DNA from: Vitrella brassicaformis CCMP3155
Lineage: Eukaryota; Protista; Chromerida
Assembly: GCA_001179505.1 (NCBI GenBank)
Contig: CDMY01000392.1
Coordinates: forward strand, 24,883 to 88,882
Direction of reading: 5' to 3'
DNA: 64,000 bases
Positions within the stretch are counted from its first letter, which is position 1. Each line of letters begins with the position of its first letter. Positions 1-64,000 of this stretch are shown one piece after another. The notes beneath the pieces are model-generated. The model searched no databases. It had not been told where the DNA came from and saw nothing but the letters and a program-made list of their open reading frames with translations. Made by a program: the position numbers and the translations under genes.

Positions 1-254
1 CAATCAAGAACCCTCCCATCTCCCATGGCCATCGTGTACTTACATAAATACGGGTGTGGGCATCCCTGCCCTCTCATGTGGTGGGCGTGGGCGGTCGGGG
101 CCGAAACACGTCTGCCTTCTATGTCTATAGAGGCAGCCGCGTTTCAGCCACTCATCCCCACGCACCCACACACAAGAGGGAGCGATGGACGACCTCCACA
201 CCAGCTGTGCAGCTCGCTCGCAGCAGTCAATCAGCCAATCGGTCAATAAAAGAG

Positions 255-463
255 TGGGAAAACGGGAAAACGAAAACCCCATGTATACGATCTGTCTGTC
301 GGATGCTGTCCTGCGGGCCTGCCGTCGTGTGCCGATTCCTTAAGCCCGGCCGCCCGCATGGAGAGCACCACACACATAGACGTGCCTGGCAACCCACATG
401 CACGTGGCCCGAGTGAAGGGACCAGCACAACATGGCAGCGAAGAGAGAGGTGAGGAACAAAGG
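255..463. repeat. Dispersed non-coding repeat, copy 1 (copy 2 at ~33003-33195)
   Basis: The 30-mer ggcagcgaagagagaggtgaggaacaaagg is identical at 434-463 and 33166-33195. Upstream blocks also align: gtcgtgtgccgattccttaagcccggccgcccgcatgg vs gtcgcgtgccgatcccttctgccggcccgcccgcacgg. Confidence 0.75.
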
Positions 464-860
464 CAAGATGACTGGCACTGATACACAGAGAGAGAGCTGG
501 ACAGAGAAAGAGCCCCAGCAAACACACAGGCATACAGTGCCATACACGCCCCGATTCTTCTCTTTCTTCCTCTCTGTCTGTCTGTGCTGCTGGAGCGTAG
601 CGGTGAGTAGCGCCGTCGACAGTCCACGCACCAGACAGCTGCTGTGGTCTCACGACACGACAGCTGTCAGGTGCGTCGTCTGTTGATGACGGTAACCACC
701 ACCACACACGCAACGCACACTACACAGACCGCAGATCTGACACACACAAACTCACACAGACGCACTCATTTGGCAAAAATCGGGCAGGCAATACAGCACG
801 GGAGACACTTACACCCACGCCCCCAACCCCAACTCCCCCCTCCCTCCCTCCCTCCCTGAG

Positions 861-3009
861 TCAGTGGATGGACTGCTGCCGGTGGTTGTGCATGACCATG
901 TGTGGGTGGTGGGGCTGGGCGTCCTGCACCTGCATGCCGTCCATCGCAGCACCACCACCAGCCGCAGCAGCCGCAGCAGCAGCACCGGAGCCATCCTTCG
1001 CGGGACCGATCATCCCCATCACCTGCGCACACACCACACACGGGGACTTCCACATCATGTGTGTGATGTGGTGGTCCGCTCACCTCGTCAGCAGCCGCCG
1101 CCTCGAGCTCTTGTGTGCCTTGGGGGTAGGGGCTGCTGGCGCGGCGGGCGATGCTTCTCTCATGCTGCTCATGGTCGGCAGGGTAACCAAACCCAATCGC
1201 CTGTTGCTGCTGTGGCTGCGGCTCCTGCTGTGGCTGCTGCAGGTAGCCCCCCGAGTCATCCGAACCCATGTGAAAAGGCGGCTGCGGCAGCTGCAGTGGC
1301 TGCCCGTCCACCCCACCACCACCACCACCGCCCCTCTCCCCCAGCATGTTGGTCTCAGCCATCGACGCGGCCAGCAACGAGGCAGGAGTGCGGGCGCCGC
1401 TCGGGAGGCCGTGCTGCTGCCCATTCTCAGCCGGGAACCCCACGGTGATGGCGCTCTCGGGCGCGAGAGCAGGTGACCCTGGTGGCTGCCCGTAGGCCAG
1501 CCCGTTGGGCTGAGGCGTGTGAGAGGGGCTCCTGTGGTGTCCTGGGATCCGCAGCACCACTGGCTCTGGGGTGGGGGGGCGGTGTGGGTGTGGGTGGGGG
1601 CTCCATCCGCCCGCTTGGCTGTGGCTGGTGGGGGAGGCGCTGCCCGCACTGGCTGATCTTGCCAGGGCTGCTGGTGGGCCAGGGGGGAGCAGCTGGTTGC
1701 TGATGGCACGGTCGGGTGAGGGCGACTCGACGTAGGAGCCGGGGTAGGTGGGGGTGTTGGCGAGGGTGTGGAACTGGGAGAGTGAGGCCTGCAGGTGGGT
1801 GGCGCAGTAGTCCTCGGCCTTCTTGAACTCTATCACCTGTGTCTCTGCCAAACGGAACACACACAGAGGGGCTCTCTGGGTGTAGGGGTGTCAGTCGGGT
1901 GTGTGCGTGCGTGTGTGTTGGGTGTGTGCCCTCGTACCACAAGTGGCGATGTACCACTCGAAGAGGTTCTTGGGTATGCGGAGCTTCAGCTGGATGTGCT
2001 CGGGCTGCTTCATCGGCACTGAGGGCGGGGCGACACACACATCCACAGCAGACAAACAGACAGACACCAACATAGGCAGCCTGTCTGTCTGTGTGGTGCT
2101 CCCTCGCTCGTTACGGTGATATGCTCACTGACGTACCGTGGGTCTTGAGGAAGGCGAACCCCTGTCGCTTGAGGTTGCCGAAGTCGGGGTCCTCGGCAGG
2201 GTTGTTATCCGCCTCTCTGTGCACCACACAGACACACACACACACACACGCACACACGATGGAGATGTGGGTGTGTCGGTGTGTGGGTGGTGTGTGGTGT
2301 GGTGTGCTGACCTGAGAGTGAACCTCTTGGCGACCATGAGAGTGCCCTCGCCGAACTCGATGAGGAACTCAAAGTCGAGCTTGAACAGCTCCTGCAGATG
2401 ACGGGCACCCGCCGCGTTGAAACGCAACTTCAAGTAGGTGTAGCTCTGGGACACACACACACACAGACACACAGACACAGAGAGAGAGAGGTTTGTTTGC
2501 AAGTAGGTGAGCGGTAGGATGCATGGATGGATGGCTGGCTGAGATGGCTTACGTAGCTGTTGTTTCTATTGGCGACAAAGGCGTTAGGGTGGAAGACCTC
2601 GATCTTGAACCACGGCTCAGTGTTGTTGCTGCCGTCGTAGCCGAACTGGTGCGCTGTGTCTGTGCAGTGCAGTGCAGCCACACACATCAACAGAACAGTC
2701 AGTCGCCTGTGCCCCGCCCGCGTTGCCTTTGCTGCCCACTCACTCTCGATGAAGCCATACAGCTCCGGCGTCTCCTCCTCCTGCTTGATCTCGATGCCGC
2801 CCGTCCTGACATCCACACACACACACACACACACACAAGATGGCTGACATTTGCCGACACGCCCTCTCAACCCTGCCCCCTCCCTCCCCCTCCGTCGCAG
2901 CTCACCTGAACTGCCTGAGCTCAGCGCACGCGGCGTTGTGCGCTCTGAGGAAGAGGTTCTCGCACGCCGAACCCAACAGACCCTCCATCATAGGCACACT
3001 GACTGCAGC

Positions 3010-3047
<38 letters not shown>

Positions 3048-3900
3048 GAAAAGGTGTGAGCGGATGGATTCCGCAGCGAGGGAGGGCGGGAGGGGGCATG
3101 CGTGCGTGTGCGTACTGTGGCTGGCGTCGATGGCGCTTCTGGGAAGCGACAGGCGGCTCCGACCCGACACACTCGACCCGCTGCAAAAGGATGGATGGGT
3201 ACGTGTGTGCCATCGCTGGCACGCGTGTGTGTTCAGTGTAGTGTGGTGTGGCTGCTCACGCTTGGCTGAGTCCGTCGAAGTCGGTGATGCTGAGCTTCTT
3301 CATCACCTCCTTCCAACAACCTAACAGCCAGAGATCAAAGGAACCAACAAACACGTAAAGGAAACGAGGCCCCAGCAGTACAGTGCAGTGCTCTCCCATC
3401 ACACTGCCTCACGCGCACACCCGTTGCACACACGTACTGATGTTCTGTTTGTAGTGCTCGGTGGCGAACTTGCTCTTGAGGACGTGCTTGCCGCAGACGC
3501 GGCAGAGCGTCCTGGTCTGTCCGTTCCAGTCGAAGTCGATGCGCAGGTCGCCGATGAAGAGGTCACCCCGGGTGACCTTCCGCTCCTTGACGCTGGTCGC
3601 CGGGAACTCCCAGACGTTCTCAAAGATCTGACACACAGACAGACAGACAGGCAGACAGATAGACACACCGGTGGCGGGAGGGGGTACACGCGCGCACACA
3701 CAGACACCACTCCCCTCCCTATGTTTTGGCCACCTCATCGATGAGGAGGCAGTCGCCCTGTATTCTCTGGTTGAGAGGTTTCTTTCGCTCGCGGAAGAAG
3801 TCGGTGCAGTCCTGCTCAGGCTGCAGCCGGAACGACAAACCAGCCATCACCTCACCCACTCCACTACCGCACCTCACGTCACGAGCTCAGGCAGATCAGA
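861..3900 (-). CDS. Multi-exon hypothetical protein with a P/Q/A-rich low-complexity C-terminus (5' end approximate)
   Basis: GT-AG-bounded exons with coding-like composition: PEQDCTDFFRERKKPLNQRIQGDCLLIDE, IFENVWEFPATSVKERKVTRGDLFIGDLRIDFDWNGQTRTLCRVCGKH, YLKLRFNAAGARHLQELFKLDFEFLIEFGEG, AETQVIEFKKAEDYCATHLQ. Last exon VMGMIGPAKDG...QQSIH* ends at 861. No family recognised. Confidence 0.6.
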
Positions 3901-4161
3901 TGGGTGAGATCTCGCTCGCCGAACCGCGACAAAAACAGCAGTGCGTGTGTGTCCACTGCAGCTCTTTCAGATCCTTCGTTGTCTCCGCGCGAATCGGGAA
4001 GAAGCGCGCGATGGTGGATCGTCGGCAGGCTCGCACCACAAAAGGGGGAAAAACACTTCGAAACACACGACTACCTGGGACAACGGGAGAGGCTTCGTGG
4101 CGAGGCAGATCTGCCACCTGTGCTGCGAGAAAGCACCGGCTTGCTCATATATATCGTCAGG

Positions 4162-5004
4162 ATGTCTCACTTTCTGCTGGAGCAGCTGCGCCAGGCGCAT
4201 GAGGACGTCGAGGTGCGCAAGACATGATGACAACACACAGACAGACAGACAGACAGACAGACAGAGGTGTGCAACGTGCTGCATCAGTCAATTCACTGTG
4301 TTTGTTGTCCGCCTCCCTCGTGCCGCCTGCAGACGATAGAGAAGGCCGTGGCGAAGCTGCTGGCCGAGAAGGCCAAGCACCCCAAGCACGCCGTCAAGTA
4401 CGAGCACGCCATCCGCAACCTCCTCGACTCGCTCCGGGGCAAGAGCCAGACCGCCCTCGACATCTACGCCGACAAAGACGGGCTGCGCAGGGACGAGATT
4501 CAGATGCTCGGCGGCACCCGCCCGGCCACACAGGACGGCATCCCCGATGTGTTTGTCAACTTCGACCAGCAGGTGCAGGTCATCAAGGACTACCACCGGA
4601 AGTTCGCCCAGCAGAATGTGCTGCCCGAGATCAGGGACGACGCTTTCTTCCTCAACCAGGCGGTCGCCCAGGCGCAGGACAAGCTGGAGGCCATCTTTTC
4701 TGGCGACGAGAAGACGGGCAAGAGGGTGGACCTGCACCCTTACTACGTCATGTACGTCAACCTCAAGAAGCTCAAGGCGCACAGGGTGTCTGAGCACAGG
4801 AAAGAGGCGCGGGTCCGCCTGGAGAAGAAGAAGAGGGCCCATGCTGCTGAGGCCGGTGAGGGTGAGCAGGAGGCGCATGTGGACGACAGCGAGCTGCCTG
4901 AGTTCCAAGAGATCGACTACATCCAGTACCTGCAGACGTTCGACCGGTTCGCACACGCGCGCAGACACACACAGAGAGAAAAAGAGCGTCCCCCTCCCTC
5001 CTCA

Positions 5005-5048
<44 letters not shown>

Positions 5049-6675
5049 TCCTCTCTGCTGGGCTGAATGTCATAATTCGGTCAGGTTTCACGAGATCCCC
5101 CGGCACTGCAAGTACCGTGACGCCCAGTACGAGCAGTATCTGCGGGAGCTCATCGGCTACCTCCGCACCTTCTTCGAGAAACAAAACCCCATCGTCGACA
5201 TGCAAAAGGTCTCACACACACGCACACACAACCGACACACACACATATGAATGCGCTCATGCCCTCCTCCCTCCCTCCCTGCGTGTGTTAATGTTGGCGT
5301 CTGTGTGTCAGATTGACCGTCAGTTTGCGTCGGACTTCGACGCTAGGTGGTGGAGCCGGCTGGTGCCCGGCTGGGAGCAGAGCACCTTCGACGACCCCCT
5401 CTACGCCATACCCTCCGACTACCTCTTCGCCAGCGAGGCCACCAAGGCCTCACACGAGAAGGTAAGGTACCCAGCGGGACGGCCGCTGACTGACCACACG
5501 GAGAGGGCAACGCAACGCTCCTTCCCATCTATGTGTCTGTCTGTCTGTCTGTCTGTTGGGTCATACTAGGGCAAGAAGTACCGTAAGAATGCTGAGGTGT
5601 TCGCGCGCAAGACGGTGGATGAGCGGAGGGCCCTCGAGGATGCCTCCCGTGACCACGACAAGACGCTGGCCGAGCTCGAGGTGACGGTGCAGCGCTTCCA
5701 GGAGCTCCTCGGCGACACTATACAGGTGGGCAGCCTATGTGTGTGTGGGGATGGATGGATGGATGGATGGAGGGGCGGAGAATGGGCGCAGGAAAAGTGT
5801 GTGTGTGTGTGTGTGTGTATTGTCCTCTCGTTCTTGGTATGTGCGTGTCAGGCGACGATTCAGTACATTCAGAAGAAGCAGTCGCGCACCGCCGAGGAGC
5901 TCGACGAGGAGGAAGAAGAGGAAGAAGGTACACACACGATTGATGCCATAGATACCAACCACATCAATCACACTGACCACACTGATGTTTGTGTGTGCGG
6001 ATGGATGGCTGGATGGATGTGTTGTCTGTCTGTCTGTCTGTCAGAGGAGGTGCCCGAGATAGAGGAGGAGGAAGAGGAGGGCTCAGACGCAGAGAAACCC
6101 ATCTACAACCCTCTCAACCTACCACTCGGTAAGTAACTTACCTCCACACACCTAAACCGTCCCCACCACAGCCCCAACATACACACCCCGCCCCGCCACG
6201 TATCTCTGTGTCCACCACTAAACAAATAGGTTGGGACGGTAAGCCGATCCCTTATTGGCTTTACAAGCTGCACGGCCTGGGCATCGAGTACAAGTGTGAG
6301 ATCTGCGGCAACTACTCCTACTGGGGCCGCCGGGCCTTCGAGCGCCACTTCCAGGAGTGGCGCCACGCCTTCGGCATGCGCTGCCTCAAGATACCCAACA
6401 CCAGCCACTTCAAGGAGATCACACGCATCGAGGACGCTCTCACCCTGTATGAGAAACTCAAAAAGGAGGCCGAGGTCAAGGTGAGTGAGAAGAGCATCGA
6501 GGGGGGTGGGTGGCGGGTTGGGTTAATGCATTGGATTGGATCTAAGTGATCTGTGCGTGTGTGTGTGTGTGTTCAGGCGTTTCGTCAGGACAACGAGATG
6601 GAGATGGAGGACGACCAGGGGAACGTCATGAGCGTCAAGGCCTACCAAGATCTCTCCAGGCAGGGACTCCTGTAG
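4162..6675 (+). CDS. SF3A3: Splicing factor 3A subunit 3 (SF3a60/Prp9)
   Basis: Starts [17 protein letters not shown] and contains [15 protein letters not shown]. Has the highly diagnostic C-terminus [65 protein letters not shown] (matrin-type zinc finger). Ends [22 protein letters not shown]. Confidence 0.97.
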
Positions 6676-7078
6676 CCTTAAGTACTGACTGACTGAGGAA
6701 GGGAGGGTGCTTCCCACCCTGACTGCCATGGCCATGCCCTCACTCATAGATGCGATGGTGCAGTGAGACTCTTAATTGCATAAATGCGATTGATCAATCC
6801 TTCAGTGAGGGCATCCGACCCGTCGGTGTGTCAGTGTGTTGAAGGAAGACGGTCCTATCACTCAGACGCTCCCAGCCATGCCAGCCATCCAGCCATCCAT
6901 GCCGTCAATGGAGTCGACCTAGCTGTCAGACAGGCAGATGCAGCCATGCCATCAATCAGTCGGTCAGTCAGTCAAAAGGCGGGGTGGAATATTGACGACT
7001 GCATCTGCATCTCCTGCACTCGCACACACACATCATGTGGCTGCAAAGTTACTGTGCCCAGTGTGGCTGCATATCTCT

Positions 7079-8331
7079 CTATTTATATTGCATACCCGTC
7101 GCTGCCTGGCCGACATGGGTTTGCCTGCGAACCCCGACGCAGTCCCGGGATAGCACTGCATCCCAGCAGGCGGGCGGCTGCGATTCAACACCCACGACGG
7201 CACTGTGGGAACACACACGCACCATCCCCCGCCCCCCCAGACAAACACACATACTCACACAGAAGTTAGGTTTTGTCTTTGTGGTGTGTCTGGTACCGTC
7301 GTGTCTCGGCTGTGGCCTTGTTGTGACATCCACTCTCTTCTGGTCGTAGTCGCCATGGATCATCATGTGTTTGTTGTGGAACTCGCTCCGCGCGTCGCGC
7401 CAGTCGTAGGTGCCCATGTTGATCATGCGCTTGTCGGGGGCTGCCAGGCGCTCGCCTGATGGGACACCACGGGGCGACTCCTGCTCACCCAGACCTGATG
7501 AGACACACACACGAATGGGGTTTGGGGGTGTGTGTGTGTGTGTGGGGGGNNNNNNNNNNNNNNNNNNNNNNNNNNNNNNNNNNNNNNNNNNNNNNNNNNN
7601 NNNNNNNNNNNNNNNNNNNNNNNNNNNNNNNNNNNNNNNNNNNNNNNNNNNNNNNNNNNNNNNNNNNNNNNNNNNNNNNNNNNNNNNNNNNNNNNNNNNN
7701 NNNNNNNNNNNNNNNNNNNNNNNNNNNNNNNNNNNNNNNNNNNNNNNNNNNNNNNNNNNNNNNNNNNNNNNNNNNNNNNNNNNNNNNNNNNNNNNNNNNN
7801 NNNNNNNNNNNNNNNNNNNNNNNNNNNNNNNNNNNNNNNNNNNNNNNNNGGGGATGAGTGACCTTGGTCGCCATAGAGGCGGGCGGATCGGGCGTATTTC
7901 TCTGTGTTGGTGTTGGTGAAGTTGAACAGATTGGTCTGTGTGGAGTTGTTACAGGGGGCAGTGACGCCTCTTGTGCGTGTGTGTACGCGCGTGTACGTGT
8001 CTGAGCTCTCTGGCGTCTGCCGATCCGTGTTGCATGACGGTCTTCATGGTGTGGAAGCTCTTGTGCCGCTCCAGCTCACGGCCCGTCTTGGGCGGGCTCT
8101 GGTAACCCAACAAATCTGACAGACACCACACCACACCACAGACAGAGAGACAGCACATTCCTGGACCGACCCACGGCAGGCAGGCATGTCGTCCGGGTGT
8201 GGTGTGCTGACTGGAATAGTTCTTCTCGGTGCGGCCCCGGTACTCGTTGTACTCCTGCAGCTCTTTCTCCTCCTTCTCGTGCTCCTTCCGCTGCGCAACG
8301 TGCTGCACGGGACATCAGACAAAACCTGGTC

Positions 8332-8368
<37 letters not shown>

Positions 8369-9959
8369 TCCCCTCCCTCTCTCCCTCTCTCATCTCATCG
8401 TTCGACCCAGACTGTCGGCCGACCTTTGAGGTGAATGCGGGATGCGCAGGGCAGTGGAGGCTGCCGTGCTCGGACTCAAGCATGCCCAGCTTCTTCCGCT
8501 CCCGCGCGCTCATGCCGCTCAAGCCTAGCTGCGGCACCGACGCGCAGATGGCCATCCGCCGCTTGGGCTTCAAATCCTCTGCAGGGGCAGCAGCTAGAGG
8601 GGCTGCCGGGGGAGGTGCCTCCTCACCTCTACAAAGAGACATAGACACATGCCCCTCTGTCAACAGTGGAACATATTGTGAGTACCCTGGTTGCTGGTCT
8701 TGCTGCTGCTGCTGCTGCTGCAGCGGGGAGGCTTCTGTGGGCGGCGGGGTGGGGGGCACTGGGGCCGGCGGTGGAGGGGGTTTGCCGTAGTTGCCCAGGC
8801 GCGTGTGGTCCATCCGCAGCTGATCCGTCACGAAGCACAACGGGCGCTGGACCTGCACACACGCAAAAACGGAGCGCAAATTGAAGACAAGCGACAAAGG
8901 ACACATAAGGTGTCGGTGTGGGGTGGTTGCTCGCCTCCTCTTTGCGGTATTCGCTGAGGCCGTGGAGTCGCGCGCGGCCGAAGAGCTCCGACGAAAGCTC
9001 ATAGGTCTTGCGCTGAGCAGCCGTTGCGGCCCGCTGCTGCTGGGGAGTCTTCCTGGAGCCAACCATACACAAAGAGACACAAAGAGAGACATGGACACAG
9101 CTCCCTTCCTTGTGGTTGCGTACGGTCGGAGCCGCTCGAGTCTGTCGTCGGCCCAGTGTGTCTTGACGCCCGAGCGCCAGAACTCCTGAGGGATGGAAGA
9201 GTCCCTCTTGCTGAACTGCACCTTCTCCGCCAGCTCGTCACCCTCCTTGCCGTCATACACGACGTCGTGACCCTTGCTGTGCGTCTGCACACAGACAGAC
9301 AGACAGACAGACAGGCAGACAGACAGACAGAAGAATCAGGCAAAAAAAAGGCTCCCTCCTAGGCTGTCTTACGGCTCTTGTGTCGGGCGGTGGCGGGATG
9401 GCCTGCTTGGCCGGGACGAACCGGGTGTTCTTGCCGCATTTTGGGTAGTACTGCTGCATGAGATTCTTCTGCGTCTGGACGTTGTAGACCTTGCTGGGCA
9501 TGGGGCCGTCCTCCTTCATGAAGTTGTAGGTGGTCGTCATGTACACCACCTTCCGCTCGCGGTGCGTCAAGGGACTGATTGCAATGCATTGCAACGCCAT
9601 GAACGCAACAGGGGAGAGAAAGAGCAGCCCAGAGATCGGTGGCTGACCGGTCTTTGTCGCGTTGGGATTCGGGGGATGGGGGGCGATGCTCCTCCACTGA
9701 CTTCCTGCACACGTCATGCAAACAGGAGAGAGATCGATGCACTCACTGCACTGCATGTGACTGTCTGTCCCGTCCGTCGTCTCACTCACTTTGCCTGGAT
9801 GAGACGCGGCGAGTCCACCTTCCTGCTGCGCACCTGATGCACCGATGCACCACGGACATAAACACACATGTGCACCCATCTCGCCGTCACTGCCTGGCCC
9901 TCTTTGCGATGATCCCCCGGGCCCGTAGTAGTACTTCGCTGTAGGTGGGATGGTGCCAT
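7079..9959 (-). CDS. Multi-exon hypothetical protein spanning the assembly gap (3' end approximate)
   Basis: Putative start MAPSHLQRSTTTGPGGSSQRGPGSDGEM at 9959. Exons include ISPLTHRERKVVYMTTTYNFMKEDGPMPSKVYNVQTQKNLMQQYYPKCGKNTRFVP, SKGHDVVYDGKEGDELAEKVQFSKRDSSIPQEFWRSG, QRKEHEKEEKELQEYNEYRGRTEK and KRMINMGTYDWRDARSEFHNKHMMIHGDYDQKR. Confidence 0.6.
7550..7849. other. Assembly gap (300 N)
   Basis: Run of 300 n characters flanked by GT/G-rich microsatellite. Confidence 0.99.
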
Positions 9960-10187
9960 AGGAGGTCCCCCTTGCGCAGAGGCAGAGAGGTCAGCCCCAG
10001 AGTGCTCCTCGAGTGATTCATGCCGGTGTAGAGTGGGACAAACAAGGGCCCTGTCTCAAACGGGGTTGCGTGCTATGGGGGCAGCTGTGGGCCCACAGTC
10101 TGCATGCACTGGGACAACTTCCGAAGAAGACGTTTATCTCTCTCGCAAGGCGGCCCCATTGCAGAGCGCAGATAGCAACAAGACAGA

Positions 10188-11077
10188 ATGGCGACCGTCG
10201 TTGCGCAGGCCGGCGGGACTCGGCGGAAGAAGAAGACAGAGGTGGTGGAGCCGCAGGTCATCGACGAGGACCTTCTCAGACAGGGCGTCCTCGAGCCTCT
10301 CCTGCTCACCAGAGAGCTCACCGAGCCAATCGACTTCCCGTTCGTGACCTCACTCGCACTCTCCTTCCATAGTACGTACGCATATATGCGTTGCGGGTCG
10401 GAGAGGGGAAGGCATGCGCATGCGTTGGGTGATTGTGTCGTGTGTCGTTCACCGCACCCAGACATATTGCACATTGACAACCTGCAGACGTTCACGCGTC
10501 TGAAGCTGCTGCGGCTGGACAACAACATCATCGAGGAGATCAAGAACCTCGACCACCTTGTCAACCTTACATGGCTCGGTCAGTCAGACCTCAGCCCCCT
10601 CTACCATTCCATCTCAAACTGTCTGTGTGCATGCAGATTTGTCGTTCAACAACATCGCCAAGATCCAGGGGCTCGACAACTTGTGCAACCTGACTGACCT
10701 CTCTCTATACTCGAACCGCATCACCAAGGTGGAGGGCCTCTCGAGCTGCCGAAAGCTCAACGTCCTCTCGCTCGGCCGCAACCACATCACCGAACTCAAA
10801 CAGGCGAGCGACAACGGAACCTCTTGAAGAAGCGGGTTGAATCGCCTCTTTGTTGTGTGGTGTGTTCAGGTTGATTCGCTTCGTTCGTTCAGCGGCCTTC
10901 GGTGTCTGTGTCTGGAGGGCAACCCCATCTGCAAGGAGGAGCACTACCAATCCCACGTGCTGGCCTTCCTCAGCCACCTCAAGTACCTCGACTACATGCT
11001 AGTCGACAAGAAAAAGGTACCACACAGACACACATTGGCCAGCATCTTCATGACTGCATCGATTGCCTTCTCCCCCC

Positions 11078-11108
<31 letters not shown>

Positions 11109-12580
11109 CCCGTGTGTGTGTGTGTGTGTGTGTCACAGATTGCGGCAGCACTGGAGACGAGCCAGGATGATGAGCTCCGTGAGTTACGCGAGAAGGAGGC
11201 CGCCCAGCTGGCCGCCAAGGAAGCTGACACGGAGAAACAGAAGATCCTCGCTGAGCTGCGGGTGTGTATACCCAGGGAGGCACATACCACCAACACACAC
11301 AAGGGCCGAACCGAGACGTATGTGTGTTGGCGGTTTGTGTGCAGGAGAGCTTTGTGGACGGCACCGAGGGGTTGTTTGAGGACATGTTTGACAAGTCTGT
11401 CGAGCCGGAGGCGATGCAGATCCTGAGGGACTACCTCGAGCTCAAGACCAACTTCAAGGAAAAACTCCAGGAACTCGTCAAAATACTACGAGACGTACAG
11501 AAAGAGACACGTACAGAGAGAGAGGGAGAGAGACGTCACACATGCAGCCAACTTGCGTTTGTTTCAATTCCCTGTCCACCTCTGCCTGTCACCAGAGTCT
11601 GATCGAGAAGAACGAGCTCCGCCTTCAAAAAGTCAGAAAGTGAGCTGCTGGCCTCAACACCACAATCACCCTCACCACATCCACCATCCACCATCCATCC
11701 ATGCATCCATGCATCTGTCCATCAGATTTGAGGCAGCGGTCAAGAAGGCCGAGGAGGACAGCGAGCAGGACGCCAAGCAGCTCCTCAAGGGCTTCCAGAC
11801 ACTCAAGAAGAAAGTGCTGCGGGAGGTCAACGACGAACCCATCTCGGCAGAGGAGTCTGTCAACCACCTCCTCGACGACCTGGACGACCTCCACCAGCAC
11901 CTCATGACCAATGAGACCATGCTTCAGGAGACCCTGGAGGTATGTGAGACTGTCCGGTTGTCGGTGGTTTGGGCATAGGGGTGGTGTGTGTGCAGGAGGC
12001 CTTGGATGAGTTTGAGGTGGTCATCCGGGAGTACTGCAAGTACCTCAGCGAGAAGGGCTCCGACTTCTTCAGACAGCTCGAGGAACTCGAGAAGAAATTC
12101 GCCACAAGTGAGTGGAGTGACACGCAGGCAGAGACACGACGCAGACCTCAATGTTTGTTTGTCTGCGCGTGTGGCAGGTATCACTGAGGGCGTCTCATCT
12201 GAGCTGGAGCTCTACCAGGCAAACCCCGACGACGCAGACCCCAGAAAGTAAGCAAGCCAAAACAGAGAGAGAGATACACACACACCCCAACCACCGATCG
12301 ACCTGTCTGCAGGGCTCGTTTCCTTTCGTCTCGCGAGGAGCTGATGGCGTCGGTGACGGCCTTCAACGAGCACCACATCCAGCTGATTCAGTTCCGCGAC
12401 GAGGACATGCAGAAGCAGATAACGGCGTGGATGGAGGGGCTGTTCGAGCAGCACCGGCAGCGGCAGTACAGCCGGAACAGGGTGCGGCTGCAGGAGGTGC
12501 AGCAGGTGGTGGAAGAGTACAAAGAGGAGATCACCGACGTGCTGAGGCAGTTTGAGTCCGATGAGGAGGACGATGATTGA
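10188..12580 (+). CDS. DRC3: Dynein regulatory complex subunit 3 (LRRC48-like; LRRs plus coiled coil)
   Basis: VEPQVIDEDLL start. SDS22-type LRRs: ILHIDNLQTFTRLKLLRLDNNIIEEIKNLDHLVNLTWLDLSFNNIAKIQGLDNLCNLTDLSLYSNRI. LRR cap LEGNPICKEEHYQSHVLAFLSHLKYLDY. Long helical C-terminus with HIQLIQFRDE and YSRNRVRLQEV, as in DRC3. Confidence 0.85.
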
Positions 12581-12861
12581 CTGGACATATTGGGCTGCGG
12601 GTTGGTGGGCTGCTGGGGACGGGGCAGGGGCTTGCTGATCGGCGTGTTGTGTTCCTTTCTCTCTGGTGGATGGATATTTGTGACTGCTGGTCAATGCTGC
12701 TATTTGTATGCGTGTGTTCCATTCATCCATCCACTTATCCATGCGTCCATGCCGCAAGCGCACAGTCTTTCCATCGCGTGGCGTGACTGACAGAGACATG
12801 CTTTCCTGTATCTGTCTCTCTGAGCCCTTCAATACATAATACTTTTCAGGGCCGGGACTGA

Positions 12862-12881
12862 AGGGTTTAAACCCTAACCCT
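12862..12881. repeat. Telomere-like palindrome AGGGTTT|AAACCCT followed by AACCCT
   Basis: Perfect 14-bp palindrome agggtttaaaccct at 12862-12875, right where homology between the two U-box cassettes begins. Confidence 0.7.
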
Positions 12882-13151
12882 GCAGATTCCACATGGCCGT
12901 ATACTCATGACTGAGGTCGCGGGAACAGGTGAGATCCGTGCGCCGGCGCCTTCCTCTAGCTGCTGAAGGCGCACAGCCAGGGCGCACAGCGGCCCTGAGG
13001 CGCGGCCGCACCGCATTCCACACGTCAATGCCACGGCGCTGCCCGTCGGCAAAGTAGCTCATCGGTAAGGGGATGATGCACCACTTGCACGCGATGTGCA
13101 GCGGGCATCTCTGACAGCGAGCCCTTCTTCTCTCTGCTGGTGTGTGTGCAG

Positions 13152-15173
13152 ATGCTTCCCTTCTTTGGCCATGGCTCGTCCTCGGGCACTCGGCCGACCG
13201 GTCAGAGAGCTCAGGGCGCCTCATCCAACAACGGCGCCCGACCCCCCGCACCGGTGGCTCGGCCGCATCCCAGCCCTGCTGCGCAAGTGATGGCAGCCCG
13301 TCCCGCGGCCTCACACGGCCAGCAAAGTGCGGCCGCTGCTGCTCCGGCTGCTGCGTCGGCCCCAAACCGTCCCCCCGTCCCGCAGGAGCAACAGCAGGGC
13401 CCTTCCATGCGTCTGCCCGTCGCTCAATACGCCGTCACCAACAACAGCGCTCCCCCCGTCCTGGCCTTGGCCGCCGCACCCCCTTCACCCTCGCAAGGCC
13501 AGCAGGCAGCTGCGGCAGCAGCAGCTGCCTGCTGGCCATGTCCGTATCCGTACCCGACACCGTACGGATATCCGTATCCGTACCCGACACCGTACGGATA
13601 CCATCCAGACAGATACCCTGGCGTTGCCGTCCCCTCCTACGCTGTCGGCTCCTCGCAGCTGCACGAGGCAGGGCGTGGGCGTGGGGGGTTGCGCATCAAT
13701 ATCCCAGTGACGACGCTGGTGCAGGTGCGCAACCCCCTGGGCCACCCCAATGACGACGCTGGTCTAGGTGGTGCACCAGCGGCAGCAGCAGCAGGTGGCC
13801 AACCGCCGGTGAAGGTTCCGCGGCTGCCGGACGATGTGTGCAAGTTCATCGACGACCTGCGGGAGAAACCAGGTACCAGATACGCGGCCGCACTGGCCCG
13901 CACCCGCACCAAACGTCTGATTGATGGTGTGTGTCCTTATTTGTGTGCAGAATTCCTTCCCCGGTGCCCCATCACGTTGGGCGTTCCCCACCAGCCAGTG
14001 CACAGCGCCACCTCCCAGACGATATACGAGTACGAAGCCATCTGTCACCACCTCGACCGCGTAAGTGAGAGGGAGGGGACCACCACAGCACAGCAGCATT
14101 GACCAAAGGACACGCCACTCCACTCCCCCCTATCTTTCGGTTTGATGGACAGAGCGGCCGCAGCCCCACCAGCAGGCAGCGACTGACCAAGGACGGCCTC
14201 GTCGCCGACCGCAATGCGCTCAGGTTCATCGAGGGCTGGGCAAGGGACCAGATGCAGAAAGACCAGAACAAGAGAGGCGGCCCGCCGGGCGGCAACGGGG
14301 CATCGAAGCGCCAGAGGGTCGAGGGGAATGGTTGTAGCGGGCAGGGAGAGGGGCGGGAGGGGGTAGTGGCTGACGATGACGAGGAAGGCTCGCCCACGAC
14401 GGCCGTCGTCCTGGGGCGACCTCCCGCCAACCTTATTAGCGCGGTGAGTGACCTTAAGGGAAGGCACGCCGATGAATGCATGTAGCGGCATGTGTTGTGT
14501 TGTGTTGTGTTGTGTCAGGTCAAGGCCGCCCCCGAGACGGTGCTGACGGGCATGATGCAGTGGTTTGGCGAACTCCACACCCACGCCGAGCCGTCCGACA
14601 AGCAGGTCAGGGAGATGCATAGGGGCGGTGACCTGGCGCACACACCAAGTCAGACAATGGATGCTGCTTGATATTTGTCTCTGTTGGCCAGGTAGATCAC
14701 CTGAAGGAGATTTTGCGCCTGTACCCTACCGTCGACGACCTCTTCCGCGAGTGGCTGTGCTCATCCGTCCCACCCAAAGGCGAGGCCACCAGCACCCGTA
14801 TGTACAGATGGGCAGATGCACCCAAAAGTGCCATTTTCATACCGAGGTTGTCTTGTGTCTTGCGTGTTCAGCTGGTGGTGCCGCAGCGGCAGCTGCTGCT
14901 GCCGCTGGTGATGGTGATGGTGATGGTGATGGTGATGGTGATGGTGGCGTTGGTGGGGGGCACTGCTGGCCCTGGTGGAGGAAAGGGTGGTTCTCCCGCC
15001 CTTGGACGCACACCAACACCGGTAAGCCGCGAGGATGGATGGATGGATGGATGGGCTTGCAAACATTGTATGTGTGCGCGTGTGCAGATGATAGCTACTC
15101 GGACGTTGCCAACGTCACCTTCAAGACGGGCGTGTCGGCCATCCTGCGGGAAATGTACCCTGGCACCACATGA
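13152..15173 (+). CDS. U-box domain protein (putative E3 ubiquitin ligase), paralog A
   Basis: The spliced sequence EFLPRCPITLGVPHQPVHSATSQTIYEYEAICHHLDR|SGRSPTSRQRLTKDGLVADRNALRFIEGW matches the U-box pattern (CPIT..P....TYE..AI...L....P.T...L....L..N..L...I..W). Low-complexity A/P/Q N-terminus. Ends AILREMYPGTT*. Confidence 0.75.
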
Positions 15174-15571
15174 GCTCATTGTCGACCCAGATAGACTGTC
15201 TATATCGAATCGTCGTTCCTATGTATCCCCCGCACGAACGGGCTGCACACCGTTGGAAAAGGGAAACGACCCGTTGTTTGGGAGGATGTGTGAAAAGTGG
15301 ATGGATGGATGGATGGATGAAAGCACACGTCACTCGCGTCCACCGAAACCCTCCAAACTGCAGATGAGCGGCGATTCCCCTTTCTTTCTCCGGCCCGCAT
15401 GCTCAAACTGACGCTCAAACTGACGCCTACCTGTTTCCGCTTACCGTTCTGGAGACTCGGAGACGGCCGGGCCCCCAGGCCCCACCTTCAAGTAAAGTTC
15501 GCAACCGCCTTTGCAGCTAATCTTCTTTCTTGGCCTGTCGCCGTCTTGTGTCGGTTCACTCACCGCCGACC

Positions 15572-16875
15572 ATGCTGTTCCTTTTGTGCATGCTCCTGCT
15601 GTGTTCACCTTCCGGGTGCATACATTATCGGGACTCCACTGCAATGGCTGCCAATGACACAGCAACGACCGGCGTCGACTATTACACGGTGAGGCAGACG
15701 CTCTCAATACGGACTGCTTGTCGCATGATCTCGATTCACTTTAGATCTGTGTGGTGTCGGACTTTCACCTGCGATCGCCACGGTCAGTGAGTGCGCTCAT
15801 TCATCGGGCGGGCGTGCGACTAAGCGCATAGCTTGGTCCATTCATTTGTCGTGCAGGTCACAGCAGGCCGGGACTCTGAAGGTCGTCAACGACTTCTTCG
15901 AGAGACACGCGGATCCCAACTACATCAAAAAGAAGAAACTTGCCCATGTCGTCTTCCTCGGCGATGTGTTCGAGTGCTGGCTCACCCCATTGGATGAGGA
16001 GTGTCCCACAATGGAGCAGCAGCTTACGGATGAGAACGAGAAATACGGAGTTGCGTTCCCTGGTAGGTCAGACAGGCGTTTTCTTCACACAAACTTTGTC
16101 CATGTGTGTACATATTGAATGAATACAGACATCATCCAGAAGATAAAGCGGATCCACACCGAGGGCGGCGCTACTGTGTGGATCATGAGAGGTGGAGACA
16201 CGCGAAACATATACATAGATACACCCATACAGACAGAAGAAAAGTATGCGCCGCGCCTTTCTTTCCTCCCTCCCTCCCTCCCTCCCTCCCCCCCTCCCTC
16301 CCTCAGGCAACCACGACGACCGGCTCGACCGAGGGCTGGTCGAGGAGCTCTTCGGTACGTACGTCGGTACATGCACGCACGGGGATGATGCATGGAAGGA
16401 ACCCACCGATTCTCGCTGCATGCACTCTGCGTATTTGTGTCTGTGTGTGCGTGTGCGTGTGCGTGTGAGTATGTGTAGGAGAAGATGTCAACTACCTTGA
16501 AGATCAGATCGGCTTTCCGTCTGTAAGGGACATAGGAAGGCCCGCAAGACACAGAGACATATATACCTATAACAGCCCGTATGTATCGTATGTATGTATG
16601 TATGTGTCTGTTTCCTTGTTTTTCTTTTTTGCAGAAGGACAATCCTCTCGTCAAGATGGAGCACGGCCATCTGAATGATTTGTTCAATCGTCCTGACCCG
16701 TACGGGCGTCCCACATACGGCGAATACATCACCAGGTGCCAGGCTGACGCATGGGTGCACCACCGGAACGAAGCCGATCAGCCGCAAAGCACAAAGGATG
16801 CCGCAGAACAAGGAGTAAACGCGAAGCAATTGCAAAATGGTCGCATGAGATCCTCGCAATCTGTGTGTGTCTCCG

Positions 16876-16907
<32 letters not shown>

Positions 16908-18871
16908 TGTGTGTGTCTATTTGTGTTTATGTGTGCCACGATCGATGCATATAAAAGAAAGAGAAAGTCAAATGGGCCTGGTTGCTGCCTGAGGCGACCA
17001 ATACCTGGCTTAAGGAGGCTGCGGGCGCTTCATCATTCCCTGTGTACAGCGAGACGTTCCGCGGGGGTATCAGGCTGCTCCGGCGCTCGTGGATTGGGCG
17101 ATTTCTGTCGGGCAAATACATGCACAGCATGTACGCACGCACACACGCCTATGACTGTAATCAGAACCATTTCCTTGGACTTGGACTTCGTTGTCTGCAT
17201 TCGCACATACATACAGCATCGAGAATGGCTTCCACAACCTCGCGTGAGTGCCCACCAACAAACAGGGCACGCCACTACTACTACGCCATTCTCTCTCTCT
17301 CTCTCCCTCTCTCTCTCGCTCTCTGTGTGTCTGTGTGTGTGTGTGTGTGTGTGCGCGCATCTTCCAGCAAGAGCGTGATACTGGGCGACTGCAAATTTGA
17401 CAAGGAGACACCGGATGACAAATTGAAGCAGATCATTTTCAAAGGCCAGGTAAGTACTTGGGTGATCCTGAACAGCTATCTCATCCTTCGCATGTCTCTC
17501 TCATGTGGAATGAATGACATAGCGCGAGGTCAAGAACCAGGATGGCACGAGCGGGTCCACACCCTTGATGCCCGACGAAAACATGTACGACATCATCAAC
17601 AGATACGCGACGCTGCCGGGAGATTTCCACACGAAGGGTTCGCTGTCGGAGGACTACATCAAGGAGCTGCTCATCGGGTAAGTACTTACTTACGGCAATC
17701 ACTCACTCAGGAAGAGATGCATCCACGCACACTTACATGATTTTTTCTCGACGCAGCTCTACGTCAAACCAAGAGTTCTTCGGTATGCATACGTGAAAGA
17801 GAATCAGTCCTCGCAAGCTTTCTTTACCACGTGGCGCTTTTTGCTCAGTATGCAGCGAGCCTTACGCCCTTGTCACCGTGAGACGATCGACAACCACAAC
17901 GAAACGACCGCCTGTGTCTCGACTGACTTGGTGTGTATGTACGTTTTTGTCTGTTGTGTGTCTGGTCTGCCGTAGGTCATGGGCCACACACACAGTACTT
18001 ACTTCAGCATATATTCCCGAGATCCTGTCACTGTATCGCGGTGTGTGTACACGTGTGTCTCCTTGTTTTTCTGTCTGTCTGCCTTGTTGTTGCACCTCAC
18101 TTGTAGACCACTACTTGCGCAAGTTCGACAAATACAACGGAGAGGGGAAGATCATCTACGCAAATACAGGTGAGTGCGTGAGTGACCACGAGGCCTCCAT
18201 TCAAGCTGTGCTCTTCGCACGTACGTGCATCAAGGCGGCTGGACCGACGCAGCCGAGAAGGTTAGCCAGGCCCTGAATCCCACCCACTCGCGAGACATGA
18301 GTTGAGTTGAGTTGATGGCTCCCTGCACTGCATGTGTGTGCGTCCGTACCTGCCTGCGAGCAGACGATTGTGGACATGAAGATGGCCGCATCAGACGACT
18401 ACCCGCTGCGTGTGGAGCGCTACAAATGGAACAAAGGGCAAGCGAATTGGATAGACAGGCAGACAAACACACACACACACACACACAGACAAAAAGAGAG
18501 AGAGAGAGAGAGAGACAGACGGTCATCCAGGCCTGCTTGGCAGACCAAGGCTCCTTTTCCTCGTGTATGACGACAGGAAGCCTAAGCTCCTCGCTGCTCT
18601 GAACACCAAGGAGAGCGCCACGCGCGAGGTCTTGGTCGGCGAATGGGAGGAACAGGCAAGCATGCAAGGGGAGAAGGACGACACATAAGCATGCAGGACG
18701 CATTCCCGTCTGCATATGTATGTGTGTGTGTCTTACTAATCAACTGATCAGGACAAGCCCGATCCGCTGCAGAACGATGAGGATGGAGAGAGCGGCGAGG
18801 CGCTGCATCATGAGAGCTGGAGCGAGTGGCTCAGGCGCCTGGGCGCGAAAATCACGAAGCCCTTCCACTGA
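15572..18871 (+). CDS. Secreted calcineurin-like metallophosphoesterase (LpxH/YbbF-like fold)
   Basis: All five motifs in order across exons: VVSDFHL (DxH), FLGDVFE (GD), MRGNHDD (GNHD), KMEHGHLND (H), VMGHTH (GHxH). Hydrophobic N-terminus MLFLLCMLLLCSPSGC. The last two exons are joined via GC-AG introns and end ...RRLGAKITKPFH*. Confidence 0.8.
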
Positions 18872-19337
18872 AACACACACGCACACCCACACACAGACAA
18901 TTGCCTGCCGACAGACACACACGCATACACACCCGTTGGGGGTCGGGGCTTTTCCAGTGAGTACCCTCACACACAAGGAAGTGAGGCTGCATGGGGTGGT
19001 CGGGTGACCCAAAGCAAACGAGGGGAGTGAGTGTCATGCAGACAGACAGACAGACCTGACGAATGCGATCGCGAGGACACTGAAGTGTGATAATCTTGTG
19101 GAGCGCTGGGGCAGTGTGCCTAGGCAATGATTTACGTGCAGCCATAAGATTCTGCTCAATCTGTCAATCACCTTGGCGCGACGGAAGCCAGACCCTGGCC
19201 GCGCACGAGATGCCGTCTGCAAGACGACCACCTGCAAAGCACGTGCACATGCCCATCAACAATAGCGTGCAGATGATTGACTCACACCTCACCGAGGTCA
19301 GGCGGGTAGGAGGGGGAACGTCGATCTCGCGCCCGGA

Positions 19338-19372
19338 AACCCTCCACACTGAACCCTGCACAATTTAACCCT
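19338..19372. repeat. Degenerate telomere-like heptamers (aaaccct / gaaccct / taaccct)
   Basis: aaaccct ccacact gaaccct gcacaat ttaaccct lies immediately before the second U-box cassette. Confidence 0.55.
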
Positions 19373-19706
19373 ACAGACGAGCGGCGACTCCTTTCTCCCG
19401 CATACGCCAACCATCTGTGTGCGTGGCCGTATACTCGTGACTGAGGTCGCGGGAACAGACGAGATCGGTGCGCCGGCGCCAGCGCCTTCCTCTCGCTGCT
19501 GATTCAGTGCTGAAGGCGCACAGCAGTGCTGGGGCGGGGCCGCATCGCATTCGACGCGTCAATGTCATAGCGCTGCCCGTCGGCAAAGTAGCTCATCGGT
19601 AAGGGGATGATGCACCACTCACACGCGATAGTCACGCGATGTACCGTAGCGATGTCCAGCGGGCATCTCTGACAGCGAGCCCTTCTCTCTGCTCGTGTGT
19701 GTGCAG

Positions 19707-21730
19707 ATGCTTCCCTTCTTTGGCCATGGCTCGTCCTCGGGCACTCGGCCGACCGGTCAGAGAGCTCAGGGCGCCTCATCCAACAATGGAGCCCGACCCC
19801 CTGCACCGGCGGCTCGGCCGTATGCCAACCTTGCTGCTCAAGTGATGGCAGCCCGTCCCGCGGCCTCACAAGGCCAGCAAAGTGCGGCCGCTGCTGCTGC
19901 TGCTCCGGCTGCTGGTGCTGCTGCAGCTGCCCCAATTCGTCCCCCCGTCCCACAGGAGCAACAGCAGGCCCCTCGCGCGCGGGTGCCTATGCAGCTGGGC
20001 GTGTCCCTGTCCCCCACCGCCACCGACGGCAGCTCCGCACTGCCCTCCATGTACACACAGTACCAGATGGCCCTGCAGCAGATGCACCAGCAGGCGCAGC
20101 AGATGCACCAGCAGGCGCAGCAGGCGGCACAGAGTCAGATGGCCAAGGCCATGCAGCAGGCACAGAGTCATATGGCCCTCCAGCAGCAGATGTTCCTCCA
20201 GCAGCACATGGCCCTCCAGCATCAACAGCGGCCCGGGGGTGCTGGTGCTGGTGCTGGTGTGGGCACATCCGTGGCGGCCCGACCGCCTGCTGCATACCCA
20301 CGCATCACCCAGGCGGCCAGAGCCGTTAGGATGGATGAGCTCGTCACCGTCCATCGGGCTGGGACGGGCGCGGGGGGGACGGGGTCCGCAGCAGCAGCAG
20401 CAGCAGCACCAGCAGTGGCACCACCGGCTGCTGCTGCCGCAGCAGCGGCTGTGGCTGACGGTGATGGTAGTGATGGTGGGGATGGAGGCGGGACGGTGAG
20501 ATTTCCGGAGCTGCCTGATGACGTGTGCAAGTACATCGATGGCCTGCGGGAGGAGGATATACCAGGTACCAGATACGCGGCTGCACTAGCCAACGCCCAC
20601 AGCAGCAGACGTGCCTTGGTGTCTGTCTTGTTGTCTTGCTTTGTCTGTGTGCAGATTTCATCCCTTCCTGCCCCATCACGTTGGGCGTGCTCCGCCAGCC
20701 TGCACTGAGCACAACCTCCCAGACCACATACGAGTACGAAGCCATCTGCGAACACCTCGACAACGTAAGGAGAGGTCAACCATTGTCTGACCAACGAACG
20801 CACCTCTTTCTCCCTTCTAATTTGATGGACAGAGCGACCGCAGCCCCTCCAGCAACAAGCGACTGAGCAAGGACGACCTCGTTCCTGACCGCTCTGCCCT
20901 CAGGTTCATCGAGGGCTGGGCGCGGGACCAGATGCAGAAGGACCAGAACAAGAGGGGCAGCCCACCGGGCGGCAACGGGGCATCGAAGCGTCAGAAGCTC
21001 GAAGGGGGTAGTGGTCCGGCTGCGGCAGCATCAGCATCAGCAGCAGCGGCAGCGGCCGCTGGTGGTGGTGGTAGGAAGGGAGAGGGGCGGAAGGTGATAG
21101 ATTTGGCTGGCGACGACGATGGCGGGGAGGCGGTGACGGTGACGGCCGTCGTCCTGGGGCGCCCTCCGGCGGGGCTTCTTAGCGCGGTGAGTCAGCTCAA
21201 GAGCACGCACGCTTGCCAGGGGAGTTGGGAAACGGCGGATGTTATTGATGCCTTCTGTTGTGTTGTATTGTGCTGTGTGTGTCAGGTCAAGGCCGCCCCC
21301 GAGACGGTGCTGACGGGCATGATGCAGTGGTTTGGCGAGCTCCACACCCACGCCGAGCCATCGGACAAGCAGGTCAGGCGTCCACACCAACACGTGACAC
21401 ACAGGTGGATGCGTGTCGTTTTTGGTCAGGTAGCTGAGTTGAAGAAGGTGTTGTCTCGAAGCACGCGTGTCGAGCGGGCCTTCCGCGAGTGGCTGTGCTC
21501 ATCTGTCGCACCCAACAACGAGGCCACCAGCCCCCGGGGGTGGTTCTCCCGCCCTCGGACGCACACCAACACCGGTAAGGTTGGACGATGGTTGGGTGGA
21601 CGGCTGCAATTGCAATCATGGTGTGTGTGTGTGTGTGTGTGTAGATGATAGCTATTCGCGCGTTGCCAACGCCACCTTCAAGACGGGCGTGTCGGCCATC
21701 CTGCGGGAAATCTACCCTGGCACCACATGA
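19707..21730 (+). CDS. U-box domain protein, paralog B
   Basis: Same start as paralog A (MLPFFGHGSSSGTRPTGQRAQGASSNNGARPP). U-box DFIPSCPITLGVLRQPALSTTSQTTYEYEAICEHLDN|SDRSPSSNKRLSKDDLVPDRSALRFIEGW. Shares intron positions with A. Ends AILREIYPGTT*. Confidence 0.75.
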
Positions 21731-22874
21731 GCTCATGGTCGACCCACATAGATTGCATGTGTGAATCAATCGTTCTCTGTATGGTGCCTACATGTGCATA
21801 GCTGCCCACCTGCTGGTTCCTTTTTTATCGCTTTTCGTGCCTTGGTTTATCCATCGCTGCCTCCCTCCCTCCCTGCCTCTGTGCATACTCACAGACCTGC
21901 CTTTTTCCATCGCTGTCCGTTCTTCCACATACCTATCCATCGCTGTCCGTTCCTCTCTCTGTACAGATGCGATGCATGTGTGTCTATGGCAGATCTGGAT
22001 GGATGGATGGATGGATGCGGCGCACACATTGCATGTGGTCCAGCAGCTCCTGCAGTGTCTGTGTGCATGGTGTGACGGTGGAGGCGGCAGACGAATGGAC
22101 TCGGTCGCGCACACACGTGACAGAGAGCATTTGGACGCCGCGTCGACAGTCGCACCCGGCACAGCAGAGAGGGCTCCACACATGTGCGCACGAACAGACA
22201 GAATGTCAGCCGGTCCACCCACCAGGTGTCTTGTACGCGTGTCGTTCGTCCTGCCTTTCTGCATGCCTGCCATGCCTGTGTGCCTTGGCTGCCTGTCTGT
22301 CTGTAGCGTCATGTCATTGGTTTGGCTGGTTGTGCCATGTCCGGTTCGCGTGGGTGCCGTTGCATGGCCAGGCTGCATCCATGTTGGCCCTTCTACCAGA
22401 TGGGCCAGCAGGTGTTCGGCCCCGCTGTGCAATGAAGCCGCATGAACGGGTGTGAACCGCATGAGTGTCTCGCGTGAAAGAGCTCGAGCGGACAGAAGAG
22501 AGGAGTGCAGCTGCCTTACGGTTGCTTGTGTTGGGTGGGCAAACGTCACGTGTACATCTGTGGCCGGATGAATGGGATGGATGGGCCGACAGATGTTCAC
22601 GCTCGATCCAGAAATTGGTACAGGGCGAGGTGCGGACCGACGTTTCCTTTTTACGCGTGCGTGTGTGTGCAGTGAACGCCGTTTGTGTGTGTGTGTGTGT
22701 GTGTGATGTGCATGTGGGGCGAGTGCATGAAGCTTGTGCACAGACAGAGCAACATCGGGACCCTCAAACGACGACGGACTCATTCGAAACACACAGACAA
22801 CGATCACAAGCCATTAACCTTCCATGTCTCCACACCTCCCACACACACGCCATCCCACCAGCCAGCAGGCCCAT

Positions 22875-25482
22875 CTAGTCACGCATCTCGTTGCTAGATG
22901 GGAAGTAGTCAGTGATGAGCAGCTGCCCGTCCGGGACCGGCAGCCCCTCCCTACAGAATTCGACACTCCAGGGGCCTGTCTGCACGACGGCGAACCCCAA
23001 ACGGCTCAGCCGCCTCTCACACACACACCCGCACACGCACGCACTCCCACACCCGTGTAGCGCACCGAGTGGGAACTCAATGTCTGTTCTGAGTGCGATG
23101 CGCTCTAGATTCGGCAGAGTGGCGATGGCCTTGAGGCACGCGCCCCACAAATAGGTGAAGTCCGGCACCTCGTCCGGCTCCTCTAGCCACGAGAGTGCCG
23201 AGAAGTACACGCTGATGCAGCGGATACGGTGCTCGATGCCACTATCGCCTTTCTCGCCCCCACCTGCCTTGCCCGCCGACGCCACAGCCTCGCTATGATC
23301 TGACTCTGCCCAATTGGGCAGCTCGGCCCAGAGCTGATCGTCATCCCCCTCCCAAAGGGACCAATCCTCCCTGCCCTCGAAGCACGAGTGGAACGCACCC
23401 TTAATGTGCAGCAGGGGCCCGTCACTCGAGCAGTTGCGCAGATATATATATATATATAAGTTGCAGCGATGGCAGGTGGTCAATGGCCGTGGTGACGGCC
23501 TCCTCGCCAAGCTGCTCCGCCTTGCCGAGGTCGATGCAGCGCACCTTGGGGAAGACGCGGCCGAGGTTGAACAGCAGGGGCTGCGGCAGGGGGCTGTCGG
23601 TGTCCCTCGCTGGCTGCAGGGTGAGTGTGCGGGCCGAGCTGAAGACCAGCTTGGGCAGCATGGAGTAGAAGGCCTGGAGGATGGCGTCTTGGGAGAGGCT
23701 GGTGGGAAAAGTCACTGATGTGGCGAGGGAGGCCACCAAGGTGAGGGTGGAGGAGGCAAGTGAGTAGGCCTCCATGTCGTAGATGAGGCGCATGGACCTG
23801 TTGGGCTGCATGAGGAGGGTGAAGGGGAAGTCGAACGAGCTGCTGCTGTAGTCCTCCTCGCCGTCAGGATGCACGCAGCACCTGTGGACCACACTCAGGG
23901 ACTGCGACCCACACAGCAAGCAAAGCAAAGCAAAGCAAAGCAGCAGACACACAAGGCGACTGCACTCGCTGCACATACATTGCCACCCCTTCCTCCCAAT
24001 GCGTGTGGCCCACGCACGTGGATGATGGGTGGAGTGATCTGTTTGACGTTGATGGCCGCCTCGATGGCCCCCACCGACCTCAGCCACGTAAAGTTGTCGA
24101 GGTCCATCCATGGGTCCGAATCGGGCAGATTCGTTGTGATCTTGAAGCTCGTCACCTTCTTCACGGGACTGGGCATGACAAGATCCATCGCCTCACACGC
24201 ATCCCACGCGAAGGGGGGAGACAGGATGACGTTGGGGGGGCTGTCGCACCACTCCAGCCAGGCGCGGCCGTAGGTCTCATCCTCATCATGATCTCCAGGT
24301 TCGTTGTCGTCGGCGGTCTCCTCCTGCATGCTACGCTTGCGCAACTCAACCGCCGCCAGCGACCTGCGGATCACGCAACAGGCAGGGAAGCGATTGCTGC
24401 GTGTCGGCTCCTTTGGATATGTGGTGTGTGCCACTCACCTGAGTCTCCATTTGCGCCGCCATGAGACCGACGCCCAACTCCCCCCCACCACGACCGTCTT
24501 CAGCCGTGGGAAGGCTGCCCCGCTCTCACCCTCGTTTACTGGCGCTACCCTGTGCCGCACCGTCGAGGTCGTGTCAGCCACCAGACTCTCCAGGCGATTT
24601 CTCGTCCCCTCTATGAGCTTCGCCATCCCATCGGTCATCTGGCATCGCACCACTGCACGCTTGGTCTTGGCCACCCAAGGGCGCCACGCCTGCAGCTGCC
24701 CCTCGGTGAGGTTGATGGCCCGGTCGGCCGTGAATGTGATAGTGGTGTGCATGTGGGGGTCATGCGATGGGCCGAGGAAGGAGGAGTGCGCGCGCGCGAG
24801 GCCGCCGATGAGGGCCTCAGTGCCAACCAACGGACCGAGGCTGTCATACAGCAGCCCCTCGGGCATGGTGAGCAGCAAGGGGGGCACCGACTGAACAGAA
24901 CAACACCACAACACAACACACACACAACATACCAAGTCGCACATTGCCTCCTCTTTTTGTGGTCATCGGTGCGCGCCCCGGCTTACGTCTTGCAGCAGGT
25001 TGTGCTTCATGGCGGTGAGTTTCTGCTGTGCGAAGCCGATGAGGATGGCTTGTGTATCGGGCGTGACACCTCGCGCAGGGTCCATCTTGGACAGCAGCGT
25101 CTTGAACCTCTCGAAATCCAGACACACCATCTGCACACACACAGCCAGCGACAAGTACGCAATGGTCAGAATGGCCAAACGCACTGCCGTGTGTCCTCTC
25201 GATGCTCACCTTGGCTACATTGGGGCACATCTCCTTGCCCAGCGTCCGCTCCTTGCTCTCCTTGAGCGTCAAGACCTCAGCCGCCTGCATCCCATATACC
25301 GCAGAGAGCGCTTTTTCGAGAGAGGACAATCATTGATCAAGAGCATGCAGCCCGTTGTTCTCACCCTCACCTACCTGCTGATGCAGCTGGTTGAGTTTCT
25401 GCACAACATTTTCGTATCTGTCCCTGAAGCCGAGCACTCGTCCGAGCAGTGCCACGGCGTCGGTCCGGGACTCGAGCTCCAT
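22875..25482 (-). CDS. Lineage-expanded F-box-like/LRR-like protein
   Basis: Start MELESRTDAVALLGRVLGFRDRYENVVQKLNQLHQQ. F-box-like segment LLTMPEGLLYDSLGPLVG followed by degenerate LRR-like blocks: FPRLKTVVVG, FPKVRCIDL, LPNLERIAL. Confidence 0.6.
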
Positions 25483-25572
25483 CTAGCGCCCACTGACACG
25501 CTCAAGTGAACAATGCAGTGGATATGTCCTGTACGGGCCGAACGATTCGATTTCTGATTCAATGATTTCCCT

Positions 25573-25608
25573 GGGGTTTAGGGTTATAGGGTTAGGGTCT
25601 TAAACCCT
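25573..25608. repeat. Head-to-head telomere-like repeats in a divergent intergenic spacer
   Basis: ggggttta gggttata gggtta gggtct followed by inverted taaaccct. Lies between the ATGs at 25482 (-) and 25682 (+). Confidence 0.75.
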
Positions 25609-25681
25609 ACAAAGATCCGAAGTTTACGCACGCCCTTTGGGGCAACGCCGCATAGCCACGAGATAGCCGAAGCGGATAGCC

Positions 25682-27111
25682 ATGCAGTCGCCCGAGCCCA
25701 ACATTCGGAGGGCCGAGCCGACCACGCCACCCACCAACCGGCGAGATCCCAATCGCATGTATGACCCGCCCCCCGCACCCAAGAAATCCAGGAACCGCAC
25801 GGCGCGTGCACTGCATCTGTCCGCCACCCCCCCTCCAGTGCGGTCCGATCCCTTCCGGCGGTTGAGCTTCTCCGGCGGCCCTGCAGCAGCGGCGGCAGGC
25901 CTTCATGTGCAGCGTGGTGGTGGAGAGGGTGGGATGGGTGGCGCCATGGCGGCCGCGGCTGCTGCGGCTGCTGCAGCGGCTGTGGCGCAGTCACCGCAGC
26001 GCGCGGTGCCCGCTAGGAACAAACGAACCCACGATGTAAGCCATGGTGTGTTAATTGTGTCACATGGGCTCTCTGTCGTGTCTGTCTGGACATGTGTGTC
26101 ATGCATTGCATTGCAGGAGTTGATGAGTCATCCCTACGAGCGGCAGGGGGAGGTGGAGTGCAGTCCCCCCCGCAGCTTCATGGCCCGCATAGCCCAGATG
26201 GCGCCGGAGGGACCCGCTGCCGCCGTGGGTGATGGTGTGGTTGATGTGACGGAGCGAGGCCACGACCCCGCGTTCCCCGCATACCAGCCCAAGAAGGCCA
26301 TCCGCCGCCGTGAGGTGGGTCAGGGAGGGAGGGCGGGAGAGAGGGAGAGAAGGATGGATATACGGTGGAGATATGGTGCAGGGTGGTGGTGCTGTAGAGC
26401 GTCGTGGTCCGTTTGCACCGGTAGCGCCCATGTTGCCTGGCAGCCCGCCCCCTGCCCGCCGGCTGTCCAAGTCGCCGCACAGCATGGAGATCGTCCGTGA
26501 CATGAAGCGCATGGTCATCCTCTCCAACAAGCGCGGCAAGCCGTCGGGCGCATCGCGCCTCCTGCAGCCTGGCAGCGGCAGCGGGAGCGGGATGGACGTG
26601 GGCAACGGGGCGTATGCCATGGACACGGACAATGGCGCCAGCCAGGGGGGGCAGGGGGGTATGGTGATGGATAACGTATCTGGCGTTGGTGCGGTGCCGT
26701 CCATCGGCAGCCTGGCGCAGCAGCCACCCGGCGGTGCTCCTGCCGGAGGGGGTGCTGTCGGCAGCGGTGATGCTGCTCCTGGCGCTGTGCTCGGCGTGCC
26801 TCGTGTGGCGGTTGGTGAGACGACGCCTCCCCGACAGCAGCAGGCGGCTGTGGGTGTGGGTGTGGGTGTCGGTGTGGGCCGTCGTCCCCCCCGCCCCCCC
26901 ACCAACCGGCGGGGTGTCAACCGGCCGCGGACGAGGGCGCAGCTCGCACTTGAGGCCGCGGCACAGAAGGCCAACGACCCATTCATACCACCAACGCCTT
27001 CACGACGGGTCAGTGCAGCAGGCTCTCACACCACACAGACAGGCGAACGGATACAAGTATGCAGCGGTGCATTGCTGCGTGTGTGTCCGTGTCTGGTGTG
27101 TGCAGCGTTGA
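25682..27111 (+). CDS. Low-complexity hypothetical protein (3 introns)
   Basis: MQSPEPNIRRAEP...NKRTHD|ELMSHPYERQGEVEC...AIRRRE|GGGAVERR...SRR|R*. All introns are GT-AG and in phase. Shares exon sequence with 60470-60830. Confidence 0.6.
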
Positions 27112-27615
27112 GAGGAGTTTTGGAGTATCTGAGGAGTGTAGAGTTGGTTGGAGAACCTGGAGGTCGGCGGCGGATGGAGGAGACATCGACAGTCATATGG
27201 ACGGATGGATGGGATGGCTGATATGCGTGTGTGTGTGTACACAATTTGTTTCGTTCGTTAGGAAGAACGGAAAGACCAGGTGGCGACCATGCATACCTGT
27301 CTGCGAAAGAGCCTGCTTGCCGACTCACTCAGAGAGGGCAGGCGTGGTTGTGGTGTGGGGGGTGGGTGGGTGGCTGGGTGGTCTGCGCCTACATGTGAAC
27401 AGCTGAAGGACGATAATGGGTGCCTGCGTGACGTGTCTGGGTGGATGGATGGATGGACGATCGGCGGAATGAACGATAACACATTGATCGATCCACTTCG
27501 GGTTCGTGAGTGCATCACCATGCATCAGAAATTCTCACACAAGCGCTATCTAGCACTTAACCAGGCCGTCCATGAGTGAAAAATGGTGCAACACACCCAC
27601 GCGCACACACCCACC

Positions 27616-27647
<32 letters not shown>

Positions 27648-28202
27648 AAGAAAAGGGTCGGGTTGGCCAGTCAGTGTCAGTGAGGCAAGGAACGCAACTT
27701 CATTTGCAAAACTCGGCACGGCTCATGCAGGGGGGTATGTTATGTACACGCAGATCAACTGCTGTCTGACTGTCTGTCTGTCTTGCTGTCGGTCTGTCTG
27801 TGTGCGGCTCGGGTGCGGTGCGAGTGAGGTTCATCGGCCCTCGCCCTCGCACTTCTGTCCTGCCAGTGTGAGATCACCAGCAGGAAATCAGTAACGAGAC
27901 CAAGGCCCATGACCCCCCCAGCCACCAGCCAGCAACACTTACACGCAAACACTCACAGGCGCCGCCAACAACCACAACGACACCTCACTTAGGCACACAT
28001 GTTTTCCCTCCACCATGTTCTCTCTGTCGAGTGGGCTGCGCCTTTCACCCATGACTCGCACCGGACCGCCAGAAGCCATATGTGTCAGCTTCGAGCAGTC
28101 CAGTATGAGGGCCAAGTGAAAAGCACGCAGCCCCCAACGACATTCGAACACACACCCGCACCAAGATAATGAAGGCCGATCGCGCCCCCTTGCTCATAAC
28201 GT

Positions 28203-29634
28203 CTATCTGAGGAAGAGGGGGGCGAAGAGAATGAGGCCAAGGATCAGAAAGAGGATGATCATGCACACGAAACGCTGATCACACACACACACACACAAAC
28301 ACACAAGAATGGATGAAGTGGGTGAGGTCACTCGTCGTGTGGATGGTTGGTTACCTTGGTGACGGCGTTCTGAAACTTCCTCGCTGTGATGAGCTCCTGC
28401 GTCGCATCATCTGAAACACATTCACCCACACACACGAGGGAGAGACTGACCGCCTGCCACACACCCCCATGCCGCCCTGGCTCTCACCAGTGTAGTCCTT
28501 AGCGCTGGACACGTTGTGCTCGATCTGGTCGATGAGGTCGCCCTGCGTCTCCACATACGCCGCCAGGTCGGTGTACAGGCGCTGGATGTCACCCACACCT
28601 GACAGACAGACGGACACACACGGACACATGGGGGTGGTAAGCTCTGTTTGTATGTGTGTGTGTGTGGGTGGCCCTACTTCTTTGCAGCTTCTGTAGGTCG
28701 TTGTAGGTGTCCTGCAGGTCCTGCAGCTCGTCTATCGCCGCCTGGGCAGTCTCATGACCCTGTCAGTCAAACACACCCACCATGAGCCACACATGCGACG
28801 TTAGCTCATGTGTGGTCGGCCGGTGTCATTGCTCACCCCCGATATCCTCCCCCTGATGGCCGCCGATGCGCTCTGCACGCCGCCGTCCGCCTCCATCAGG
28901 GCCTCTATCTCGCGATCTGTCGCCTCAGGATACGCTGAACCACCACACACACACACACGGACACCCATGGCCCCCATTCCACCGAGTCAGTCGCTGTCTG
29001 TCTTTATCACTTACCGAGCCTGACTTGGCGTATGACCTTGGCGCGCACGTCGCGTTGGTACTCGGACTGCGCCTGCTGGTGGTCTGCCAGGTGTGACCTG
29101 AACTTGCGAGTGAGGTTCTGGTAGAGGTTGATGCGGATCCGTGTCTCCGACGAGTGCGGCTGCGCCTCGCGCACCGCCTCGTTCTCCAGCCGCATGGCCT
29201 CCAGCAGCCGGCGGATAGACACAGACTGCTGACTCGCCTCGCTCAACAGACTGTTCAGCTGCTGGCTCACCGCTGCGACACAAACCACCACCACCAAGAC
29301 AAGACACACATGAGCTGTCTCGCTTGCCCATCCTGCCTGTGATCTCACCCCTCTCCTTGGCAGAGCTGTTGGCGGCCAGTGCGTGCCCCTTGAGCGCCCT
29401 GACCCTGTCGCTGATGCTGTGGAACTGCCCCAGCTCGCTCTTGATGGTGGTCACCTGCTTGAAGAAGTCGTCCGTCGACCCCACAGCGCCACCCGCCAGG
29501 CCGTCAGACGTCGGCGAGGTGAAGAGGTCCCGCATGCTCGATGACGCGCTGGACGGGAGAGATGCGCTTGAGGAGGTGGTCTGCTGCTGCTGCCGTTTCG
29601 CCATCTGGCGAAGATCATTGAGGCGGTCGTTCAT
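28203..29634 (-). CDS. Syntaxin (Qa-SNARE, syntaxin-1/SYP1-like)
   Basis: MNDRLNDL start. Habc domain: DDFFKQVTTIK, SETRIRINLYQNLTRKF. SNARE motif: DIQRLYTDLAAYVETQGDLIDQIEHNVSSAKDYT. C-terminal TM: RFVCMIILFLILGLILFAPLFLR*. Confidence 0.93.
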
Positions 29635-29908
29635 CTTGGGAATCAGATCTGCGCAAGGCGAGCTACACTTACAAGCTCGCGCCGTTCGAGATGGTTGGGA
29701 TGGTTCCGGAGATGCCTTAAGGATCACCCTGACCGCTCTGGATGGTTCGGAGATCGCATGTTTGTTGCTTGATCTTCGTCGCCTCCGGCTCATCGTGAGG
29801 GCGTGGTTCGCGGCAGCAGATATGGATGGATAGCCCGACGCTGCATCACAGCAGCAGCTACACCGCTTCATCGGTGTCAGCGCATCTGTAGCTCTTGGCG
29901 ACGAGTCC

Positions 29909-30705
29909 ATGGACGGAAGCAACTCATCGGCGGCTGCCGCAGGTGAACGAGTGAATAAATGAATGAATGTGCTGGAGAGAATGAAATGCCTCTCTGCATC
30001 TCTGTGTTACGTGCAGGCGGTGGCGGCGGCGGCGGCGGCATGTCTTCAGCGAACCGTTTGAGCGAGGGACTGAACACGACGGTGAGATGAGAGTGAGAGG
30101 GAGGCTCAGTAAGAAGCTTTCCTGTCTGCCGTTGCTTTGTGTTCAGGTGTCGACTGGTGATGGGAAGCGGTCACGTGTAGCTATCGACCCGGCTGCTACC
30201 GCTGCTAGTGCCGGTACGTGCGCACACAAAACATCACCAACACAATGACGAATAGATGTATGTGATGCTGTGTTGTGTGTGCCTTCAGGTGGTGTGTCGA
30301 GTGGTGCATTCGGTGCTGGAGCAGCGGCACAGGAGCACACTACTAAGCAAAAGGTGACACAAGAACCGACCACCACCTCTATCGCGCATCTTTCCCTCGT
30401 GTGTCTGTGCGTGTGTTAGAAGTACGGCCGACCGTGTCTGTCCGGTCTGCCTGAGGGCGTCATCGGGCATGTGGGCACCTTCCTTACCACTTTGACGGCC
30501 GTCCGGCTGTCGAAGGTCAGCAAGGAGACCCGCGAGAAGGCCATCGACGACACTTTCGGCGTCTTCCGCCACTTCGCCATGACGAAAAAAGAGGAGGACA
30601 TCTACGGCAAGATCAAGAAAGTGGAGGAGATGAAGCACATGGTGAGTGAGAGAGCTAAGGTGAGTTCTGCCACATGGATGGCATGCTCTATCGGTGTGTG
30701 TGTAT

Positions 30706-30745
<40 letters not shown>

Positions 30746-32300
30746 GGCAAAATCCGTACGGCGTTTGTGGGCACAGATGACAGCTCCTGTCTGGTGGAGC
30801 TCCTCGAGGCGTCAAGAGCGACACTCGAGGAGCTGACCGTCTGTGGCGGCGAGTACGATATGCTGCTCCTCAGTCAGGGCCATATCGAGGCCTCCAACTC
30901 TCAGGTCGAGTTCCCCAAGCTGACCCGCATGGACGTCCAGTCCACCGAGTGGCTCGAATACATAGGGTATGTGCATGCAACACAAGATGCATGTAGTGTC
31001 TGTCTGTCTGGCGCTCACACGTTTGTCTGTCTGCAGTGTCCGTCGGTGGGCCCTTCCGGCCCTCACGAGTCTCCAGATCCATGGTTGCAGTGCGAGCACG
31101 CTTGTGCCCCTCCTCAACGCATCCCCCAAGATCGAGCAGCTGGAGACCAAGGCCAGGCATCCCAGCAAGGGCGGCTGCATCAGCTTGTCCAAGGACACCG
31201 GCGAGCTTGTCCCGGCCCACGACGACACGGAGTCCGAGTGGCCGGGGTTCCTCAGTGCCCTCCAGAGCTGCCCCTACCTCACCACCATCACCGGCATGTG
31301 GCTATGGAGTGGGGAGAGTGACCGCCTCAAGAGCTCAGAAATGTACTCGACGCACACTGGACCAACACGCAAAACAATGGTGAGGCACCGAAGACATGCG
31401 TGTGGTTTGCGTCGATCAATTGGTTTGTACCTATCGGCGACTCATGCGTGCGCAAGAGGCTGGAGTTTGTGGTGAGTCCTTCGACGGCCGGCGACAACTT
31501 GGGGCAGGGGGCTGCGGCCAACGTGCAGGCCTTCCGTAGCTGGGCGGCGGGAGTCAACTGCGAGCTCAAGTGGCGGCCCGTGGGCGACTTCTACGTCGAC
31601 TGCAGCAGCGACGCCGCAGAAGCCCCTCGTGCGCCCGGCGGCGTCATGGGAGATGTCGCATCAGAGCTGGCGCCCAAGGCCACTGGGGTAAGGCAAGAAA
31701 GGACAGATAAATGCGGGGATCCATGTGTGTGCTCGGCACGGTGTGTGCTCAGGTCGACTTGCGGCTCGGTGGGACGCCTTTGCACTCATCGTGGAGTGGC
31801 GTGCTCAGCTTCCCCAACGCCAAGTGGCTCCGTATCTCTGTCGAGGAGGGCGCGAGTGTCTCGGCAGCTGTGGGCAGCATCCCCACGTGCCTCATCGACG
31901 AAACGAGCCGACGGTTGCCGGCTGTGCAGCACCTGCGGATCCCTCGTGGCCACTGTGAGTGGTCGTCGCTCGCTGACCTGCCGGTGTCCTGTAGCAAGAT
32001 GCGCTCGTTTTTGGGCGGGCTGAAGACACTGCAGAGTACGTGTGTTCCCTGCGGGCTGATGTCGCTTCTGCCTGTAGAGCACCGGTAGCGGGTTAGCGTG
32101 GGCATGGTGTTGTGTGTGAGTGGACGGTGGACGCTCCTGACATATGGGATGACCACTGCCCACACATACGCCACCTCAAGGGTTTTGACCAGGGGAGCAA
32201 GGCACAGCCGGGTCATTTGACCAGGGGAGCAAGGCACAGCCGGGTCATTTTGCCAAAGTAGCGATGGCATCCCAGCCAGCCAGTATCAACATGTTTGCAA
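29909..32300 (+). pseudogene. F-box-like/LRR-like family gene with an apparent 1-nt frameshift at ~31332 (3' end approximate)
   Basis: F-box-like CLSGLPEGVIGHVGTFL and LRR-like FPKLTRMDV, LPALTSLQI, LPAVQHLRI. The frame ending ...GESDRLK is out of phase with the downstream LRNVLDAHWTNTQNNG...KRLEFVV, with no room for an intron. Confidence 0.55.
32184..32249. repeat. Perfect 32-nt tandem duplication
   Basis: tttgaccaggggagcaaggcacagccgggtca x2. Confidence 0.9.
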
Positions 32301-33002
32301 AGATACCTGCGGATGAGTTGGATCCGGATGACGTGCTGACTCACGAATGAGCTGTCGGCACGTAGAACCCTTGAAGGCACATTACACAGTCAGGCAATTT
32401 CGGAGCTCTTCGTGGTTTTCGGTAGCAGCCAGACTGGGTGGGCGAGCGGGGCAGGGATATGTCGTCTCTATGTGACGCAGTGTGTGTACAGTGTGTGTGT
32501 GTGTGTGTGTGTGTAATTGGGAGAAGGGGGGCGGTGCTCTTCTGGGTGGTCTCGATTAGTACTTGTTGATTGCCACGTGTTGTTCTGTCCGTCGGTCTGT
32601 CTCTTTCGATGGCTCCCCTGCCGTCGTATCTCCCTTTCCCCAATGCCTCGGACCCTTACGTCGACCAGAGACAGAGACAGAGACAAAGACAGAGAGGTCG
32701 AATGAGTAGAGGGCGAGGCAAGACAAGAGGTGGATCTTGGCTGACTCGCACTGGGTGACAGAATGAATGCCAGCTGCTTCGCTCATGTATGCGTCTTGGT
32801 CACAGTGAAATTTTTAGTCCATCTCGACCTGAATGAAGTGTGTCTGCTCCTTCTGCGCTCAGCGTCGACCCGTGCATGCGATGAGTTGAAGGGAGACAGC
32901 AAGGCTCGCCTTCCTCATCCTTACACACCACATCATGCACACTTGATTGGATTGTATGCACAGCACATTCTAGCCCTGCACCTGCCCACCAGCCAGCTAG
33001 TT

Positions 33003-33195
33003 AGGAAACGGAAAGAAACACAATCTCCTGGCTGTACTGAAGCAACATCCTCTCTGTCGCGTGCCGATCCCTTCTGCCGGCCCGCCCGCACGGCGAACAC
33101 CAAGCACTCATTTCTGCCCGACACTCGCCATACGCGCCTACAGAGAAAAGGGAGCAGTACGACACGGCAGCGAAGAGAGAGGTGAGGAACAAAGG
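33003..33195. repeat. Dispersed non-coding repeat, copy 2
   Basis: Aligns with 255-463 and includes the identical 30-mer. Confidence 0.75.
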
Positions 33196-33260
33196 TAGGA
33201 TCACGCTTCACGCAGACACGGTGGGTCCCCACTACAAAAAGGCGACACCTCCCAGACACG

Positions 33261-33594
33261 TCACGAGCCCCTGGCCTTGTCTGTCAGCAGCAGCGGCTCA
33301 ATGAACTCCCACAGCAGCCGATTCACCTCTGCGGGCCTCTCCAACATGCAGTTGTGGCTCGTGCCCTCAACAACCTGCACACACACAGACAGACATGTCC
33401 ATGTCCATGCGCTTCTGTCTGTCTGTCTGTCTGTCTGGTCACCGACCTTGTGTGTGGCTGAGCCGCCCAGGTCTTTATTGAGCTGCTCTGCCCCACTGAC
33501 GGGCGTGATGGGGTCTGTTTCGCCGGTCAGCAGCAACACTGACGGCTGCACTTCCAACCCACGATACGACTCGATGCCTGCACACGCCCACACG

Positions 33595-33627
<33 letters not shown>

Positions 33628-34410
33628 CCATCCAGATCCACGGGGGCATTCACAGAAACGTTGCACACGGGTCTGTATGGTTGCTTCCTGACCTTGATCG
33701 ATTCCCTGCTGCATCGACGGCCCCACCCAGCCCTTGACCATCCCCTTGATCACAAACATGGGGTTCAGCGACGTCACCTCGTTCTCAGACGCTATAACCA
33801 CCCTCTCCGTGTCAGGATGGAACAGACTCCTGTTGCTCGCGTCGCGAAACATCGGCCGGACCAGCTCCAGCACCGCCACCGGCAGATTCAGCATGATGGC
33901 CGGCGGCTGAGAAGCGTGACGCGACGCGCCGATCAACACAAGCCCGTTGACGGCCATACGGCTGCCCTTGCCCTTCCCCTCTTGGTGGAGCGTTTGCATC
34001 ACCCTGAGAGCGTGCTGGCAGCCGTACGAGTGGCCAACGATGACCGTCGCGCCCTTGCAGAACAGCTGGTAGACAGCCAGGCAGACACCCGCCAGCCTCT
34101 CGGCGGAGTAGTGGTCGAAAGAATCGGTCGGTTTGTCGCTCTCCCCAGCGCCCGGGAGGTCTGGCGCCACTACTCGCAGGCCCCTCTCAGCCAGGAAGTC
34201 TACCTGGTGCTTGAACTGGGCTGCCCGGCCGCCCATGCCGTGCAGGAAAAGGACAGTCATCTTGGCCTCTTCAGGCCCTTCCAGGATGACTCGAAGGCCG
34301 TAGTTGAGAATGGTGAAGCGTTTGTTGCCGTAGCGGGCACGCTCTGCGGCGAGGGTGGGCGGGAGAGATCCAGCAGCATCGGCAGCAGGCGATGATGAAG
34401 TGCCGCCCAT
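33261..34410 (-). CDS. Alpha/beta hydrolase (ABHD-like) with predicted N-myristoylation
   Basis: MGGTSS start. Oxyanion motif LFLHGMGG, VVAPDLPGAGESDKP, nucleophile VGHSYG, acid GETDPITP, catalytic His in GTSHNCMLERP. Confidence 0.92.
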
Positions 34411-34540
34411 GATAGGTGCGAGCAGGAGGAAACAGCTCAATAACGGTCCCTTTTCGAAAAAAGCGTGGCAGATCTGCCTCTCCGCCTCAAGCTCGCCTTT
34501 TGAGCCGAGGGTCTCTCCCGTGTTGCATTTTCATCGCACC

Positions 34541-36420
34541 ATGGGGTGCATAGCGTCGGTGCCTCAGGACCAAGCGGCCATCACCGAACGGTTCGGCAAG
34601 TTCGACAAAGTGGCCGAGCCGGGGTGCCTCTGCCTCCCTGTCCCCTGCATATGGTGGGCCACCAGCAGCAGCAATGATGTACCACTCATCGTCATTGTGG
34701 TTGTTGCGGTTTGTGTGTCGTGTTTGCATCTCGGTGACGTCAGTCGCGTGGCAGGTATGGTGTCGCTGCGAGTGCAGGAGGTGCCGGTGGTGGTGACGAC
34801 CTACACCAAGGACAAGGTGTCGGTGCGCATCACCGTCAACGTCCAGTACATGGCCATTCAGGACCCCAAATACCTCTATGAAGGTCAGTAAGGCAGGCAC
34901 CATCAGCGGCGTGGCGTGATGGGGGGTATGGTAGATCTATCCCCTAGCTGACTGTCCTGTCTGTGCTGCTGCAGCGTATTACAAGCTGACGAGTCCCAGC
35001 GGACAGTGAGCATCTGCCAACAAAGGCAAACATGCACACACCCGTCGCATGAGTGTGTGTGTTGTGTGTTTAGGATCATGTCTTATGTGGACGATGCAGT
35101 TCGTTCGATGGTGCCCCACTCGCTGGAGCTGGACGAGCTCTTCGAGGCCAAGGGGCAGGTGGCACAGCACGTCGAAAAGTCACTCGCATCGGTCAGACAG
35201 ACAGACAGGGGAAAGAGGCCAAGGAGGGAGGGAGGGAGGGAGGGAGAAAAGAGGGCACTCTCTCCCATGCCGGACGGGTGTGTGTGTTTAGGAGATGGAG
35301 ACGTACGGTTACAAGATCGTGGCTGCGTTGGTCACCAATGTCGAGCCCGACGAAACCGTCAGGCAGTCCATGAACGAGGTCGGTACACGACACAGGCACC
35401 CATTCATCCGCTGTCATGAATTCATACCCCCGTCCGTCGTGTGTGTGTCTGTCGTGTGTGTGTCAGATCAACGCCAACAAGCGTCTGCGTCAGGCGGCCC
35501 AGGAGCGGGCAGAGGCGCAGAAGTACATGACGGTCAAACACGCTGAGGCCAACGCTGAGAGCACCTACCTGCAGGTAACTAGGACGCACAACACGCGACA
35601 AATGACGCATGGCTGTCTGCCTACGTGTGTGTGTGTGTGTGTGTGTAGGGTGAGGGCATCGCTCGTCAGCGCAAGGCGATAGTTGACGGCCTCAAGAGCT
35701 CGGTGGAGGACTTCAAAGACTCCATCCAAGATATGAGCGCAAAGGTCAGTCAGTCGGCTGGCCAATCCAATGCGCACACACGGCCGGCACGCGCACAAGC
35801 ACAGAGATCCATATGTCGTCTCGACGTGTGCCTCACGTGTGTGTGCGTGCAGGAGGTGTTGGATCTGATGCTCGTGACGCAGTACTTCGACACCATCAAA
35901 GACCTCGGACACGGCGGCGTAAGCCAAGTCACCACAGAACAGAACAGACACACCGACACACGCAAATCGATCCATCCCATCTGTGTGTCCCCCCTTGTGT
36001 GCCAACACCCCCCACCCCACCCAGGGGACGAGTTTGGTGTTGACCAACAAGCGTGGGAAAGCGTTCGACGCGGAGGGCATGAAGGGCATCATGAACAAGG
36101 CTGCTGCGGCCGCCAACGCCTCCTCGGCCGCACCGAGGTAGCCAGCCAGCCCACTCATACCTTACCACCATCAGATAGACAGGTGATCTGATCTTTCTCG
36201 CCAGCCACAATATATTCAATGCATCGACAGACACGTATTTCTGTGTGCTGTGCTTGGTGTGTGTGTGTGGTGTGTGGTGTGCAGAGTGCCCCGTGCTGCT
36301 GGCGATCGTAGTGAAGAGGCTGTTGCTGTGGATGTAGCCGAGGAGCAGACGCAGGCTCCCAGGGCCGGCTTCATGGGCTCCCTCATGTTCGGTGGCGGGG
36401 GAGCGGGGCGTGGCAAGTGA
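34541..36420 (+). CDS. SPFH/band-7 protein, hypersensitive-induced-response (HIR)-like
   Basis: MGCIASVPQDQAAITERFGKFDKVAEPG, TKDKVSV, YGYKIVAALVTNVEPD, INANKRLRQAAQERAEAQK, YLQGEGIARQRKAIVDGL, VLDLMLVTQYFDTIKD. All are typical HIR/band-7 blocks. Last exon ends ...GAGRGK* at 36420. Confidence 0.92.
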
Positions 36421-36681
36421 GTGTGTGGGTCACCGGTGGCTGTCTTGTGTACAGTCGTTTGTGGGGTGGTTGTGTATTATCAGTAGTGGTTAGTATCCAG
36501 CATACCGATTGATATGTTCCTGTCTGTCTGTCTGTTTGTTTGGTTGTCTGTGTTTTTCAATGTGGGCGGCCTCAGCGCGCTGCGGTGCGATTCACACGAG
36601 TGATTCACACGTTCCCTCCTTGGTGCAGTGCATTCCATGCATGGATCCGATCCGTTTGTGGGACTCCATGGTCGGTCGGTT

Positions 36682-38142
36682 TCACTTCTTTGTTTTCTCG
36701 AGTTCCTGCACCGCAGCCACAGAGAGACAGTCACACACACACACACACAGGCACCCGATGTGTTGGCACTATGACCGACTGACCGCAATTCTGGCGTCCA
36801 TTTGCTGCTGCCTCGTCTGCAGCTTCTCCTCTAGCTGAGCCGACATCTCTGCCACCTGCATGGAACCAACCCACACACACACGGCCCCTCTCCATGCATC
36901 ATGAACACACGCACGGACGCCCATCTCTCCCACTTTTCTCCTGACGATCTCGGCCAACATGGGGTCGCTCGGCAGCTCGGGCTCTGCAGCAGACACAGAC
37001 ATACACACGAGACACCTGCAAACACTTCGCTCACCAGGGATGGTCTCGTCTTTGTGCTGTGTCTCTTCAGATGGCTCCTCAGGGGCACCCTCGGCAGCAG
37101 CGGCAGCAGATGGCTGCTCCTGGGACACAAGACAATGAGACACTCGGCACGTCGCAAAGATGATTTGTCGATTTTCTTGTAGTTCACCTCCTGAGTGGCG
37201 GCTTGTGTGGTCGGCTGCTGTGGGGGTGTCACCTCGACCGCATCAGCCAGAGGGGGTGGGGGGAACGGCTGACAACACACATGAGGACTCACGCAACGGA
37301 AGCATGTGTGTGTGTGTGTGTCTCTGACGCTGTCTACTGTGTGTCAGGTTAGGTCAGTCACCTTTTCCACTTCGAGTTCCATCTCGACCACCTCCAGCTC
37401 TCGAGGATACACAAGGCAGTACTGATACAACTTGTAATGCTTGAAATACCTGCACACAGCAGACAGACACCTGCACCTGTCTGTCTGTCGGTCTGTCTGT
37501 CGGTCGGTCTGTCTGTCTGTGTCTCCTTCATCCTTTCCTGACGTACGTGTCGGTGGCGAATTTGGTCAGCAGCTTCGCCTCAGGGACAGAAAAGACGCCG
37601 AGAGAGTTGGGCGGGGCCTCGAGTGAGTGATGCAGCATGCTCTCCTGGAAGACCTTGAAGGCCTCATCCACCGTGAGCCGCCCCCCACGGTACTCACTCG
37701 TCTGCGCGACGAGAGGGCGTTCATGCCATCCAGGCTGCGTGTGGTCTCTCTGGTAACGCGCCTGCGATGGGTTCTGCATGGCATCGAGGACCTTCTTCAT
37801 GACAGCGACAAAGACAGCAGCCTTCTCGGCGCTTAGACACAGCTCCTCGCAATACCTACACACACAAGAGCATTGTCAGGCAGAGAAAGATCTCACTGCA
37901 GTGCAAGCATGGACATACCCAATGTGGAAGTGATGAAAGTCCACCATCACAGGGGCCCTCGAGTCCTTGGCCACGTCTGCCGCCGTCAGCCCCAGCATCT
38001 CCGTCAGCTGCTCCTTCTGCTCGTACACGTCTTTGCATGACCAAAGGGCGGAGATGTCCTCCTTCGTGAGCAACAGCTGTAGCCCTGTTGAGAGGGTGGT
38101 GGGCTCTTCTTGCTCGGCATCGGCGACGCCTTCCTCTGCCAT
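36682..38142 (-). CDS. CFAP119: Flagellar central-pair C1a-32/CLAMP-domain protein (CFAP119-like)
   Basis: VDFHHFHIGYCEELCLSAEKAAVFVAVMKKV, FKVFQESMLHHSLEAPPNSLGVFSVPEAKLLTKFATDTY, FKHYKLYQYCL. This resembles the C1a-32 family signature (S...P..S..iFs..e.k....y...ty..HykLY.y). Confidence 0.7.
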
Positions 38143-38336
38143 TTCTTTTTTTCGCGCAAAGACTGGGGGCCAGGAGAAGCGTCTCGGCCGCCCCTGCCGT
38201 TGCAATCTCTGTAGCCTTTTCTCTCTTTCCGCAGCCCCCGTAGCTTTTTCTCTCCTTACCACCTGCTGTAGCGCAGCACCCAGCCCTTTGGTCCGGTGTG
38301 GAGTTTTTAGTCATTTCTACTGTAGGCAAGAAGAGG

Positions 38337-39940
38337 ATGGGCACCTGCATCTCCAAGGGTGGGAAGGACAAGGTGCAGCCGCTGGCCATCAAGCCCGAGG
38401 CGGCCACCCCCATCCCCCTCACCGCCGCGCCCTCCAAGTCCTCCCTCAAGAAGGCCTCCAAGAGCAACCTCACCACCACCTCACCCCCTGGCCGCTCAAA
38501 GAGCCACGGCGCGGCCTCTGCGCGCAAGGCCCACGCCGCTGCGATGCTCGAGAGGCACCGCGTGAGCTTCCACCACGACTCGCTGGACGAGCCGAATGTG
38601 GAGTCCTACTTCATGCCCGGCCAGAGCTCATCCTATGAGCAGGAGCATCCCCTCAGCCCCACCACAGCCACATCGGAGAGGGACAACAGGCGGTGTTCCA
38701 CTGACAGCGAGGGGCTCGTCAAGGCGCGGGCGTCCATCGCCTTGTCCATCTCGAGGAAGGACGACCCAGACAGAGGCTCCCCCGAGCAGCCCAAGAGGAG
38801 AGACACCCTCACCAACCTCGCGGCGCGACCAGAACACCACTTCAGCCCGCGGCAATCCATCCAGATCGGCTCCCTCGAGTCACTAAGACGGCGAAGCTTT
38901 GCACTGCTCAAGTCTCTGAGCGGTGCTGGACTGGACCGTCCGTCCGTCGGCGAGAGGACGTTCTCTGCCTTCAAGTATAAGGCGAAGGGTGAGTTGCCGA
39001 GGGTGGTGTTTCAGCCGACAACGCACTTGCTGGATGTGGTGATTGAGGCGGCGCCGTTTCGGGAAGGCGACGATTTTGACTTTTACAGGATGATGTTTGA
39101 CGACAGAGTGAGCAAGGAGAGACATCGTGGGCAGATCGACAAGAGACACGGCACGTGTGTGTGTGTGTGTGTGTGTGTGTAGGAGTGGGTGGGGCTGCTG
39201 GCGAAGCACGGCAATCCGGCAAAGAAGAAAGAACTCGTCTTCGAGAAAGTGAGTCCGCCAGCAGCACCCAGAGAGAGACAGACAGACAGACACACACACA
39301 GAGAGAGAGAGAGACAAACTGTGCCTCTCTCTCTGTCCCTCCACCCACAGGTGCGGCACCGTCTGCAGTGCGACGAGGTGATGCCCGACCTGTTCAAGTG
39401 CCTGCCCATCTGTGACCTCCGCAACAACACCGTATACGCCGTCGCAGAAGTCCCCGCACACCTCTCACTTGACATACTCCTCGGAGGTGGGTATGTCAAT
39501 CAGTCATTCAATCATTCAACCCATCTATCCATCCATCGGTGTCCCTTTTCTGTTTTTGTGTGTGGCCCCTGCACGCCACGCGCCCCACCCTTGTTTATGT
39601 GTGTGTTGATTGATTCATTGATTGACAGACACAGATCCGACAGCTTCTCACCGGATTCCGTGGCTGGACATGCCCGAGATGCAGCCCAAGGCCCCCAAGG
39701 CCAGGGTGCGGCACAAGATCACCGAGAACACCGCCGACCAATCCACATATGACAAGTGAGCGAGCGACAGAGGGAACAGAGGAACGGCACACAGAGAGAG
39801 AGGGAGGGGGGAGACATCGATTGACGTTTGTGTATGTGTGTGTGGTTGCTTGTGCAGGCTGCGTGAGGCGTTGGCTGTGCGGGCAACGACTGCCGCCAAG
39901 CAGGCGGCGGGAATCGGCGGGGATGGGCACCACCAAGGTA
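38337..39940 (+). CDS. Hypothetical dually acylated protein with RVxF motif (3' end approximate)
   Basis: MGTCISK start (Gly2, Cys4, Ser6). Long first exon with RHRVSF. In-phase downstream exons EWVGLLAKHGNP, VRHRLQCDEVMPDLFKCLP and HRIPWLDMPEMQPKAP. Confidence 0.6.
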
Positions 39941-40703
39941 TGCGACCGCCGCTGTCGCCATGAGTATACCTTGGTGGCAGGAATTCCTTTATATACTTCG
40001 CTTCTTTCTGCCTCCTATGTGAGCGTCATGTGCGCACATAACGCTCTTGGATCGACTGTGGTGTGTGCGTGTGAGTGAATGTATCTATCTATCGTGCTGA
40101 TACGTTGGGGCTCTCTGTCTGTGCTGCGTCTGTATCCGTGTGTATGTGTGTGTGTGGTGGTGGTGCTGTGGTGTCATGGACACTCAGACGGATGCTTACA
40201 CACTGCTCTGAGTGAGAATGGATGTCGTCGTCTTGTCTTGATAGAAGGGAGGGTGTCCAGCTAACTACAACAACCGACAGCAGCCGAGTCCACATACACG
40301 TGGCGCACTCTTTCCTGCCTCATTCGTCACATGAGCCTCAGTGATGGGTTGGCCTCGGCTGCAAGTGCCGCGACCGTCCCCTCACACACATCCACACAAC
40401 GCACGAAGTAGGAAAGGGCAATGACACGCAGACAGAGAGGAAGCGGAAAAATGGCACAGGTCTCATCCATCCATCCATCCCCACGTAGCTCTCGCTACTC
40501 TCCTCGTTGAAGCCACACACCGTATGCAGCCAACAAATATATATAAGATGCACACACAGCTCCTCGCTATACACATACAGAAAGAAGAGCGAGCGATAAC
40601 AGCCTCACACAACGACAGACAAACAAGCCGTCTCAAAGAGAAAGCACCCTAGTCTACACAGCAGCAAGCCCCCCTTATACACACTACGATCCCGGCCGAC
40701 CGA

Positions 40704-42190
40704 TCAGGTCAGCTGGCCTTCTTGGTCTTGCTGTCTTGATGAGTGTGTGTGTTCATGACGTCGACGTACTTGGGCAGGACGGCCGTGTTGGAGAGGTGGC
40801 CCCTCATGTGCACCACGAGCCCCTTCTTGGCCACCTCGGGCGGCAGGGACTGGTCCTTGAACATGTCTGCAGAACACACATAGATTGACAAACACATCAC
40901 ATGCATGTGATGTGTGTGTATGCCTCAAGTGTGTGTGGCCGGCTGGCTGGCTGACTCACCGAAGACCTCCTGCAGGTGCTCCAGGTACGTGGCCAGCACC
41001 TTGGCCACCTTCTCGTCACTGGGGTTTGGGTCAGGCTCACCCACCTCCACTGGCCGCCCTATACTGGGAGAGAGAGAGAGAGAGAGAGAGAGAGGGGAGG
41101 GACATACGGCCAACCAACCATACACTCGACATGACCTCCCTGCCTTCCTCCCTTTGTGTTTCTCTCTCACCCGAGTGTGATTGTGACTGGGTTGGGTATC
41201 TGCGGCAGGCCCCACCTGCCCCTCAGAGGGATGATGGGAAAGTTCATCTTGCGGGCGGTGTAGCGCGCCAGCCGCATCCCCCACTCGGGCACACTGAACG
41301 CACGCGTCTCCTCAAACGAATATGACGGCAGCAGTGGCACGCCGTGCCTGCAGCAACACACAGACACTTTCACGGGTGTGTGGGTGTGTGGGCGTGTGGG
41401 CTCACTCGATGGCCAGCCGTATCCAGCCGAGCCGTTTAGGTAGGTACAGCTGCTCTTGCTTTGGGTCGGTGTGCACCTGCTCGTAGATGCCGCCAGGCGT
41501 GATGAACAGCGTCCTGCCTGAACACACACACACACACACACACGCATGCCATACTGTGTATGTGAATCCAACGCTCATTCGCCGTCTTGCTGGTGACTGA
41601 CCGTTCTTGAGCGCCATGCTGAGAATTTCCCTGTCTGCTGGCCGCGCACCCCAACACAGACAGATCTCACGAAGCACTGAATCACACACAACGAAATACA
41701 CACACCACAAATGCCCAATTGCACACGCGCAGGCCACGCCACTCACAAGGGACATAGAACAGGCTGGAAGCCACCGCACCAACCGCCTTTGTCCTCTGCA
41801 AATATACAGAGAGAGAGACCAAAACAGTCAGCACACTCCCTGCCCCCCTCTCTCCCTCCCTCTCTCCCTCCCCACGATTTTGCATGTGGTTTCGATCATC
41901 CTGAGCGGCCCGACGAGGAAGGGCAGCACCGTGTAGATCCCATGCGGGTGCCACGACACCAGGTACTGCCGGTCCAGGTCCCAGTTCTTCTCGTCCACAC
42001 ACACCATGCCGCCGAACCTCAGCCCGCCCAGTCCGAAGAACCGCAGCAGGCACCATCGCACGCCATAGGCGAACCAGTCGGGTCCCCAGTCGTCGAGGTA
42101 CGTGAGGTGGGAGGCGGTGCGCCAGAGGTAGACCACCCAGAAGGCCAGGAAGGCGATGAACAGGGCGAAGATGACGGTGAGAGATAGCAT
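40704..42190 (-). CDS. DGAT2/MOGAT-family acyltransferase
   Basis: N-terminal TM segment. QYLVSWHPHG (HPHG motif), LFITPGGIYE, RLGWIRLAIEHGVPLLPSYSFEE, PVTITLGIGRPV. Dilysine-like C-terminus KTKKAS*. Confidence 0.9.
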
Positions 42191-42459
42191 CTCGGCTGCT
42201 GCTCACCGTGCGCACTTCATCGCTTTCAGCGGCAAGATTCGCCCTGTCCCTTCGCATTTTTAAGCTCGCGCAGCCGAACTGGCCAATGAATTAATGGAGA
42301 ATGGAGGAAGTCAGAGCGCACCACGTTCGTTCACAGACATACAGACGCCTAAATGCACCCGGCGGCGCATGCTAAAGACCTAAAAAGTGGACACCGCACC
42401 TCTCGTGCACGCGCCAATCAACCGCCACAATCACATCCATCACATCGCCATCGCCTCCA

Positions 42460-43495
42460 TCACAAATCCCGCCTGGCCCCTCGCAGGCCCCGGCGCCTCG
42501 CCCTCCACCCCGGCAGCCCCGCCCTCCTGGCCTTGGCCTTCTCCGTCCTCTCCTCCTCGTCTCTTTCGATCCGCTTCTTCTCCCTCTTCTCATACACCAT
42601 CTGGCGCCGCCACAGGCGGTCGATGAAGGTGCCAACTCCGCCAGTCAGGAGGGCGCCCGTGCGGCTGGTGGATACACACACCCATACCAGACACACATAC
42701 AGAGAGCTGGATGGGATGCTCATGCGTCTGTCTGTCTGGTTGTGCGTGTCTGTGTGCTGACGATGGCCAGTGAGAGGGGCGGCACCAGTTCAGCGTGAAA
42801 GGGCCGGAAGGCACGCGGTCGTTGATGGCCAGCGCCTGGAGAAACACGGACCGACACACACACACACACACACATCGCACCACGGCCAACCAACCACACG
42901 ATCCGCAATCGCAAATGAATTGTGCATCGTCTCGTCGTCTGGTCCGCCCACCGACCGACCTGCATTTCCCTCCGTACGGTCTCGGCTCCCCCGCACCAGC
43001 GAGCACATCCCCTCTGCAATCGCCGCCTCCCGTTTCCCACGGGAAAGTCGGTGAACGCCCCCCCCCTTTGGCCGGCGTCGGTCCCGAAGAAGCCGAAAAG
43101 TCGCCGGCGTCGCCCGGCGCACACACGCGGAAGGACCGGTTGCGGAAGCCGCGGGAGAGGGTGGGGAGGGCGTGGGCGAGGGGCAGGTAGAATGGCAGCG
43201 GCAGCAGGATGAACGAGATGACCGACAAGAAGGGGAGCAGCTGGGTGATGACGCTAACGGCGAGGAAGAAGAAGCCTATGGGCAGACAGATGCACAGACA
43301 CACACACGAATGCGGCAGATCCATCCATCCATTCATCCAGCATAAGCCTGCTTGGGTGCACTCACTCCCTCACTGACCTCGTCGCATATACTGTGGATCA
43401 TAGATGCATCCACCGAGCTACAGCAGGGGGGACGTGGAAGCGTCACGGTGCACCAATACAACACTTACAACAACTACGATCCGTTCACTCGTCAT
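42460..43495 (-). CDS. Hypothetical membrane protein (ends approximate)
   Basis: Hydrophobic exon FFFLAVSVITQLLPFLSVISFILLPLPFYLPLA and charged terminal exon RQMVYEKREKKRIERDEEERTEKAKARR. GT-AG junctions are plausible. Confidence 0.45.
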
Positions 43496-43574
43496 GTGCG
43501 AGCTCGTAGAATGAATCAGCGCGTTCGCTGAGGCGCTTCGCTTCTGTGTTTATAAGCTTCGAGAGTCCGCCAAC

Positions 43575-43698
43575 ATGAGCCCGGCATCCATCCATCAAAA
43601 CGGGCCGCAAACATCGCAGGTTGGTGATCGATGAATGATTGATGAGCCAGGCAGATCAAAGAGGCCGGATCAAAGCAATGCCAGCCAACATGTTCGGT

Positions 43699-43737
<39 letters not shown>

Positions 43738-44852
43738 GCAGGCCAACCCAGCCGAGATCTTCCACGGCATCTCTCACGTCAGCACCGACGTCAACAATGC
43801 ATGGTACCCACTGTGCACTCACAAGGAAGTGCCCAAGAAGGGCGCCTGCAAACGCCCCCTGGCCACAAGAATACTCGGGCAGCCCGTGGCCCTCTTTCGG
43901 GACGAGAGCAATACGGTTCGATGCTTCGCTGACCGCTGCCCGCACAAGAACGGTGAGCAGGAGATGGGAGATGCTTATCCACTTGTAAGTGAGTGGCTGC
44001 AGTCGTGTGTTGTGTGTCTGTATGTGTGGTGTGCAGCAAAGCTGTCGGTTGGGCGCGTCGTCAACGGAAAGCTCGAGTACCATCGACAGACAATCCAATG
44101 CAACTTGAACACTCACTGTGATCTGTCTGTTCTGTGCTGCTGTGGCTGCTGTGGCTGCTGGCAGGTGCTTCTATCACGGCTGGCAGTTCGACAGCCACAG
44201 CGGGGCGGTGGACCACATCCCCTTCTTGCTGCACGACAAGAGCATCCCCGCCCAAGCTGTGACAAAGGCCTACCCATGTGTCGAGAAATACAACCTTGTG
44301 TGGGTGTGGCCAGGTGAGATGACAGAACGAAACAAACAACAGCGCCGAGACGGCCACGGACGCATCGGTATTGCCCTGGCTGCAGGTGACGTCGAGAAGG
44401 CTGACGGCGGCCTCATTCCGTTCTTTGAAGATTTCACCGACAGGAAGATGATGTGGTCGGGCTGGTCCCTCGAGACGCCTATTGATCACAGCCTGTGGGT
44501 GGAGAACGTCCTCGACCACGCGCACGTCAACTTTGTCCATGACGGACAGTTCACCTCGCGAGGGCTCGCTTGCCCACTCAAGCAAGTGGTGAGCCCAAGA
44601 CGGCTGCACACACACAGACAAGACAGGACAACAGAGAAGGCAGCTGGGCTCTCCTCGATGGATCGGTGTGTCTGTGTGCGTGCCGTGCCGTGCTGATGGA
44701 TGCAGGTCACTCCGACAAAGACGGGCATCAAAGGAGTTCAGGTGCGTGAGTCCGAGAAGTTTGCCCATGAAGGTCGGTCAATGCACTCACACACAGACAC
44801 ACAGACAGGCCGACAGACAGACAGGGAGGAGAGGGGAGAAGGCGGAACGTCT

Positions 44853-44883
<31 letters not shown>

Positions 44884-46059
44884 CGGGTGCATTCAGCCAC
44901 CAGTCTTGAGCTCGAGTGGGTGGCGCCATGTCTGGGCATCGTGAGGTTGGTCTTTGGCAGCCAAATCGCCAACCTCTACATCTTCGGCGTGCCTATGGGT
45001 GTGCATCAGCCACACCACACAGCACCGCACAGACAGCATCACACAGCACAAGACAATCACGAACACAAGAAGCCCCTCTCCTGTCCGTCTGATGTCTTTC
45101 TGGTCTGTCAGCCCCTGGCATGAGTCGGCTGCTGCTGTCGAGCTATGCGAGTTCCGCGCTGATGGGTGTGACGATGGACCATCTGCCGCTCCCCAGGGGC
45201 CTCAAGTACCTGCTGCAGATGAACGTCCCGTCGCGCGACGCCATCGCCATGACTTCACAGATGCGCAACATGCGCGAGGGGTGCTCACCTTTGGAACTCC
45301 CCATTGCGTGCGACGAGGTCAGTCACCATATCATCGACACACACTTGTTCTGGCACACGAGTACGCACGGACGGCAACGGCATCTCCTCCTTTGTCTGCG
45401 GTGTGTGTGTGTGTGTGTGTGCAGATGGCTGTCATATACCGTCGGTGGCATGCCAGGGCTTTCACTGACGACGTCTGGTGGAAGGGGTGAGTGGGGCGGG
45501 GCGACGGATGAGGCCCACGACAACCCACCGATACAATGTGTGTGTGGCATTCGTTAATGCAGCTGGAACGGCACGCTTGACGTGGAGGATCTGGCCAAGT
45601 CTGCCGGGCAGTCGTGCTTTGGCGCCGCCGCGTGCGGGGAGTTCGAACGAGACGGTGCGTAGTGCTCACATCACCACACAGACAATGAACAATGACCAGT
45701 CACAGACGGCCAGACACATGTATGTATACCTTGCTTCGTGTTGTCGCTGTCTGTCCATCAGTCGCTCGTTCCTCTCTCTGGGCACCGATGTGCGGAAAAG
45801 CCCTCGCCCAAAGATTCGCAAATCAGGTGAGAGAGTGAGGCAAACAGATGACGTACACCCCACCAGCAGCCGAAGGATGCCCACCCACACACGCTCCATG
45901 CGTGTATGTGCCATTCACATTTGTCTCTTTGTGTCTCTGTCTTAGCGTCACGAGTCCGACCCGTTCGCACAACCTCTGTGGAAGAATGCTCTCATGCTGG
46001 CGGCTGCAGGAGCGGTGGGTGCACTCGTCACCTTGCGAGTGGCAAAGCAGACCAGCTGA
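43575..46059 (+). CDS. Rieske [2Fe-2S] non-heme iron oxygenase (PAO/CAO/Tic55-type architecture) with C-terminal TM
   Basis: NAWYP, RILGQPVALFRD and DRCPHKN|AKLSVGRVVNGKLE|CFYHGWQFD give the Rieske CxH...CxxH motif. WVENVLDHAHVNFVH is the mononuclear Fe motif. In-phase last exons end ALMLAAAGAVGALVTLRVAKQTS*. Confidence 0.9.
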
Positions 46060-46906
46060 GAGGAAGAAGGCAGGCAAGGCAAGCGGTCGGGCGATTTGTT
46101 CGCCGCCGTCGTTTTATATGTTTTGTGTCTTCTGGATCGATTGTGTCATCAAATGGTACGTGCGTCGTTTGCCACTTTGAACAGGCCGGCGCTTTTTCTG
46201 CCTTCTACATCGATCGTATTCTCAAGTCTACGCGGCTTTTCACCCGCCTCTTTGAACAGACTGGACATGTGAGATGTGAGATGTGAGATGAGAAGACGAG
46301 AATCCAGTCCGTCGCTTTATCCAGTGTGCGCGTCTTTGTCCGTGAAGCTGCCTGAACAGTCAGTCACGCAGCGGGCGGGATGCTAGAGATGGAAGACATA
46401 CGCTCTCTCTTATGTCATGAGAGAACCCATTTTTTTTTCCAGCGTGAATGCCTTTCGTCCGTGTGTCTTGGTGTGAGTGTGCTGTTGCGCGTGACCCTCC
46501 CGTGTCGATGACGAACAAGTCCGTATGTTTGCTGCTGTTTGTGTGTGGTGAGACGAAGATGGTCTGACGGGTGTCTGTAAGGATGATTGAAGGTCTGATG
46601 GGTGTCTGTTCGGTCCATCCATCTGTTCGTGCAGCAATCGGTCACATACACACCCACACCACCTGGACACATCCAAACGGTCGTCACTTGACACCAGGAA
46701 CTCTCTGTCTGACGTCATAGTAGGGTGCGGTTTGTCACGATAGTTCACGTGAGTGAGGCATGGAACGAGCACTGAGTGAGGCAATGCGCCAGTTGGATGG
46801 CTGCAGCATGACGGGCCTCTTGAAGCGCACAGGCAGCCACAGGTGTGGTGTGTGGTGTTGCGGTCGGCGGTGCGGCGTGTGCGAAGGCAGCGGCTGATGG
46901 ATTGAG

Positions 46907-46948
46907 GGCAGCAGTATCTGTCCATCGGCAGCAGTATCTGTCCATCGG
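46907..46948. repeat. 20-nt tandem duplication
   Basis: ggcagcagtatctgtccatc x2. Confidence 0.85.
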
Positions 46949-47051
46949 TGATCAGTTCAATCACTCATTAGTCCGCACACACATACACACTGCCCACTCC
47001 ATCCATCCCTCTCAATCCATCTCTCTCTCTCGCGATCTGCTAAATGTTATC

Positions 47052-48196
47052 CTACGGACAGTCCATGTCGTCCCACTCCTGCCGCTTGTCACCGACAGAT
47101 ACAAACGCGCCCGACTCAAACTCATCTCTGTCCAGCAACGCCATCAAGCGACTCGTGCTCACATCTACACACCCGCACCAAAACAAACACACAGAGATCC
47201 ACCCGCACCCACAGGTCCGTGTCCGTGCAGTTGGCGTACGTGGGTCGAGGAATCCGTTGGTCGCGTGCAGTCTGCGGCACTCGTCGGTGAATGCCTGGTT
47301 GACACAGCCGTTCTCGACCACAGGCAGCGTCATGCCCGTCAGCATCCGGCCTGGTGCGAAGCTCAGCGTCTTCACATCAACACGAGCACCACCATGGCTC
47401 TCGCCTCTCAACTCGTCCTGCCTCTCTGCCGTGATGACCTTCGTCAACATGGCCCTGCCTGTCTTGCAAAGGCCATATAGGTTGAAGCCCGCATAAGCCC
47501 CAGTGGCTGCGCGCGACGAAATGTCGACGATGCGGCAGCTGCTGACCGGACGGGTGGCCGTGGCCGCTGGCTGCTGCTGCTGAAGCCACTGCAAGAGGAC
47601 TGAGCAGATGACGGTGGGCGCGATGAGGTTGACCTCCATGTTGGTCTGCACTTCAGCTGCGGTCTGGTCCCGGATGTGGACAATCGCACCGAGTGTGCCC
47701 GAGTTCAGAAAGACATACCTGAAAGGACAGACAGGGATCTTCTCCAAGGACGGTTGGCATTGCAAAGCCTTACATGTGGTCGAATGGCCCGTGAGTCTGC
47801 TGTTCTCTCTCAAGGACATCCCTGAACCGCTCGGGAAGCCACTCTAGGTCAGCAAGATCCAACCTGCAATACATGGACGGACGGATGGTCTCATGGTCAG
47901 ATCTATCTATGTCCTCACTGTTTGCCACCTCGCACGCCGCCGTCACTCTGTCGCCGCCCTCACACATGGCCTTCACACGCTCCAGGCCAGCTTCGTCCTG
48001 ACATCCACACAGACGGCCATGCAAACAAATGTGTCCGTCATCCGTACGGAAAGCTCACGCGCGACAGCAGGGTGAGATGGACCTCCTCAACGCCATTCTT
48101 CGCTCCGAAGTGGCGGGCAAACATGGCTGCAATGGCGGCGCCGTAGTTTCGACTTGCACCGGTGACAACCGCCCAGAAGGCACTCATCTGCCGCAT
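47052..48196 (-). CDS. Divergent sepiapterin-reductase-like SDR
   Basis: MRQMSAFWAVVTGASRNYGAAIA, then LLSR|DEAGLE, RLDLADLE, FLNSGTLG, EVNLIAP, RIVDISSRAA, LYGLCK (YxxxK), VKTLSFAPGRMLTGM and LLDRDEFESGA. Collinear with the SPR at 52128. Confidence 0.8.
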
Positions 48197-48522
48197 TCAA
48201 CATTCAGCAGAGATGTGCAGCTGTGTAGATTGACACATCATCATGCCTGTACTAGCCTGACACACATCTGCGCAGGGGCACGTATACCTGATGAGGCAGA
48301 TGACTTTGGCGCGCCCTGACTGCTCATGATACACAGATCTCCTTCTCCAGGTCTTCCCCTTTGACCAGACCTTCCATTTCAGAGATCCGACGTCGCCTAC
48401 TGAGGGCTAAGCTCGCAGCTGCGCGCGGGGGGACGGGCGGAAAGGGAGCGTGAAATAGCGTCGGGGCAGGGCGGCAGGCCAGTTCCACAGATCTGTGTGC
48501 AGCAAGCGAGTTGGATTGACAG

Positions 48523-49714
48523 ATGGCTGGTTCGCCTCAGAAGCTCCTCCTGCTGTACGGCTGCTGCGGTAGGTCACACGTACATTCACACAACACGTGC
48601 TTCAAGCACACGCAGACCAGGCGAGAGAGACCCAGCTGCCCGCAGGCGCCGCACCCGACTGTTGTTCTTTGATTGTCCGAACTGTTCGTTCGTTCCTTTG
48701 TTCGTTCAGGTGATGCGGCGAGTTACCTGTGCGCGGCGTTCCGCAAGCGGACGTGGCAAGTGGTCGGCTGTGACGTCAACAAGGTGTCGTGCAGCCCCGG
48801 CCCCGACCACTTCGTGCACGTGGAAGGCCCGCCGCTGCTGGAGCAGGGCGACAAGGTCACCAGCGACCTGCAGCCCATCATGAAGCAACTCGGGCGCACA
48901 CACGTAAGACAGACACACGTGCAGAGAGAGGGAGAGGGAGGGAGGGAGGGAGGGAGGGAGGGGAAGGGATTAGGTCCGTCTGTCGGTCTGCCTGTCTGTC
49001 TGGATGGATCGATGTATGGATGTATGTGTTGTGTGTGCGATGCCATGCAGTTCGACGCCATTGTCAACCTGAGTGGAGGCTTTGCCCTCGGCGGCGCGGA
49101 CAGTCCCTCATTCCTCCACGACTCATACCGAATGGTACGTACGTACCTACTCGACGTGACGACACACAGACACACAGAGGAGTCACCTCTAGCCCTCTCT
49201 CTCCCTGTGTGTGTGTTGGTCGTGTTGTGTGAACAGGTGAGCAACACGGTGGGGACGTCAATCATTTGCGCCAATCTGGCGACCAAGTTCCTCAAGCCCA
49301 GCGGCCTCATGATCCTTCCCGGGGCCCTCATTGCCCTCAACGCAACACCCAAGATGCTCGCATACGGTTCGCACAGACGTACGCACACACACGATCCATG
49401 CAAGAAATCGTCTCTCTGTGTGTGCAGGTGCGTCCAAGGCCTTCGTTCATCAGATGGTGCAGTCTCTGGCAGAGCCCGGCAGCGGCATGCCGGCCAACTC
49501 GCGAGTGATGGGCCTCCTGCCGTTGGTCCTCGACACCCCCACCAACCGCAAGACCATGCCTGAGGCGGACAAGAGCAACTGGACTCCGCTGGAGGACCTG
49601 GCGCGACTGGTCACCGACGCGTGCGAGCAGCCGACCAGTGTGCAGAACGGAGGCCTCTACGGTCTCAAGACAGAGGGCGGCAAGACCAAATGGACGGAGG
49701 TCAATGTCATCTAG
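48523..49714 (+). CDS. QDPR: Dihydropteridine reductase (quinoid dihydropteridine reductase)
   Basis: FDAIVNLSGGFALG, ANLATKFLKPSGLMILPGA, TPKMLAYGASKAFVHQMVQSLA, GMPANS, and the diagnostic LPLVLDTPTNRKTMPEADKSNWTPLE. Confidence 0.92.
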
Positions 49715-50059
49715 AGAGGAGAGAGCTGGAGAGAGAGGGGGGGGGGAGAGATGAGGTATATGCATATACACACATACATGCATGCATACATCATATTTGA
49801 GAGGGTCTTTTTGGTCTGTTTGGTCTAGAGAGATGCGTAGGGTCTTTTTGGTGCTTCCTACCTACCTTATATGATATCAATTGTATATCCCGATATGTGG
49901 GTGTCAGTGCCTGCGGGTAGGAGAGGGCGGATGCATGAGTCTAGGCAGGCAGAGAACAGACCAAGAACAACCTGGAGATGCCTACCTGGAGATCCGTTTT
50001 ATGTATGTGTGTCACGGCCTTTCTTTTGCATCAACGCCGCGCTGCTCCATGCGCACACA

Positions 50060-51470
50060 TCGGGCCTTTTGTACACGCCCCTCACGCCTGTTGCGTGTCC
50101 GATCAAGTGGTCACGCGACACACGTGGAGGGTGGCTGTGGGAGAGGCCGACGTGAGCGGGGTGGGCAGGAGGCAACAAGCGGCGGTGTTAACATGGGCTA
50201 TCTATCATGCGTCATAAGGATTGACCTTGTGCGAAAGAAATGTCATGCACCGGCTGTCGCTGTCTCACACACGCGGTGGCAACGGAGAAGTGTGAGGCGT
50301 GGTTGGCTCTCATGTTTCTCCGTTGCCGCGGTGTGTGCAAGACAGCAGCAGACGGACGGCGGACTGTGACTGGCTGACTGAGTGTAAGACAGACAATGCC
50401 TCGTGTGTCGTGTTTTCCACCATGTCCTGCCCGCCTCAGTGCATCACTTGGCTGCGGCACAGGTCAATGCACATTTCACAACACTGGAGTGTTGTGTGTG
50501 TGTTGCCGTGATCGGCGGCCCCTGTGCGACGAGCGCGCGCGCGCGTGTGTTGCCGTGATCGGCGGCCCCTGTGCGACGAGCGCTGAGGAAGACAGAAAGG
50601 ATAACACGTTTTTCTGTGAGCGTTGATATCTCTGCGTTGGTTTGTGTGCATACAATGGGATGGATGAGAGGATTCTGTCGGCCCGAACAGACAAACAGCG
50701 TCTGTATAATGCGACTTCAGTCATGCTCACGGTCATAGAACAACACACCGGTCAGTTCCTTCCTCCCAGTCAGCACACACACACACACACACACGCTACT
50801 TTCACACACACCAGCACTAGCACAGTGTTGCAGAAAGGCGCCCTCGCATCGATCAGAGAGGCGTTCTCGTACATTCAGCCATCCATTCAGCCGCCCCCTG
50901 TTGCTGTCTTGCCCTCACCGTGGCAACGGAGAAACATGAGAACCAACCAAGCCTCACACTTCCCCGTTGCCACTCTCGAGGACAGACAACCACAGTCGGA
51001 GCACTACTTTCGTTTCGTTACACTCACACCAAGGTAGCAAGCAGACAAGCAGCCATAGACAATACGAGCCAGCCCTTGCTCTCTCTCTTTCTCGGACACT
51101 CACCCTCAGTCGGCCAGCCACAGTCAGCCGGCGGTCTGTTGCTGTCCTGCCCGCCCCATGGCAAAGGAGAAACACGAGAACCAATCAAGACTCACATTTC
51201 ACCGTTCCCGTGGGGGGTTGCAAGACAGCCGCAGTCGGGGGACTGCTCTACTGTCCTTTCGGACACATTCACACAAATGCAGCAGCAGCAGCAAGCCAAG
51301 TACACAGTGAGTGGGTATACACAACACAAGAAAGCCCTTTCTCTCTTGCCTGCTGCTCACATATGCCTCTCTCGCCCCCGCCCTCCACGTGTGTTGCGTG
51401 ACCACTCCATGGGCGAGGCAACAAACGTAGAGAAGAACGGCAAGAGAGGCAGATGTGTGCGCAGGAACGC
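50060..51470. repeat. Degenerate foldback/inverted repeat containing three copies of a ~55-nt hairpin unit
   Basis: Arms at ~50060-50400 and ~51100-51470 are reverse-complementary; 50106-50131 vs 51381-51406 match at 25/26. Hairpin units lie at 50278-50327 (inverted), 50920-50973 and ~51158-51209. Confidence 0.7.
50496..50583. repeat. ~46-nt tandem duplication in the foldback loop
   Basis: gtgtgttgccgtgatcggcggcccctgtgcgacgagcgc x2, separated by a (GC)n run. Confidence 0.85.
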
Positions 51471-52073
51471 AGAAACAGGTAGTACACAATCGCTCGATCA
51501 CACACACAGGACAGCGCAGCACTCGTGTAAGTACGGCCCCTCCCTCCCTCCCTCCTCGTCGCCTCAGTGGGCTGCATCCTTCTGCTGGTCCCCAGCAGGC
51601 AGATCTGCATGAATGACACACTTATGGGCTCGGTGCTCTGCACACGTCTGGGCGCACGTCTGGCGTACCTCATGGGCGTGCGTCGCCACGGTGCCTTCAT
51701 CGGTCAGGATGCACTGGTGCACGTGCGTGCAGGCCGCCCACGCATCACCGCCCTCACCGGGCGGCCGTCTGCTTGCGGCATTCGCGCGCTTCCTTCCACC
51801 AGAGGGGCCCCGAAGATTCCGCCACTCCAGTGTTGTCAGGCTCTTGCTCGACGGTCACACAGCACCTGCTCGAAGGTAATCTGCTCAGTCCACACACATC
51901 AGCAGAGAGGGAGAGAAACGGCAGACATGGATGTAGAGGCACATAACACTCACAATCTGAGTCCATCTGCATGTGGGATCTTTCAATCGTACCCATGACG
52001 GAGGGATCTTTGATGAGGGCGGCCTCAGGGAGGTCGGGGAAAACGAACGCTCCCGTCCACCAAGCTCGCAGAG

Positions 52074-52094
52074 AAACCCTAAACCCTGAACCCT
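52074..52094. repeat. Telomere-type heptamers AAACCCT AAACCCT GAACCCT
   Basis: Three tandem heptamers 33 nt upstream of the SPR ATG. Confidence 0.8.
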
Positions 52095-52127
52095 CCCAAC
52101 ACGCTATTTTCACACTTCTCAATCACC

Positions 52128-52501
52128 ATGGCCGATCAGCAAGGCAAGACGCTCGTCGTCGTCACGGGTGCGTCCCGCGGCCTCGGCAAAGCCATTGTCG
52201 TGGAAATAGCCAAGGCGCTCAGCAACTCTCCGGCACACAAGAAGACGCACTTTCTGCTCATCGGACGGGTAAGTCAGCCAACAACAGACAGATCCGGCAC
52301 TGGCTGAATGCAAACACGAGGAATGTGCCTCATCTGCGCGTGTGTGTGTGTTGTTTGTGTGTGGCTGCAGGACACAGATGGGATGGAGCAGACGTGGCAG
52401 GAGGCGCAGGACGGCATTGCAGAAGACGCACAACTGACGGTGGCCATCCACAGGTAACAGATAGACAGACAGACAGACAGACATCAGGCCACCTGCTCTC
52501 A

Positions 52502-52536
<35 letters not shown>

Positions 52537-53419
52537 TGCAGGTGTGACTTGGCTGGCCCGTTGGAGGACGTCGGCAGGGCTTTCGACGCCATCCTCTCGT
52601 CCGAGTGGGCAGTATCAGGCCCCTTCCACCAAGTGTAAGGCGCCCACTCTCTCTCTCTCCAACCGACGGCAACCAAAGAGAGCGCACCTGTCCACTGTTG
52701 TCCTCTTACCATGCAGGTACTTCATCCACAACTCGGCCAACACGGGCCCTCTCGACAGCATCCGCGACATCTCTCCGGCCGAGATCCGCACCAACCTGCT
52801 CTTCAACATCGGCTCGCCCTTCCTCCTCACCAGCCGGCTGCTGCGGTTCGTCGCACCGAATGACGGCGCCGCCCCGCCACGCGCCAAGAGGCTGCGGATC
52901 GTCAACATCAGCTCCCTCGCAGCCAAGGTTGCGATTCCCGCATTTGGTCTGTACTGCATGGGCAAGGCGGCGAGGGACATGCTGATGCTCCAGGTGGCCG
53001 CTGAGGAGAAGGGCACCACGGAATGCGATGTCAAGACACTCAGCTATGCGCCAGGTGGGCGCGTGAATGCTTGTGCAGATGGGGGACAGACAGATGTAGA
53101 CCACTGTGTGTGTGGTGTGATTGGTGTGTGCAGGTCCGATGCGGACGGCCATGACTGAGCCTATGTTTGAGGGCAAGTGTGCGTCAGAGTCGATGATCCA
53201 GTCCTTCAGGGACATGGAGAAAAACAACACGCTCGTCGACCCATGTAGGTGCGCCCCCCTCCCCTAACACACACCCAATCTCACTCTGTGTGTGTGTGTG
53301 TAGATGTGAGTTCCCGCAAGATGGTGAGGCTGCTGCTGGAGGACAAGTACGAGGCGGGCGCCCACATCGATGTCTTTGACGAAGACACCGAGACAAATTC
53401 ACAGACGCCATCAAACTGA
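52128..53419 (+). CDS. SPR: Sepiapterin reductase
   Basis: VVVTGASRGLGKAI, LLIGR, RCDLA, FIHNSANTGPL, RIVNISSLAA, FGLYCMGKAARDMLMLQVAAEE, VKTLSYAPGPMRTAM. C-terminal YEAGAHIDVFD retains the SPR substrate-binding Asp. Confidence 0.88.
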
Positions 53420-53862
53420 CTGATCAATACAAACACACACACGTGCTGATGCCTTGTGTGTGTTTTCGGATGGACGAGAGTTTCTTTCTCCGACAGCTCA
53501 TTTGCCTGCTGTCTAGGTACCTTGCGGCTTGTGCTGAGGCAAGTCGTTTGGTTCCTGTGCAGTGGGGTGGTCGAGTGGCTGCTGGAGGAGGGAACTCTCC
53601 ATCCGGTCGATTGCACTCATGGATGTACATGTTGCTGTACAGCAGATGGATTAATGGATGCGTGTGAAGAGGTGCAATCGAGTGTTTGGTGTCCATCCAT
53701 CCATCCGTTGACATCAAGAGCACTGCATCTAATCCAATCCAACACACGCGTCACTCTCACCTGTCCACACACACACATGCAATGAGCCGGTCAATAGAAT
53801 GGATGGCCGTCAGTCCAAGACACCCACCCCCTTCTCTGTCTGCCTGTACAAGACAGGAAGGG

Positions 53863-54060
53863 AGGTGCCAAACTACGAGCCATCGAGCCAGCCAACCGTC
53901 CATCTCATCCCCGGCAACATCACGACAATGGTATGAACACGCTGCAGCCATCCAACGACACAAGGAGAGAAGGTGCCAAATTACGAGCCATCCATCCATC
54001 CATCCAATGCAGTCACGGCAACGTCACAGCAACGGCATGAACACACGCTGCAGCCATCCG
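53863..54060. repeat. Imperfect ~108-nt tandem repeat (2 copies)
   Basis: aggtgccaaa(c/t)tacgagccatc...ggcaac(a/g)tcac...atgaacac..gctgcagccatcc starting at 53863 and 53971. Confidence 0.8.
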
Positions 54061-54189
54061 TCGAGAGGCAGACAGGCAGACATGAGGCAGCCATCGAGCA
54101 GCCGACTCATGCGATTCATGCCAAGCTAGCTACACCCTGCCGCCTGCTGGCTACCACCCACCCATCCCCTTAGCGAGTAAGTTTTCTAT

Positions 54190-57016
54190 CTATCGGTCGC
54201 CCGCCGAGCCGGACTCGTCGCCCCCCGTCTCTGCCTCTCCCCCCTGAGTCGCCTCCTCTACTTCCGTGATGGATGCACCCGTGTACTGGGCGCTCTGCGC
54301 CAGGGCGGCCGCCATCCGGGGGTTCGGCTGCCCCACGCGGGCCGACGCGCGCACTGGTCTCGGGCCGTCAGGCGCCACCAGTGCGTTGTCCCTCTGGCGA
54401 ATCTGCAGCTGGATGGCTGTCGAGGGGTCCTGCGCGTGCTTGTGCCGCAGAGCCTTCAGCACGTTCTCCTCGGGATTGCTGCACCACTCCGTGGACCAGA
54501 AGTGGCCGGGAGGAGTGGGCTCAGGGAGTGGGGGCTGCATGCCGGGGATCGTGCTGGGGCGGATGATGTAGTTGCTGTCCACGCCCACGCCGATGCGCAT
54601 GAGTTTGTCGAGCTTGAGGCGGCCGCCGAAGAACGCCGGGAAGAGGCTCGCCAACGGCAACGTCAGCTGTCGCCGGCTGTCCCGCCTGCACACAGACAGA
54701 CAGACAGACAGACGACAGACGTTGGATGGATGGATGGATGGATGGACGTTCCTCCCTCCCTCCCTCCCTCCCTCTCTCCCTCCCGCCATCCCTCCCTCTC
54801 TGCCCGCCCCGCCCCGCCATCTCACCCGAGCTGAGTAGCCGACACCCTGAAACGCAGGAAGACCCAGAATACCCCGTCCTCATTGATGGCCGAGCGAGGC
54901 ACGCTGCTGGAGGTGTATAGGTAGTAGGGCTGGTCGCCTGTGGCACTCGGGGGGTGGTAGGGCTCCGCCTGGTTGGGGTCGAAGCTGATGACGCTGTCGT
55001 TGTGGACGAAGGCGTGGTGGCTCGGTGTGCTCGGAATGTCGGTGAGAATGACCACATCACCAGGAGAGCGACCTGCACACAAACACAGGCAGGCACATCG
55101 TCACACACGTCACACGTCACCCACCCACCCACCCACCTCCCCCACCGCCTCACCAGTGCTGCTTTGCAAGAGGTAGAACTCGACACAGCTGCCGTCGTGC
55201 TCGCTGCCGCTCGGCATGTCCAGGGCCATGTGTGCCGACCATGGCCCTTCTGTGAAGGAGGTGCCGGCGTCGTTGTCGGCCAACGGGAACTCGAACCTCA
55301 GCACCAGCTGCTGATAGAAGAGGACGTCATCGTGCTCCAGCTCGCACTGCACGCCCCACTCCCCACCCCTGGTCGTGCCACCCACCGGCCGTACCCCCCC
55401 ACGGATCGGCTTCATGGCCGTGAATTTGGTCGCACCACGAGCCGACACCTTGACGGAGCGGATACGGAACCCCTGCACAAAAAAGATGTCGCCCTGCTGC
55501 AGCCCTTCGAGGTTCGGCTCGGGTAGTTCTGCACGTCGACGAGGCACACCTGACCCTCATCAGCACTACGCCTGACACACAAACACAAGACACCGATGTG
55601 TCGGTCCCCTCTCTCTGCTCCATCCATGCATCCATCTGCCTTGCGCTTACTTGACGAAGTACTGCTCCATATGAGTGTTGTTCATCTCTACCAGCAGCTG
55701 CACCGACCGCGACGCGGAGTGCGGGTGGGCGGGGTGGCCCCCCGTCGTGCACAGGTGGTCAGGCCGCACATGCTCCTTGGCGATGGTGAGCATGCCGCCT
55801 GAGAAGCACGGCCGATGGTACCGCTTCCACGAGAAGTTGACGGGCTCGTAGGTAGGGGGGTCGGTGCTCCAGTCTCCGATGAAGACGGCCGACGGCTTCT
55901 TCGTTAGGTCGACAGTCATGACGTCACGGCGGCGGTCGTAGTCGAACGAGTCGCGGCTCGACCCTCCATCGTGGACGTCGCAGTAGCCCTTGATCCGCAG
56001 AGAAACGGGCGTGCAGACATCGAGAACCGAGCAATAGCCGACGTCCATCTCGTGCCCGATGGCGTACATCTCGCTGAGAGTGTGGGGTGGCCGCTCGAGG
56101 ACCTCGTGGATGAACTCGCGCCGAGGCGTCCACTCGTCAGCATCGTCAGCTGCGTTGCTGCTGCCGCTTCTGGGACAGCACGACGGCCTTAGGAGCTTCC
56201 ATGGATCCGACATGCCTGCTGCAGTCACACCTCGAGCTATACGACCTACACGACCTGAACACGAAACACACACACACACACGGGGGCATCCATCCATCCA
56301 CCCATCCATCCAACTTACGTGCGAAGTTGACCACCGAGTCCTCCGATCTGGTGACGATGGTGGTGCGCCACTCGGGCGGCAGCTCCAACATCAGCTGCTG
56401 CACCTTCACCTCCCCCTCCCCCTCCCCCTCCCACCCAATCTCTATCTTGTTCACCACGTACCCCACCACCCTGTCCCTGATGGCCTTGTCGTCCTTCATG
56501 GTCGGCTTCTCACGCAGCATGAAGGCCAACACGCCGGGCAGGGGCAGGGGCATGCACCCTCGATGCGTCGAAGCGCTCCATGATGCGGCTCACCAGCAGG
56601 TCGGCGTAGTTGTCCATCTCGAGGTAGTTGCAGGCGGACCACAGGTGCTGCAGGCCCGTCTTGGCCGCCTCGTCGCCCTACTGGTCCGCCTCGTCGTCCC
56701 ACTGGTCCCATTTGTCGTCCGACTGGTCCGCTGCCGGCAGCAGGGTGGCTTCGGGGATGTTGCGGATGTACTCCTCGACCGTGCGGGTATCGGCGCTGCC
56801 GTGCAGCGTGGCGAATGTGCTGATGTGCCGGAATGTGTTGGGGTGAATGTTGGGCAGGGAGATCGTGTGGGTCTCCCGCTCAGTGCAGGCCATTTCGCCC
56901 TCCAACATGCGCTCGAAGTGCGGCGACACAGTGACGAGCAGCGACTTCTTCTCGTAGAAGACCTCCTTCTTGAGGCCGACAATGAGCTTCACCAAGCCGT
57001 CCTCCTCATGCGCCAT
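54190..57016 (-). pseudogene. BTB/POZ-domain gene, long paralog, with in-frame TAG and frameshift
   Basis: BTB domain: VKLIVGLKKEVFYEKKSLLVTVSPHFERMLEGEMACTERETHTISLPNIHPNTF. TAG at 56678-56680, then KTGLQHLWSACNYLEMDNYADLL. Frame change near 56540-56575 before GVLAFMLREKP. Four further coding-like exons run to 54190. Confidence 0.7.
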
Positions 57017-57285
57017 CCTGAGGCTGAGCTACTCCGTCAGACGATACAGACCTGCAGGCAGCCACCAACCACAGCAGCAACGACATCCATCCATCCATCA
57101 AACGTCACGCATTCGTTGCCCACCCTTGGCGAGATGTTGCCGTCGTGGTTCGATATCAGCAGCAGTACTGTGGCCTCTGTCTTTCAGCTATATAGGCTCC
57201 TCTTCCAGCCGAGAGGCGGCACGGGAGCGATGGGCAGGCCGCAATGTCGTCAAAACAGAGGGCGGGCGGCTGATTCACTCATCAG
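57017..57285 (-). promoter_or_regulatory. Duplicated upstream/5'UTR block of the BTB genes, copy 1
   Basis: Aligns with 62921-63212. A 39-nt stretch is identical (57172-57210 vs 63082-63120) and contains TATATAG. A probable 5'UTR intron is present. Confidence 0.65.
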
Positions 57286-57932
57286 AAGCCGCGAAAACAC
57301 CTTCCTGCCCATCCTACGCTTCCCGTCTTCTCCTCTTGCTCAAGAGTTGCGGTAGGGAGCTCAAGAGTAGAGTTGCGAGCCAAGTTGCGAGCTTAGAAGA
57401 GGCAAGGGAAACGCGCTGGTCTTTCACCGCGCTTTCTCCCTCGCCGGCCTCTTTCTCAGCAGGCTGTTGGCGTCAGTGAAAGCTATATGGCTCAGCATTG
57501 AGGAATCTCTCAGCCGCATGCATCGGTTCGCTCGAGCGCCTCTCTCATCCGACGCTGCTGCTGACAGACGGACATCGCAGAGCCCACTCACTCATTCGTC
57601 GGCCATTCGGCGTCAGGTCTGTGTCACTGATTGGCATGTGCGTGCAGCAGCATGGCGAAAGAGCGGTCAGAATGGACGGAATCTGTGCTTTGCTTTTTCT
57701 TCTTTGCTTTGCTTTGCTTGTGTGTGAGTGACTGCAGATCGGTCGGCGCCTTGACAGCTTGAGGAATCAATGACCGACCAGACCAGCTGGTCACTGGCGG
57801 GTGAGCACCACGAGAGACTCACTCGTTGACGGCTGGCACATCAATCACACCACGGTGTTTGTGTCTGTGCTGTGCTGTGTTGTGCAGGTGTTCGCTCGTT
57901 GTGGTGAGTGAGTGATTGACACATAGCACACT

Positions 57933-60830
57933 ATGATGAACCAACAGGCGGCGGCTGCAGGTGAGCTGAAGGCAGGCACCACCACACACACAGACACACA
58001 CACATACGCATGACGGCCCATCGATGTGTGTGTGTGTGTGTGTGTCAGCCGCTCAAGGTGGCGGTTTGCTCGGCAGCGACGCGCAAGTAGATGAGTCGGT
58101 CAGTCACTGCAACGAACGAAAGGCCTCCCATTAGACAAGCGTCACCGCTTGATTGTGTTGCCTCGCTCTCTGTGTGTGTGTTTAGGTTGGTGTGCTGCGC
58201 AACATCTCCGACACTCTCACTATGCTAGAGGGACTACACTCACAGGTAGCTCTCTCTCTGTCACCTGCGGCACAAACACACCACATCAGCCATGCCTTCG
58301 CTATTTGGGTGTTCTGTGTGTGTGTGTGACAGGGGCCGCCAGAGGCACTCAACTACCTGGCGACGAAGGCCGCGGTGAGCGACCTGAGAGGGATGTGTGA
58401 GTGTGACATGTGTGAGTGAATGCGGCATGTGTGTGTGTGTGTGTGTGTGTGCGCGCAGGAGTCGCCCATGAGAGCATCTCGAGTCAAGATGGCCAACGGT
58501 GCGCTCTCGAAGCTCTTCGCGTCCATGGAGGCTTACAAGTCTGCCGTGTCGGATCTCAAAGGATTGGCTCTGGTGGGTGGGCAACAGTGGATGGATGCTA
58601 TGTGTTCATCTTGCCCTCTGTGGATGCGTGTGTGTGATTGATGCGATGCGATGTGTGCAGCTGGAGGGCAACTTCAAGAAGTTCGCACTCAAGAAGACTA
58701 CCGTACCAAATGAGAAGAAGGTACACACTGCATGTGGGCCTGCTGAGTCTTAGCGTCACTATGCGGGCCGGCGTGCGGTGATGTCTGCAGGGTCAGGTCG
58801 GTGCCGAGAGCTCGCTGGGCGATCCCGCGGCGGCGTCGTCCGCTGCCGCTGCTGCTGGTGGTGCTGGTGCTGGTGCTGGTGGTGGTGGTGCTGGTGCTGG
58901 TGGTGGTGCTGGTGCTGGTGCTGGTGCTGGTGCTGGTGCCGTCCCCTCCAACCCCCACTTGTTCGTGCAGCGGCTGTACGGCCTGCCACCGGAGCTCCAC
59001 CACACACTCGCCAAATTGATCGGTCCAGAGGGCCAGGAGGCCACCACCCTCGCTCGGATCGGCAACACCATGGCCAGCACGTCACACGCCGGCAGCAGTG
59101 CAGTCGAGACCGCCGTGACGTCGGCCATCGACGGCCTTATCAAGAGGAAGGGACCGGAGAACATCATCGACTACCGACCGCTGCGTCAGTCCACCAGTCG
59201 CCGTCGTGTGGTTCGGCTGATCCGCCTGCGGTACGTGCTGGAGGTTGGGGGGGACTGGTCGGGCAGTGTGCCGCTGCTGCGGCTTGCCAAGAACCTCAAG
59301 CGGATCCAAGAGCTGCCCCTCCAGCTGGACGAGGGCGATGTGGGGCGGGCGGGCACTAAGGAGGACATCGACAGCCGACCGGCGAGCATGCGGCAATATG
59401 GCCTCTTCGGAGATCGACTAGATGGCGACTTGGGGCTGATACGGGGGGCGTTGGGTGAGGGGCTGGGTGGGTGGAGGGTGAGGGTGCACACACCTGAGAC
59501 AGTGCCGGGCGAGTACAGAGATACCTTCGACCCCAACGACCCTGCTTGTCAACGTAAGAGGCATCAACAGGTGTCGTGCTCCCTTTTTGATGTCTGTCTG
59601 TCTGTCTGTCTGGCTGTCTGGCTGTCTGCAGACGACGTTGACGAGTATCGTAGCTTCCGCGAGATGGTCACTATTCGGTGGGCAACCAACACACTAAGGC
59701 AGCGTGTCGCATTCCGTGCCTTCTCTCTTTTGATCTTCTAGCATCCTCTTCTCCTATGAGCTAGAGGGGGACAGTGTGACGGTGGCACGTGCCTCGGATC
59801 CTCCGTCGTCTGCTGCCTCCTCCCGCATCGGTGAGCTCACCGCCCAGCGCCCCGGGACGCCACTGTGGGGCACGCGCACCCTCGGCAGCACCGCCAGAGG
59901 CCGATACGTCGCCTTTGCGGCATACTTGCACACGTGCAAGGTCCACCGGGAGGCATCCATCGGCCTTTACAGCACTGAGAGGCCCCAGGGCGACGGTGTC
60001 GCAGGCAGGCCCAGCGGCCGCACCATCCGCAGCACCAGCGAATGGGGCTTCACAAGCCGATGCGTCCTCTTCCGTGGTGACGGACCAGACGACGCCTTCG
60101 CGGCATACTTGCGCATGAGCAAGTTCCACCTGGAGGCATCCATCGGCCTTTACAGCACTGGGGAGCCCCAGGGCGACGACATTCCCCAGGCGGCGGCCCT
60201 GGCTCGCACGCGTATGGGCAGCGACTCATGGCTGATCCCGGACCTCAACCAGGCGATTCCCACAGGTCCGCACGAGTGGGAGTGAGGGAGGGCCAATAAG
60301 CCTACTTGTTGGTTGGTTCAGATGGCTGCGATGGTGGTGGTGGTGATGAGAGTGGAAGCCACTCTACAGGTGGACCCTCGCCAGGCATGGTAAGCAGAAT
60401 GGCTTGTCGAGGGTGCACCTGTTGGTGTCATCTGCTCTGCGTGTGTGTCTCTGTGTGTATGTCAGGAGGCCACTGCTGCTGCTGCTGCTGCTGCTGCAGT
60501 ACCACAGGCCAACAAACGAACTCACGATGTGAGCCACGCGTGACCTCAATCATTTTGTCTCGTCCCATGCAGTGAGTGTGAATGTGTTGGTTGACCATGT
60601 GTGTGTCAGGACTTCATGACCCACCCCCACGAGCGGCAGCCGGAGTGCCCCCCGCCATACACTGTGGGTGATGCTGTGCCAGTTGGTGGTGTGACTGGTC
60701 CTCTCTCGCACGCATCGGACCTCCTGCAGCCTGGCAGCGGCAGCCGTGGCAGTGGGGTGGAGGTGGGCAACGCGGCGGATGCCATGGACACGGAGAAGCC
60801 AATGGAAGTTGACGAGCCAATGGCATCTGA
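57933..60830 (+). CDS. Lineage-specific F-box-like protein with internal 61-aa repeat and a borrowed C-terminal exon module
   Basis: In-phase exons run from MMNQQAAAA through LFVQRLYGLPPELHHTLAKLI (F-box-like), RLRYVLEVGGDWSGSVPLLRLAK and MVTIR|ILFSYELEGDSV to NQAIPT. They then plausibly continue |DGCDGG..GM|EATAAA..NKRTHD|DFMTHP..MASD*. An alternative stop lies at 60285. Confidence 0.55.
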
Positions 60831-61273
60831 CTGACTGACTGACTGGCTGAGTGTAATGCAGACAATCCATTGCTGGATGCAGAGTGCCTCGTGTGTCGTG
60901 TGTACCACCATGCCCGGTCCGACTCAGTGCTCATCTTGTCAGATTCGGTCACGCCAACACTCACTCTGCTGCAGTTGAGTGTGTGTTGGTGTGACTGACG
61001 ATTGTGCGGTGAGTGCTGAGGAAGACACGACAGTGTGTGACGGGTTGGTCGATACAGAGGGATGGATGGATGGATGAATGGATGGATGGACAGTGTCCTG
61101 CGCTCTGGATGACTCACAAATGTCAATACTAAAGGTGCTTGCCACCGATGCGTCGCATCGAATCATTTTCATGTCAGAGGGTCTCTTTCTTACAAAGGTG
61201 TCCATCCCGCCATCGATGGCCATTCATTCGATAGAGTAGCGGTCCATCCAATGCATTGCAACGACATGCTCAC

Positions 61274-62920
61274 TCATCCACACAGTGCCGTCGACCGGAT
61301 CGCTCCTCCGGCAGCCATTCGCTTCCCCGTTGCGTAGGCATCATGCGACTCACATCGACACAAGCCGCACGAGACCGACACAGAGAGGGACGGACAGCTG
61401 CTGGAGGAACAGTCTCCCATCCACCCAGGTGACAAGACGCACAAGACGAGACGCCCCGGCAAAGAAAAGACCGACTGACCAAACACATAGATACTTGCCC
61501 ACATCAGGACGTCAACTGTCCCCCCTCCTCCTCTACCCCCTCCTCCTCCTCCTCCTCCTCCTCACACACAGAGGGACGACTGCACACGCTGGTGGCTACG
61601 CATCGCCAGCTGCAGGGCCACCTGAACACCCACCCAAAAGACAACACAACACAACACAACACAGTGACCACACCAATCAGGCCAAGCCCGTGTTGGTGCA
61701 GGAGTGAATGACGGGCGCGCCTCAGGTACCCACCTTGCTGCCGCAGCACTCGTAATTTCTCCCGAACGGCAGCGAGCCTCGTCTCCTCATGCTCCCTCTG
61801 CAGCTTCTTGGGGTCCGCCATAGTCCCAGCCGCTGTGCCTCTTCCGGCAGGACACCCTCGGCGCTCCAACTCACACTGCAGGAAGCCGATACGACCTGAA
61901 TCAATCAGACATACACATGCACATACACATACACATACACATAAGCGCACAGGCCATCAATGCATCCCAGCGGTGCGTACGTGCGATGTCGTAGGTGGCG
62001 TCCTCCAGTCTGTCGATGACCGTCTGCCACCACGCAGCGGGCATCTCCCCCATCAGCTGCTGCACCTCCGGCATGTTTGTGGCTGATCCCCCTGACCAGT
62101 CAATCACCCGCTGCACCTCCTGATCACAGGTCTCTCTCTCTACGGCCCCCTGACTCTCACCCGCCCCCTGACCCTTCCATCCCTCCTTCACGGTCTTATA
62201 CACCACCCACCCCACCACCTTGTTCTTGATGGCCTCGTCGTTCTTCAAGGCCGGCTTCTCGCGCAGGACAAAGGCCAACACGCCGCCCTGGAAGGCCTCA
62301 CGCCGGTCGCCGATTGCGGGGTAAGAGGGGGGCGGGGCAGGCTGTGAGGGGGGAGGGGCAGGCTGTGATGCGTACGTGTGGACGGTCCCAGCTGGTATGG
62401 GGTAATACTGTGCTCCCCAGCTTATGGAAGGAAACTGGGCGGGGTATACATCATAAGGAGCGTCAAGGGGGGAGCGGGGAGTGGGGAGGCTTGGGGGGCT
62501 GAGAGGAGGCGAGTTGAAGTGCTCCATGATGCGGTTGATCAGCAGGTCGGCGTGCTTCTCCATCCCGAGGTAGTTGCACATCTGCCACAGGTGTAGCAGG
62601 CCCGCCTTGGCCGCCTCGTCGTCGGACTGGTCCGCCGCCGGGATGTGGAGGGCTCCAGGGAGGCTGCGCATGTACTGGTCCAGCATGCAGCCATCCCCTA
62701 TGCCGTGCAGCGTGGCGAATGTGCTGATGTGGCGGAATGTGTTGGGATGAATGTTGGGCAGGTTGATCGTCTGGGTGTCCCTCTCGCTGCAGGCCATATC
62801 GCCGTGTAACATCCGCTCGAAGTGCGGCGACACATTGACAAGCAGCGACTTCTTCTCATAGAAGATCTCCTTCTTGAGGCCGACGATGAGCTTCACGTAG
62901 CCGTCCTCCTTCTGCGCCAT
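61274..62920 (-). CDS. BTB/POZ-domain protein, short paralog (3' end approximate)
   Basis: Intact first exon MAQKEDGYVKLIVGLKKEIFYEKKSLLVNVSPHFERMLHGDMACSERDTQTINLPNIHPNTF...LWQMCNYLGMEKHADLL...GVLAFVLREKP. Same intron position as the long paralog. Next exon GTAAGTMADPKKLQR. Confidence 0.75.
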
Positions 62921-63212
62921 CCTGAGGCTCGGCACTGAGTCAGGCAGCTACTCCGTCAGTCTGCAGGTAGGCACCAACCACAGCAGCAACGACATCCATC
63001 CATCCATCCGCCCTTCCCACCAACGTCACGCATTCGTTGCTCACCCTTGCCGTCGTGATTCGATATCAGCAGCAATGCTGCGGCCTCTGTCTTTCAGCTA
63101 TATAGGCTCCTCTTCCAGCCAACCAGCCGAGAGGCGGCACGGGAGCGATGGGCGGGCTGGAATGTCGTCAAAACAGAGGCTGGACCAGCTGGACGGCTGG
63201 TTGACTCATCAG
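62921..63212 (-). promoter_or_regulatory. Duplicated upstream/5'UTR block of the BTB genes, copy 2
   Basis: Aligns with 57017-57285. Homology stops at ~63212, where the retroelement-derived sequence appears to begin. Confidence 0.65.
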
Positions 63213-64000
63213 GTGCGGACCTAAATGGGGCGGTGAAATAAGGAGTTCCTTGTCGGAATGAGGACTTCCTTTTCGGGTGAGGAATTCCTCATTCGGGACT
63301 CGCGAGCTTTGAGCGAGCGAGGCACGCTCTTACCCGAAGTTCGTGTTTGTAATTGGGGCCAAATTGGGGCCTCGAGACTTTTTCATTCGGTACCGTCTTT
63401 TTTGTGGGGGCCTACTGCGAGCTTGGGGGCTTTGCACGCATTTCCCCTGACGAACGCGGAGTAGCGCGGAGCGAGTCCCGAGCCCCCGACGGAGGAGGGC
63501 AACTCATCCACCAACGTCAAAACCCTTGTCGACCCTAACTCTAAGATGTGCGAGCTTAACAGAAGCTCGGCTCTGCTGCAGCAAATGCGCTGATCTTTCT
63601 CCCTCGTGGGCCTCTTTTCACGGGGGAAACTGTCATTAACCGTAACACTCGTCTGTGTGTCCGTGATACTCATTCAAATACAGTCCCATCAGCACGCAGA
63701 CTCAAACAGGCTCAAGGGGAGGAGGGATCAATCCCCGCCCCATCAGCACACCCCAGTCCCGCAAACCCTCCCCTCCCTCCCCCACGCAGACATAAGCTAG
63801 TTGTACGCGCGAGGGCGATAGACAAGTGAGAGCGAATCCATCCAGACACATGACTGAACCCCCGACCCTTCCACCCCTCCTTCTCTAACAGCGCATGAGC
63901 CATGTGGGCGATGAACACGTTGGCATCGTGTCCCCACACACCGTCACACGTCACCACCAGAGGGCAGAAGGTCACGCGGGAGTCGCAGACGGCCGAGCGG
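63213..64000 (-). mobile_element. 3' end of a CRE-like (restriction-like endonuclease) non-LTR retrotransposon, truncated by the window edge
   Basis: Intronless ORF end RVTFCPLVVTCDGVWGHDANVFIAHMAHALLEKEGWKGRGFSHVSGWIRSHLSIALARTTSLCLRG* (stop at 63712) resembles the RLE-clade C-terminus F.PLV...dG..g..a..fl..la........y..v..w.r..lsial.R..s.cLRG. It is followed by a ~500-nt microsatellite-free putative 3' UTR. Confidence 0.7.

Follow-up and report, generated by a model that had tools for sequence, protein, structure and literature searches.

The stretch of Vitrella brassicaformis CCMP3155 scaffold CDMY01000392 analyzed here (64,000 nucleotides, hereafter the window) holds a five-exon quinonoid dihydropteridine reductase gene (QDPR), a six-exon sepiapterin reductase gene (SPR) and a diverged SPR paralogue, called A, and QDPR truly lies between the intact SPR gene and the decaying SPR copy. 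Every gene that an earlier, sequence-only reading had claimed is present where it had been placed, and all three are transcribed. UniProt names are already on record for all three proteins. The gene models, in window positions, are:

48523 to 49714, plus strand: gene for quinonoid dihydropteridine reductase (QDPR), 246 aa in 5 exons, with a second paralogue elsewhere in Vitrella
48523-48568, 48710-48903, 49051-49134, 49237-49366, 49428-49714, plus strand: QDPR exon model
52128 to 53419, plus strand: intact gene for sepiapterin reductase (SPR), 293 aa in 6 exons
52128-52268, 52371-52453, 52542-52634, 52717-53054, 53134-53244, 53304-53419, plus strand: SPR exon model
48196 (ATG) to 47052 (stop), minus strand: diverged SPR paralogue A, homology model, 293 aa
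48196-48059, 47997-47936, 47863-47774, 47718-47240, 47164-47052, minus strand: exons of A in the homology model
about 46890 to 48413, minus strand: transcript of A from RNA contigs, with an optional 5' intron at 48188-48287

The QDPR protein is identical to GenBank/UniProt P0024, named 'Dihydropteridine reductase', and all four of its introns are seen as GT..AG joints in spliced RNA contigs (runs X1, X2 and X7). A PDB search gave a full-length match to 1dhr (E = 3e-43) with only dihydropteridine reductases passing 1e-5, which bears out the identity first proposed for the gene. Like the known dihydropteridine reductases (EC 1.5.1.34; PDB 1dhr, 1hdr and 3orf), Vitrella QDPR is full-length and keeps YGxxK (as YGASK), LDTPxNR (as LDTPTNR) and WTP, but alanine replaces the third glycine in its nucleotide-binding motif (G19A), the sole deviation at a near-invariant column. 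A word search with the QDPR exon ORFs returned only the window's own proteins, the query being diluted by in-frame intron translation, and relatives were then collected by exhaustive search. The gene is placed within the eukaryotic QDPR tree, where it adjoins an apicomplexan sequence in a weakly resolved topology.

RNA contigs support four of the five SPR introns (1, 3, 4 and 5), with intron 2 absent from the joints listed; P0001 (CEM09098.1) has the same length as SPR and is 100% identical across exon 4. Against the PDB, SPR matches the mouse (1sep) and human sepiapterin reductases from end to end (E = 6e-25; next SDR 3e-08), with bit scores of 85-91 for sepiapterin reductases and 36 for the next SDR, and here too the identity given by the sequence-only reading stands. 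TIGR01500 is its best NCBIfam model at 137.5 bits, below the equivalog cut-off of 206.55 bits, and benzil reductase follows at 101.3 bits. The classical SDR segments VTGASRGLG, NIGS, NISS and YCMGK, which hold the TGxxxGxG motif for NADP(H) and the catalytic Asn, Ser, Tyr and Lys, line up with those of mouse SPR and of 20 further SPRs, and the SPR-specific blocks GKAARDM, LSYAPGP and the C-terminal SGxH-x-D-x-x-D, whose columns are invariant or nearly so in 22 other aligned sequences, are all present. The C-terminal aspartate, which in the mouse structure is said to anchor the pterin, occupies an invariant column in the SPR alignment. Compared with animal sepiapterin reductase (EC 1.1.1.153; PDB 1sep and 1z6z; TIGR01500), Vitrella SPR has TGASRGLG, the Ser, Tyr and Lys columns, LSYAPGP and GAH-I-D-VFD in common, but carries HNSAN for NNAG in addition to its score under the cut-off. 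In the tree it groups with dinoflagellate and fungal sequences.

Sepiapterin reductase catalyzes the last step of de novo tetrahydrobiopterin (BH4) synthesis, and dihydropteridine reductase recycles quinonoid dihydrobiopterin. SPR and QDPR very probably encode functional SDR enzymes that act in tetrahydrobiopterin metabolism, both cytosolic and NAD(P)H-dependent. The product of 52128-53419 would reduce sepiapterin or 6-pyruvoyl-tetrahydropterin with NADPH, performing the final reductions of de novo synthesis, and quinonoid dihydrobiopterin would be re-reduced by the product of 48523-49714 in an NADH-dependent reaction. A literature search found no paper connecting Vitrella with SPR, QDPR or GTP cyclohydrolase; in the chromerid genome paper, biopterin synthesis figures among the pathways shared with Toxoplasma alone (PMC4501334).

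Both genes have unlinked paralogues elsewhere in the Vitrella genome. QDPR2 (P0028) is the sister of the locus QDPR (SH-aLRT 99), which is the longer-branched of the two in-paralogues (0.94 vs 0.69). SPR2 (P0002) has 88% nucleotide identity to SPR, with a dN/dS of 0.30, and lies on another scaffold with its own flanks, among other genes. No partner gene was found within 10 kb of either QDPR2 or SPR2. A variant contig of run X3 that might have been taken for an SPR allele carries SPR2-type bases at 13 of 13 positions and is therefore the paralogue.

Paralogue A is descended from an SPR gene. Its best PDB, NCBIfam and Atlas matches are SPRs; among the NCBIfam models SPR and benzil reductase are nearly tied in bit score (84.8 vs 78.4), and the Atlas clusters closest to A are likewise those of SPR and benzil reductase. 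In a tree that was built without close non-SPR SDRs, A is sister to SPR + SPR2 with support of 93/93 and a long branch, and four intron positions and phases are common to A and SPR (after LL(I/S)(G/S)R, before (C/L)DLA, before Y(F/V)(I/F) and after DP), so that its original description as SPR-like was apt. The bacterial benzil reductases and SPR-like SDRs (NF005381, PRK06924) are the second-best family for all three Vitrella SPR-type proteins and also supply structural neighbors in the Atlas, but the introns of A and its place in the tree are those of the Vitrella SPR genes, which makes it a duplicate of a eukaryotic SPR rather than a bacterial import.

In its present state A looks degenerate. 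It is 34% identical to SPR and deviates at columns that are invariant in the other 22 SPRs, with RNYG for RG[FLY]G, VDISSR for VNISSL, CKTGRA for GKAARD, APGR for APGP and FVS for H[IVLM]D, so that the SPR-invariant cofactor and substrate residues are not kept. Its mature mRNA lacks an intact reading frame: exon 2 in RNA is 47997-47919, which shifts the frame into a TAG in exon 3, and this junction of 47919 with 47863 occurs in all five transcript contigs examined, namely those of X1, X2 and X7 and the independent contigs L130 and L131. The ORFs derived from transcripts are only 75, 78 and 197 aa long. With its principal mRNA out of frame, the gene is in decay, or at best its protein comes from a minor splice form. 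Its homologous frame has no stop over 293 codons (about 290) despite 66% divergence from SPR, and A was therefore constrained for most of its history. A is probably an old, strongly diverged SPR duplicate; the duplication was presumably local, and in that case the arrangement of A, QDPR and SPR may be old.

It is conceivable, if unlikely, that A is instead a functional, neofunctionalized carbonyl reductase that has lost its pterin role and is made from a minor in-frame splice form, arising either through an upstream GTGCGA donor at 47935 or by retention of the 55-nt intron, with the frequent out-of-frame splice serving as regulated unproductive splicing. A retains the catalytic columns (Ser, Tyr, Lys and Asn), the stop-free frame over 293 codons would fit such a history, and the Atlas model of the 329-aa form is predicted to fold as an SDR (pTM 0.82). 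Donor sites at the locus are also variable (GTTCGC, GTGGGC, GTATAC), so the GTGCGA donor is usable in principle, but it was not observed, the frameshifting junction being present in five of the five transcript contigs examined. The 90% cluster of the protein contains no transcript-derived full-length ORF, a glycine of the cofactor motif and the C-terminal H-x-D are lost, and a word search with the A exon ORFs returned only the window's own proteins and no orthologue.

The intergenic regions contain the following promoter and RNA features:

48409 to 48417, plus strand: AAGCTCGCA motif, in the bidirectional promoter where about 20 bp separate the transcript 5' ends of A and QDPR
49795 to 52056, minus strand: transcribed, apparently non-coding, unannotated unit between QDPR and SPR, of which 49795-50527 may be QDPR 3' UTR
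51881-51992, minus strand: intron of this hairpin RNA, CT..AC joint in contigs of X1, X2 and X7
50250-50355, 50880-50985, 51115-51230, 51350-51465: four hairpins of about 100 nt each in the hairpin RNA unit
52062 to 52070, plus strand: AAGCTCGCA motif again, in the putative common promoter of the hairpin RNA and SPR, placed by inferred transcript ends

The spacer between A and QDPR measures 326 bp from ATG to ATG (48197-48522). The head-to-head layout of the divergent spacer that had been put at 327 bp is therefore correct and its length nearly so, but most of it is transcribed: the 5' exon of A extends to at least 48413 and QDPR contigs begin at 48435-48438, so that at most about 20 bp are left untranscribed. 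The order and strands of QDPR and SPR are likewise as first described, but the two are not direct neighbors, since a spliced minus-strand RNA intervenes. Gene annotation calls nothing at 49795-52056; the unit contains repeats, its longest ORF is a low-complexity one of 143 aa, and its hairpins fold with z = -4.2 to -7.7. A scan of the whole locus against Rfam yielded only sub-threshold look-alikes of miRNA precursors, on the hairpins. The 5' end of this RNA is at most about 40 bp from that of SPR, which shares its promoter with the hairpin RNA gene and not with QDPR. The layout is one of two separate head-to-head promoter pairs, A with QDPR and the hairpin-rich, apparently non-coding RNA with SPR, each with a motif that is generic in the Vitrella genome. 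A k-mer comparison of the A/QDPR and SPR promoters identified a single common motif, AAGCTCGCAG, with 5 matches in the window against 0.63 expected. As a signal of the pathway AAGCTCGCAG was rejected, since the PP2C/Tim44 and LUC7/QDPR2 promoters, among other unrelated ones, carry it too, and the AAGCTCGCA motif is a generic Vitrella promoter motif.

Related loci were sought in part with a five-sequence alignment. QDPR-SPR linkage is absent at five other eukaryotic loci (Polarella, Cardiosporidium, Umbelopsis and two further contigs), at 80 metagenome loci (27 when only loci of at least 4 kb are counted) and at 39 prokaryotic loci. Among the 20 identified sequences of the 150 best QDPR matches there is no QDPR from Chromera. 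A lack of synteny in relatives, which the sequence-only reading had itself named as counting against its proposal, was thus found in every relative reached, Chromera not being one of them. Horizontal transfer of a bacterial operon was considered and rejected: QDPR and SPR both contain spliceosomal introns, the pair occurs at no bacterial locus examined, SPR groups with dinoflagellate and fungal sequences, and QDPR adjoins an apicomplexan one in its weakly resolved tree.

Taken together, these results suggest that the block is probably an ordinary, lineage-specific gene neighborhood in Vitrella brassicaformis and not a demonstrated metabolic gene cluster, in which case the adjacency of QDPR and SPR would be free of selection. 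Beyond the SDR fold the two proteins are unrelated in sequence (blastp E = 0.03) and their identities hold, so the locus brings together members of two families, which the tandem duplication of a single gene would not do, just as the sequence-only reading had argued from their membership in distant SDR families. There are points against the ordinary-neighborhood reading, among them the very tight bidirectional promoter of A and QDPR, the history of constraint on A and the transcription of all three genes. The chance that this pair of families would come to lie within 4 kb is also small, at an estimated ~1e-3, a figure reached from 2 QDPR loci, 2 independent SPR loci and about 22,800 genes. For now the locus is of use chiefly as a correction: the QDPR genes of Vitrella number two and its SPR-type genes three, the 329-aa GenBank/UniProt model of A (CEM09095.1, 'Sepiapterin reductase') requires retention of the 55-nt intron whereas the real mRNA is out of frame, and an unannotated hairpin-rich RNA gene lies inside the QDPR-SPR interval.

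The sequence-only reading had instead proposed a co-regulated mini-cluster, and a real, selected one for BH4 synthesis plus recycling, with QDPR and SPR as its core and A as a third, specialized reductase, might have been kept together because linkage lets chromatin or promoters govern the supply of pterin in a coordinated way. The case is weak, and we consider it doubtful. The genes belong to one pathway and to different SDR families, QDPR and SPR lie 2.4 kb apart and within 4 kb, A and QDPR stand head to head and about 20 bp separate their 5' ends, transcription of all genes is seen in three or more studies (as assembled contigs, whose depth cannot rank genes), and the long stop-free homologous frame of A suggests an old arrangement. 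Against this, the linkage is conserved at no other locus examined, Vitrella's own paralogues included, the sole motif common to both promoters is generic, and a separate non-coding unit between QDPR and SPR owns the SPR promoter. A has lost SPR-invariant residues and is frame-broken in all transcript assemblies seen, only two functional genes would be left, and no GTPCH, PTPS, PCD or hydroxylase genes are among the called neighbors.

Eukaryotes do have clusters of same-pathway genes and neighbors that share promoters, such as the GAL and DAL clusters of yeast and the nitrate-assimilation clusters of algae. The Vitrella locus resembles these in its adjoining non-homologous genes of one pathway, with one pair head to head, but has at most two intact genes with an unrelated RNA gene between them, and its linkage is conserved neither in the other taxa examined nor at its own paralogues. 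A more elaborate possibility, and one to which we give little credence, is that selection has preserved A, QDPR, the hairpin RNA and SPR in chromerids as one ancient unit, in which two bidirectional promoters couple BH4 synthesis and recycling, with the hairpin RNA or the unproductive splicing of A as a regulatory layer. If true, eukaryotes would have their first described cluster of pterin-cofactor genes. Selected linkage of any kind would bring a cofactor pathway into the small set of metabolic gene clusters known from eukaryotes and provide a handle on biopterin regulation in free-living apicomplexan relatives.

That the adjacency is an assembly or annotation artifact, such as a chimeric scaffold or mis-joined haplotigs, is very unlikely indeed, as the near-identical SPR copy on another scaffold and the one X3 DNA contig with paralogue-type bases are outweighed by X3 DNA contigs at 47500-48915, 48972-50527 and 50554-52188 that show no differences and together extend from A across QDPR to within SPR exon 1, and by the 12% nucleotide difference and separate flanks and gene context of SPR2.

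The next gene beyond A is the Rieske oxygenase that had been described as converging on it, and this is indeed the arrangement, the end of the Rieske gene being 766 bp from the A stop:

43575 to 46286, plus strand: Rieske [2Fe-2S] oxygenase gene, annotated, 470 aa, Pfam Rieske and VanA_C

No link of this gene to pterins was found. Its exon ORFs score 38 bits for Rieske and 23.4 bits for VanA_C, the latter just under the cut-off. Farther upstream, positions 1-42000 of the window are GC-rich and contain 259 open frames of at least 110 aa.

Models of the dihydropteridine reductase gene (QDPR), the sepiapterin reductase gene (SPR) and an SPR-like gene (A) were built by hand from the sequence and then translated. 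All three lie on scaffold CDMY01000392.1 of Vitrella brassicaformis CCMP3155 (88,882 bp), at these window positions:

48196-47052, minus strand: A, 293 aa if spliced by homology
48523-49714, plus strand: QDPR, hand-built model of 5 exons, 246 aa
52128-53419, plus strand: SPR, hand-built model of 6 exons, 293 aa

The deposited protein P0024 is identical to the rebuilt QDPR product, and SPR exon 4, as the query of a word search, recovered the window's own protein P0001 (CEM09098.1), which agrees with the SPR model in length and in exon 4 (window 52128 being coordinate 10001 of the retrieved locus). Contigs of four sequencing runs were placed on 47500-53450; three of the runs (X1, X2 and X7, from two studies) contain spliced contigs and are thus transcriptomes. 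Their contigs show all four QDPR introns exactly at the modelled junctions and, among the joints listed, SPR introns 1, 3, 4 and 5 likewise. The neighbouring Rieske gene is annotated at 43575-46286 (plus strand), and its exons match Pfam Rieske and VanA_C. Rebuilt models, deposited proteins, RNA joints and the annotated Rieske gene therefore confirm that the genes lie where the sequence-only reading had placed them. Beyond SPR is an annotated gene of 640 aa (54190-56553, minus strand) for which no Pfam match is recorded; nor did three of its exon ORFs, when searched, yield one. Short local repeats interrupt the transcript contigs at 50500-50570, where a 27-nt direct repeat lies on both sides of a (GC)n/(GT)n tract, and at 48916-48971, a GGGA-rich run within QDPR intron 2.

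The family names of QDPR and SPR hold. Among solved structures QDPR matches dihydropteridine reductases only, over its full length (E = 3e-43), and in an alignment of 23 QDPR sequences it deviates at one near-invariant column (G19A). SPR aligns end to end with the mouse and human enzymes (E = 6e-25; next SDR 3e-08) and retains every block invariant in 20 SPRs, dinoflagellate and fungal ones among them. Its best NCBIfam model is TIGR01500, at 137.5 bits against an equivalog cut-off of 206.55, a score below strict curated membership; such sub-cut-off scores against curated families are frequent for distant eukaryotes. The two proteins were said to come from distant SDR families, and this holds, as they align with a blastp E value of 0.03 and have nothing in common beyond the SDR fold. 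Judged from sequence, both are probably ordinary enzymes of tetrahydrobiopterin (BH4) metabolism and are predicted to be active.

The SPR-like identity proposed for A is also borne out. A is 34% identical to SPR, and in a tree without close non-SPR SDR outgroups it is the sister of both Vitrella SPR genes (support 93/93), with a very long branch of its own. In PDB, NCBIfam and Atlas alike, SPRs match it best and benzil reductase comes a close second. Four of its introns coincide with SPR introns in alignment position and phase; the fifth SPR intron, which follows APG, has no counterpart in A. Taken together, the identity, tree, matches and common introns make A an SPR duplicate. It retains Ser, Tyr, Lys and Asn in the catalytic columns, and its 293 homologous codons contain no stop, which argues for constraint through most of its past evolution.

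The present state of A is different from that of an intact gene. All A contigs of X1, X2 and X7 carry a joint from 47919 to 47863, which is found also in two independently retrieved transcript contigs, L130 (JGI/MMETSP) and L131 (Logan ERR558152). This joint leaves an exon 2 of 79 nt and a TAG six codons inside exon 3, and because it is out of frame the transcript-derived ORFs in the protein's cluster measure only 75, 78 and 197 aa. The GenBank model (CEM09095.1, 329 aa, 'Sepiapterin reductase' in UniProt) stays in frame only by retaining the 55-nt intron 47864-47918, which is spliced out in every transcript contig examined, and within 48188-48392 it takes its start from an ATG farther upstream (48377) by way of a 5' splice that the RNA does not contain; the deposited product is thus probably not real. 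An in-frame, homology-consistent product would require an upstream donor (GTGCGA at 47935), of which no use was seen among the RNA joints listed. In alignment with 22 other sequences A also differs at invariant columns, with RNYG for RG[FLY]G in the cofactor motif, VDISSR for VNISSL, CKTGRA for GKAARD, APGR for APGP, and FVS for H[IVLM]D at the C-terminus. The out-of-frame RNA and these lost residues speak against A still being a working SPR.

Vitrella possesses a second gene for each enzyme, on other scaffolds:

L006 10001-11375 (CDMY01000499.1): QDPR2, 237 aa
L001 10001-11572 (CDMY01000465.1): SPR2, paralogue of window 52058-53605; P0002 (CEM15105.1), model of 386 aa

QDPR2 (P0028, CEM18352.1) was the best hit of an exhaustive QDPR search (49% identical) and is sister to the window gene (SH-aLRT 99), on the shorter branch; it adjoins a LUC7 gene and is without an SDR neighbour. 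In both QDPRs the nucleotide-binding motif opens with an unusual YGCCG. SPR2 is 88% identical to SPR in nucleotides, introns included, from ~70 bp before the ATG to just short of the stop codon, and similarity resumes over ~150 bp farther downstream. Its dN/dS is 0.30, a 1-nt deletion in exon 2 is absorbed in the annotation by shifted splicing, and its last exon is 276 nt longer, the extension being Q/P-rich. From X1, X2 and X7, no RNA contig with SPR2 variant bases was placed on 47500-53450. The last exon of SPR occurs once more, as a stray copy, at L001 13810-13945. Neither annotation nor tblastn revealed a partner gene within 10 kb of QDPR2 or SPR2.

The most economical explanation of the locus is one of ordinary enzymes and an old duplication, the adjacency being without demonstrated regulatory meaning. 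An ancient local duplication of SPR would have put a diverged copy, A, on the far side of QDPR, and A is now frame-broken in its main mRNA. The alternative, that QDPR, SPR and A are a selected, co-regulated cluster for BH4 synthesis and recycling, appears unlikely; in its favour are the apparent age of A and the promoter between A and QDPR, where A transcripts extend to at least 48413 and QDPR contigs start at 48435-48438, so that the two have a very tight bidirectional promoter in common. The only 10-mer common to the A/QDPR and SPR promoters is AAGCTCGCAG. The 9-mer within it, AAGCTCGCA, occurs five times in the window against 0.63 expected, about eight-fold (48409, 52062, 57386, 63416 and 63549), and also at L001 2057 and 9921 and L006 9855 and 18173. 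All nine copies in the Vitrella DNA examined are 5' intergenic, mostly between divergent genes and near mapped transcript 5' ends, the PP2C/Tim44 and LUC7/QDPR2 promoters included. The 9-mer probably serves Vitrella as a general core-promoter element; as a QDPR-SPR co-regulation signal it was rejected in view of the copies 5' of other genes.

The synteny looked for in other taxa was absent from the loci covered. No QDPR lies near SPR at the Polarella glacialis, Umbelopsis or one JGI eukaryotic contig loci, and no SPR near QDPR in Cardiosporidium cionae or on a 1.26-Mb ENA eukaryotic contig; 80 QDPR loci from metagenomes, 27 of them 4 kb or longer, gave generic SDR similarity only, as did 39 prokaryotic loci, and QDPR-SPR linkage was seen in neither set. 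Biopterin synthesis is listed among the pathways that chromerids have in common with Toxoplasma (chromerid genome paper, PMC4501334), and no description of QDPR-SPR linkage was found in the literature. By a rough estimate that uses a genome-wide gene count, the chance of such a neighbourhood for this one pair is low (~1e-3), and such pairs are expected to surface when all same-pathway pairs in many genomes are scanned. The gene names are already in UniProt, and the locus is a further same-pathway neighbour pair.

Of the proposed SPR-like/QDPR/SPR arrangement, the divergence of A and QDPR stands and the direct adjacency of QDPR and SPR does not, as a transcribed unit lies between them. The 2.4-kb interval holds no annotated gene, and its longest ORF is low-complexity (143 aa); it is transcribed at a contig depth similar to that of the genes, a measure that does not rank expression. 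A CT..AC joint there (intron 51881-51992) indicates a minus-strand RNA whose start lies ~40 bp or less from the 5' end of SPR, so that the locus consists of two head-to-head pairs, one of A and QDPR, the other of this hairpin RNA and SPR. The RNA and its hairpins have these positions:

49795-52056, minus strand: hairpin RNA, unannotated, spliced, apparently non-coding, divergent from SPR
50250-50355, within this RNA: ~100-nt near-perfect hairpin
50880-50985, within this RNA: ~100-nt near-perfect hairpin
51115-51230, within this RNA: ~100-nt near-perfect hairpin
51350-51465, within this RNA: ~100-nt near-perfect hairpin

The four hairpins fold with ΔG of -62 to -71 kcal/mol (z -4.2 to -7.7), and a single palindromic unit accounts for three of them, with one copy inverted, so long-range dsRNA may form as well. 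Rfam returned only sub-threshold miRNA-precursor look-alikes for them. DNA depth over the interval is single-copy, and the RNA marks a candidate chromerid locus for hairpin or small-RNA precursors.
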